Source of the DNA: Octopus vulgaris
Taxonomy: Eukaryota
NCBI GenBank assembly: GCA_951406725.2
Contig: OX597822.1
Coordinates: forward strand, 100,068,001-100,132,000
Direction of reading: 5' to 3'
DNA: 64,000 bases
The notes under the pieces: model-generated
Told to the model about the DNA's origin: nothing
Database searches by the model: none
The model's input: the letters and a program-made list of their open reading frames with translations, nothing else
Made by a program: the position numbers and the translations under genes
Shown here: piece by piece, positions 1-64,000 of the stretch
Layout: every line of letters starts with the position of its first letter
Position numbering within the stretch: position 1 is the stretch's first letter

Positions 1-2536
1 GAGGAAAGGCAGTAGTAGGGAATTGTATCAGACTGCGAAAAGAGAAGCTAGGAGACAGGTATATTTAGCTAGAGGGGAAGCAGATAAGAAAAAATTTGCC
101 AATGTTCTGCGCCGTGAGGACCAAAGACTTGAGGTGTTTCGTGTTGCAAGACAGTGTGTGAGAGAGAATCGTGATGTGGTAGGAGAGAAGTGTGTTCGCA
201 TGGATGATGGTTCACTTGCGCTAAATGAGGATGCAAAGAGAGAGGTTTGGAGATGCCACTATGAAAGGTTGCTCAACAAAGAGAATGAATGGGATAAAGA
301 GAGTCTGCCGAATGTCGACCCAATAGAGGGACCAGCTATCCGAGTTGACAGTTCCATGGTAGTTAAGGCAATTGGAAGCATGAAGACAGGGAAAGCCCCA
401 GGCCCATCAGGAATTACTGCTGAGATGCTCAAAATATCTGGCAGTGTTGGCTATAGCCTAGTCACCCGTATAGTTAACCAGGTGATACACAAAGGAGTCA
501 TACCCAATGACTGGTGTAGTAGCATAATAGTCAACTGCTACAAAGGTAAAGGTGACACCCTAGATACAAGTAATTACAGAGGTATTAAGCTGTTGGATCA
601 GGTAATGAAGGTTATGGAAAGGGTCATAGCCCAACTGATTAGAGAGAGAGCCAACCTAGACGAGATGCAGTTTGGTTTCATGCCAGGGAAAAGCACCACT
701 GATGCCATATTTCTGGTGAGACAGCTGCAGGAGAAATACCTAGCCAAAGATAAAACTCTGTACCTGGCTTTCGTTGACTTGGAGAAAGCCTTTGACAGGG
801 TCCCCCGATCCCTTATCTGGTGGTCAATGAGGAAACTAGGGATAGATGAATGGTTAGTGAGAGCTGTGCGTGCCATGTACAGGGACGCTGTTAGTAACGT
901 GAGGGTTGGCAACGAGTACAATGAAGAATTCCGGGTGGAGGTTGGGGTCCACGAAGGCTTAGTCCTCAGCCCCCTCCTATTTATCATAGTCTCCAGGCAA
1001 TAACAGAGGAATTCAAGACAGGATGCCCCTGGGAGCTCCTCTATGCTGACGACCTTGCTCTAATTGTTGAATCACGATCAGAACTCGAGGTGAAATTTCA
1101 GGCATGGAAGCAAGGATTAGAATCGAAGGGCCTTAGAGTCAATCTAGCTAAAACCAAAGTCCTAATAAGTAGGAAGGTAGACAAATCTCAAACGCCTTCA
1201 AGTAGATGGCCCTGCTCGATCTGTAGAAAAGGCGTAGGTAGGAACTCTATAAGATGCACCAAGTGTAAGCTATGGACACATAAGAGGTGCAGCAATGTCA
1301 AAGGAAGGCTAACTAGGAAGATAGTTTTGTATGTGGCAGATGCTCTGGTTCAATAAAGACTGAAGATGCACAGAGACCATCTTCCGTCACATTCCAGGGA
1401 GAAAAACTTGAAATAGGTGGTAGTTTCCATTACCTAGGTGACCAAGTCAGTAGTGGGGGTGGGTGTGCCGAAAGTGTAACTGCTAGAGTAAGAATAGCCT
1501 GGGCAAAGTTCAGAGAGCTCTTACCTCTGCTGGTGACAAAAGGCCTCTCACTCAGAGTAAAAGGCAGACTGTATGACGCATATGTGCGAACAGCCATGCT
1601 ACATGGCAGTGAAACATGGGCCGTGACTGCTGAGGATATGCATAAGCTTGCAAGAAATGAAGCCAGTATGCTCCGTTGGATGTGTAATGTCAGTGTTCAT
1701 ACCCGACAGAGTGTAAGTGCTTTGAGAGAAAAGTTGGACCTAAGAAGCATCAGATGTGGTGTGCAAGAGAGGCGTCTACGCTGGTATGGACACGTAGTAA
1801 GAATGGATGAAGATAGTTGTGTGAAAAAGTGACACACCCTAGCGGTTGAGGGAACCCGTGGAAGAGGTAGACCCAGGAAAACCTGGGACGAGGTGGTGAA
1901 GAATGACCTTTGCGCTTTAGGTCTCACCGAGGAAATGACCAGAGAAGTATGCTGTGCACGAGAAGACCCGGCAGGACACGTGAGGCCATAACCCATGGCC
2001 CCTACCTGGGACGCAGTCAGTCCACCTGTGCATACCTTCCTTCTTGGGACACATAACTCTACTTGTGAAGACCTGTTCAGGCAAGTGAAAATCAAATCAA
2101 ATCAAAATCGATGAACATCAATGGAATTTGTATCTTTGTGGTACCAGTGCTGGTGGCACATAAGAAAACCATCCGAACGTGGCCGTTGCCAGTACCGCAT
2201 CGACTGGCCTCCGTGCTGTGGGCACGTAACAAATACCATCCGATCGTGGCCGTGCCAGCCTCGCCTGGCCTCCGTGCCGGTGGCACGTAAAAAACACCAT
2301 CCGAGCGTGGCCGTTCGCCAGCCTCGTCTGGCACCTGTGTCGGTGGCACATAAAAAGCACCCACTACACTCATGGAGTGGTTGGCGTTAGGAAGGGCATC
2401 CAGCTGTAGAAACACTGCCAGATCTGACTGGCCTGGTGCAGCCTTTGGGCTTCCCAGACCCCAGTTGAACCGTCCAACCCATGCTAGCATGGAAAGCGGA
2501 CGTTAAACGATGATGATGATGATGATGATGATGATG
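1..2536 (+). mobile_element. RTE-type LINE, 3' part of ORF2 (RT plus Cys/His finger), frameshifted, with stem-loop 3' UTR and (GAT)n tail
   Basis: ORF 23-1003 has non-LTR RT motifs (GKAPGPSG, NYRGIKLL, QFGFMPGKSTTDAIF, FVDLEKAFDRV). LLYADDL follows in another frame at about 1035-1055. RTE-type C-terminal motifs LHGSETW and RRLRWYGHV are in ORF 1533-1832. The element ends in a GAT microsatellite. Confidence 0.95.
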
Positions 2537-2994
2537 TCAGTGGAATTTGAACTCAGGACAATATCCAACATTACTGATTCTGCTAATCAGCTACATTAGA
2601 AATAGCTATATAAATGAGGCAAAAAAAACAAAAAAAAGAAAGAAAATATTACTCAATAATTAGTATTGCTTTAATTATTCCAGCAAATATAGGAGGTAAC
2701 TCTGGACATAATTTAGTCTTATTGACACCTCATCAGTGAAACATATAGCCTTCACCATACTTACCATAGTATTGATGGGAGAACAACTAAGTAAATCATA
2801 ATCTTTTAACACCTGTTTCCCATGCTGGCATGTGTTGTATGGTTTGACAGGAGCTGGCAAGTCAGAGAGGTACACTAGGCCCTAATTGTCTGTCTTGGCC
2901 AAGTTTCTACAGCTGGATGCCTTTCCTAATACCAGGCTCTTTACAGAGCATACTGGGTACTCTTTGTGGCATCAGCATGGGTGCCTTTTATGCT

Positions 2995-3590
2995 TTATCT
3001 ACCATCCTACTCTTGATTCAGATAGCTGATCTCTCTGTTGGGTCCACATTAGGCAGAGTCTCCTTCTACTATGCATTCTCTACATTTAACAACCTTTCAT
3101 CGTGGCACTTCTAAGCTTCTTTCTTTGCAAAATCACTAACTGCAAGTGATCCATCATAATTTTCTCTGACACACTGTTTCGCAATCCAAAATACTTCAAC
3201 CCTCTGGTCCTCATGCCACAGAACATTGGCAAATTTCTTCCTTTCTGTCCTAGCTAAATACATCTGTCTCCTAGCTTCCTGATATAGTTCTTTACTACTA
3301 CCACTCTTCCAGTCCTGTTTCTTCACTATAATGGCCATGTCTATTTTCCTGTTCCACCACCATGTCACCTTAGCTCTAGAGGGAACTTTGCACCGGCCAC
3401 ACATCTGGTCAGTGGAGCCTCATTAAGTTGTCCTGTAGGAACCTCCAGTTGTTCTCTTTATCATATTTCCATCAAATCCTTCAATTAGAACATTAATAAA
3501 TCTCTATTCAGAGGATCCTTAAACCTCCAGATCTCTCTCTTCCAGACTGGTTTACTTCTTGACATCCTTGTAGCCAGTCTGAAGTCAGTT
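2995..3590 (-). mobile_element. Degenerate RTE LINE fragment (linker between EN and RT)
   Basis: ORF 3111-3404 (TWWWN...KKFANVL...CVREN) matches the protein of the LINE at 1-300. Confidence 0.85.
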
Positions 3591-4291
3591 GCTATAGAAA
3601 CAGAGAATTGTTTAACCCATGAGCATTCAGATTATTGTCAAATCTAATGTTTATTTGCTCATATTGTTTTGAATTAATCATATTTTGACTTGTAGCTTTG
3701 AAAATTCGATGACAGGATTGTCTAACTTTAGAATGACACTGTAGGGTAGGCATAAGTGGCTGGATCTGATCTGTTCAAACATAAAGCAAGAATATTTGAG
3801 CCAAATATAATCAGTTTAAATACTAAAGTGCTAAATAGTAAATTATTCATTAATTATAATTGACAAGTGTTTTGTTAAGTTAAAGTGCATTCCAAACCCA
3901 GCTGCGTCACAGAGATCATTTCTGTAACCCATAGTAGTTTCAGTTAGGAGTACGAATTGAGAGTTAAGCTAGAGTTACAGAGCAACACTACATTAATATA
4001 CAAACGGTTAACCTCTCAACTGTAAAGTCAACACTTTGCTCAATCTACCTTCTGTAACTGATTCTTTGAGAGTGTAGTATTCTGAAAATTCACAGGAATT
4101 CTTGTAACAGATGCTTTATTCCTGGACAGTTATTTTTTTCTTTTTAACATTTACCAACTTAACTATAACGTGCATGTTATGCCTATTGATAAAAAGAGCT
4201 AGAGACATACCATGCAATACAACATCAATATTTGAACCTGTGATTTATGACTTATGATCTGAGAGCCATGTAACTTGGTTAGTCAACCAAA

Positions 4292-4585
4292 GGCGCATGG
4301 CTCAGTGGTTAGAGCGCTGGACTCCTCACAATCATGAGGTAGTGAGTTCGATTCCCAGACCAGGCTGTGGGTTGCTCTTGAGCAAAACACTTTATTTCAT
4401 GTTGCTCCAGTTCACTGATGCCTTTCCCTTGGATAACATCAATGGCGGAGAGAAGGGAGGCTGGTATGTATGATCGACTGGTGGTCATCCATAAACAACC
4501 TTGCAAGGACTTGTGCCTTGGAGGGTAACTTTCTAGATGTAATCCCATGGTCATTATGACCAAAGGGGGTCTTTATCCTTTTTAC
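4292..4585 (+). mobile_element. tRNA-derived SINE
   Basis: Pol III A box (TGGCTCAGTGG) and B box (GAGTTCGATTCC), followed by a CORE-like CTTGAGCAAAACACTT segment. Confidence 0.75.
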
Positions 4586-4949
4586 TTAAAAGGGTTCAGC
4601 CCTACTACACAGCATGTTGGGTGAAGTGTCTCCAATATCCCTGGGTTGACCAAAGATCATGAGTCGATTTGGCAGGCTTACATAAATCATAACCTACTTT
4701 GATACTGTGTGGACTGGGGTCCCCACTGTCAATCACGTTAAACAGAGTGTTAAAGACTTGTCATGTGCAAAATTAGCAGCTCCAATTCCCTGAAAATACT
4801 GGATTTATTGTGTATAGAAACAAACAGGCTATTTATTTCTCTGAGACTGGTCAAGTGATGTTGACACCTCTAATGAGACCCCAATAAGGCTAAAAAATTG
4901 ATGAAGGCTGTTAATTTCTTTCAATCTACAGAGAAATAGTTAAATATAG

Positions 4950-5241
4950 CATCCGAACGTGGCCGATGCCAGTGCCGCCTTGACTGGCTTCTGTGCCGGT
5001 GGCACGTAAAAAGCACCAACCGATCGTGGCCGCTGCCAGCCTCTTCTGGCACCTGTGCCGGTGGCACATAAAAAGCACCCACTACACTCACGGAGTGGTT
5101 GGCGTTAGGAAGGGCATCCAGCTGTAGAAACATTGCCAGATCAGACTGGAGCCTGGTGCAGCCTCCTGGCTTCCCAGACCCCAGTCGAACCGTTTAACCC
5201 GTGCTAGCACGGAAAATTGACGTTAAACAATGACGATGATG
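4950..5241 (+). mobile_element. RTE LINE 3' tail copy
   Basis: Near-identical to 2170-2536, ending in a GAT tail. Confidence 0.9.
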
Positions 5242-6291
5242 TTTACATATACATCCATATATCATATTTTTTAACATCCACTTTTCCTGTTGCCAACCCT
5301 TACTGGTTTCCAACAAGTAATATTTCACCATGACCAGACATTTTCCACAGAACACAATAGTGTCAAGATACACACACACACACACAAAAGGCTTCTTTTA
5401 ATTTCTGTCTACCAGATCCACTCACAAAGCTTTGGTTGATCCAGGTCTTTAGTAAAAGACTGGCCATAAGGAAATATTACCATACTTAAAAGCACATGAG
5501 GGTTGGACACAAGAAAGACACATGGTTGTAGAAAACCTGCTTCAAAGAAAAGTGGACATTAAATAATGATGATGTTACTCGACATTAGAAGCACCAACTT
5601 AAAATAAAAGTGAGTGGAACATAAATAAGATGATGAATTGATGTTTCTACACATAAAAAGACAAATGCACATTTTTTTATGAAAGATTCTTTATCATTTT
5701 TTCAATTTTATATTTAATATATATATATATATATACATATATATATACATACATACATACATATATACATACACACACATTTTATAAATACTTTATTAAA
5801 TAATCAGCCATGATAATTTTGCTGGATTTGTAAGGAAGGTCAAGGGGATCTTATTCAGAAGCTTATTCAGGAAAGAAGCATACATATTTGGGTGAATTTC
5901 TTTATATATTTTTCTTTTTTGCGTGTCTTTGAACACATCATGGTTACTTTTGAGCTTAAGAAAAGTCGATATAACGAAAAATAAAAATTAAAAAAATCTG
6001 GAAAAGGCAAAGAAGAAAACAAAGTATAAAATAAAATAGATAACATGATGTACGTAAGTAAAAAGAAATACTGTAATCAAGGTGAGTTGATTTCTAATCA
6101 AACCCTAGATTCACCTAGATGGAAATATTTTAGTAAAGTTACTTAGTTAAATAGTAGAAGTCAATTACTTAAGGAAAATAAACCATATAAAAATATTATT
6201 ATTACTAATTAAAGAAAATAATTCCAACTTTATGTCGTTTTATATCATTTAAAATTTTTGTCTGACTGAAAACCAACTTTAAAATTCATAT

Positions 6292-6558
6292 AAAATAACC
6301 AACTGTGATACGTAACATATATAGATCATTGAAAGGCATGATGCTGTGATTTTCGTCTGTGAGGAAATCTCTTTGCAGACAACATATATTGGAGTAAAGC
6401 AAACAGCACAGCAGCAACTCATGAGAACTCTCATGAGACACAACTACAAGAGAGTTTGTCTTGCTCTGATGTATATTTAATACATATCTATGAAGAAATT
6501 TTTTCTTGAATGAAAATCACAGCATTATGCCTTTTAATGGTGTGTATATATTAGGTAT
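6292..6558. repeat. Degenerate inverted repeat / MITE-like element
   Basis: CATTGAAAGGCATGATGCTGTGATTTTC (about 6327-6354) pairs with GAAAATCACAGCATTATGCCTTTTAATG (about 6512-6539); weaker pairing extends outward. Confidence 0.7.
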
Positions 6559-7082
6559 GGTACACCGACAGCTATTTTGATTTAATGATGTTTCAATTGC
6601 ATACACCGAGTTTATCTATCATATCTTAATTACATGGCGCAGGTATATTTTGTTCATGATAATAAGATACGACTTATCAAGATTGGCGGTGTCAGTTGTA
6701 AACCAAAAAGTCTTTAATTCTTAGAAAACTGTTGCAATAGAAAGTAAATAAATGATTTCAAAGCTATTAAAATCTCAAATATAAAAGATTTTGAAACTGA
6801 TTTCTCTTAACCAGGCTTAACACCAACCGAGTTGTCAATTGAAGTAACACCAAGTTGCACCTAGTGAAGCACCAAATCTTGGACTGTACTTCCTTGGTGG
6901 CCACCTCCTAAAGAAGATTTCCATAATTAAAAAAAAAGAAATTAATAACTAATATTTTGCACATATATATATATATATATGTTATACATACGTGCAAAAC
7001 ACACGTGTGTGTATATATATACACATACAGATTTTTATTTATGTATATGTATATATGTGTATGTATATAAATATATATGTGT

Positions 7083-7116
<34 letters not shown>

Positions 7117-7699
7117 AGCTCAAACAGTTTGAACAGTAATTTTAGTTCCAGTTACCTTCTGAGAAACAGTATTCATTATATCTCTTCATAAAAGTCTGCG
7201 TATGAAAGCAAATATAATTTAGGATAGTTCAGAGAATATATTTGTGCCTATTAAATACAAATATGTAAGGTGTATGCATAGATAAACTGGAAATAAAGCT
7301 CCTGCTTTACTATCATTTTTTTTTTTTTACCTGTTTTTCTACATACACGTACTTACTCATATTTAATAGTGATGTGTATGTGTGTGTATGTAAAGAGAGA
7401 AATCCAGTCTAAAAGAGAAAGTAAGGCTAAAACAGCCTCGGAAAGAAGAGTCAGATGCAGAGAGAGAACAATATATTTTTCGTCTTGTTCTGTTCATTTA
7501 AGTTAGAGGAGGGAAAGTATTTGATTGGAACAGTGATCTTAAGTGAACTTATTAGGCATGTTCAAATGTATCAATCATGGAATCAGTCAGTTTGGAAAAG
7601 ATTTTTAAGACCAGACAGGAAAAAAGAAAGGAGGGTCTGCGTTGCTGTTTTTCTGTCTTTCAGTCCGTTGGCTTTGTACAACGAGTTACCACATAACAT

Positions 7700-7705
7700 T
7701 TTATT
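7700..7705 (-). terminator. Candidate polyadenylation signal of LAMTOR4
   Basis: AATAAA on the minus strand, about 36 nt after the TGA stop. Confidence 0.55.
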
Positions 7706-7741
7706 TATACAATCTGTAGTTTATACACAGGTACCATTTCT

Positions 7742-7836
7742 TCAAACATTCACAGCCTCTGGTTGATAAATCCGTTTGCATACGTAGATTTTGCGATTCG
7801 ATACAGTGATGACATACATGAAATCCTCCCAGAGCA
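7742..7836 (-). CDS. LAMTOR4: Ragulator complex protein LAMTOR4, last coding exon ((V)LWEDFMYVITVSNRKIYVCKRIYQPEAVNV*)
   Basis: Acceptor ttttattttacag. Phase 1 joins the previous exon in frame. Resembles the human C-terminus as recalled ([22 protein letters not shown]...PIDV). Confidence 0.92.
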
Positions 7837-8124
7837 CTGTAAAATAAAAATACAATTTGTAAAACTTGAAACATTGAAAAGCGGAATTTTATTTACATTT
7901 CAAAAAAAAAAAATTTTAAATAACGACAATGTATTAATTGTGGCTGCCTAATAACTAACCACCATCAGTATTACTTTATAAACAGGGAAAAGAATCACTG
8001 TATGGTTAAGAAGCTTGCTTCCCAACCATACAACTTTAGATTCAATCCTATTGAGTGTGGTACATTGAGTAAGTATCTTCTCTTAAAGTTATAGTCCTTG
8101 TGAGTAGATTTGATTGAAAAAGCC

Positions 8125-9110
8125 CAAAGCCCTTGGTACATCAGGAATTATTCACGAGAAGCTTAAAATATCTGGCAAAGTGAGATACAGCCTAGTCACT
8201 CATGTAGCTAATCAGTTTGACCAGGCAGTGGTCATACCCAATGACTGATGTAGCACCATTGAAGTCAACTGCTACAAAGGTAAAGGAGATGTTTTAGAAG
8301 TAACCACAGAGGTATCAAATTGTTGGCCAAGATCATGGAAGTTACAGAAAGAGTCATAGCTCAACTAATTAGGAAGAGTTAGCATAGATGAGATGGTTTG
8401 GTGTTATCTTCCTGGTGAAGCAACTGCAGGAGAAGCATTTAGCCCAAAATAAACCCCCTGTACTTAGCATTTGTCAATATGGAGAAAGCCTTTGACAGGG
8501 TCCCTCACTCTCTCATCTGGTGGTTGATGCAGAAACTAGGGGTAGATGAGTGACTGATGAGAGCTGTCAAGTCATATTCAGGGATGCTGTCAGTAAGGTG
8601 GAAGTCAGCAATAAGTATAGCAATAAATTAGCATGCAGGTAGGAGTCCACCAAGGTTTGTTTTCAGCTCAATCTTGCTTATCATAATTCTCCAGGCCATA
8701 ACAGGGGAATTTAAAACTCGTTGCTCATGAGAGCTTCTCTATGTTGGTAACTTTGTTCTTATAGCTGAATTTATAGTAGAATTAAGAGAAGAAATTTCAA
8801 ATGTGGAAGCAAGGTCTAGAGTCAAAGACCAAAGTACTAGTAAGCAGGAAAGCAGATAAAAATGAATCTGCTCGATATGTGGAAAAACCATAGATAGAAA
8901 TTCCATACAGTGTATCCAATGCAAGCTATGAACACAGAGAGGCAGTCAAATCACAGAAAGGTGAACAGAGAAAGTAGTCTTTGTGTGTGTGGCAATTCTG
9001 CAGGAACAATAAAGAACACATAGGAAATAGATTTCCTCCAATGCCCAGGGAGATCACTAGAGGTAGTAGACAGTTTCCATTACCTAGTTGACCAAATTAG
9101 CAGTGGAGGA
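8125..9110 (+). mobile_element. Old degenerate RTE LINE RT region in a LAMTOR4 intron
   Basis: Colinear nucleotide similarity to 390-1460, with many indels and stops. Confidence 0.9.
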
Positions 9111-9325
9111 GTGTGTAATTAACCATAGCTGTGTGGTTGCGAAATTCACTTCATAACCACAAAGTTTCTTGTTCAATTCCAAGTGAGTTAAATTTAAATC
9201 TGCTATCATTTATATTAGCAAATAAAAGAAAAATTATGATCAAGCAATTGCAAGAAGAAAAGAACCCCCAAAAGTCCAGCTGTGAATAAGTGTCACTTAT
9301 AGAAAGGCTCAGATTTATATATTAT

Positions 9326-9570
9326 GTGTCGGTGGCACATAAAAAACACCATCTGAGCGTGGCCGTTCGCCAGCCTCGTCTGGCACCTGTGTCGGTGGCA
9401 CATAAAATCACCCACGACACTCTCGGAGTGGTTGGCGTTAGGAAGGGCATCCAGCTGTAGAAACACTGCCAGATCAGACTGGAGCCTGGTGCAGCCTTCG
9501 GGCTCCCCAGACCCCAGTTGAACCGTCCAACCCACATGGAAAGTGGACGTTAAATGATGATGATGATGAG
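9326..9570 (+). mobile_element. RTE LINE 3' tail copy
   Basis: Matches 2280-2536. Confidence 0.9.
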
Positions 9571-10828
9571 GAGGAGGAGGAGGAGGAGGAATGAAATTTT
9601 TTACATTCATGACTAAGTCAAGGACATTAGTGATAAAAGTTAATTGAAATGGTTACACGTGGAAACTGAAATGTCAATTAATTTGCTTCACCAACAGGTT
9701 TTATCTACTTATTAAAAATCCAGATAATAATTTGAGAATGAATACACACGTTAGTACACAGGCATGGTTGCATGGTTAAGATGTTTGTTTCACAACCTCA
9801 TGGTTTGTGTGTTCAAGCTCAGCTCTTTGAGAAATTGTCTTCTACTACAGTCTTGGATTGGCTAATGCTTTCATCATCATTTAACATCTGTTTTCCATGC
9901 TGGCATGGGTTGGACAGTTTGACAGGAGCTGGCCAGCCAGAGAGCTGCCCAGGTTCCATGTCTGTTTTGGTATGGTCCTTATGGCTGAATGCCCTTACTA
10001 ACACCAACTACTTTACAGAGTGTACTGGGTGCTTTACATGTGGTACAACTACAGGTGCTTTATATGTGGTACTGGCATGGATTATACATAGCACCAGCAT
10101 GTAATTTGAAAGGCAGAGATTGCATTTGCACAAACACCAGTGTTTCATTATTCACATGTAATATAAAAAAAATCAATAAATGTATTTTTTTCATGCATGC
10201 ATGGACTTGACAAAGTTCTGCTGGAATAACTGCTTTTGCAGTAAGGTACCATTAATACAGTTGCTACCCACTCTACTTTGAAGACTGAAATAGGTTGTTT
10301 TTTTTTTTATATAAGTCAACCAAACTGGATTAAGCAGATTATGTACCTTGCATTTCCATGCTTGCCAGGGTCAGAGAGAATTCACTTAGGCAGATTTTCT
10401 ACAGCTGGACACTTCCCTGTTGCCAACACTCACCTATTTCCAAGCGCAAGGTATATATATATATGAATGTCCTCATTAATTGTTTTTCCATGCTGGTGTT
10501 GGTTGGAGAAAACTTATTGAGCCAGTATTCACCCAGTGGATGTTTCTTGTTACTGACCTGCACTTGTTTCCAAATAGTGTTAATACTCATCATGCCACAC
10601 TATGCTTTCACATTTTGGCACAGGACCAGCGATTTCATGGGGAGGAGAGGCAGGACAAAATGATCATTCATTTCAAAAGTGAGCCACAATCAACAAGTAT
10701 GTGTTTGTACCATCCTCCCTCATCATCATCATTTTAACGTCCACTTTTTCATGCTTGCATGAGGCAGACGGAGTTTATTGAGGTAGATGCCCATCCAGTT
10801 GCCAACTCTCACCTTGTTTTCAAGCAAG

Positions 10829-11497
10829 GTGATGATGATGATGATGGTACATGGATTATTCAAAACAGGAAAGGTTTCACTCCTGAATTTTTTTCAGGAT
10901 TTCTATGGCTGGTAGAAGGAAAGAAAAGAGGAATTTATTCTTGAATGTTCATAGCAGAGTTCACTCTACAAAAGACAGATATGATTTAGCCTGAAGCTAT
11001 AGTAGAAGACACTGAAAAATCTGACTCAATGAATTTCATTGGACCCATGCAAACATAGAAAAGCAGATCATCATCATCATCGTTTAACGTCCGCTTTCCA
11101 TGCTAGCATGGATTGGATGGTTCAACCAGGGTCTGGGAAGCCAGGAGGCTGCACCAGGCTCCAGTCTTGATCTGGCAGAGTTTCTACAGCTGGATGCCCT
11201 TCCTAACGCCAACCACTCCGAGTGTGTAGTGGGTGTTTTTTACGTGCCACTGGCACGGGGGCCAGTCAGGCGGTACTGGCAACGACCTCGCTCGAACCTT
11301 TTTACACATGCCACCACCACAGGTGCCAGTAGTGATGATGACATGGTCCTCGACTGTCTTTAGTAAAGTAACCTCTGTTATGAACATTCAAGAATAAATT
11401 CCTCTCTCTTTTCCTTCCACAAGCCATAGGAATCCTGAAAAAAATTCAGGAGCGAAGCCTTTCCTATTTTGAATAAGCCATGTATCATCATCATCAC
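10829..11497. repeat. Inverted repeat with about 150-bp arms (10829-10978 and 11354-11497) enclosing a reverse LINE tail
   Basis: GGAATTTATTCTTGAATGTTCATA pairs with TATGAACATTCAAGAATAAATTCC; CTCCTGAATTTTTTTCAGGATT pairs with AATCCTGAAAAAAATTCAGGAG. Confidence 0.85.
11068..11330 (-). mobile_element. RTE LINE 3' tail copy
   Basis: (CAT)n followed by the reverse complement of the tail core. Confidence 0.9.
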
Positions 11498-11731
11498 TGA
11501 ATGTCTGCTTTTCATTCTGGCATGGGTTGGACGGTTTTGACTGGAGATATTAAACCGGAGCGCTGCATCAACTCCAGTTTGTTTTCACTTGATTTTTATT
11601 GTCAGATGCTCTTCGTAATGCAAACCACTCCACAGAGTATACTGAGTACCTTTTACATGTCACCAGCACAGGTCTCTTTTAAAGAAAGAAAAACAGAATG
11701 ATAGATAGTAAGAAACAGCTGTTGTATTTAC

Positions 11732-11846
11732 CCATAATTCTTTTCCAGTAATCTTTCCTTTCAGCAAGTGGCATTTTACATGCTATGTGCAAGAATCTGT
11801 ATATTCGATTAGCGGTGACTTCATCATATTCTAGTTCACCAAACGA
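11732..11846 (-). CDS. LAMTOR4: LAMTOR4 middle coding exon (SFGELEYDEVTANRIYRFLHIACKMPLAERKDYWKRIM)
   Basis: 115 nt; acceptor ttctatttccag, donor G|gtaaat. Resembles human SSGDLENDEQAASAI...FKRL as recalled. Confidence 0.93.
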
Positions 11847-12322
11847 CTGGAAATAGAAATCATAAATGCGTGTTCTCATGAATCAGTCTATATTTTAGGA
11901 AGTCTTTCAGATAAAAAAAACAAAAAAAAAAAACTGAAAATGAAATTAATACGTATAATTAACCATAGCTGTGTGGTTGCGAAATTCATTTCATAACCAC
12001 ATAGTTTCTGGTCCCATTCCAAGTGAGTTAAATTTGGTCATTGAAAACTGTATACACACACATACGTGTGTGCCAATGTGTATACATGGAGATACAAGCA
12101 AACCCAAACCAGTTGTGGGGAAAGGGACAAGCTAGTGCATGCACACACACACACACAATATGGGCTTCTAACAGTTTCTGTCTACAAAATTCACTCGCAA
12201 GGCTTTGGTCAGCTTGGGGCTAAAATAGAAGACATTTGCCCAAGGTGCCAAACAGAGGGACTGAACCTGAAAGCACATAATTGGGAAGTAGATGTCTAAA
12301 CCACAGAGCCATGCCTGCTCCT

Positions 12323-12427
12323 AAAAAATATGGATCACTTCACAAATTTTCATGTGATCCTTGTGCAGGAGCCATGCTAATCTTTGTACCATTCCAATTT
12401 TAGTACATTTAGTGCCAAAGCAAGAAC
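12323..12427 (-). pseudogene. U6 snRNA pseudogene
   Basis: Reverse complement reads GTTCTTGCTTTGGCAC...TACTAAAATTGGAA...GATTAGCATGGCTCCTGCACAAGGAT...CCATATTTTTT, i.e. full-length U6. The ACAGAGA box is disrupted by a 3-nt deletion and CpGs have decayed. Confidence 0.9.
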
Positions 12428-12905
12428 ACTGACTTAGTCTATGTCAAACTAGATATGTACCCCAACAAAGATCTTCCTGTCACTTGTTAACTAAATTCTT
12501 CACTGATTCGTTTATTCTATTACGTTTTTCAGTCATTGGGCTTTGGTCATGCAGGGGCAATCCTTTCAAGGGTTTAGATGATTATATCAACTTCAGTACT
12601 CCTTTTAATTGGCTGCTTGTTTTATTGAATTCTATTTGTTGAATGGCTAAGTTACCTTTGATGGGAAGGGACACAACTCAGTACACCGTTTTACAACAGT
12701 ATATGCAAATGAATGTGTGTATTTGTATGTGAGTGTTTACATGCATATACACACACACATATATCACCATTATCATTTTATGTATATATGCATACTGCTA
12801 GGTCTACATCATTAGCCTCTCTGACAGCTCATCTCTCTAATATACCTAACACTTGCCCCTCCATCATATATCCTTCTTACAGCAGAACCCTTTACTTATA
12901 TTTCA

Positions 12906-13184
12906 ATCACGTCGCCTTACTGGTACCTGTGCCAGTGGCATGTGTAAAAGGATTTGAGCGAGGTCATTGCCAGTACTGCCTGACTGGCCCCCGTGCCGGT
13001 GGCACGCAAAAGCACCCACTACACTCACGGAGTGGTTGGCATTAGGAAGGGCATCCAGCTGTAGAAACTCTGCCAGATCAAGATTGGAGCCTGGTGCAGC
13101 CATCAAGTTTGCCAGCCCTCAGTCAAAATAGTCCAACCCATGCTAGCATGGAAAGCGAACGTTAAATGATGATGATGATGATGA
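12906..13184 (+). mobile_element. RTE LINE 3' tail copy (second subfamily)
   Basis: Shared core GGAGTGGTTGGCATTAGGAAGGGCATCCAGCTGTAGAAAC and GAT tail. Confidence 0.9.
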
Positions 13185-14146
13185 TCTCTTTTCATTCTTA
13201 CTGTACTGTGCTGCCAGTGTGATTAAGGATGGTAACAGATATCTTCTGTTAACTGAACATTGCTTCCAGTGTAACAAGGGATACCAATGGACCTATCTGA
13301 CCCTCTCACTAACACTTCAACTGCCTCCATCCTCTTTTAGCCTTATCACCCTTGCTCTCTCTCATCCATCATGAGAAATTTGCATAAGGGGCCCCATCAA
13401 GTATGCATGTACTTCATACACATTACCTACACTCCCTCCCCATTGGCTATTTGGTATCAACATCCAGCAGTCACTGCCACATTTATTCAGCTCTATCTAT
13501 CTATTGGAGTCACATCTCTATCCTCTCTTGTGCTAGTGCCATATGTACCCAGTGCACCCTGTTACATGTGGGATTTTTTGTCATGTCAAAGACATGACAA
13601 CCTCTCTAATGCTGGTGCTATGAAAATAATGTACCTACAACTCTGTGAAATAGTTGGTGTTAGGAAGGGTATCCAGCTATTGAAACCAAGCCATAGAATT
13701 GTGAGTAGTGTTTCCAGTAAGATATGTGCTTGTGTATGCACACATTTTTTACAAATTGTAAAAGGGAAAATGTGTACATACAAGGTTTTCAAGATGAAAT
13801 TGGATTCCTTATATGACCTTTAGTCATACTCTATATTATACACAAGACAATATTCAGCTATGCAGTCCTAAATATATTTCATTGGTGAAGTCAACTTGTA
13901 TTAAATTTCCTTGTTGTTACAGCTAATATTCAAATAAAAGCTATGGGTAAAAACACTGAATAAAATAAAGAACTGCAAAAGTAAAAGATTAAGGACTTGA
14001 AGAAGTGAAAACCAGTTTGTAAGTGTATACTTGAATACTTTTAATACCAATCTCTCAATGACTATTCTTGGTTCTATAATACAAAGCTGACTTGTTTTAA
14101 AGAATATGTAAATTTAAACATTCAATCACTATCTTACAGAAGAATA

Positions 14147-14595
14147 AGGTGGCATGCTTGCAGAATCATTAGCATGCTAAACAAAATGCATATTGGCATT
14201 TTGTCCATCTTTATACTCTCAGTTCAAATTCTGTCAAGGTTGACTTTGCTTTTAATCCTTTCAGGTTTGATAAAATAAGTACCAGTTGGGCACTGGGGTT
14301 GGTGTAGTCAACTTCACTCTTTCCCCTAATTTGCTGGCCTTGTACCAAAATTTGAAACCATTATTATTATCAATATCATTAAGGTAGCAAGCTGGCAGAA
14401 TCCTTAGCGTGCTGGGCAAAATGCTTAGGGTATTTCATGTCTTTAGGTTCTCAGTTCAAATTCCATCAAGGTCAACTTTGCCTTTCATCCTTTCAAGGTT
14501 GATAAAATAAGTACCTAGTAACATGCTAGGGTTGATGTAATTGACTAGCTCCTCCCCCAAAATTTAGGCCTTGTGCCTATTGTAGAAAGGATTAT
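14147..14595 (+). mobile_element. Two tandem degenerate tRNA-derived SINEs
   Basis: Two consecutive copies of GGCAGAATC...GTTCAAATTC...CTTTGCCTTTCATCCTTTC...GATAAAATAAGTACC; same family as 27749, 37895 and 59831. Confidence 0.75.
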
Positions 14596-14990
14596 CATAA
14601 TTTATGGATCATCATCATTTAACATCCATTTTCCATGCTGGCATGACTTGGACAGCTTGATGAGAGGTGGCAAGGCCAGGCTCCTCACCAGGTTCCATTG
14701 GCAGTTTTGGCTTAGCCTCTACAGCTGGATGCACTTCCTAATACCAACTGCATTTAAAAGTGTACTGGGTACATTTTATGTGACACTATCACCAGTGCTT
14801 TTTACATGGCTTTTCATCATCATCATCATTATTATTATTATTATTATTATTATTCAGAAAATATATGTATATAATGTATTTTAGGGGAGACAGCAAATGT
14901 GAAAGGAACCTAATGCAATAGGAAAGTGTATTATGAAAAAATAACTGAATAAAATAGGTAAAAGGGAGAAATGATTAGAATTTTACTTAC

Positions 14991-15068
14991 ACTCAGAATT
15001 GCACCTTCTTCATTAAGTATTTGGTATCCAACAGAGCCAGGAATTTTGTCCATGTTTAAAGCAGCCAT
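14991..15068 (-). CDS. LAMTOR4: LAMTOR4 first coding exon (MAALNMDKIPGSVGYQILNEEGAILS)
   Basis: 78 nt; acceptor ctcttttgcag directly before ATG, donor gtaagt. Resembles human [20 protein letters not shown] as recalled. The three exons splice to 95 aa. Confidence 0.93.
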
Positions 15069-15961
15069 CTGCAAAAGAGCAACAAAGAATATTATAAATT
15101 TGCTTATATTCGTTTTTTTGACTGTGTGGTAAGAAGTTTGCTTCCCAAACACATGGTTTTGGGTTCAGTCCCACAGCATGACACCTTGGGTGTCTTCTAC
15201 TATAGCTCCAGACTTGACCATAGTGCTTTGTCAGAGGACTGGTAGACAGAAGCTGAAAGAAGCCCAGCATGCACATGTATGTACACACATACATATATAC
15301 ATACACAAATCAGACTAGAACCTGGTGCAGCTCTCCAGCTTGCCAGCTCTGGTCAAACAGTCCAACCCATGCCAGCATGGACAATGGATGTTAAAAAATG
15401 ATGATGATAAAAATGTATGCATTTATGTGTGTGTGTGTATGTCTTTGTTTCCCATCCACTCGCTACCATCATTGCTTGACAATCAGTATTGGTCTAAGTA
15501 CCTGTAACTTAATGGTTTAGCAAGTAAGACCAATAGAATAAGCACCAGATTTTATTTTAAAAAAACAAGTACTGGGATCAATTCATTCAACTAAAACCCT
15601 TCAAGGCAGTGTTCCAGCATGGCCACTGTCCAATGACAGAAACAAGTGAAAGATATCTGAAACTGAAAACAGATAAAAAAAAAGAATCAATCAAATCCAA
15701 CATTTTTTCTGACTATCACTGTTGCCACGTTGTCTCCTGTTATCAGTAACTTAGCAATGACACTGAGTCTTAATTCTTCAGTCAACAGGTATTATAGGGA
15801 GATATGGTTCACAGCCATAATCCAGTAGGATCCCTCATATGTAATTAATTGTTGTTTTGCAACTTGCAGTGTAAATTCCACATCCTCTGTAAGGGCATAA
15901 GGGAAGAAACGACTTACGTGTGGCTTGAATTGGAAATAAAAAGTTTCAGACTGAACTAGTT

Positions 15962-16205
15962 ATCATCGTTTAACGTCCACTTTCCATGCTAGCATGGGTT
16001 GAACGATTTTGACTGAGGGCTGGTGAACCAGATGGCTGCACCAAGCTCCAATCTTGATCTGGCAGAATTTCTACAGCCGGATGCCCTTCCTAACGCCAAC
16101 CACTCCGAGAGTGTAGTGGGTGCTTTTTACGTGCAGGCGGTACTGGCAACGACCTCGCTCAAATCCTTTTACACATGCCACCTGCACAGGTGTCAGTAAG
16201 GTGAT
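15962..16205 (-). mobile_element. RTE LINE 3' tail copy
   Basis: Reverse complement of the 12906-13184 family. Confidence 0.88.
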
Positions 16206-16464
16206 GGTATCTAAAAACATTTTTGAACATTTTCACCAGCTACAAAAGTGCAGGCTGCAATGCCATTAGTAACACAGAATGTGGCAGCGAGAGAGCTATT
16301 CTGAAGCAATGACCTGGATGCAGCCTGGCTCCCTTATAGTGTAAGGAGTTAAGGGCTGAAGCACTTGCCCAAGGAAGAGGTGGGGTTCCCCAAAGACCTG
16401 TTATACAGTTCCCTCTCTAGAGTCTTTTATTATTGAGTGCTAACTCAATCACATTATATTTATA

Positions 16465-16805
16465 CGTTTGGCTTCATAAAATAATTGTTGGAGGTGTAAA
16501 GATTAAATTCCGCTAAAAAGTCTTTGAGCATTTCCCCATTCCGATTAGTTTTAGAGTTGAAAGTAAACTTGGTCTCATCGGGCCCTAGTTTAGCATTCAG
16601 ATCACCAGCTATAACTAGAAAATTATGGAGAGGTACTTGCTCAATGGTTGAATGAAGGGTTGTATAAAAATCCTCAATCTCATCTGCCACAGACGACTTA
16701 TGTGGGCTATACACACATACCAATGTTGTTTTCGGATTTCCATCTATCTCAAGCATCTAATTCTAGGCGAGATTGACTCTATACTCAAGAGAGTATCACT
16801 AGCTA
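16465..16805 (-). mobile_element. Endonuclease (APE) domain fragment of a different RTE-like LINE
   Basis: ORF 16460-16756 has APE motifs CVYSP, IAGDLNAKLG and NRNGEML. Confidence 0.88.
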
Positions 16806-18962
16806 TGATGGACCGTGAAGTCCATTGTCTCAACCACGGTCGAACAATGATGATGATATTTATACTTTTCTTTATTACTTTGAAAACCTCAACTATATCT
16901 TTGCTGTTTTTCAATGGAATATGCAACACTCCTCAAATACAGTGTGCAGTAGAAAAACTTCCCATATTTTACATGGCTATTGGTGTGGCACTGGTAAACT
17001 TAGGTAGGTGGTGGTAACGGTATCTTAATGTAGCTAACATTTTAATGTTCCCTATTATAATGATTTGGATTGGTACACACTGTGTTTGCTGCTGAAATGT
17101 TTATCAGACAGGTAAATCTGGAGGATTTTTTTTTAACCCAACACCTTGTATAATACTCACTTTTGACCCTACATCTGAAGTATGAAAGAGCCTATTTTAC
17201 ATAAGTTAGTGTTCATACATTTAATGCAGCGAATTCTTCAAATGACAATATTAATGAGAAATGTTGTAAATTTTTAGCAAGCAAGAGACAATCCAGGAAC
17301 TATTTCAGTCCTATTATGACCTCATCACTGTACTTGCCAAAGCAGTGTTGGAAGGATCACTGATTGTATAAGATTGTACAGTTAGATTGGTAGGTATACG
17401 GAAATTTGAGAATATGTGATTCCCAAATACCACTATTTTCCATTTACTTTGAATAATTTTGTTTCATGCTAGAAATTCTTCAACAAAATATTAATTCTTG
17501 AGGGCAAAAACTTGGCTGACCCACAACAAATTGAGTAGTTGGAATACAATAGCACACTTGAATAGATCCTCTTTCTGTAATGCCTGTACACTTTCACAAC
17601 CTATACAAAACTTATTCCAGGGACACACTGTAATTTAGGTAACGATATAATAAAACATCAAGCCTTCAGACTCATGAACAAGTATCAATGTTTAGGATAC
17701 AGGAATTCAATATCACACAAACTATTCAAATAACATAAGCACAAAGTCTAATATTTTTGCATCTTGTGTTTATTAGTTTTGAGAACAGCCTTGCTCCAGC
17801 CAAAGTCTATCGAACACTGCTTGAAGCTGACAATACAAATGAAAGAATTCACACTTCTGTGATGTAGATATGTCAGCGGTTGTAGTGTGGTTCTTCACAG
17901 AGTAAATTAAATATTATTAGAAGTAACATTACATTAAGGAGAGGAACATATGGGTTCCTGCCTCATGGTCTCAGCAGACAAAATGGGAAAGGTGTTACCT
18001 CAGAGGATGGTGAGTGAGATGCACTGGAACAGCTACTCTGACTCACGGAGCTAGAGATTAATTAATTTTGATTCCTTAAACAAATTGATTTATCATTTGA
18101 AGTATTATATATCTAGTAAATCTAAGAAGCAGTACCAATTCCATTTCTTTTTTTTTTTTAGCAAGAAATTTTAATTTTCTATTTCTGAGATTACATGTTA
18201 ATTTCTAAAATAAGATTTTTAAGGAACTAATCCTGCTGCAAAACTCAAGGGCATCTCTGCTCAAGCTGATCAACGACACTCAGGCAGTCGACTAAATGAC
18301 AAGGCACAACCCACAAATATGTTGTCCCAAATGTAAGATACATCTGCCCTAGTTGAGGATCATAGCTTACAAATGAACTTCTCAAAGGCAAGAGGTATAC
18401 GATAAAGACCTGGATCTACACCATCATATTAGTAATACTAAGGAGAGAGAGATATTGGAAGTGAATGCTAATGATTGTGCCCATCACCACTGAGATGCAG
18501 GGAAGGAGAAAGATAGGTTGATAGTAAAGAGTGTCAGAGAAGATGTCCTGCATAGAAATCTAACACATGCATACACACCCACTGTATTTGACAATATCAC
18601 ATTCCTATGAAGAGTTATCTTCCCTCTAACAATGTTTCCATGCTACGTAGCATGTTTTCAGAGATTGGGATGGATCATGGAGAGAACTGATGGTTGTCGA
18701 GCTCAGGGAAAAAACTACCATTTGAGGGAAATAGAAAAGGACATTGTCAAAGACGGTTGTTTTGTGGATTTGAAGTGACTGAAATTGTTTTACACTTAGT
18801 GTTTGTAGTGGTGTGCCAAAGAGTGGAAAACTAAAGTTCTGGCAGCAGAGTGGAAAAGGAAGCAAAAAATGGACGGCCAAACTGGAAATTTTCTTCACAG
18901 GAGTACTGCTTACAGAGCCATACTCCAATGATGATTCTTTTTCCATTGTTTTACACTGTCAG

Positions 18963-19200
18963 CATCATCATCATCATCATCATCGTTTAACGTCCGTTTT
19001 CCATGCTGGCATGGGTTGGACGATCTTGACTGAGGGCTGGCGAGCCAGATGGCTGCACCAGGCTCCAATCTTGATCTGGCAGAGTTTCTACAGCTGGATG
19101 CCCTTCCTAACGCCAACCACTCCGAGAGTGTAGTGGGTGCTTTTTACGTCCCACCGGCACGGGGGCCAGTCAGGCAGTACTGGCAACGACCTCGCTCGAA
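18963..19200 (-). mobile_element. RTE LINE 3' tail copy
   Basis: (CAT)n plus reverse tail core. Confidence 0.9.
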
Positions 19201-19239
19201 TCGAATGTTTCTGTTAAAACTAGCCATTTCTTCTATCAC

Positions 19240-20430
19240 ACAGCAATGGTATTGAACACTTTGAAAGCAAAGTTGCTTCCAGTGACATCTATGTTTGGTT
19301 GGAGAATGTTTCAGCATGCAAATAATTAGCTAATTAGAAAGCTTTTTGTCAGGTTGTGCCAATTCCATATATGTTATAGCACTCTCTGATCTTTACAGCA
19401 TTTACGTAAGCATGATATCTAACTCAATTATCTCCCCACTCACTTTTCTTCACCTGATGTTTACCCACGTCCAAGAAGATTCCACAAAGTCTGTAGAGAA
19501 AGCAAAAGGACCAGCCACAATTTGGAATGCAACTGAGACTACCCATCTTGCAATGAGTGCAGACGTGTTTTGCATTTCAGATAATAGTCTTGAGCCATCA
19601 TCATCATCACAGCCACCATCTATTTGCTACAACTTGCACTTGTGGTGATCAACTTAGTTTTGGTTGTGTGAGAATGTAAAGGGTTATTTCTAAGAGAAAT
19701 CTGCTCAATTCTCTTGTGTGTGTCAAAGGTAACATATTAACTAACGAAGACTGCTACAGTATAAGTGGTGGAATCCTGACCAATTAGCTGACTGCAAGCG
19801 CCAGAGTGCAAGTGGTTGTGGGTATTCTGTAGTAAGTGCATATGTGGACAGTAGCTTTGATTAAGCAGTGGTCAAACGCTTTGGTAAGTGCAAAGACTGT
19901 GATGGTTTGGTAGAGGTCGGGTTTGGAAATGAAAACGAGATCAAAGGTATTTGGTACATCAGAATGTCGGTCAACAACCTGCACGGGGGATAATTCTGAT
20001 TGTTGTGGAGAGTTCAGAATGACAATACATACCGCTCCTGCGCTGCTATGGGGAGGAGTGCGAAAGTGTTGCGATAGGAGAGGGTCAGCAAAAGTGAATT
20101 TATTATGAGACGGGTATGAAAGCAAATGTTCTGCATCAAAATTAACTAGAAGAACCGAATAAAAGGAGAATAGTAGACGTTAGACTTTAATCGCATGCGT
20201 ACCAATTGCAATACAACCAACCAAACGCTGACTAGACTAAAGGCAGGACGGAAGTAATACAACTTTGAGTGCATGGAGTTTATCAAAGTGCGGCCCCGCC
20301 CACAAAGACTGACAACTTGGTAGTCAAACTGAGTAGTGGACACAGGGTAGACACAAAGGCTAACATATTCCTGTGAAGCATTCAAGATGCCAGTGGAATT
20401 ATGATGGAAAAGTATGGATATGAGGAAAGT
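19240..20430 (-). mobile_element. Decayed LINE endonuclease region (non-RTE, CR1/Jockey/I-like)
   Basis: ORF 19784-20125 has QVVD..., PNTFDLVF and FDHCLI, equivalent to the APE motifs LDL(V)F and SDH. It is heavily interrupted. Confidence 0.65.
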
Positions 20431-21621
20431 ATTAGAGCTAGTTCAATAAAATGAATTGATTGAAATAATACATCATAAATATGGACAAGTTAACATGAAA
20501 AATGAACTGTGGTAAATTTGATGTTGTGTCCCATAATTTAAGAAAGATTCGGGTGATTTAGATTTCAAAATGAATATCGCAGGTCGGCAATTATGTAGAC
20601 AAACAGTTATATTTACGTTTAAGACGGTTTAACTAGAGCTAAATAATGTTACAATACAGATAAGTCAGCATGTCCAATCTGAATAAATCGATAGTTTTAA
20701 TTTGAAGCTAAGATATAAGGAGTTCAATCGTTAAGGCATGGACTTTGAGACTTTTGTCGGCTCTTTTAAAACCCAGTTACAAGATACACAAAGTCACTGG
20801 AGACGCGAGGTTATATACAATTAGAAACAAAAACAAAAATTCCAAAATCAGCTAATTAAAGAAGTTAATTTTTCCAATAATTGAAACTCGTATTAATGTT
20901 CTTACACCCAAATATTATTTCATGAAAGATCGTAATTTTAATTTTAAAGAAATCTATTTGTCTTTAATGTTCCACACCGACCTGAATGATTAATTGAAAT
21001 GTGCCCAGTTTAAAAAAATAAATATCCGGCAATCTTTCGTCTTCGGTGTATGTGTATATGTATGTATATTACTTCAAAAGTTCCCGCAAGCCCATATGTA
21101 AAAAAAAAAAAAAATTTTTACGGAAATCGACGGAAAGGTCTACTATAGACGAAAGATCGCCAAATATCCAAACGTCTCTTTCAGTAAGATATACTTAAAA
21201 CAATTGTTAATTTGAAGGAACAAAACCGTAAATATTTTTTACTTAATGCAAAAATTAAAATGTTGATGTCTCAATTATAAAAGATTAATGTAAAACCACG
21301 ACGTGAAACATTCTGTATCAAGAGAAGACCAGTCGATAATCTAAGCCAGCTCCTAAATAATCCAGAACCTATTTCTTACGAGAAATGCGCAAAAATAAAA
21401 GAAAAAGTTACTGTTGCGTTATAAGGAATCACAAAATTACGAAGCATTTTGGATTAGGATGGAGCTTATATTTATAAAGTGTTGCAGAGGAAATTCCAAA
21501 TAAAAATACTAAAGTGAAGAGAGAAGAATACTTCTAAATAATATTTGAAGCATGCAATAAGTCTAAGAGGTAGAAATACCGACAAATATCGGTAAATATT
21601 TCGATATAATTCCATAAATAC

Positions 21622-21645
21622 CTTAGATCGTCCTCAATATTAATC
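21622..21645 (-). other. LAMTOR4: Probable non-coding first exon of LAMTOR4 (5' boundary uncertain)
   Basis: The ATG exon starts at a splice acceptor, so an upstream exon is required. A donor AAG|gtattt at 21622/21621 lies in the CpG-rich island next to promoter motifs. Confidence 0.45.
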
Positions 21646-21661
21646 TGTACAAAAACATAGG

Positions 21662-21669
21662 GTCACGTG
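21662..21669. promoter_or_regulatory. CLEAR-like E-box GTCACGTG (MiT/TFE or USF type)
   Basis: Matches the first 8 nt of the CLEAR consensus GTCACGTGAC, just upstream of the inferred LAMTOR4 start. Confidence 0.6.
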
Positions 21670-21717
21670 CTATAGTAAATTAAAAGGACAAGGGAGAGCA
21701 CTCCACCGGTGGCACAA

Positions 21718-21726
21718 GCGGAAGTG
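21718..21726 (+). promoter_or_regulatory. ETS/GABP-type site GCGGAAGTG
   Basis: CGGAAGTG core, typical of housekeeping and bidirectional promoters. Confidence 0.55.
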
Positions 21727-22281
21727 AGTGCAGCAATTGCTCCGGGCTTAGTTATTAAGAAAACAGCATAAAATTAAATTATGTAATACTTTTCTCTTTT
21801 CTTTAATAACAGTTAAATAATAAAAATTTCTGTTCCTTTTTATACCGTTTCTATATGAAATAATTTAATTTTCCTAGTCTACCTTCTTTTTATGCTTTAC
21901 ATATATATATAAATATATAGTTGATGAGATCTTGGAATAAATTCTCCTAAATTAACTTAGGTCAAATAGTAATTGGAATTATAATTAATTTTGTATATAT
22001 TTTTCTGACCAGCTGAATATATATATATGTACATATAATATACACATACATATGCACATTTATTTATTTATTTATTTATTTAGCCCTATCCGTTTATATC
22101 TCAGACCGAGGACGGAAATGTCATACTGCTCATAATATAATTAAATGTAAAAATCTAACCTAACATTGTTGGATGACTAAATAAAGTTGAAAAAAAAATT
22201 ATCCCGTATTTTAAATTATTATATATATATATTTTTTTAAAAACTCATTCTAATGTCGACGCCCCCACCTTCGATTCTTCC

Positions 22282-22289
22282 TCATGTGA
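22282..22289. promoter_or_regulatory. M-box TCATGTGA (MITF/TFEB type)
   Basis: Exact TCAYGTGA match 125 nt upstream of the UVRAG ATG. Confidence 0.5.
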
Positions 22290-22406
22290 TCTGGCATAAT
22301 AACAAACATGGTGGTCCTGTCCTCAGCGAGTGTCTCTCTTATTAACATCCACTCAACATCTGTGCACCAAACATGGAAATAAGTCTTAGCGCAAAGCAGT
22401 TTTGTA

Positions 22407-22463
22407 ATGGCTAGTGATAGTGACTGCATCGTGAGCAATGTCTTTGAATTGGCAACTCAACAG
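22407..22463 (+). CDS. UVRAG: UV radiation resistance-associated gene protein (Vps38), coding exon 1 (MASDSDCIVSNVFELATQQ)
   Basis: In-frame upstream stop at 22380; donor CAG|gtaaag, phase 0. ELATQQ joins KRIRHL, giving the UVRAG signature (human ELPSQQRRLRHL as recalled). Confidence 0.88.
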
Positions 22464-24110
22464 GTAAAGAAATTATGGGGTTTTTTTCCCCTTTTCCTTT
22501 TCCTTTCCCCCCATGTGTTGTCGTCTTTTGCAGACCGGACTCGTTGGCGATGGACATAAATTTATATCTTACAAGCTGAATTTAATTGCTTATTAATTTT
22601 TCTTTGCACTTTGTGAATAATTTATTATCAACGAAATAGAAATAGAGATTTATAATAATATATTTATCTTCTAACTATTCTCTTAAGAAATTGAATTTGT
22701 CCCGTTATAATTTTTTGGATCTGTCGACTTTTAACTTTCGGCTGCTATTTTCGTTTCCCCGATGACGCCTCTTTTCATAATCACGATTTTTATTACGAAA
22801 TTAAATACCGACCTCCTCATATTCCCTTCACATAAATCATCCTTAATCTTTTTCTTATAGAGAACAAAAATTATTTAAATATATATTTTCAATCAATCAA
22901 TAAATAACATACATCTAAGTTTATTCTAACCTTTTAAATCCACAACTTCCTCACAAAATATTTCAAGAGTATTATTGAATAAGCGGTTTAAAGATTCACC
23001 CGTCGTTACCTCTTTTCTACTTCATTATTTTATTTTGCGCTCAAATTAATGCACGGCTGCATAATTACACATGCAATAAAAATCTGTGTGCATGTTTGAA
23101 GCATATAGTTGCTATTTCACCATAAATAAACTGATAAATTGAAATTTATATCTATGCATAAAATAAACATATATTGGAATTTAATAAAGGAAAGGAAGCA
23201 ATTTCTGCAATCATTTAGTAGTTATCATTAACTGAGATATTCAGAATATCACACACAGCTAATTGTGTGATAATACTGCAGTAATACCGTTTTTATCAGG
23301 TTTCGTTATTGACTTTTATTTGCATACCCTTTTGATTGTGGCTTTCCTAATTTATCATGATAATTACCGGTTGAAATTAAAAAATAGGTACTATAATTCA
23401 TCAATTAGTTAGTTAACAATTGAGTTTTTCGATATTATTTCAATCCAATTCTTGTTTTTGTTATATTCAACAATCTATAATATTGTTATAGTGTTGTGGT
23501 TGCTTTATTCTGTTGGGAAGCACGCAAGGAAGGATCCGCCTCCTAAATCTATGATGTAGATATAGCAAAAATCTCGCTTGTTAGTGCTTTGCTTTTTAAT
23601 TATTTAATCGAATGCTAGGAATTTACGCTGTCTATTATCTTTTACGTTCTTCTTAACATAATTCGATTTGGAAATATAAAAAATCGCTGCCTCGATTTAT
23701 TTTACGGAGATAATTTCCTAATGTATCTAATTAATCACAGAAAGCGAACAGACGAAATAAAACCACCACTAGGCCGTTTGTTTGTTGATTGCTCTTATAA
23801 ATTAGATGTCATTAGACTGTCGAAGCTATACGTTATATTTATTTGAAGGTCTGTCCCCCACTCTGATGAATTATACTAATTTTTAATTCGTCTTAATCCT
23901 TATTCTTTTTTAGTATTTGTGTATGTGATTTGTTTCAGCGTTATTGTCGTCAGTATTAGTATTTGCTAGCCTTTCGTTTCCATCGGTCCTCGCTTGAGAT
24001 TACGAATCACACCCCCTTACTCATACACTCCGAAACTAGACAACCCCAGATCCCTTTGAATTCACAATTGTAGGGCCCCATGTCTAATATACATACATAA
24101 TATATACATC

Positions 24111-24161
24111 ATACATACATACATACATACATACATACATACATACATACATACATACATA
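24111..24161. repeat. (TACA)n microsatellite
   Basis: Direct reading. Confidence 0.95.
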
Positions 24162-25539
24162 CACGTATAGTATTATCGAAAAAGAATCAATAAGTAACAC
24201 AAATATATAACCACATGTAATCAACAGTAAACGCATTTTATATGCATGAATGAGCATGCACAGAATCTATGATTCATGCACACACAAACGCGCACATGCA
24301 CAAAGGCACACGCTCACACAGGTGCTTGCATGCGCCACACATGCAGCATAATTTGTATGATTAAGAGTGTCGGATGGAGACGAGGTAACAAGATGTTTTT
24401 TAAGTGGCTTTCATTTCACCATTTGCTGTTAATTATTTATTCTCAAATAGAAGAGACACCGTTTCTGTTCCTCAGTTGAATTGTTTAGCACCAGGCCAGC
24501 TCTAATCAAACACACAGGCTTCTGTCTGATCGAAAGCACTCCAGTCGTGGCGATCCCGTCTTTTAAGGATTGTGTAGGGCTATATTATATTTACTGTTCC
24601 TTCGATATACTGTTCCTTTAAGTGTGTGATTTGAGAGAGATTTGGATGCAAATTCTAACAGGTCAAGAAACAACAGAAGCTTTCTTGTCGCCTTTTCTTA
24701 TGTTGTGAAAGTCAGCGCGTATCGAAACTATTATTGGGTGTCCTATATTTGTGAGTTCAAATCTCGCAGTATCTTCTTTTCTTTTTTAAATCCTTGCTGA
24801 ACACTAATCAGTAAATGGACTATGCTCTTCTTACATACATTATATATTATTATCAAGCGGAAATTGGGTTTACAATTGAAATAATACTTTGAAAATTTAT
24901 TTATATTCATTATGATAATGTTAATATGAGGGATGGTTGTATGACAAAGGGCAGACCGCCGGATTAGCTTTCATTTTTAAGTAGTTGTTTTGATTTTTGC
25001 CTTTCTTTTAACCCGAGATCGATAACATAAATAACAGTTAAATATTGCGTCTGGAATTTTGTATGCTTTTGTTCCAACCTGCATACCACATCGCCATCAT
25101 AGGTTACGGTCACACTGTGCAGTTTCCCCAGAGGCCCTTGCCAGTTTTAACCCATAATGCTCCTATGACGGCCCTCACACACATGCATACACACACAGTC
25201 TGCTCTCACTCAGAGATGAACACGTGCCCAAAATATATGTTTACATGCATGGAAGCTGATATTAACATACATTTAGAATGTTTAGTTAAGGAAGGCATTT
25301 AGATATAAAAAAACAAACTTTACCCTTGTTAAATTAGTAAATATTGACTTTATCACAGAAATGGCCATGGACGCTCAAGAAGTGTCTTGGAATCACAGGG
25401 AAACAAACTTCAATATTCAGCAGGTACTCGGCGACAATAAACACTAAGAGCACACAGGAAATGGTTTCTACCGAATACCCAGAAGGTTCTTTAGAAATAG
25501 TCGATAGCTTCTGCAACTGAGGTGATCTTATTAGCAGCA

Positions 25540-27620
25540 GGAGAGTGTTTTGAAAGCATAGTAGCCAGAGTAAGAATGAGTTTTATAGAAAATGATTTTG
25601 TAAGCTATAACCTCTGCTAGTAACGATGGACTTCTTCATCTGAAGGAAGCGTAGATTGTATGATGCTTGTGTATGAAGTGTACTGCTACATGACAGCAAG
25701 GTAAGATGTGGACCGGGAAGAAATGAAGTATACATGCTTCACTGGATGTGTAATGTCAGTGTACATGAATGATAGAATATTGTTGGATTGAGAGAAAATC
25801 TGGATATAAAGGGCACTAGATATACAGTGGCAGCCATAATATAAGGGTCAGTAAGTACAAGTGTATTGAAATAGTTATTATAGAAGATTGACAACATGTT
25901 GAGACAAGATATTTTACACATATTTAGATATATCTAATATCTATCTGTCATGAAAAGTTCAAGTGAATAGAATAAATATTTCGTGAGTTATGAGGAAATA
26001 AGCAATCTTCTAAATTGCACCTGCCAAAAGTTAAGGGTCACATAGAAAAAGGGAATTACTAACCGAGGTATTTGTTGTTTAGAAGACTATTAATGGGCTA
26101 ACAGTTACTTCTTATGATATTACATTATTGGAACATTCAACTGTCACCATGGCAGCTTGTGAGAGATGACCAGTGTCCTGTGATGGAAAACAAAGGATTG
26201 TGTGCCTTCACCAAGAGGGCAAATCAAATTCTGTGATAGCAACTACTGTAGGAAGGTCTGGAAGTGTTGTGCAATGAATTGTAGCTCATTTTAAGTCATC
26301 AGGATTGATGGAGGTTAAACCCCAAACCAGTAGACCTCGTAAAACCTCACCTAGACAGGATCGTATTATGGTTAGAATGTCGCTGAATGACAGGTTTGGG
26401 AGTGCTGCTGAGATAATCTGAGAGTTTAGCTCCACTTCTTATATCAATGTATCGCACAAAACAGTTTCTCGGAGGTTACGAGGTTCTGGGTTGCTTGCTC
26501 GAGTACCGGCAAAGAAACTTCTGATCTCCAAGAAGAATTAGAGCCTGTCTTCATTTTGCTCACAAACATGTCGTTTGGACTGAAGAACAGTGGTCTTAGG
26601 TTCATTTTAGCGATGAATCGAAGTTTAATATGATTGGTTCCGATGGCAGGATGTACGTACGACGAAGAAGTGGCGAAAGTTTATTTCGTGCATGTGTGAA
26701 AAAGACAGTGAAATATGGAGGATGCAGTGTAATAGTATGGGGAGTGATCTCTGCTGCTGGTCCTGGTCCACTTATTCGCCTACAAGGGACTGTCAATGCT
26801 GAAATCTACAAGCAGATTCTTAGACGATATGTCTTTCCACATCTCCTTTCCTCGTCAGTTCAACTCCCTATCTTCGTGCAGGACAACGCTCCCTACCACA
26901 CTGCGAAGAGAGTCAAAGGTTTTTTGAGAGATGAAATGGTTGATCTCATGGACTGGTCATTTCAAAGTCCCGATCTTGACCCTAAAGAAAACGTTTGGAA
27001 GATTATTGGAGACGGGGCTGGAGGGAGAAGTCCAAAGAACTAAGATGGTCTCTGGGAATTATTGAAAAGCGAATGGAACAATATTACTCTATCATTTTGC
27101 AAGAAATTAGTTCAGTCCTGTGGTAACAAATGTCAGGAGATCATTGATAGTAAAGGGATGTTCACAAAATATTAATTGTGAGGGCTTCCTTTTTGTTTTT
27201 ATTCCACTTTTCATTGTTTTTCTAAGTGACCCTTAACTTTTGGCCGTTGCAATTTGGAAGATTATTTGTTTATTTCCTCATAGCTTATGAAATATTTATT
27301 CCATTCACATGTAATTTTCACGAAAGATTGATAATAGATATATCTAAATATGTGTATAATATCTAGTCTCATAGTTTGTTGATCTTCTGTAATAAATATT
27401 TCAATACACTTGTTCTTACTAACCATTATATTACAAGCGCTACTGCAGTGCACAGGAGGGAAGATTGTGGCTGGTATGAGTATATGATGTGTATGGGGGA
27501 TGACAACTGTATAAGGTAATGCTGTGCACTCAAAGTGAATGGAATCTGTGTAAGAGGAAGACCAAGAAAGACTAATCTCAAGATGTGATGTCACATGAGG
27601 GAGATGATAAAGGACTATAT
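25540..27620 (+). mobile_element. Old RTE LINE 3' fragment split by the Tc1 insertion
   Basis: 25540-25824 and 27446-27620 rejoin colinearly with LINE positions about 1470-1900. Confidence 0.75.
25825..27445 (+). mobile_element. Tc1-family DNA transposon (DD34E) with about 220-bp IR/DR termini; transposase pseudogene about 26149-27175
   Basis: TA|CAGTGG left end; long inverted repeats at about 25825-26050 and 27218-27445. Motifs FSDESKFN, QDNAPYH and SPDLDPKENVW, with 34 residues between the second D and the E. Internal stops and a frameshift. Confidence 0.93.
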
Positions 27621-27748
27621 CAGTAGGTGATGTGCAATAATGGAGAAAATCTTAGCAACCATGCAATTGTGACAATTTGAATGTTTAAAATAATGACAAT
27701 GATGGAGGCTGAGAGGCATAATGTGTATGTATGCATGTGTGTATATAT

Positions 27749-27978
27749 ATTTCTTTATTGCCCACAGGGGCTAAACACAGAGGGGACAAACAAGAACAGA
27801 CAAAGGGATTAAGTCGATTACATCGACCCCAGTGCATAACTGGTACTTTATTTATCGACCCCGAAAGGATGAAAGGCAAAGTCGACCTCGGTGGAATTTG
27901 AACTCAGAGCATAACAGCAGAGGAAATACCGCTAAGCATGTCGCCTGGCGTGCTAATGTTTTTGCCAGCTCGCCGCCT
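27749..27978 (-). mobile_element. tRNA-derived SINE (young family)
   Basis: Minus strand begins AGGCGGCGAGCTGGC, has a GAGTTCAAATTCC B box and an AAAGAAAT tail; near-identical to 37895 and 59831. Confidence 0.9.
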
Positions 27979-30859
27979 GTGTGTATATATGTACACACAC
28001 AAATATATATATACATAAACACACACACTCATACATACGTATATGCTGTCTAGTCTAATCTGTTGCTTACCTGCATTTTTCGCACCTCTTTCGTCTCTGT
28101 TGTTCGTCTCCAATCACTCATCTTCTTTCCATTCATCTCTCTATCACTCATGCCATTCATACAATGACAAATCACACAAGATTTATCTGCAGTCAGTCCG
28201 CCTACCATCCTCATCACACTACTTACCGATCTGAAAGCCTATGTACAAGAGATTGCGTCATACCTGTTTGTACTCAATACACTCTACCTTCACTCTTTCT
28301 CCACTACCAGTCGTCATTCAATTTCGTCGTGGACACTTCTTATTGACATCCACCACTAATTCTTACCATTGTCCATCTCTGTTATTACCCATTACTTTCT
28401 TTCTCACGACCTCATCCCAGTTATGCTGGTTTCTATCATCATATTCATCCTCATTTCTCTCCACTTCCACTTCTTGCTGCTCTTTTCACCCATCCATTCC
28501 AGCTTCTCTTATGTCATAAGTTTCTCTTTTATTCACCTCCTTGGTTTGACTGCTTTTAGCAGATGTGCACATTTCAGAATTGTGAGAACTCTGTTTTATT
28601 TTACAGTGTACAAAACAACCCTTCTTGTATTGGTGCCACAGTAAAAGATACTCTCTACATTCTCTAATGTGGTTTGCAAAAATAAGTGAGAGAGAAATGG
28701 AAAAAATGTAGAGTCAAGGGACCCTTATGTCTCGTCTTGCTAGGGGCGTAACACCTGCAGTGTTGGTGTCATGATAAAATGCCCCCAGTACATACTGTAA
28801 TGTGACTGGTGACAGGAATAGCATCCAGCCAGAGAAGCCAAGTCCAAAATGAAATGTATGAGAGTGACAGTCCTCTAACCCATCCATGAAGGCAGTAACT
28901 CCCAATAAGAACTGACTTGGACCATGACAACTCATCCAAACCATGCTAGCATGGAGCAGCGATGATACCGTTAGTAATCTGTGACACAAAACTATGTTAA
29001 TTAACTTGGTTTGTAGCACTTAAAAAAATCTATGTTACTTGTAAAGAAATGCTCTCTGCAGCTTCATAGTTAAATCAAAACATGCATACACACACACTTC
29101 AGTCTCTTCACACACATGCACACCTCTCTGTCAAATTCTGTTCACTATTTCCCTTTTTATACTAACTACAGTAATCTGTACCTATTTAAACTTGCAAACA
29201 CTAGCCCTCCTCACTGAAACCTGTTCAATGTATCAATGTATTCTCTTCTCTCACCATTCCTACTACGTCCTACTTCAAGATTTCATAGTAATTATTTTTA
29301 ATTTATCCTTTCTAAAAGTTAGATTCCTCTGGGATTCTTTTTTGTCCTTTGGTTGCTTTCTAACTTCTAAAGTGTAGCAATTCAAATTGAAATATTATCT
29401 GCATGGTCTTCAATCGCTATGTGAAAGATTTTCGGAATTCTATTAATATCGATGCTTCACCTCAGACTAATAAATCATCATCATCATTTTAACATCCTCT
29501 TTTCCATGCTTGCATGCGCCAAATGGAATTTGTTGAGGCAGATTTTTTATGGCCAGGTACCCTTCCTATCACCAGTTCTCATCCGTCTCAAAGCAAGATA
29601 TTTCCCTGTGGTTGGACATATTTTCATGCAAGCTCAGAAACAAACAACACAACTCATATGAAGGTGACACATATATTCAACCATCTAGTAATGTCAGATA
29701 CACATACACACTTTTGATAGGCTTCCGTCTATCAGGTCCACTCTCAAGGCTTTGATCGGTTGAGGACTGTTGTAGAAGACACTTGCTTAATGTGACTCAC
29801 TATGGCACTGAACCTGAAATCACATGGTTGGGAAGCAGACCTCTTAACCACGCAACCATGCTTGTAATTAATGAATATATACATCTTTTATCTTGTGTTG
29901 AGCATCAGATTGTGGCCATGCTGGGGCACTTCCTTGAAAGGTTTAATGGGAAAAAAATCAACCCCAGTATTTATATTTTTTAAACCTGGTACTTATTCTA
30001 TTAGTCTCTCTTTGGCAAACTGCTAAGTTAGACAGAAGTAAAAAAAAAATAATACTAGTTGTCAAGTGGTGGTGGGGGACAAATGCAAAGATGCATACAC
30101 ACACACATGATGGGCTTCTCTCAGTTTCCATCTACCAAATCCACTTACAAGACTGGTTGGCCTGAAGCTATAGTAGAAGACACTTGAGCAAAGTGCCACA
30201 CAGTCAAACTGAACCCTGAACTAAGTGGTTGGAGAGCAACACAAATATAGGAACACAAACACATGTGCATGCATGGGTTTCTTTCAGTTTCCATCTACTA
30301 AATTCATTCACAAGACTTTGATTGGTCCAGAGCTGTAGTAGAAAACACTTGCCCAAGTTACCAAGCAGTGGGACTGAACCCAAAACCATATGGTTGGGAA
30401 GTGAACTTCTTAACCACACAGCCCTGCCTGTGTCTACATAACTGTCTAAAATCTTAGTTGCCTGACTCTCTTTTACATTTCTTTCACTCCGATTACCATG
30501 TATTGCCTTTCACAATCACTTTTCTACTCTGGTTACGTCATTGGTTCTTACATACCAATGCAGTCATCTGTGTTGTTCTTATTGATTCTCATGTTTAATC
30601 ATTTCCTCAACTTCCACTCAACTTGTCACATATTGTCTCTACATTGCCTTACTCCTTTTTAATAGCTATTACTCTTCTACCCCTGTTATTAAGTTCTATG
30701 TCATCCACTGTTGCTCTCGTGTATGCAAAATACTTTTATTTTTTTATGTATGAGAAAGGAATTTTAATGAACTATAGATGTAATTACCTTAGTTCTGTAT
30801 AGTTACGGTCAAACATGTGATTATCATGATAAAAAATATTGTGCATCTATTGTTCAAAG

Positions 30860-31400
30860 AGAGATAAAATAATTGTAGGGGTCTCAGACTCGTGAACAAT
30901 GTGATGAAGCTGATAACAAAGACAATGTACTTGAGCGGGTGCAACCTGGGTTTGTGCCACAACATGGGACTACAAGTGCTACAGCTGTTGTATAGTTTTT
31001 GTAGTCAACAATAGGAATAACAAAAACATCTTCCACAAAGAATAAACAACGCTGCATTTGTTAATCGAGAGAAGGCATTTGATGGGGTTCCATGGTCTGC
31101 AGGCTGGGGATTAATGAGAATGGTAGCTGAAAAGAAGTTGCTTGAGAGAGAGAGCTATCCAGGTCATGAATGAAGGCCTGGAACCTGTCAGGTGTTGGTA
31201 GCAATGTAGTTTGTGAAGGATTTAGGGTTAACAGCAGAGAAGTCACTGAGGCTTAATCTTCATAAAACTAGATGCTCTTAGAAACAGCTGGGCAATACTT
31301 GATTTTCATTGTAAAGCCTAGCACAGCACAGGACAGAAGAAGTATTAGTTTTAAGCTTTAAAAAATGGACTTTAATCGGAAAGACTTCTTGATGGTTAAT
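30860..31400 (+). mobile_element. Very old RTE RT remnant
   Basis: Recognisable relics of the coding for NYRGL, GFVP..GTT.A and AFV..EKAFD. Confidence 0.6.
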
Positions 31401-33374
31401 AAAAGTAAGGGTTACAGTTTTGTTAAAAACAACGTTTCTCTCTGAGAAAACAGTTCACCGAATGTGTGATGCTGCATGGCTATAAGAGACAGACAAAGAA
31501 GGCAGAAGACATCAAGGAAATAACCTGAGTGTCCTTTTATTGCCTGATAATGTAAATTATGGTTGGAAATCAGACAGAAGTTTGATATATTGAAAGTGAA
31601 AGAGCATAATGACAATGGCTACTCAGCAATAACATCAACAGCCCTACTTATGATTGTTCATCCTACTAAGAAATAGTGGCCAGCTCTCCCTCAGGTTACA
31701 TTCTATTATTTTAAGAAAAAGAAAAAACGCATTGGATGATGTAGTCCTGCATAGACAATGTCTGAAGTAAAAGTTGGGATGATCATAGCTGAATGCTTTT
31801 GATCATAGATTTGTTGATTAGGTCCACCAAAGAAATAACTCTATTTACGTCATCTCTCGCTTTAATAGATTTATTTGCGTGATAGCACGAATCTGTTTAT
31901 TACTTCTAAAAAAAGTTTGCTATTTCATATTTTTCTTTTATATTATTGATTGTATGGGTCCTTGAAATGAAAGTTCCGAGTTCAAACTCTGCCTGCAGAA
32001 ATGTTTAATTTCAGTAATAGGGCTCCCATAGACAATTGTAGATATGACTCTGGAACACAAAGAAATTTGGGGATTTAATCTAAAATCATTATTTGAGAGT
32101 AACGGACTTTAACAGCAAATTTATACCACTCAAAACTGTTCAGGGCATTTTCTATAAATTTATAAGTGCTTAAATCTTACGTTTACTTACTTGAAAGGTT
32201 TTAGCCACTTATATCAACCACAATTTTTCAAGTGGTCTTAAAATAAAGACTGGCATAGAGACTGCCTTACACACACACACTTGTGCATGCACATGCATAT
32301 GTAAGTAGTTTAAGCTAGTCTAGCAGCCCATTACCTTGGAGTTTCTGCAGCATTCCACTGCTTCATCAGTCAAGTCAAACTATTGTACACTATATTGAGT
32401 ACTCTTTTTCTAGATCATTACCCAAGAACAGATAAATGTGTGTGTACACACACATGCATGCACACACTGCACATAGTGCATGCACACACCAGCAAGCTGT
32501 TACTCTGGTGTTTCTGCAGCATGCTGAGACTTCTTCAATTAAGTCAGGCTTTCCCACTCTGTTTCTATTGAATTATCTCCTAATCGTTACCCCAGAGGGA
32601 CACACAAACCTCATATAAACCGGCTTCTGTGCAGTTTCCATTTGCAAATATCACTCAGAAGGCATTGATCAGCTTAACACTTAAGTAGACACTTGCCCAA
32701 GATGCCATGTAGCTAGGCCCACGTGTTTACCCTTACTGCCACATGGGCTCATATTTGAGGCTACATGGTTGCAATGTAAACTTAACCAAACTGACATAGT
32801 GATAGTAAGTTTTTAATTCATTGATCAAGTTGACATATAAAAGACATTCCAGCTGTGACCAGGTATCTTGTTTGTTTTTATTTCTATTTCAAACTTAGTG
32901 TATCAGCCTACATTATTATTTTTTTTAATATCTATTTCCCTGAACTTTGCAAATACTTTGAGTTATCCAACACCAGTACTTAACATAGCTAATTGGCTGG
33001 TTAAATCACCTTTTCATTTTAACAACAAAATTACTCAACTTAAAACAGAGTATTTATCTATAAATTTCTAAGTGCTTGAGTTGCATGTTTAGATAGGTAA
33101 AGGCATTTATTAGATAAAATGAAACAAAATTATGCTGTAATATTTACAAGTTGTTGTTCAGCTCACAGTTAGCCTTCATTAAACAGTCCTATGATCAAAG
33201 ACCATGTTATCTTTTTCAGACATTGTATACCTAGGACTATATTAACCAGTGTGTCCTTTTTTTTTAAAAAGACAATAAGATATGATTTGAGAGAGAGATT
33301 TGACTACTATTTTTAACAACAGGTCAAGCACCTGCACAGATGCTCCCTCATTGGCTTGTATTATGTATAACCTA

Positions 33375-34321
33375 GTGCAAGCTTTGGACACGTAAGAGGT
33401 GTAGCAGCATCAAAGGAAGGTTAACAGAGAATATAGTCTTTGTGTGTAGCTAATGTGCAGGTACAATAAGCACTAGATATATGCAGACAGCAGGCTCCCT
33501 CAAATGCTCAGGTGGATCATTAGAAGTAATAGATAGTTTCTGTTACCTAAGAGACCAAGTTAGCAGTGATGAAGAGAGTTCTGAAAGTGTTCTTGCTACA
33601 CTTTCAGGCTGAGAATGGGCTGAGCGAAGTTCAGAGTGTTTCTACCTTTGTTGGTAACTAAGGGCTTCTCCCTCAGGGTGAAAGGCAGATTGTATGATGC
33701 CTCTGTACATACAGCTACGTTACATAGCATTGAAACTTGGGCCTTGATTACAGATGACTTAGAAAGGCTTGAAAGAAATGCTCCACTGAATGGGTAATGT
33801 CAGTGTGAATGATTCAAAACGAAAACTGGGTATAAGGGGCATCAGATGTGTATGCAAGAGAAAAGACTACACTGGTTTGGTTATGTGATGCGTTTGGATG
33901 AGGACAGCGGCATAAAGAAGTATCAAGCTCTAATTGTGGAGGGTACCTGTGGAAGGGGTAGACCCAAGAAGACCAAGGATAAAATGGTAAAAAAGGATCT
34001 TCGGATGCTGGGTTTCACTGAGCAAATGACAAAGGACCGAGAGATGAGGTAATTTCCTGTACTTGATAAGACACATCAAGCTAAGTAAAACTGTTGTCTT
34101 ATACACATACAGACTTGTCCTTTCAGGTGCCAGTGCCACTTAAAAAGCACCTGTGCCAATGCTATGTAAATGCACCTGTACATATAAAGCACTCGGCACA
34201 CTCTTTTAAGTGGTTGGCATTAGGGAGGGCATCCAGCTGTAGAAACCATACCACAACAGACATGTGAAACTGTCCAACCCATGCCAGCATGGAAAGCAGA
34301 CATTAAACAATGATGATGATG
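33375..34321 (+). mobile_element. Degenerate RTE LINE 3' end
   Basis: Colinear with 1260-2536; RLHWFGYVMR and GRGRPKKT in ORF 33846-34052; GAT tail. Confidence 0.88.
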
Positions 34322-34967
34322 TATTGGTAGAACTGTTAAAGTATCTGACATAATACCGTAAAGTATTTGGTGTTAGGAAGAGCACCCAGCCATAGAAAAT
34401 AAGTCAAATCAGACTGAAACCTGGTGCAGCTCTCCTGCTAACCAGCTCTAATCAAATTCATGCCATCATGGGAAATAGACATTAAAGGATGATGATGATG
34501 ATGCATGTTAATTATCATTTACATTAATATCTCAGAAGTTAATTTAATAGCTGTTTATCACTGTGCAGATATAAATTTCTCAGATCGTTATTATCTAGAT
34601 GTCAAATTTTCTTGTCTTATTTTTACATTTAATTATTAAACATTAGTGTTTATTTACTTTTGCTATCAAATCAAATTCTAGTTAAGAATTATTCTAATTA
34701 CATTAAAAAATGTAAATGTCAGCTTGGCAGATTCTGCATCTGTGTGATTAACTTTTTAGCATTTAAGCGAGTCATAACCAGCTCATATATTTTATGTTCA
34801 GACTAGTCAGATATAGCCTCTCACACTTACCCTACAATGTCATTCTAAAAATAGACAATCACATCATTGAAATTTCAAAGCAACACAATAATGCATGATA
34901 AATTCAGAAGAATTTCAATATGCATTACATGAGACAGTGTAATCTAAGTGCTGAAGGATTAAGCTTC

Positions 34968-35640
34968 TATGTGTTGATTTCTGTGTGTGTGTGTCCGTGT
35001 GTTTATTTCTCCTACAGTCCTTGTGGTTAATCTAGTTTATTTTTACCCTGTAAGCACACGAGGTGGTGCTGAAAAGTTCCTGTCTTTGGGTAAAAGAACA
35101 TACAAGAGGATCAATTATGATTTTATTCAACATATTCCCCTCTTGGATTCACACACTTATTGCAGTGGTCCTTTAGTTTTTCTAAATTCTGTAAAAGAAC
35201 TCAAAAAGTTGGCCTCCACCAAACAGGCCTTTCATGATACCCTTAAAGCCAGGAAATTTTCAACACACCACTTGTATGTATTGATTTGTGTGTGTTTATT
35301 TTTCCTACAGTTCTTGTGGTTAATATATTTTATTCTTACCCTCTAAACATACAAAAGGGTGCAGAGAAGTTCTTGGTTTTGGTTAAAAGAAAATACAGGA
35401 GGATTTTATCTAACATATTCCCATCTCAAATTCACACAATCATTGCAGTGATCCTTCAGTTTTACTAAACCCTGTAAAAGAATGCAAAAGGTCAGGCTTT
35501 CAACCAGGCCTTTCATGATACCCCTAAAGCCAGGAATTTTTCAGCACCACCCCCTATGTATGTATAGATTTGTGTGTGTATTTATTTCTCTTATAGTTCT
35601 TGTGGTTAATATATTTTTTTCTTACCCTCTAAACATACAT
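34968..35640. repeat. Tandem array: three 80-bp spacers alternating with two mariner-type MITEs (35059-35274 and 35352-35554)
   Basis: MITE ends CGAGGTGGTGCTGAAAAGTTCCTG and CCAGGAATTTTTCAGCACCACC. The spacer TGTGTTTATTT..CTACAGTTCTTGTGGTTAAT...TTACCCT occurs three times. Confidence 0.8.
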
Positions 35641-36792
35641 TTGCGTATTTATCTTTTACTTGTCTCAGTCATAAGACTGCAGCCATACTGCAGCACCACC
35701 TTGGAAAATTATTTAGTCAAATGAATCAATCCCAGCACTTATTATTTTAAGCACGGCACTTATTCTATTGGGCTCTCTTGCCAAACCGCTAAGTTACAGG
35801 GATGTCAATGCACCAGTACCAATTGTCAAGTGGGGGACAAACACAAACATGACACACATACGTATACATATATGCAACAGGCTTCTTTCAGTTTCTGTTT
35901 ACCAAATGGAATTGATGTTTAATTTGAGTTGTTGCAAAATTATTTGAAGGAATGGTTAGAGAAAAGGAAGAGTGCAGTGTTTAAGGGGAGTGATGGGGCT
36001 GTTGGGAAAAAAAAAGTTAGCAAAAAGTATCGAATAGGCTTGTTATTTTACTTCTCAGTCACTATTGACCATCCTAACTGTTAGTCAGTCATACATAGTG
36101 TGTCAAGGACTAACATTAGATAAAGTAGTCTTTATTTCATATAGAACAGGATGTGTGATTTGAAGGAGATTTGTTTGCTATTTCTTGCAGTTAACATAGT
36201 AGCTGTCTTAGAAAAAAAAAATGATAGCAAAAAGAGGAGTAATACCAGGAAAGTGAATGAATAAGTACTTGGCAAATATTTTTTGAGTTTTGATTTTGTT
36301 CCTATTTAGGCTTTTTTTTTAAATTTAGTTTTCTTCAATTCTAGACCAGTCCAGTGTTGTTCAGTACTGGTGATACTGTATCTTATTTTAGTCATTCCTA
36401 CAAATAGATTAAAAAAATAAGCAATGCACAAAACATTTCATGTAAGAAAGAATACTCTGTTTGTATTCATAGTTGTTTAGTTTTTAACTCATTCTGGATG
36501 TTAGCTACTAAATTTTTTTATGTAACGCTTTAGTCACTACATAAAATAGAACACCTACAGCTGTCTGCATGGAATAAATTTCAGAGGTTTAATGCTTTAG
36601 GGTAAAAAAAAAGATTTTGCATGATGGTTAGTGCCACAGTGTGAGCAGTCAGGGACAGGGTATGGATGACAAGAGGATGAGAGACAAGTGTGTTGAGTTG
36701 AACTCAGTGGAGGTGGTATGCAGTTAATTAGTTCCAAGAAGCAGACATCCTTATGGAAAATGAGATAATGGACAGAATGATGAGACAATACA

Positions 36793-37070
36793 TCTGTGGG
36801 CCTGACATTGCATTGGGTTTGTGAGTCTTTATTTAAGGGCCGGTCATTGCAGTGTGTTGGAGATTAAGTTTAGTATCTGGGTCAGACATTTTGACCTGTT
36901 GGTACATCTTTGTTTGTGAGGCAGACATAGTGAGTTGGTAAGATTTTGTCTATGGACCAGACATAGTGAGTTGGTAAGTCTTTATCGGCAGGCCAGGCAT
37001 TGTAGTGTGTTGGTGAATAAGCTTTTGTCCGTGGGCCAGATGTTGTAGTGTGTGGCTAAGTTTTATTGCC
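36793..37070. repeat. Degenerate minisatellite, about 7 units of 36-42 bp
   Basis: Recurrent GGCCAGACAT(T)GTAGTG(T/A)GTTGGTAAG...TTT. Confidence 0.7.
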
Positions 37071-37894
37071 CATTCAATCAAATGGCTTTCTGCTTAAACT
37101 GATTTTTTCTTTTCTTGTACAGGGAAGCCTGTCAATATTGATTGGCTGCCATTACTGTGTGTCTTAGACACATCAATGTAAGCTAAAGAAATATATAACT
37201 CTTACACTGCTGAAAGCTATTTCTCTTTTATTTTATTACAAATTACTCAGAGATTTTAAAGCTTGATGGCATCTTTAGCTTTCAAATGCTGAGCTTTCTG
37301 GTCAGTCAGCAGTGCAGTGCTTATCCAAGCAGCTGATGCTTATTTTGCTGAGGGAAAATGAGGTTAGTTATTGGGCACATAAAGCTGAAAGAGGCCCCAA
37401 TGCAGTTGCTCAACCTGCAGCTAAATCTCTTTCAAATCATACTTTTCTGTTTAAAAAAAAATATGACACACACATAAAAGAATGTGGTATTACATACAGC
37501 AATGTCTAAGGAAAAGGTAATTTGATCATGGTTGGCTTGTCTTTCCTCATAAGTCTGCTTGGTCAGAGTTAACTCTGATCTAAACGATAACAAAAACCCA
37601 GTGACAAAGATGGCAACAGTTGTGAGATTCTCGTGAGGTAGACCAGATTGAGTCTCTGCTCAGTTGAAAAGGAGTTAGTAATTGTGGTGACCATTAACTT
37701 TCTAAACTACTTTTAATTACATAAAATGTAACTGAATTTTTTTTAAAAAAAGCATTATGAAATTAGCTTTAGATGACCAAGTTAATGAGTTACTGGACAG
37801 CTAGCCAAGAGAAACTTATACCTTGTCATCATTACTACAGCCAAGACACTTGACTTCTAATAGCTGTTTCCAAATTGGCACCACATAGCAGTAT

Positions 37895-38127
37895 ATATTT
37901 CTTTATTGCCCACAGGGGGCTAAACATAGAGGGGACAGACAAGGACAGACAAACGGATTAAGTCGATTACATCGACCCCAGTGCGTAACTGGTACTTTAT
38001 TTAACGATCCCGAAAGGATGAAAGGCAAAGTCGATCTCGGCAGAATTTGAACTCAGAAAATAACAGCAGATGAAATACCGCTAAGCATTTCGCCCGGCGC
38101 GCTAACATTTCTGCCAGCTCGCCGCCT
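37895..38127 (-). mobile_element. tRNA-derived SINE (young family)
   Basis: Same family as 27749; CpGs largely intact. Confidence 0.9.
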
Positions 38128-38903
38128 AGCCACGTAGCTTATAGTTCATTGATATAAGCAACAACAATACTATCAAACTGACTAGTATTTTTATTGCTCA
38201 CATTTTAAAATCCATCATTGTTATTCATGCTGAACGTGACTTGGTTGTTGGGTCAGCAACTCATCCTTATAAGGTACACAATGTTGTAGAAGTAAGTGGT
38301 ACAAGAAGTTATGCTTAGGGCATGTGTACTGCAAGAAATTATACATAGAACGTGTGTACTACTGCATGTGGTACTACAATTTGACATGTAGAATAGAATT
38401 ACCTTTCCATCTTGTCCTGTAGATCATTATTCCAAATAAGGCTTTTAATTGAGGTCTTTGGTGTACAAGGAAATTATGGCAGGTGAATCATGGTAGTAGT
38501 AGCCTGGAAAAGTTTAAGGACCTCAAAGAGTTGCTGGTAAACATGACAAGTAATTTAACCTTTTTATCACCATATTTCTGTTGAAATACACTACCTTAGT
38601 TTTAATTAATTTATAAAATAATCAAGAGTTTGGTAAAATGCCATTATCAAGCCAGTTTTTGGAACATAAATTAACTCTTTAGCATTCGAATGTTAACAAA
38701 ACTAAGTGACAAAGATGGCAAGAGTTGTGAGGTTCTTCTGAGGTAGACCAGATTGAGTCTCTACTCAATTGAAAAGGAGTTAGTAATTGTGGTGGCCATT
38801 ATTATGTAATGCTTATTTATATTCAAGATTTTGATGATGTGACTGTTTCTTTTTAGAAAGATATTGTAAGGTAGGCATGAGAGGCCAGTTCTGATGGCTT
38901 TAA

Positions 38904-39124
38904 CCCTTTAGTGTTCGCATTATTCTGCCAAAATTAATGCATTTTCATCCACATTGTTTTGAACTAATCATGCATTATCTTGTAGCTATGAGATTTTGAT
39001 GAGGTAGCTGTTAATTTTTAAAACGATATTGTAGGGTTGGTGTGAGAGACCAGATCTGGTCAGTTTGAACATAAAACAGGCAGAATACTTTTGGCTGGAT
39101 ATGGCCGGTATAAATGCTAAAGGG
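38904..39124. mobile_element. piggyBac-type MITE nested in related MITEs
   Basis: TTAA|CCCTTTAG ... CTAAAGGG|TTAA. Confidence 0.85.
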
Positions 39125-41075
39125 TTAAACATAAAACTGGCAGGCAGAATATTTGGGCCAGTTATATCTAGTTCAAATGCTAAAGGGCTAATATGAAGGT
39201 TTGTTGTAAAGTTTTCAGATCCCTCCAAAAATAGAACTCTGTATCAGAGAACTTAAAGGTTTTCAGATAGGTTGGTATCAAAAGTAAGAGAAACCTGAGA
39301 AGTACCAACTACCAACAAAAGCAGTTGGAAAGCCATACATGTTTTATTGTAATGATAATGGATTCACTTTCATGCTATTCATTTTTTAATTAGGTTTTGG
39401 CTCATTTCCTGTATCTCATTTGTCACAAGATATGATAAAATTCATACAAAAATAATTAATAAAAGAAAAAAGAAAAGAAAATGGTGGAATAAATTATACA
39501 TTTGTAATCCTCCTGTCAAGCTTATTTGAATATTTTCACTTCTGAAGGCCAATATACATGTCTCGGCTTCTTAAGACTGTTAGTCCAAAATATTTGACTA
39601 GTTGAAAGGAATGTTAATCACCTGTCTGTCATTTTTGAAATATTTTAATTTCTTTAGATGTTTAAATCTTTTCAGAATATCTAGTGACTACTTAGATGAC
39701 TAAAAATACATTTAGAAATGCACTAGTGATCTAAATGTATTTTTAAATAGTTACTGGAATATGTAAACATACTCAAACGAATTTCAATTTTTCTGCTTAA
39801 ATATATATTTGTCTGTTTGGCTCCGGGTCTGCTCTGTCTGGTGAACACTCATCATCAAAAGCATTCCAGCCATGACCATCCATTTTATTATTGTTTTCAA
39901 GCTTGTGTATCTAGGATTACATTATCCTAAGTGTCATTCATTTCTTAGATGATTGATTGTAATTTTATAGAGATTTGACTGCTATTTCTAGAGAGTCAAA
40001 TGACCACACAGATAGCAACATTGGCACATTGGTTCAGTTTTTTTTTATATATATAAAAGTACAGGTATGTCTGTGTAGTTAAGAAGCTCATTAAACAACC
40101 ACTTGGTTTCAGATTCAGTCCCATTGCCTGGCCCCTTGGACAACTATAGTCCTGGGCCGACAATGCCTTGTGAGTGAATTTGGTTGACAGAAACTGTGTG
40201 AAAACCTATCACGTGTGTTTCTGCCCCCCTCCCACACACACACATACAGACTACTTGACAATCAGTGTTGGTTTGTTTACATCCCCACTAAGTGATTCAG
40301 GAAAAAGAGACCTATAGAATAAGTACCAGCCTTAAAAAGTAAGTAGCAGGGTCAGTTTGTTCAACTAAACCTTTTGAAGTGGTGCCCCAGCATGGTCACA
40401 GTCCAGTGAATGAAGCAACTAAAAGAAAGGTTAGTGATATATAACAGAAGCAATGATACCTGAAATTTTTCTCTTTGAGTTAGATATTATTCATTTTCCC
40501 AAGAAAGACCAAAAGCTGTACAATTTTAAATCTCTCCTAAATTAAATGGATTGGAATAACTGGTCAGTTGGATTGATGCTCAAATTAAATTTGCTGGTTT
40601 GTTGTTGAGGAAGCAGTAGTAAGAATAAAGTTTCAGGGGATATGTATCTTGGGAAGAAGGACTGGGAAATGTTTATGCATAGTCTGGGGAGAATGCCTCA
40701 CATCATTATTAGTTGGGGTTGAGGGCAGACATTTCGTTTTATGTTTTGTTTTTGTTTTAATTTGAGCCTTGTACATCACTATCTCTCACCCTTTTTTTTT
40801 TTTCATTCTGTCATCTCATACTTACAACTGTTTAATCCTTTAGGTGATTTTAAGTAAAAACTTATGTCAGTCACTTTCTCACTTTCTCTGCCCCCTCTGG
40901 TTTCATCTTATGGTGCCTGTCTTATGTTACAGCTATTAAGAGCTCATTTCTCCAGGTATACAGGGCTGTCTGGTAACTGCATTCAAACTTTCACCCTTTC
41001 TGATTAACTTATAAAAATAAGTAGGTATCAGCATAATATTTCTGTTTATAAGTTAGTCAAATATTCAACACTATT

Positions 41076-41253
41076 AAAAAAAGCACCCACCACACTCATG
41101 GAGTGCCTGGCGTTAGGAAGGGCATCCAGCTGTAGAAACACTGCCAGATCAGACTGGAGCCTGGTGCAGCCGTCTGGCTTTCCAGACCCCGGTCGAACCG
41201 TCCAACCTATGCTAGCATGGAAAACGGACATTAAATGATGATGATGATGATGA
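41076..41253 (+). mobile_element. RTE LINE 3' tail copy
   Basis: Tail core plus GAT repeat. Confidence 0.9.
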
Positions 41254-41483
41254 TTAAGTAAATCATATAATATAAATGAAATTATAAGAAAATCTTATTC
41301 CTTTTTTTCTGGTTGAATTGTAAACAGTTTCTATGTATTGTTGTTAGTCATAAGTTATACTTTTCACACTAATGACTTGGTAGAAATTAGAGCATTAAAA
41401 GAAAATTATAACTTTTTATAAACAAGTACAATAGGTTATATTTTAATCTGTTGGGCTTTGGGTTCAATCTCACTATGCCGTGC

Positions 41484-42079
41484 CTTATGCAGATGTATTT
41501 TGCTTTACTCCATGCCAACCAATGCCTGAGAAAAGATCTTTTATGTATGCGTGTGTATAAGTGTATGCTTATGCAGATGTATTTTGCTTTACTCCATGCC
41601 AACCAATGCCTGAGAAAAGATCTTTTATGTATGCGTGTGTATAAGTGTATGCTTATGCAAATGTATTTTGCTTTACTCCATGCCAACCAATGTCTGAGAA
41701 AAGATCTTTTATGTATGCGTGTGTATAAGTGTATGCTTATGCAGATGTATTTTGCTTTACTCCATGCCAACCAATGCCTGAGAAAAGATCTTTTATGTAT
41801 GCGTGTGTATAAGTGTATGCTTATGCAGATGTATTTTGCTTTACTCCATGCCAACCAATGCCTGAGAAAAGATCTTTTATGTATGCGTGTGTATAAGTGT
41901 ATGCTTATGCAGATGTATTTTGCTTTACTCCATGCCAACCAATGTCTGAGAAAAGATCTTTTATGTATGCGTGTGTATAAGTGTATGCTTATGCAGATGT
42001 ATTTTGCTTTACTCCATGCCAACCAATGTCTGAGAAAAGATCTTTTATGTATATGTGTGCTTGTGGTATAAGTGTATGC
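41484..42079. repeat. 84-bp minisatellite, 7 near-identical copies
   Basis: Unit CTTATGCAGATGTATTTTGCTTTACTCCATGCCAACCAATGCCTGAGAAAAGATCTTTTATGTATGCGTGTGTATAAGTGTATG. Confidence 0.97.
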
Positions 42080-42292
42080 ATTTCTATATATGTATGTGTG
42101 TATCTGTAGGAATATTTACAATCTAACTTGACTGCAACTAATGATGTCTGCTGACTTTTCCTGTCACCAAATCATCCATTAGCTCTGTGCTTTCGAGTTC
42201 CTCTGGATTAAAAAGCTAGCTTACTTGAAAAACAGCTGAGAGTTGGTGACAGGAACAGCATCAAAACCTAAAAATTAGCATGGGAAAACAAA

Positions 42293-42295
<3 letters not shown>

Positions 42296-42345
<50 letters not shown>
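42296..42345. repeat. (CA)n microsatellite
   Basis: Direct reading. Confidence 0.95.
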
Positions 42346-42346
<1 letters not shown>

Positions 42347-43016
42347 CTTTGTGGTAAGAAGTTTGCTTCTCAGTCACATGGTTTCTGGTTCAGTCCCATT
42401 GTATGGTACTTCATGCAAGTATCTTCTATTTTAGCTTCAGTTTGACGAAATTCTTGTGAATAGATTTGATAGATGGACACTGAAAGAAGTCCATTACATA
42501 TATGGCATATATGTATTGTCCCCACACCACTGCTTGACAACTAGTGTTGGTTTGTTTATGTCCCCATAACTTACCAGTTTGGTGAAGGAGACTGACAGGA
42601 TAAGTACCAGACTCACAAAAACATTAGTACTGAGGTCAATTTGTTTGACTAAATCCTTTAAGGTGATGCCCCAGCATGACCACAGTCCAATGGCTGAAAC
42701 AAGCTAAAAGATATATATATGAAAGATGAAGGAAAAAATGAGATTATTTTAATAGTTAAACCATTTCTATTTTGTAGGTTTTTTCATGGTACACACGAAG
42801 ATCAATTATAGGTTAGGCCAATATCTATTTAAATATGATTCTGTTGAGAAGAAAGTTTCCTAAGATTAAGTTTGACCTTTCTAGTTAAACTCTACCTGAA
42901 ACTATTAAGAATGAAGCATTTGTGAGTGAATCAGATGCTTTCTTTGAAGTATAAGAAATTAGTACTGTTTATAAGGTTAAAGATTATTTGGTGGTTGTAA
43001 TCTGATTGATTGATTG

Positions 43017-43018
<2 letters not shown>

Positions 43019-43055
<37 letters not shown>

Positions 43056-43082
43056 CACTACTATTATTATTACTACTACTAC

Positions 43083-43120
<38 letters not shown>

Positions 43121-43300
43121 CTACTACTATTATTATTATTATTATTATTATTATTACTACTACTACTACTACTATTATTATTATTATTACTACTATTAAT
43201 ATTATTATTATTATTATTATTATTACTATTACTACTATTATTATTATTACTATTATTATTATCATTACTACTACTACTACTACTACTACTATTATTATCG
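43019..43300. repeat. Compound (ATT)n/(ACT)n microsatellite
   Basis: Direct reading; the source of the poly-L, poly-I and poly-Y ORFs. Confidence 0.97.
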
Positions 43301-43759
43301 TTGTTGTTTTTGTTGTTTTACTTCGGTCTTGTTTCCTCTGGTTGATTCTGTGAGAGCAGACAGCAGCCTGTTGTCAGGGGTCTCACCAAGGTCTCTTTCT
43401 GCACATTATTATTATTATTATTATTGTTGTTGTTGTTGTTATGGTAGAGAGATGGTAGAATCATTAGCACATGGAACAAAATGTTTAACAGCATTTCTTC
43501 CTGCTCTTTTTACATTCTAAGTTTGAATACCACTGAGGTCAGCCTTGCTTCTTTCATCTTTTGAGAGCCAATTGAATAAAGTACAAGTCAAATACAGGGT
43601 GGGGGGTCAGTGTTATCAAATTGAACTTCCTTCAAAGCTTCTGGTTTTGTGCCTAAATTAGAAATCATTATTGTTTATAACAATAATTTGTCAGGTGAAG
43701 AGAGGTAGTGTTTGGCCTTTTACCTCTTCCAGATGGATGGAATTTTGGCTGGTGTTTAA

Positions 43760-43981
43760 CCCTTTCGTGACTAACCCGGCTGAAACCGGCTCTGGCTCTG
43801 TAATGTAAATGTCTTGTTTTCATAAGTTTTTAATTAAAACCTTCCACGGAACCTCAGTCACAATTACTGTTCCTAAATCTAGCTGAATGATAACTAAGTT
43901 ATTTTACTAAATTCTTTGTTATTTCTAAAATTAATTGAAAGAAACACAGAGCATCTCAACAGAAATAAGGTAACAAAAGGG
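43760..43981. mobile_element. piggyBac-type MITE
   Basis: TTAA|CCCTTTCGTGAC ... GTAACAAAAGGG|TTAA. Confidence 0.85.
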
Positions 43982-44349
43982 TTAAGAGGATTCTCTATCC
44001 TTTAATACCTTAAGTTTTGATGTTAAGTTTAACAGTAATGTGTATGCTTGACTATATACAAGAAACAAAGAAACTCAAGGTAGATTATTTGTAAGTGGTA
44101 ATGGAAAGAAGGTTTAACTTTAAAGAAATTAATAAACTAGTGTGCGTGTGTGTATGTTATATAACAGGAGGGGTTACTCTAACATATTTGAAAATTTGTG
44201 TAATGCTCCTGTTTTGAACACCAGGTGTCCTTCTTATTGCTAATCCAGAGTAGAAATGTAATTTGTCAGACAGATTGGAGTAAGTAGAATTGTTTGCATG
44301 GTCCACAGATATTGGTCAATATTCTATCACCTTAACCTTATAAACATTA

Positions 44350-44419
44350 CATATGGCGCAGTGGTTAAGAGCGCGGGCTACTAACCCTAAGATTCCGAGT
44401 TCAATTCCAGGCAGTGACA

Positions 44420-44455
<36 letters not shown>

Positions 44456-44595
44456 TTGAAAAATACCTTAGGAATGAGAACCCGGGTTCGAAATTTCCCC
44501 AAGACACCTGATGAAGGCTGGAGGGTGTATCAGCCAAAATGTTCTGTTAACAACAAACAAAATGAGGACAAATATCCATCAAATGTAAATAATTA
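44350..44595 (+). mobile_element. tRNA-headed short element containing a decayed type I hammerhead ribozyme (44503-44548)
   Basis: A box TGGCGCAGTGG, B box GAGTTCAATTCC and an (AAT)n spacer. Then GACAC-CTGATGA-A-GGCTG(10 nt)CAGCC-AAAA-TG-TT-CTGTT. Confidence 0.7.
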
Positions 44596-44627
44596 CATAA
44601 TGCTATATATATGTGTGTGTGTGTGCA

Positions 44628-44990
44628 GACGTGGCTGTGTGGTAGGAAGTTTGCTTCCCAACCATATAGTTCCAAGTTCAGTCCTACTGCATGGCAAGTG
44701 TCTTCTACTCTAGCCTCGAGCTAACCAAAACCTTGTGAGTGGATTTGGTAGACGGAAACTGAAAGAAGTCCATCATATATGTGTGTGTGTCTTTGCGTTT
44801 GCCCCCTCCCCCATCACCACTTGACAATCAGTGTTGGTGTGTTTACATCACCATAACTTAGCAGTTCAGCAAAAGAGATCGATAGAGTAAGTACTGGGCT
44901 TAAAAAAATAAGTCCTAGGGTCAGTTTGTTTGACTAAACCCCTTCAGGGCAGTGATCCAACATGGCTGCAGTCAAATGACTGAAACAAAT
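44628..44990 (+). mobile_element. CORE-like tRNA-derived SINE
   Basis: Same family as 58829-59205; further copies near 40063, 42345 and 15122. Confidence 0.85.
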
Positions 44991-46559
44991 AATATATGTA
45001 TGTATGTGTGTGTGTATGTATATGTTAATATGTATCAGATAACATCTTGTTTTATTTTCCCAGTATTTTGTTTTTAAATTCCTTCATCAGTGAAAACAAA
45101 ATTATGTTCCTATATGTATGTTCTGCATCTTTGCACATATAATTGAGTGTATGAGTTCATGGCTGTTTATGTCTGCATATTTTCAATATCCCTTTTGTAT
45201 GGGTCAATATGAATTCTGTTGCAATGATAAATACATACTAAATGTTAGTATTAGGTGGTTAAAATTGAGACACAAGTAAGCTTCAGTTTTCTCATTGATT
45301 ATCAAAGCAATGACTATACTAGTTTTTTTTTTTTTTTTTTTTTTTTTATTTGTTTCCAGAGAATTGTTTAAACTTAAAATTATTATAGAAAACCTTTCTG
45401 GATACAATAATAATGCAGTAATGTCTTTACCTGTGACTATTGGTGCTATATAAAGCTATAAATATTTCCCCTGGTGACTATGCAGTTTTCTTTATTCGGT
45501 GAGTTACTGAGTGTACTTAATTAGTACTTGTACTAATTCAATACAAGTACTTGATAAGTACAAGACAGACTATTTGAGGTGTAAGTAACATGTATGTTGC
45601 CATATGGCATTAGATAGCGCAAGAGAACTGAAAGTGAGTGGGGTACAAAAGTATTAGCAGATGTATGCAGAAGAAACAAATACATTTGTATGGACACATA
45701 ATACTATTTGATAGTGTATGCTGGAAGCTAAGGTGCCAATGAATGGGAGGCAAACGTGTGGTAGAAGATTTGCAAAGTATTAAATAGATCAAATTAAGAA
45801 CACTTTGGCAGTTCAGAAGTGATGTTTACAAAATCCAGATTCAGTGAATAGTATACTGTTACATCATCCATCTATCTCACATAAGCACAGAAATACTGAT
45901 ATCGTGAAAAAAACGAATTCTGATATGAATATATATTGTTTGTTTTTAAGTTCTGAAAGAAATAAAAGAACAAGCTTTAGTACAACTATTTGTAAGTGAG
46001 ATAGTAATATAATCTTAGGAGACATTAGACTTTGGAGTCACTAATAGTATGTTTTACTTCCTTTTTATATTTTATTTTTATGTATTTTTCTTATCTTGAG
46101 TTAGTTACAGCTAATGGGGAAATAATTTGTTGTCATAACCTTATGAATCACTAATTGGATCTTTTCTTTTCTTTTTTTTTTTCTCTTTTTGATTTCAATC
46201 TTTTAAACTATGACTTTGTTGATTACACTGACCCCAGTACTTTGTCTAGTATTATTTTTATCAATCTCTTAAGGATGAAAGACAAAGTCAACCTCAATAT
46301 TAAAGTACTTAATCAAAACGTAAATTCTATTTGTGTATTTTTGATCAATGAACATTAAGCAGATATTCTACCATTCCTCACTTGCATGTGTGTATGTGTG
46401 CATACATACATCTGGCAGTCTTCTGCCAGCTTCTCTATGCCAAACTTCACTCTGGTGGCTAGGGTAGAAGATATTTGCCCAAGATTATGTGCAATGTGGC
46501 ACACTTGGTATATTGCTGTTTTTCCACTGCCACAGTCTGTTTCTGTGTGTAAACAAGGT

Positions 46560-47970
46560 GAACTCTGTTGCAACTTGGCTGTTGTATCTCTGCACTTAAC
46601 ATTAGTTGTGTGCACCTTAGCTGTATTTGGTGCTAATTAGTGGGCAATGAATAATTGATACCGTTGCTATTTTTGTACATATTTGTTTTATTTTAGTCTG
46701 GATTGTGCAAGGGAAAAGTATTTTTAATACTGTGTTGTAAAGGTACCTGACTATTTGCACATGATTATAATTGTAGTAAGAGGGACTATAAAGGTTGGGG
46801 GCTTGTTGCATCAACAAATTATCCTCTTTGCATACCCAGGTGGAGTATGTTTCATTGTGTAAAGAGTAAGAATGGTCTGTGTGCATGGATTGTCCCATTT
46901 AATGTTCTTTGTGGTTTGTTGTGGCAAGGCTGGGGTTCCAGGTAAGGCTGACATAACTCATGATGGATCTGATGTATTGTTTGAATATGTCAGATTGTGT
47001 TGATTAAATGTAATTCTTTGTATTTTTTTAATCATCTCAGCATGTGTGGTATGTTATCTTGTTGAATGTATAGGTGTCTCTATCTGATATCAGAAATAGT
47101 AGATTTGGGAAGTGGTACTTTTAGTCTATTTGTCTAATGCCAAGTTTCTAGGTAGCTGACATGCAATTGTGTCTGGTGAAGATGGGAGGATGTGATTGTG
47201 ACACAATCTGCTTTTGAGGCTTTGATGCCATATCTTTATAGAGATATAGGGGAAGTCATTTAGATATAAGTAAAAAGACTGAAAGGATGAATTCTCGTGG
47301 TAAACCATTTGTGGAGTTACAGATTTTAGATGTCTTTTCACTATACTTTAATTAAGTTTGATGTGATGTGTAGTTTGCAACAGCATTTTGTATTACTACT
47401 ATAAAAATGTTACCTATTTTGTTTATAAGTAGGTAGTAAAGAGGAAGCTTGGGGTTTGATATCAAAGTAGTTTTGTATTCTTTGGCTATAGTTTGTAAGT
47501 TGAAGAGTAGTTAAGTGAAGACGTCTTACTCCATGTTTTGAGTTAGAAAAAGGAATAAGTGTGGATTGTTGGTGTTGCTGTCAAGTTTTTTAAGTATTTT
47601 AATGGCATGCACAGGAAAATAAGGTCCACATGATACTACTTCTGTTAAGTTTTGCAAGGTTTCATAATTTTCATAATTTTATAACCAAATTCGGAGGATT
47701 TAACAATGTCCAAATCAGTGAATATTTTCATACACTTAAAGTGTTATGGCAGAAATTTTTCATGATTTAACATGGATATCTTATCTATCTTCCAATGATT
47801 TAAAGTCTTTTTTACATGCTAAGTAATATAATTAATATAGAATTGTTTTAGTTGTTATCTTTAAGCGAGCTTTAGGTCAAGGTCCACTTAACTATCACAG
47901 CTGTGTAATGGAATAAGTTTAACTTTTTATCAGATTTTTGTGGTGTAGTGTACCTTTCCTTTGACTAAAT
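46560..47970 (-). mobile_element. Possible highly decayed Penelope-like element
   Basis: Faint, correctly ordered peptide relics on the minus strand: KEYK..YFDIKP (cf. KDHK.NF..KP), WF..., YLNDFPYIS (cf. FDI.DFYPSIS) and HFP...KITY. Weak. Confidence 0.3.
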
Positions 47971-50694
47971 GTCCTAAAAACAACAACTAAAGCAGTTGAA
48001 AAAATATGTTGTAACCTAATTATGTTCATAAAAAAATTTATAGTTTTTGTAAATGTTAGTTATTAAAGTAATATTAGAAATAAACGTTATTTCTAACATT
48101 ACCTTAGTAACATTTAGAATGAAGTAATCACCATTTTCATTTTTAAAAAAACCATAAATTTGTTTACTAACATCTTATTATTGTGTCTGTTGATCACTAA
48201 AAGCAAATGAATATTCTACTTTTAATTTTTTTTTTCCTGATTTTTATTCATTTATTGTATGAGAAAAGAAAGTGGTGATTTGCTGGTGATTTCTTTGAAA
48301 TTTGTGATTTGGTTTTTGGAAACTGTTCTCCTTAACTACTGTCTAATCACTTTACAAAGTACTCTTAGAAACCATTAACTGTATTAACTAAGCTTTAGAC
48401 TATCATTCATGTCATGTGTAGTTGACCAACTACAATGAGAAAAGTGTCTTCAGATATTTTTGTTAATCACTTTGTAGTCAAAATCATTATACATAGGCCA
48501 AGACACAGTGTAAATTATAGGGACTCTCTGAGTCAAAGTCAGCCATGCTTCTGCCCTGGTCAAGATTATTATGAGGAAGACTAGCTGTTGCCCATACAGA
48601 CAAGACTCTCCTCTCCATGCCTCTGATGTTTGTCCAAAGGAAAGGCTACCAACATGGGCTGATACATCTTGGCATCAGTGTTGTCATGGGTGTTGCTGTC
48701 AGATCACAAAAACTTGGAATAAATACCACAAGGCATATTTTCCCAACTCTCTTTTAGTCCTGCCAGTCCACCATCCTAGATTGGTAGCTTTTTAATTTTT
48801 TTATAGACCCTGAAAGGATGAAAGGCAAACTTGACATCAATGAGGGTTTGAACTCAGAATGCAATGAGGTAGAACAAATATGGCAAGATAGTCCATCCAA
48901 CACTCTTATAAACTCAGCTGGTTTGTTGCTGACTTATACAAATATATCACTGAAGCAGCTATTTAATACTTGGTGACTATCTTTTGGAAAAGTAAAAATA
49001 AAAGGGTTAAACTTATGGATTTTTATTTTTCTTTATAGTCAATTAAAAGCAAAGCATAAAATTATAGATATTAAATATTTCCATTATATTTACATATTTC
49101 TGTACATAATAAAGTGTATATTTGCATTATAATTGATTTCTCTGCGGGAGGCATTGCTCAGTGTCTTTGATGCAGTTTTAACATAGAAAATATACAGTGT
49201 AGCCAAGTAAAATTAGTTCTTATTAATATTTCACTGGAATTATTGACTATAAATTAGTTCGTGTAGACAGAAAGAAATTTCTGAACTGAAGTTGATAGTT
49301 TTGAGGACAGAAGAATTGTGCCAAAACGAGGAAGTGGATATGGGAATCAGGTTTGTTATGTTGTTACAGGAATAGAAGCAGCTTGATTCACTAGATGGAG
49401 AATATATCTTTTACATTATATTAAATAATTACATGCTAATTTTGTTTGGGATAGGTATAATCTATTAAATGACTCGCTTATTTTATCTATAATAGTGGTG
49501 GGTGTTGATAAAAAGTGAGGTTGGTCTCTGTGGGACTTGAATTCAGAACATAAAAGAATGAAACTAGATAAATGCATTTAGTCTGGAAAATTAAAGTAAG
49601 CTCAATGAGAAAGCACTCAAGACTGCCAATATTGTTTCCAAGACAAAACTCAAATAATAAGGGTATGTAATGCATGAAGGAATTCTTTTGGATAATAACT
49701 GTTTCTAGTATAGGCACAAGGCCTGAAAAATTGAGGGAATGGGTTAGTTGATAACTATGAAACCCAGTATTTGACTAGTACTTTATTTCATCAACTCCAG
49801 AGGGATGAAAGGCAAAGTTTGCTTTGAGGTATTTAAATTCGGAATGTGAAGAGCTGAAAGAAATACTGCAAAGTATTTTGTCTGGCACTCTGACAATCCT
49901 GCCAACCCATTGTCCATTATTGGATAATAATATTTACGAAAGTCAATAAAAACTCTAGATGAAATGATTAGGTTGTAGGTATTAGTGACAACATTTAAAA
50001 CTATCAACATCAAAATATGATTGAAATCATTCTTGTGGATTTACCTATCCTAAGACCAAAATGAGGAAATGAATATGGAAACCATGATTATTATTATTAT
50101 ATTGTTCTAAAATGGCAGTGGTTTTGCAGAATCAATGTTTAGTTTATATCATTTCATGTTCTGAGTTTAAACCTCACCAAGCTCAACTCTGCTTTTCATC
50201 TTTCAGTGTTCAATGAAATAACGATTTGTCTAGTATTGTGCTTGAATAAATTAGACTCAAGCCCACAAATTTATGGTTGTGAGTGTATGTTAAAAAAACA
50301 CTCTGCATTATTCAAAACTTGGTTATTTAAACTGTAGTATTTTCTTCAATCTTTCCAATATTAACCTGCCTGAGGTTACTCCTGATTGTGATACAAACTT
50401 TCATGTTTTAGAATGATCTAATATAATATCTTCCATTAAAATTTTACATAACTTTTTGTCCCAAATGCAATATAGATGATTTCAAATTTTGCCACAAGGG
50501 CAGCAATTTTTTGGGAAGGAATGAGTCAATTACATCAATCCCAATGTTCAACTAGTACTTATTTTATTGACCCTGAAAGGCAAAGTCAACCTTGATGGAA
50601 TTTGAACTCAGAATGTACAGATGAATGAAATGTCGCTAAGCATTTTGCCTGGCATGCTAACGATTCTGCCAGCTCGTTAACTTAAAATGCAATA

Positions 50695-50975
50695 TCAGTA
50701 ATGACAGTTATTTAACTAAATTCTTCATTATTCTCAAAACTCAATTGAAACAGTTACATCAGATTAAGAATGACAGCTGTTTGACTAAATTCTTCATTAC
50801 CTTCAAAATTGACACCTAATTACACCAGATCAATAATGAATTATTTTTCTAAATTCTTCATTATTTTCAAAATTGAAACGAGATTACTCCAGAATAATAA
50901 TGACAGTTATTTTACTAAACTCTTCTTTAATTTCAAAATTGAAACAAAGGCAGTGTATTTCAACAGAAATATGGG
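50695..50975. repeat. About 65-bp unit repeated 4 times, derived from MITE-internal sequence
   Basis: AATGACAGTTATTT.ACTAAATTCTTCATTATT.TCAAAATTGAAAC recurs and matches the interior of the 43760 MITE family. Confidence 0.75.
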
Positions 50976-51034
50976 GATGAGCCCAATATGAGCATTCTAT
51001 GTCTTCTCTTTAGATTTGATATACTTAATATTTG

Positions 51035-51451
51035 CCTTGACTGGCTTCTGTGCCAGTGGCACATGACCTGCTGTGCTTGGGGAGACCTATTGAGTCAAGT
51101 ACATCCAAATCAAAGTGAATATCAAATGGAAATTGTAGTTGTGATACCTGTGCCGGTGGCACGTAAAAAGCACCATCCGAACGTGGCCGATGCCAGTGCC
51201 GCCTTGATTGGCTTCTGTGCCAGTGGCACGTAAAAAGAACGAACTGATAATGGCTGCTGCCAGCCTCCCCTGGCACGTAAAAAGCACCCACTACACTCAT
51301 GGAGTGGTTGGCGTTAGGAAGGGCATCCAGCTGTAGAAACACTGCCAGTTCAGAATGGAGCCTGGTGCAGCCTCCTGGCTTCCCAGACCCCGCTTGAACC
51401 GTCCAACCCGTGCTAGCACAGAAAACGGACAGTAAACGATGATGATGATGA
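51035..51451 (+). mobile_element. RTE LINE 3' tail copy with several stem-loop units
   Basis: Matches 2120-2536. Confidence 0.9.
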
Positions 51452-51743
51452 TTAAACCACAGCATTTTAAAATTGGAGCAGAAGTTAACAAAATGACAAA
51501 ACCGTTGAGTAACTTTATCTTCATCTCCTATCACTGAAGTGGGTCAATAACTATTAGCCAGCTTATGTAGATGCTGCAGTTGGTAACTCCAGGTTAGCCC
51601 TGATCAAATAGATCTATCATCAAAGGCACTGTAGCTTTGACTATTCAATCTTTTTTTATTCAAGCTCAGTGTATCAAGGACTACATTATTTGATGTGTCC
51701 TTTAAAAAAAAGAAAACTGTAGAGTGTGATTTGAGGAAGATTT

Positions 51744-51874
51744 GGTACTACTTAAATACAGAGGTCCTGATGCATCTGTGTAACCCTAACCAACTCTAAA
51801 ACTAACCCTTACGAGTGTGCACTGTAAAAACATATCATGTAGATGCATCGGGACCTCTATATTTAAGTAGTGCC
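51744..51874. mobile_element. Small MITE with about 34-bp TIRs and internal AACCCT-like repeats
   Basis: GGTACTACTTAAATACAGAGGTCCTGATGCATCT pairs with AGATGCATCGGGACCTCTATATTTAAGTAGTGCC. Confidence 0.8.
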
Positions 51875-52260
51875 AATTTGTCTACTATTTCTTGTAGGTC
51901 AAGCAACTACCTCAAAACTTTCTTGTTAGCTTGAGCCAGTGTAAGTTCTTACCAAATATTGTTTGTATAAATGAAATATTGTTTTAAGAAATTAGTTTTA
52001 ACTAAAATGGATTGGTATTTTACTATCATTATGAAAAAATTATTAGAGATATTTCATCAAAAAGATTCTTACAAGCCTTTTTCTAAATACCTGAATAACC
52101 ATTTTAATAAATAACTGTGATATCATCATCATCATCATCATCATCATCGTTTAGCGTCCGTTTTCCATGCTAGCATGGGTTGGACGTAATCATTAATTTG
52201 TTAATTTTTTTTTAATTAATAAATAAACACTGCAACTAAATATATACTTCTTATTTGCAG

Positions 52261-52381
52261 AAAAGGATCCGTCATTTGAAAAGTGTCTCCTTGCGGAATC
52301 TAGTGTACAAAGACGAACTAGGGACAGACAATAACAAATTGTCAACATTTTTTACACTACATACCGATGCAAAATCACCAG
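52261..52381 (+). CDS. UVRAG: UVRAG coding exon 2, start of the C2 domain (KRIRHLKSVSLRNLVYKDELGTDNNKLSTFFTLHTDAKSP)
   Basis: Acceptor ttcttatttgcag, donor CAG|gtaata, 121 nt. Matches human RRLRHLRNIAARNIV...TYFTLH as recalled. Confidence 0.93.
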
Positions 52382-52745
52382 GTAATATCACTTTTCATTT
52401 CATAGCTCTGTCTGCATGCATTTGTGTGTGTCTGTCTGTGTATTATCGTTGTTTTAACATCCACTTTTTCACATTGGTATGGATCAGATGAAGTTTATTG
52501 AGGTATCTTTTTTTACAACTGGTTGGATTATTTATTGGCTAAATTTTGCTTGTTCTCCAGCTACTATTTCTTCTGGTACAATGAACAAAGAACATCTCAA
52601 TGGCTGAATAGGTTTTTGTGGCAAGGACAAGGCTTTTATAAATAATAGTGCTTTTGTTTTTAAGCAGTGTAGAAAAATGTCAACACAATAGGAAGAGGCA
52701 AATGTATTCATGCTCATAATAGATAAATAGATAAATAAATATATG

Positions 52746-54012
52746 TAGAGTTGAGGAATAATTCATGAGCATTTTTTTTCAAACTTATTTTAAACAAAAA
52801 AGCTACAACAGATTAATAGTATACTCTCCATTGTTGTTTATGACTTCCTCCCATCATTCAATAAGTTTTTCGATGCTTCGGCAATAGGAATCTCCTGGTC
52901 TTGACTCAAAGAATTCATCCAACCAAGCCTTCGTTAGTGAACGACACACAACACGGTGTTCGAAAGCAGTCAGAAGAGATGAAAATCAGATGGTGCCAAG
53001 ACTGGAGAGTATGGAGGATGAGGCAACACTTCCCATTCGAGTTCTTGCGTCAAGGCTTTGATCATACTGGTGATGTGGGGATGGGCATTGTTGTGTTGCA
53101 GAAGAATGCTATTTCGCCTGTTCAGTCTTTTTTGTTGAATTGCTTCATTGAATCAGTGCAGTTGTTGAACTCTGTAATTCTGCATTGAGTGTTTGGTTGT
53201 GCTCAAGCAGTTCATAATGAAGTATGCCTTCCCAGTCCCACCATACACACACATGGTCTTTCGAGGATGAAGGTCTTGTTTTATTTGCAGAGTTGCTTGT
53301 TTGTCAGGGCTGAGCCATTCTTTTCGCTCCTTCATATTGATGTAACGGTACCATTTTTCATCACCAGTAACAATGCAGTAAAGAAAACACATTTTGTAAC
53401 TATGTGTTGAGCAATGTCAAGCAAGCAAACTGGTGGCAGTTATGGAGTGTTGATTTTTGTTGTTTTTCACTCGATGTGTGTGGCACTCAAGTGCCAAGTT
53501 TCTGAACCTCACCCATTCAGTGAGGGTGGTTCACCACAATTTTTTTATCACAGTCCATCTGCTCTACCAATTCTCTGGTCGTTTGACATGGATTTTCATG
53601 AAGTTGATTCAATTGCTCTTCATCAAACTCAATTAGCTGACCAGTGTGTGATCCATCCTTGAGGTAAAAATTCCCATTTTTGAAGCATGAAAACCAATGG
53701 CAGGCGGTACTTTGAAGCATTGCTCCTTCTCCATACACAGCTCAAATCTCACGAGCAGCTTCAGCCATCTTTACACCTTGATTAAATGCAAAAAGCAAAT
53801 GGTGTCGAAAATGCCCAGTTTTGTCCACTTGACATTTCATTTTAATGATCTGAAAATACACTAAAATCAATGAAATTAAAAAATCAAAACACACTATCTT
53901 GTAGAGCAAAAAATTCTCTTTTAAATAATGCAGAACATTTTGCCAATGTGTTTTATTTCTGCGTGCATTTTTAAATTTGAAAAAAATGCTCATGAATTAT
54001 TCCTCAACCCAA
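52746..54012 (-). mobile_element. Mariner transposon, full span with transposase pseudogene
   Basis: TIRs (T)TGGGTTGAGGAATAATTCATGAGCATTTTTTT, with TA at 54013. Motifs IVTGDEKW, LHPRKTM, HNNAHPH and HPPYSPVLAPSDFHLF; multiple frameshifts. Confidence 0.93.
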
Positions 54013-54697
54013 TATAATACACGCACATGCATATATATAGGAACTTCCTGCTGTTTCCATCTACCAATTCCACTCTCAAGGTGTTGGTCAACTCTAGTCA
54101 ACACCTCCCCTATATATTGTAGTACTGATGTTACTCTGTGTTACTATTCAGTTTTGTGTGTGCTGTTGCTTACACAGCAACAAACATGGAACTTTTGAGT
54201 AGTATTCACTAAAATATTTGTACTTTTGTTTTTGTACTGAGTACATGTTTTCTCATTTGTAATCTCATACCTACACCTACAAGCATTTAGATTTATTTTA
54301 ATTCTGAATTCTTAAAATTCCTTTAAAAAATTTTGTGATATTAATACATAATTTTAAGCATTGCTTTTTTGCCCATGGGATAAGAACACACTGATTTACT
54401 TGAGCATTTCATTTAACGAGCGTGTGTTTTCTTTAATTACTATACTATTACTTAGGGAATGTATTGGCTGCTAGGTTTCAGCTTAATTAGTATTACAGTA
54501 GAAATTTGTTCTTAGATGTTATTTTTATCGTTGGTTGTAAATTATATTTAATTCATATTTTTATTATTTTCACTAAAACTTTTCGTGTATAGTTGTTGTT
54601 TAGCTTCAGGTCTCCCTTGATGAAGGTGACTTACGATCAAAGGTGTTCTAGCTGTAACCTTCCTTATCAAGGACTTCATTGTACAATGTATCCTTCT

Positions 54698-55135
54698 TAT
54701 CATCATTGTTTAATGTCTGCTTTCCATGCTAGCATGGGTTGGACGATTTTGACTGAGGGCTGGCGAACCAGATGGCTGCACCAGGCTCCAATCTTGATCT
54801 GGCAGAGTTTCTACAGCTGGATGCCCTTCCTAATGCCAACCACTCTGAGAGTGTAGTGGGTGCTTTTTACGTGCCACCGGCATGGGGGCCAGTCAGGCGG
54901 TACTGGCAACGACCTTGCTCGAATCTTTTTACACATGTCACCAGCACAGGTGCCAGTAAGGCAACGATCACACTCTTCTACGTGCCACCGGAACGGAAGA
55001 CAGTTAGCCGCTCTGGCAACGATCATGCTCGGATGGTGCCTTTTATGTGCCACAGCACGGAAGCCAGTTAGCCACTCTGTCAACGATCACATTCGTATGG
55101 TGCTTTTTGCACCCTGCTAGCATGGATGCCAGTCA
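54698..55135 (-). mobile_element. RTE LINE 3' tail copy
   Basis: Reverse tail core with several stem-loop units. Confidence 0.9.
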
Positions 55136-57214
55136 TCATTTAACCATTTTGATACCAACTCACCTGAGACCACTCCTGGCTTAATGAAGCAAATTTCACG
55201 TTTTAAAGTGATCCAAATTAAAACTTTCTTCCACCAAAATTTGACATCAGGTGAAGCATCACCTTCATAAGAAGCCTGTCATACATATGTATATATGCAT
55301 TTATGTGAGTGTTTGTACCTTATGTATATACGTATGTGTGTGTTCCCCTACCACTTGACAACTGGTTAGTTTGCTTGTCTCTATAACTTAGTGGTTTAGC
55401 AAAAGAGACTGGTGGAATAAGTACCAGACTTCAAAAATCGTTAAGTATCAGGGTTGAATTGTTGGACTAAAACCCTTCAAGTTGTGTCCCAGCATGGCCA
55501 AAATCCAATAAATTAAATGAGTAAAAGATAAAAGAGCTTGATTTTACAATTTTCTTTGGTTTAATTCGAAATAACATTTCTAATGTCAGTATGATAAACA
55601 GAGTAATTTAAATGACTAAGGTTATCCAAGATCAAAAACAATTTGAGAATCTAGTCCATGGTAAATTTTTATCTTTTAGTTTTACCCTTTCTTTAAAGTG
55701 CTGGTTTTATGTTGGTAACTCCTAGCAGTGCTTTATTAAAGTCTGAATACTGTTAATTGTTACATTTTGTATGTCATTCCATTCCATCATGTTTCTTTTT
55801 TCTTTCTTTGTTTTGCCATCATATTCTTTTGATATCTCTCAATAGTGTTATATTTACCCCCATCTCCCATTCTTTAGAGTAGTTTTTATCATTTATAACT
55901 TCCCATTTATGACTCTGGAGATTGCCTCAATATAAATAACAGATCACTGTTTTTATCTCCAGTGACTGATATGAAATAATGTCCTTTGTTCTTGAGATGT
56001 AACTAAATAATTTTACACAATTATTGAATCAACCATACACATATGTATGTAGTCTATTAATAAGTATTGGGTAATCCTTCAGATTAATGGTAAATCATTA
56101 TATATGACGTTTTTGGATTTGGTTTGCAAGATTCTTTATATGAGTTCATATTCTATTGTGTCTGGGGAGAGTCATTTTCTTTTTGTGCCTTATGGAATAC
56201 ACTCACTGGTAAAATTTCCACGTTATTGAGGCCTTGTTTTACAGCCAGATGCCCTTCCTGTTGGTAATCTTTACCTGTTTTTCTGGTAATAGGTTTTTAT
56301 TCAACTCGTGTTTGAATGTCCTGAGCCAAGGAACACTTGGTTAGCAGGGAATGTCAATAAATGTCAGTTTTCGGGGGGTTTTTTTGTTTTTATTTTTGCC
56401 CAATGCTTTTACGTGAGGACATGGAATGTAAACATTGCACACACACTGGGTTTCTACCAGTTCCACTCAACAGGCATTGGTTGGCCCAAGGCTATGGAAG
56501 ATGCTCACTCAATTTGTCATGCAGTGAGATAGAACTCAAGACCATGTTTCCACACTGTCATACCTGCACCTATAATTAGTCAATATATGTTTTAAGTCAA
56601 GAGGGACAGCAGTGCCCATGGCCCTTTACAGGGCCTCTGAGACTGGTAGGTGGGAGGGATGAAAGTATCCTTAAACAGGAGAGCACCGACCTGAATGCAT
56701 ACAACAGTGAATGATGATGAAATTGAAGTGCCTATTGTTATCAGGAAGAACATAAGGAAATTGATGATAATTAAACCACTGTTCAAGAATTCTTAGATTT
56801 TAGCAGAGCTATCAAAATAGTGACAGTGTATTCAGAAAGTGAAATACTTTCAGAGTCTTATTGTTGTGTATTGTAGTGAAATACATTAAATTATTAGAAG
56901 CAATTTCTTAAAAACTTTTATGCAATTTAACAAACACCATCACATTTTTTTGTTATCATTATTGGTATTTTTAGGGTGGTTATTGGCAGAATCATTACAG
57001 TGTCTGAAAGAAATACTGTGCAGTTTTTGTGATGACCCACTACACTCAGTTCAAATCATACATTAGGTGAACTTTGCCTTTCATCCCTCTGGGGTCAATA
57101 AAAATAAAGTACCAGTTTAGTATGGGGTTAAAAATACTGACTAATCACTTCCCTCAACAATTGATGATTTTGTACCTAAATCAGAAGCTATTATTATTGA
57201 TATCTTTCTTGTCG

Positions 57215-57505
57215 AGGCACATGGCCTAGTGGTTAGAGCAGCGGACTCGCAGTCGAGGGATCGCGGGTTCGAATCTCAGACCGGACGATGTGTGTGTTTA
57301 TGAGCAAACCACCTAAGTTCCACCAGAAGGTAATGGCAAAACTTCTGCTGACTCTTTCGCCACAACTTTCTCTCACTCTTTCCTCCTGCATCTTGCAGCT
57401 CACCTGCAATGGACCGGCATCCCGTCCAGGCGGGGAACCTATACGCCAAGAAACCGGGAAACCGGCCCTTATGAGCCAGGCATGGCTCGAGAAGGAAAAC
57501 AAACA
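57215..57505 (+). mobile_element. tRNA-derived SINE (third family)
   Basis: A box TGGCCTAGTGG and B box GGTTCGAATC; the body has CCTGCAATGGACCGGCATCCCGTCCAGG (V-domain-like from memory); AAAC tail. Confidence 0.8.
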
Positions 57506-58116
57506 ATATCTTTCTTGTGACATGCAGTGTAAAGCAAAAAGAATCCTCTTGCAAACCAATAACTATGATGCACTTTCAGTTCCCAACTGAGACCATTTCA
57601 GTGTGTTGATGTTCTTGGGGAAAGCTATGAATGATCACTGCTCCATGTTTTTTCCGTTTCCAATATTGTTTGGCCTTTATATCCTGTGAAAAGAAATAAT
57701 ATTGATATACTTAGCACATTACTATATTATCCTATACAGATAAATATAGAGTTGATTAAATCATTGTTAGTTACTTGCACTTTATCAACCACAATGAGAA
57801 GAAACAAATTCAATTCCAGTGGGATTTCCATCGTTAACGGTGGTGATGGTGGTAGTGAATGTAGCATAGGCTTATGGCCAAATATTTTGGTGGAAGAATG
57901 CAGTTAATTAAAATTGATTCCCTGATTACTTCACTTGCACTTAATTCATCGAATCTGTAAAGATAAATAAAATCTATTCAACAGAATTTGAACTCGAATT
58001 TAAGGATAGATACAACTAAAACCTACAAAACGTTCTGCTAATTTTTAAAACCATTCTTTTTGTCTCCTGAAAACAATTTCTGAAACCAATCATGATTAAG
58101 TTTTAGATGTCAAATG

Positions 58117-58468
58117 CATCAACATCAAAAATCAATAGAAATTGTAGTTGTGATCCCTGTGCCGGTGGCACGTAAAAAGCACCATCCAAATGTGGCCAAT
58201 GCCAGCTCCGCCTTGACTGGCTTCCGTGCTGGTGGCACGTAAAAAGCACCAACTGATCGTGGCTGTTGCCAGCCTCGCCTGGCACATAAAAAGCACCCAC
58301 TACACTCACGGAGTGGTTGGTGTTAGGAAGGGCATCCAGCTGTAGAAACACTGACAGATCAGACTGGAGCTTGGTGCAGCCTTCTGGCTTCCTAGACCCC
58401 AGTCGAACCGTCCAACCCATACTAGCATGGAAAACATACGTTAAACAATGATGATGATGATGATGATG
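58117..58468 (+). mobile_element. RTE LINE 3' tail copy
   Basis: Matches 2100-2536. Confidence 0.9.
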
Positions 58469-58779
58469 TCAAATGCATCTATCATCATAATCATTATTTT
58501 AACATGCATTTTTCCATGCTCACATGGGGTAGACAAAAGTGACTGAGGAAGGTACTCTACTTGGAAACAGGTGAGAGTTTGTGGTTGGAAGGGGGCCCTC
58601 CCTGTTACCAACTGTCACTTGTTTCCAAGTAAGATGATAATTATTTTTGGCCTGACATGTTTTCATGGAAGATTGGAAATGGATACAGCCTGTATGAAAG
58701 TGATGTTTGTTTGTAATTATCACACAATGTCAAGACAAAAAGACAGTAATGTGCACATGCACCCATACACATGTGTGTA

Positions 58780-58818
<39 letters not shown>

Positions 58819-58828
58819 GGAATGGCTA

Positions 58829-59205
58829 TAGGTGCAGGAGTGGCTGAGTGATAAGAAGCTTGCTTCCCAACCCCATGGTTCTAGGTTCAGTGCCACTGCG
58901 TGGCACCTTGGGCAAGTGTCTTCTGCTATAGCCTCAGGCCAACCAAAGCCTTGTGAATGGGTTTGGTAGATGGAAACTGAAAGAAGCCCGTCGTATATAT
59001 ATGTGTGTCTGTGTTTGTCTTCCCACCATCACTTGACAACTGATGTTGATGTGTTTATGTCCCCATAACTTAGCAGTTCAGTAACAGAGACTGATAGAAT
59101 AAATATTAGGCTTAGAAAGAATAAGTCCTGGGGTCAATTTGCTCAACTAAAGGCGGTACTGCAGCATGGCCGCAATCAGATCACTGAAACAAGTAAAAGA
59201 ATAAT
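58829..59205 (+). mobile_element. Full-length CORE-like tRNA-derived SINE
   Basis: tRNA-like head, CACCTTGGGCAAGTGTCTT core, internal TA/TG microsatellite and AAGTAAAAGA tail. Confidence 0.88.
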
Positions 59206-59830
59206 GTATATACATAGACACATACACACCTACTTGCAAACAAACTTCTTTCAGTTTCCTTCCAACAAATCCCCACTCACAAGTCTTTGGTCTCCCTGGG
59301 GTTATAGTAGAAGACTCTTAACTAAGATGCCATTCAGGGGGACTGTGCCTGAAACCATGTAGCTGAGAAGCAAAATTCTTAACCACTCAGCCATGCCTGT
59401 ACTGAAATTCTTTTAGTTTTAAAATAATTCCAGGATTTTTGTGTTATTGCTTTGTTTTTCACTTTTTTCGAATTGACTTATGAAACTATTCCTAAATATT
59501 TTTTGTCATTCTTTTAAATCATATAAACTGTAAAAATAATGCTTATATAATGTATATACTGTAAGGTTAACAGTTTTGGTGATAAAAATTCATGCAATTT
59601 TCACCATTCATTATAGTTTATTATTTTAATTTTATGGTGAACAGTAGCATTGTTGATTTCCATTGGTTCTCTAAATTTCTGACAGCAAGACTAACAAAGG
59701 GATTTTTGTTTAGCTTGGGCAGAACAAATGTCACAGAATGTATTTTTATTTGAAAACATCAATTTTTCAGCTTTGTTTCCAATATACTTTGGTGTAACAC
59801 ACACACACACACAACTTCTACTCAGTTTCT

Positions 59831-60062
59831 TATTTCTTTATTGCCCACAAGGGGCTAAACATAGAGGGGACAAACAAGGACAAAGGGATTAAGTCGATTA
59901 CATCGACCCCAGTACTCAACTGGTACTTAATTTATCAACCCCGAAAGGATGAAAGGCAAAGTCGACCTCAGTGGAATTTGAACTCAGAACATAATGGCAG
60001 ACGAAATGCCACTAAGCATTTCGCCCGGCATGCTAACGTTTCTACCAGCTCGCCGCCTTTCT
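59831..60062 (-). mobile_element. tRNA-derived SINE with a 20-bp target-site duplication
   Basis: ACAACTTCTACTCAGTTTCT at 59811-59830 and 60063-60082. Confidence 0.92.
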
Positions 60063-60464
60063 ACAACTTCTACTCAGTTTCTGTCTACCAAATTCCACTC
60101 ATAAGGCATTCATTAATCTGAGACAGTGGTAGCTTATTTGCCCAAAGTGCAATGATGAGGGATCAAACTAAAACTCATGTTACTGTGAAGCAGCCAATCA
60201 CACAGAATAATTAAGAACAATTTCATAAATGCACCTTTTTATTTTTTTGTTTTAGATAAACTGGAGGTAAAAAAAAGATAACTTTGAAAAAAAAAAAAAT
60301 CAAAATTATTAAAATGTCAGACACACCTATGAGCTAACTTTCTTATCTGCTATCAAACACATCATTTTATTATCCTGTTTAAGTCAGTTTAAAGTATTTA
60401 TTATATATGAGAAATATTATGTATTGTTTACTTTTGATAACTTTTTCCTTTTTTTTTTTTACAG

Positions 60465-60499
60465 CCTTTTATACCAGTGAAAAAATTTCTGGGTCTTTA
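60465..60499 (+). CDS. UVRAG: UVRAG coding exon 3 ((A)FYTSEKISGSL)
   Basis: Long polypyrimidine tract plus acag, donor gtaagt, 35 nt, phase 1 to 0. Matches human EFYRSEVIKNSL as recalled. Confidence 0.9.
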
Positions 60500-63181
60500 G
60501 TAAGTATTATCATTTCTCTAAGTTCAGATCCTGCCAAGATCAACTTTCCCCTTTCATCCTTTCTACAATAATCTATGTATGCCTACTCCTAAAACAGTGT
60601 TTCACAAAATGGGTAATATAGCCCCTGAGGGAAGGACAGGGGCTGGTAAATTTTATGTGGGTATTGGGGGGTAAAGGGTGTAGCAAGAGGTACTAGATAC
60701 ATCTGTACAAATTTCTTTTAATCTTTACTTTTTGTTAAGATATTTTCCTTAAAAAAGAAAAACGTAATGTAATATGCTAAACTGCTTTTAGCCACAATCA
60801 CAACAAAAATATACTTTGAACTGTGGATGATAAGTTAATAAGCAAACTTAGTATATACTACCGATGGATGTAATTTATAAACAATAAACAATAGTATTAC
60901 TTAAATAAACAGTGTCAAAATTTGTGGATATTTTTGTATATGCAATTAAAATGGCCACTGTACCTGTCATGTTAGGTAATGCCTTAATTTGTATGAGCAT
61001 ATGCGTGTGTGAACTTGTGCACACATGGGGTGTAATTGGGTGAGTGAAGTTGTATTTTCCCTCATCTTAATGATGTGTAATCTCCAGTTGTAAACATTTG
61101 CAAAAGTATGTCTAGACTTCTTGGCATGTTATGCAATCTTAGCAAACAAGATGCATGCTGTTTGTACAAACATTATCATTTGTTTTAGTTTTCCATTGAT
61201 CCATGCTAGCATGGAAAAATAATAATGATTGATGCATGTCTGCGTGCACGTGTGTATATACATACATACATACATACCCACATACACACATGCACACTCA
61301 TAATGGTATTCCTCAGTTTCAATTTACTAAATTCCTTCACATGGCATTGGCTGGCTTGAGGACAGGTGCCATGCAAAGGCACTTAGCTAAAGTGCTGTAC
61401 ACTGTGACCGTACCTAAAACCATTTGGTTTCGAAGTAAACATCTTAACCACACAGCTATGCCTACTGCTAAAAACTTCATAACACTTCTACTCATGGAGA
61501 GTAGGATTCAAAATTCGGATCTTTTCACTTCGACCAGCAGATTTTTAAAATAAACACTTTTAAACTTCGTATACTGGTAGAATGTGTTTATAAAACATCT
61601 TTTTCTCTTGGCTTTCTTGAGAAAATTCTGTAGTTTGTAAGCTATTTGTTGTTTAATTTCTTGCATTTCGGCAATTTCAACCAATCAATGACATCTATTG
61701 AAGTGAATTCATTTTCTGCCGTAGTGTTATTATTTGTCATATGAAAATGTCACCGTTATTTATGAGAAAAAAGATACCCTGTGACCATAAACTGAGGGGT
61801 CACTCGTAAACAGAGCTGGATAACAAAACCGTTCCCTCTTTAGTGTCCACCCATAATTATGACCCTAGTATCAATCTATTGCATTTCAATCTGTTTTAGG
61901 GTTAGGGTTAGTGTTTGCCCCCTACCAATGCTTGACAACCAGTATTTTTGCTATTAAATAATATTGGCAAAATGTGAAAAACTTCATTAATTATATTAGT
62001 CTTGTTGGTTAGTTTAAATGAGCTGTAGTGGGATGTTGCTCAAATTTACCCATTTGCTTAAAAGCTTTCATTGCTTCCCAGCCATGTCGTTTTGGGCCAG
62101 TGTTTTCTACTGTAGCTCTGAGCTGACCCAAGCATCTGAGTGGATTTGGTTGACAGAAACTGAAAATAAGAGCCTGTCATGATTGTGTGTGTATGTGTTT
62201 GTATCTCCTTTTTTTAACATTGTATGTTTGTTGTAAATGAGTATTATTTGTTTCTAATCTTATGAGAAAAACAGAGTTAGTGAAGGGGTAATATCACTTT
62301 GCTTGAAAACAGGCGAATTTTGGCAGCAGGAAGGGTATCTGGCTGGAGAAAACCTACCTCAGTGAATTCCATCTGATCCATGCAAACCTGGAAAAGTGAA
62401 TGTTATGATGATGATGATTTTATAGAAATGTTACTGGGAGGGTAGATAGTGTTCTTTTTAATTTATACTTTTAAAAAATGACAAATTTTCATCTCCCCAA
62501 AATAATTTATAGTTATGAGAAGGAAAAAAAACGTAATCTGCAGTTATTGCATAGAAAAATATTTTGAAGGAAAGGATAACATATATTCAGTTCATTATTG
62601 AGTTTTATCATAAAAACTTGCTTAAAATATATGTAATTATTAAGTAGCCACGCAACTCTTAGGTTGGTGAAGAGGAAGCAGTGAACAAACTTAAGAGAAC
62701 TGAAAGCAGGTTGTCCTATTCATTCATGAAGTACCAGGCTGATGGACATACAGATGAATTTAAATTGATAAGGATATTTCCTTTAAACCAGGTCAACAAC
62801 TTTAATTGTTGTGAGAGAGGTGATTTACAGATACAGAGCTCAGATGTGTGTTTTGTATCAAAATAACAGGATGCCATCCAAAAATATGTGGCAGGCACAC
62901 ATGACAAATACAAGCTTCTGTTTTGTATTTTTTTCTTTTCTTCCTTTTCATCTAGAGATTAAAGGTTGTTGTTATACTATTGGCTCATAAGTGTAACATA
63001 ATAATCAGCAGCGTCATGATAAATGACTAATAATAGCTTGTTTATTATAAGCTTTGCTTTGAAAGCAAATGATTTTTACATTTTAGTATGGTCACTGTAT
63101 TTTCAACTAGGTAAATAACTGACTTTTAAAATGTGGAACTTCCACAGACACAAAGTGTTCAATTTATTTCATTATTTTAAA

Positions 63182-63581
63182 CTAGCAGTATAGCCCAGTG
63201 TTGCTCGAGCTTGATTTCTTTTTGACCCTTTAGAATTGGAATTTTTGGAAAGTAAAAATTTTGCATTATGTAGTTTGTTATTCTCTTTAAGTGAACATTT
63301 TTCTGGTTGAAATACACTGAAAAATGGCGACACAGCAGTAAAAAAAATTGTTAAAAAAGTAGGGATTTTCATAGAAAAAAAAGCACCTTTTTGATGTAAA
63401 TAATTTTTGGTCTTAACATGGTCTGATTTGAATTTTTTCTTCTACGGAAGGAAGAGCAAGCCTTCTTCTATCATACTCTCAATTTTGGTCAATTTGCACT
63501 GCAGGGTCTCGGAGGAGATAGTGTTAGTCGAAGGCTACCAAACCTGCCATACACAGACAACTTCAGCTTTATATATATAGA
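63182..63581 (-). mobile_element. Non-autonomous Helitron
   Basis: Minus strand starts A|TCTATATATATAAAG and ends with an imperfect hairpin (CTCGAGCAACACTGGG) followed by CTAG|T; no TSD. Confidence 0.8.
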
Positions 63582-64000
63582 TTAATCATTCAGTACATTA
63601 TGTTGAAAGAATTACTTTCAAATAGCAACTTTCAGTCTTCATGGGTTCGGGTATTGCTGTGTGGTTATGAAGTTTATTTTGCAACAGCATAATTTTGAGT
63701 TCGAGTTCATTGTACAAGCAAGTCTTTCTACCCTAGTCTTGGTTCCATGCAGTGGAACTGAACTTAAAGCTACATGATTGGGAAGCAGACTTCTTAATCA
63801 CACAGCTTAACATAAATCTGTTGCCAGTTTCTTTCAGTTCTAAGATTTAGCTAGCTTTTCTTAACAACCACTTGTAGCTTTTAACAGACCAACAGCTGGC
63901 ACATACATCCTAATTTTGAATTTTTTTTTATATTTGTTAATTATTTAATACTTAATATTGTATTTTATTTTGTATCATTCACATGGCATCAATTTCCTTC

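Follow-up and report, generated by a model that had tools for sequence, protein, structure and literature searches.

In the 64-kb stretch of Octopus vulgaris DNA analysed here (the window), LAMTOR4 on the minus strand and UVRAG on the plus strand are divergently transcribed, with their 5' ends facing each other. The reading that we favour, at roughly even confidence, is that of a divergent pair with ends less than 570 bp apart, which probably pre-dates the cephalopod-bivalve split and is likely linked by a shared open region. In this reading UVRAG is a likely target of Mitf, and LAMTOR4 a predicted target of USF, Mitf, or both. The pair joins two lysosomal machines, one upstream and one downstream of TFEB; LAMTOR4 is one of the five Ragulator subunits.

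Both gene models were derived from protein and transcript matches. P0008, an annotated O. vulgaris isoform of LAMTOR4, has human LAMTOR4 as a PDB match (E 6e-11; a PDB search with a single LAMTOR4 exon gave no match), and its residues 7-101 are the exact product of three minus-strand exons: the first coding exon at 15068-14991 with the ATG directly after the acceptor, the second at 11846-11732, and the last at 7836-7742, which runs to the stop codon. The N-terminus of octopus UVRAG (P0002) is letter for letter the product of the ATG at 22407 on the plus strand and the exon at 52261. UVRAG exon 1 (22248..22463) contains the leader and the first 19 codons and is followed by exon 2 (52261..52381) and exon 3 (60465..60499), and the gene extends about 41 kb past the window's end. 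A PF10186 profile search of the genome matched no UVRAG exon, and an Rfam search of 13000-64000 gave no match. Read runs X1 and X7 were counted as RNA because their contigs are spliced; X18 and X20 are DNA-type runs. One X7 contig (depth 100.7) joins 21622-21680, a non-coding LAMTOR4 first exon with its donor GT at 21621 and its 5' end at or beyond 21680, to the coding exon 6.5 kb away at 15068, and the loose end of this contig is the first 30 bases of that exon. A second X7 contig joins 22248-22463 to UVRAG exon 2 and has 46 further letters that remain unplaced (a skipped repeat), and an unspliced contig in run X1 extends from 21650 into the LAMTOR4 intron. Contigs of this kind cannot fix exact transcript starts, nor can their depth rank genes. 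The gene models and the spliced first exons agree with the divergent pair that a preliminary description of this DNA had proposed.

The contig ends at 21680 and at or before 22248 place the two opposed transcript starts within 1 kb of each other, a head-to-head arrangement. The untranscribed gap between them is at most 567 bp, which is an upper bound because longer leaders would only narrow it. An AT-rich spacer with short simple repeats (21760..22240, 21% GC) separates two GC-richer cores, each with one E-box, about 610 bp apart. On the LAMTOR4 side GTCACGTG (21662..21669) falls in exon 1, with 11 bases between it and the end of the contig, and an ETS-type site GCGGAAGT, (G)CGGAAGT (21718..21725, plus strand), lies about 40 bp upstream of that end. 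On the UVRAG side TCATGTGA (22282..22289, plus strand), the M-box and insect dCLEAR 8-mer, lies in the leader 125 bp before the ATG and lacks the 5' purine flank. All three motifs were found where the preliminary description had located them. That description spoke of a 0.8-kb region with a site at each end: the positions were right and 0.8 kb is the distance from the LAMTOR4 donor to the UVRAG ATG, but both boxes fall within transcribed leaders rather than between the transcripts. In Drosophila the Mitf element is TCATGTGA, which is enriched between -50 and +150 relative to the start (PMC10452791), and the octopus site at 22282 is 34 to about 80 bases inside the UVRAG contig end. The LAMTOR4 box matches 8 of the 10 positions of the CLEAR palindrome and also the USF consensus (PMC11436898). 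It is the sole copy of GTCACGTG within 264 kb around the locus, a span in which the full palindrome GTCACGTGAC is absent; LAMTOR4 has GTCACGTGCT.

The two E-box motifs show no enrichment over the window as a whole (3 seen against 5.46 expected, and 1 against 0.42). It is their location that stands out: local dinucleotide shuffles gave P values of 0.003 (LAMTOR4 core) and 0.012-0.023 (UVRAG core), figures that are post hoc and to be read against promoters that are richer in E-boxes than bulk DNA. The spacing of GTCACGTG at 30-60 bp from an ETS site was considered as a special architecture and set aside: it has 44 matches genome-wide versus 58 for the reversed control, and 16 of the 44 come from one repeat family. 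No change was seen at 21662-21669 in X7, X18, and X20, nor at 22282-22289 in X7 (the one run of the three that covers the UVRAG box), but this comparison has no power because the relatives compared are about 97-99% alike.

We also scored the promoters of other octopus genes, whose putative names were read from Pfam hits and known N-termini. With the ATG position used in place of the transcription start, a strict TCATGTGA-type site within 300 bp upstream was present in 3 of 8 other lysosomal genes and in none of 9 housekeeping controls (Fisher one-sided 0.082, by itself non-significant), while comparison with genomic tiles (62 of 3201 300-bp tiles positive) gave a binomial value of 4e-4, likewise post hoc. 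The three positive genes all encode V-ATPase subunits (V1G at -77, V0D at -109, V1D at -126; the UVRAG site is at -125), half of the six V-ATPase genes scored, with introns outside the scoring. The five lysosomal genes lacking a strict site include GABARAP and three V-ATPase genes. Fifteen genes (RagC, V1A, GABARAPL2, three LC3-like, PSMA1, PSMA4, PSMA5, CCT2, CCT3, CCT7, HSP60, ATP5A, and ATP5G) were dropped, either for want of a first ATG-bearing exon that could be placed or because their ATG exon comes after an acceptor, and two chaperonin-like genes were excluded as well. Upstream of V1A and V0B, densely clustered E-boxes had the look of CLEAR arrays but were rejected since they are located in repeats. 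The V-ATPase result is a separate lead to an octopus Mitf regulon.

The octopus genome encodes USF and an intact MiT/TFE gene (Mitf), whose basic region has Ile before ERRRR (read across a splice junction); a factor of this type is what the preliminary description had assumed. MITF is reported to bind both E-box forms, the CACGTG form being the main MYC/MAX target (PMC6355916), and in mammals TFEB and USF2 compete at GTCACGTG (PMC11436898). From the motifs in the DNA, the lysosome master switch is likely to control at least one of the two genes, and Mitf input at UVRAG is probable. At UVRAG the likeness is to the insect Mitf-dCLEAR regulon, with the identical 8-mer close to, or slightly within, the 5' end of the transcript in UVRAG and the V-ATPase genes named above; unlike in flies, where 15 V-ATPase genes respond to Mitf (PMC10452791), half of the octopus V-ATPase genes scored have no site within 300 bp of the ATG, and the octopus sites are predicted ones. 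LAMTOR4 resembles the mammalian CLEAR network in having GTCACGTG no more than 200 bp from the start of a lysosomal gene, and UVRAG is a mammalian TFEB target (PMC6003119, PMC11436898); the octopus LAMTOR4 site differs in being an 8/10 match present as a single copy.

For LAMTOR4, with its GTCACGTG and ETS motifs, USF or general housekeeping control would fit equally well. Extended to the whole locus, this becomes a divergent pair of the common housekeeping type under ETS and USF control, with no special part for Mitf and a coincidental lysosomal role in common, a reading that we regard as possible and on balance doubtful. About 10% of human and 32% of fly genes are head-to-head within 1 kb, GABP is reported on over 80% of human divergent promoters, and E-boxes occur four times as often in sponge promoters that are bidirectional (PMC2077898, PMC4773876). 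The looser TCACGTG occurs in two of our control promoters, PSMA6 (about -327, with two ETS sites) and CCT6 (-36). The USF gene in the genome fits this reading as well. Like the GABP/ETS-bound promoters, the octopus pair has divergent starts less than 1 kb apart and an ETS site; it differs from them in that its one ETS site is beside LAMTOR4 only and its spacer has 21% GC instead of being a CpG island (PMC2077898). What speaks for Mitf over a purely housekeeping pair is TCATGTGA, which fits the V-ATPase pattern in position and sequence and was seen in 0/9 controls, together with the listing of UVRAG as a TFEB target in mammals (PMC6003119, PMC11864625).

The preliminary description went further and proposed that one Mitf-driven bidirectional element raises both UVRAG and LAMTOR4, the extra Ragulator then switching Mitf off. 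An MiT-type site at each end and the old linkage of the genes would suit this scheme, RagA carries at -258 the same 9-mer TCACGTGCT as the locus, and phosphorylation of TFEB depends on LAMTOR-Rag (PMC12910037). The boxes lie instead on two separate cores, each inside its own leader, and the LAMTOR4 box suits USF as well. One Ragulator subunit of five need not be limiting. The documented mammalian feedback of MiT/TFE on mTORC1 runs through RagD (PMC6003119), unlike the octopus version, which would have a Ragulator subunit as its feedback gene, and our literature search, judged by title or abstract start, found no paper on LAMTOR4 as a TFEB target. We consider the single-element scheme quite improbable, and a feedback module through LAMTOR4 is speculation.

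A different explanation would have the pair locked by overlapping transcription units: a break between the genes would harm both because upstream first exons of LAMTOR4 are located next to or within UVRAG, and the main role of TCATGTGA in UVRAG may be that of a start-stop upstream ORF in the mRNA. Annotated LAMTOR4 isoforms map on the minus strand to 25368-25324 and 22166-22160. The former is the coding part of a predicted alternative exon inside UVRAG intron 1, of which 14 of 15 residues match the N-terminus of isoform X1 annotated in O. bimaculoides and O. sinensis; the latter, deduced from the protein and absent from the RNA contigs, is an ATG plus donor giving the extra N-terminus of P0008, which would splice via an 11-base exon at 21632-21622. 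The preliminary placement of the LAMTOR4 start near 21.6 kb consequently stands in part: the X7 contig ends near 21.6-21.7 kb, and the annotated isoforms imply a first exon 3.7 kb further upstream. Scallops have 2-3 LAMTOR4 accessions for one protein, which suggests leader variants. The UVRAG leader contains four upstream ATGs (22253..22414, plus strand), at 22253 (30 aa), 22284 (the start-stop, ATG-TGA, also spelled by TCATGTGA at 22282), 22308 (24 aa), and 22373 (13 aa, out of frame with the main ATG, which it overlaps). Against this explanation, the deep X7 contig uses the proximal LAMTOR4 exon, the upstream exons come from gene predictions and protein records, and transcript overlap and promoter sharing are compatible rather than exclusive. 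X1 and X7 have no cover of 21681-22239 and offer no argument against upstream LAMTOR4 exons. We judge overlap as the main cause of the linkage to be very unlikely.

The age of the pairing was surveyed in 12 species with records for both genes, adjacency being judged by accession numbers, which give neither orientation nor distance. The accessions are consecutive in 4/4 octopods (O. vulgaris, O. bimaculoides, O. sinensis, and Argonauta hians; the first is the window's own species and hence no independent point) and in two scallops (Argopecten irradians and Mizuhopecten yessoensis). In a third scallop, Ylistrum balloti, they are within 3 numbers on one 1.4-Mb scaffold, and in Pecten maximus both genes are on contigs of equal size, with no closer link from the accessions. 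In the hemichordate Glandiceps talaboti both are on the same 25.03-Mb contig with accessions 123 apart, a figure that says nothing on gene distance because in O. sinensis the adjacent genes also differ by 412 numbers in one series. In two lampreys and in Bulinus, LAMTOR4 and UVRAG fall on different contigs. Bulinus was set aside as proof of linkage loss in gastropods because its LAMTOR4 record is incomplete and it is a tetraploid species. Human LAMTOR4 and UVRAG are, we assume, unlinked. A scan of metagenomes for another genomic copy of the pair found UVRAG in 0/7 loci. Adjacency in other molluscs, part of the synteny check that had been proposed, is supported by this accession proxy in four octopods and three scallops, and LAMTOR4 and UVRAG have probably been neighbours since before the cephalopod-bivalve split.

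The pair adds a new case to a well-known type of gene pairing. Old retained gene pairs are mostly 5'-5' (68.6% in Lottia) and co-expressed, with HSPE1-HSPD1 and HADHA-HADHB among the co-regulated ancestral examples (Irimia et al., 2012, PMC3514665), and retained microsyntenies co-express in squid (PMC9023564). Like those pairs, LAMTOR4 and UVRAG are non-paralogous, functionally related, divergent, less than 1 kb apart, and adjacent across distant lineages by the accession proxy; unlike them, their adjacency is seen within molluscs only (plus the same chromosome in a hemichordate), they are split in lampreys, and their orientation is read in this genome alone. Among the papers listed by our literature search none reports the linkage; the main text of PMC3514665 has no mention of UVRAG, and its supplementary pair list, outside the search, may include the pair. 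Pairs left adjacent by the cephalopod rearrangements are candidate cases of genuine regulatory constraint.

In the explanation that we favour, two close promoters would share one open regulatory region, which would keep LAMTOR4 and UVRAG together. UVRAG would belong with V-ATPase genes to an insect-like Mitf regulon, and starvation would therefore raise UVRAG. The ETS site and USF would give steady LAMTOR4 expression, and Mitf may add to it by taking the place of USF at GTCACGTG; no negative feedback via LAMTOR4 would be needed. A bolder version, to which we assign a low probability, is an ancestral bilaterian Mitf-controlled switch in which one promoter ties the dose of Ragulator, the mTORC1 anchor, to that of endolysosomal PI3-kinase complex II. 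Vertebrates would have broken this switch apart, cephalopods would have kept it through their genome reshuffling, and in octopus an antisense first exon through the UVRAG start would tune it. If true, the switch would be a hard-wired autophagy accelerator-and-brake pair and would belong to the first Mitf regulon to be described for a mollusc. Without Mitf binding, the pair is one more old housekeeping pair; if Mitf does bind, the 0.8-kb fragment could directly test Mitf control of lysosomal genes in a mollusc, as known in mammals and insects, and the part of Ragulator in feedback.

The window (G000:C9:100068001-100132000 of the 2.8-Gb octopus genome) contains exons that agree with Octopus protein records. 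LAMTOR4 lies on the minus strand, its coding exons (15068-14991, 11846-11732, and 7836-7742) being identical to residues 7-101 of the octopus LAMTOR4 record P0008, a protein that in turn hits human LAMTOR4 structures (E 6e-11). UVRAG starts on the plus strand with an ATG at 22407; its exons 1 and 2 are identical to the N-terminus of the Octopus record P0002, and its 3' end is located about 41 kb outside the window. These matches bear out the divergent arrangement proposed in the preliminary description, and the three motifs it named, the LAMTOR4 E-box GTCACGTG (21662-21669), an ETS site (21718-21725), and the UVRAG M-box TCATGTGA (22282-22289, plus strand), are all present at those positions. 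One alternative UVRAG exon, which isoform X1 includes in two Octopus species, encodes 78 residues of the coiled-coil region (G000:C9; 91083-91325 when the window numbering is continued). The O. vulgaris UVRAG model P0005 is probably mis-joined: its C-terminus carries about 115 residues missing from other species, which resemble a piece of a hAT-type transposase. Region 1-1990 is presumably what is left of a LINE-like reverse transcriptase, and ~26100-27180 and ~52870-53770, both in UVRAG introns, are presumably remnants of Tc1/mariner-like transposases.

Contigs from four public sequencing runs were placed on 21300-22700. An X7 contig (depth 100.7) spans 21622-21680 and then the first 30 bases of the LAMTOR4 coding exon at 15068; this junction establishes the non-coding first exon. 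Another X7 contig covers 22248-22463 followed by UVRAG exon 2, with 46 further letters on its 5' side unplaced, and run X1 gave two contigs, one for UVRAG that is spliced (from 22288) and one for LAMTOR4 that is not (from 21650). Measured from these contig ends, which do not fix transcription starts, GTCACGTG is 11 bases inward on the LAMTOR4 side, TCATGTGA lies between 34 and about 80 bases inward on the UVRAG side, and both boxes can be part of transcripts. The gap between contig ends is at most 567 bp, and two GC-richer cores (~50% GC, 100-bp windows) flank a 21% GC spacer. The interval looks more like two close promoters than like a single element. Two upstream LAMTOR4 first exons are putative and come from annotation: one at 25368-25324 (minus strand; isoform X1 of O. 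bimaculoides and O. sinensis) would add a 15-residue extension, lies within UVRAG intron 1 and terminates at a GT donor, and one ending at 22160 would account for an O. vulgaris isoform. That the linkage is locked by such overlap of first exons seems very improbable. The UVRAG leader (22253-22414) has four upstream ATGs, of which one forms a start-stop within the M-box and another overlaps the main ATG in a different frame; such a layout is familiar from stress-translated mRNAs.

The pairing probably recurs in other molluscs. Linkage was judged by the order of protein accessions and the size of the source contig, a proxy for direct genome comparison, in 12 species with records for both proteins. 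LAMTOR4 and UVRAG accessions are consecutive in O. vulgaris (CAI9728361-2/63), O. bimaculoides (XP_014768619-20/617-8), O. sinensis (XP_036362208/207), Argonauta hians (GAB1603352/351), Argopecten (XP_069105068-9/067), and Mizuhopecten (XP_021374289-91/288, one 585-kb scaffold), and at most three numbers apart in Ylistrum (1.4-Mb scaffold). Pecten maximus and the hemichordate Glandiceps show contigs of equal size only; the Glandiceps spacing of 123 accessions is uninformative because the two genes, though neighbors in O. sinensis, are separated by 412 numbers in that species' earlier accession series. The genes are on separate contigs in Lethenteron, Petromyzon, and Bulinus. The human orthologues of LAMTOR4 and UVRAG map to chromosomes 7 and 11. 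These regions are putative paralogues from whole-genome duplication, and reciprocal loss would then be a fitting explanation for the split. By this proxy, the octopod and scallop accessions indicate that the adjacency most likely predates the cephalopod-bivalve split. Most likely it also persisted despite the coleoid reshuffle: of the single-copy genes that make up new cephalopod microsyntenies, 71% are reported to lie on different scallop chromosomes (PMC9023564). The majority of old gene pairs are described as 5'-5' (PMC3514665). Among the papers listed in literature searches on the two genes, none dealt with their linkage; the pair might still figure in the supplement of the PMC3514665 study. 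Other neighbors were seen in metagenome contigs: in one 3.6-kb contig a Golgin-A5 ORF (L012:106-2979; PF09787) precedes LAMTOR4 in the same orientation, both ORFs being intronless. In four intronless contigs (L014-L017) the LAMTOR4 ORF is followed directly by a same-strand 470-aa ORF, presumably PLRG1-like (Pfam assigned WD40 in both contigs that were scanned); dicistronic transcripts are possible.

The motif positions are unusual, though window-wide counts of both motifs are at chance level: GTCACGTG is single-copy in 264 kb around the locus, and local shuffles gave P 0.003 for the LAMTOR4 core and 0.012-0.023 for the UVRAG core. Strict sites (GTCACGTG or TCAYGTGA) occur in 62 of 3201 300-bp tiles from 970 kb of genomic stretches. 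A compound E-box and ETS pattern showed no genome-wide enrichment (44 hits vs 58 for the reversed control). The LAMTOR4 box is unchanged in X7, X18, and X20, but these diverge from the window by just a few percent, too little for the match to speak for conservation. A dispersed repeat family (L057, L059, L061, and 13 more matches) carries GTCACGTG and CGGAAGT ~37 bp apart and could seed E-box and ETS modules.

The genome encodes both candidate regulators: Mitf (PF15951), whose contig also carries a bHLH that hits MITF (E 5e-10), and USF, with a hit to USF2 (E 9e-11). The strict motif was set first; the 300-bp rule was written after V1G, V0D, RagA, and four proteasome genes had been inspected, the others being added later. 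A strict site within 300 bp before the ATG was found in 3/8 lysosomal genes and 0/9 controls (four proteasome and five CCT genes), giving a one-sided Fisher value of 0.082 and, against the tiles, a binomial value of 4e-4; V1D is the only one of the three positives to postdate the rule, among five lysosomal genes added. The looser TCAYGTG gave 4/8 vs 1/9. The positives are V1G (-77; ATG near G000:C2:174468770), V0D (-109; C1:53938400), and V1D (-126; C11:66840270), while V1F, V0C, V0B, RagA, and GABARAP had no strict site in that interval. Intron 1 of ATP6V0B (L149) holds a 1.3-kb inverted repeat with tandem GGTCACGTG units, in which eight strict sites fall within 600 bp. All three positives are TCATGTGA, described as the insect dCLEAR element and located there between -50 and +150 relative to the start (PMC10452791); the UVRAG copy is at -125 from its ATG. 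Taken together, this lends modest support to UVRAG as a candidate target of Mitf.

The LAMTOR4 box is less specific for Mitf, since GTCACGTG is also reported as a USF2 motif and a site of USF2/TFEB competition (PMC11436898), MITF affinity is given as similar for E-, M-, and CLEAR boxes (PMC6355916), and divergent promoters are described as commonly holding ETS and E-boxes (PMC2077898, PMC10887517, PMC4773876). Of the MiT/TFE-type sites proposed for the two ends, the UVRAG one stands with modest support and the LAMTOR4 one fits USF2 too. The frequency of such boxes in divergent promoters also favors a plain housekeeping pair, which we nevertheless hold to be unlikely. A 9-mer, TCACGTGCT, common to LAMTOR4 exon 1 and RagA (258 bp before the ATG; G000:C7, L088 region), is no more than a hint. 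Reviews count UVRAG among the targets of TFEB and name RagD as the gene behind the mammalian feedback (PMC6003119, PMC11864625), and TFEB phosphorylation is reported to require LAMTOR-Rag (PMC12910037). The full accelerator-and-brake module suggested initially, with its speculative feedback through LAMTOR4, strikes us as decidedly improbable. The likeliest reading, to which we give about an even chance, is an ancient divergent pair with two nearby promoters within a single open region, in which UVRAG would answer to Mitf as V-ATPase genes do and LAMTOR4 would be driven by ETS and USF, Mitf possibly competing.

A literature search combining Mitf with octopus, lysosome, and autophagy returned none on topic, judged by title or abstract start. 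The real additions are the conserved LAMTOR4-UVRAG adjacency and the octopus dCLEAR lead: TCATGTGA at 77-126 bp before the ATG of three octopus V-ATPase genes is a lead for a mollusc Mitf regulon.
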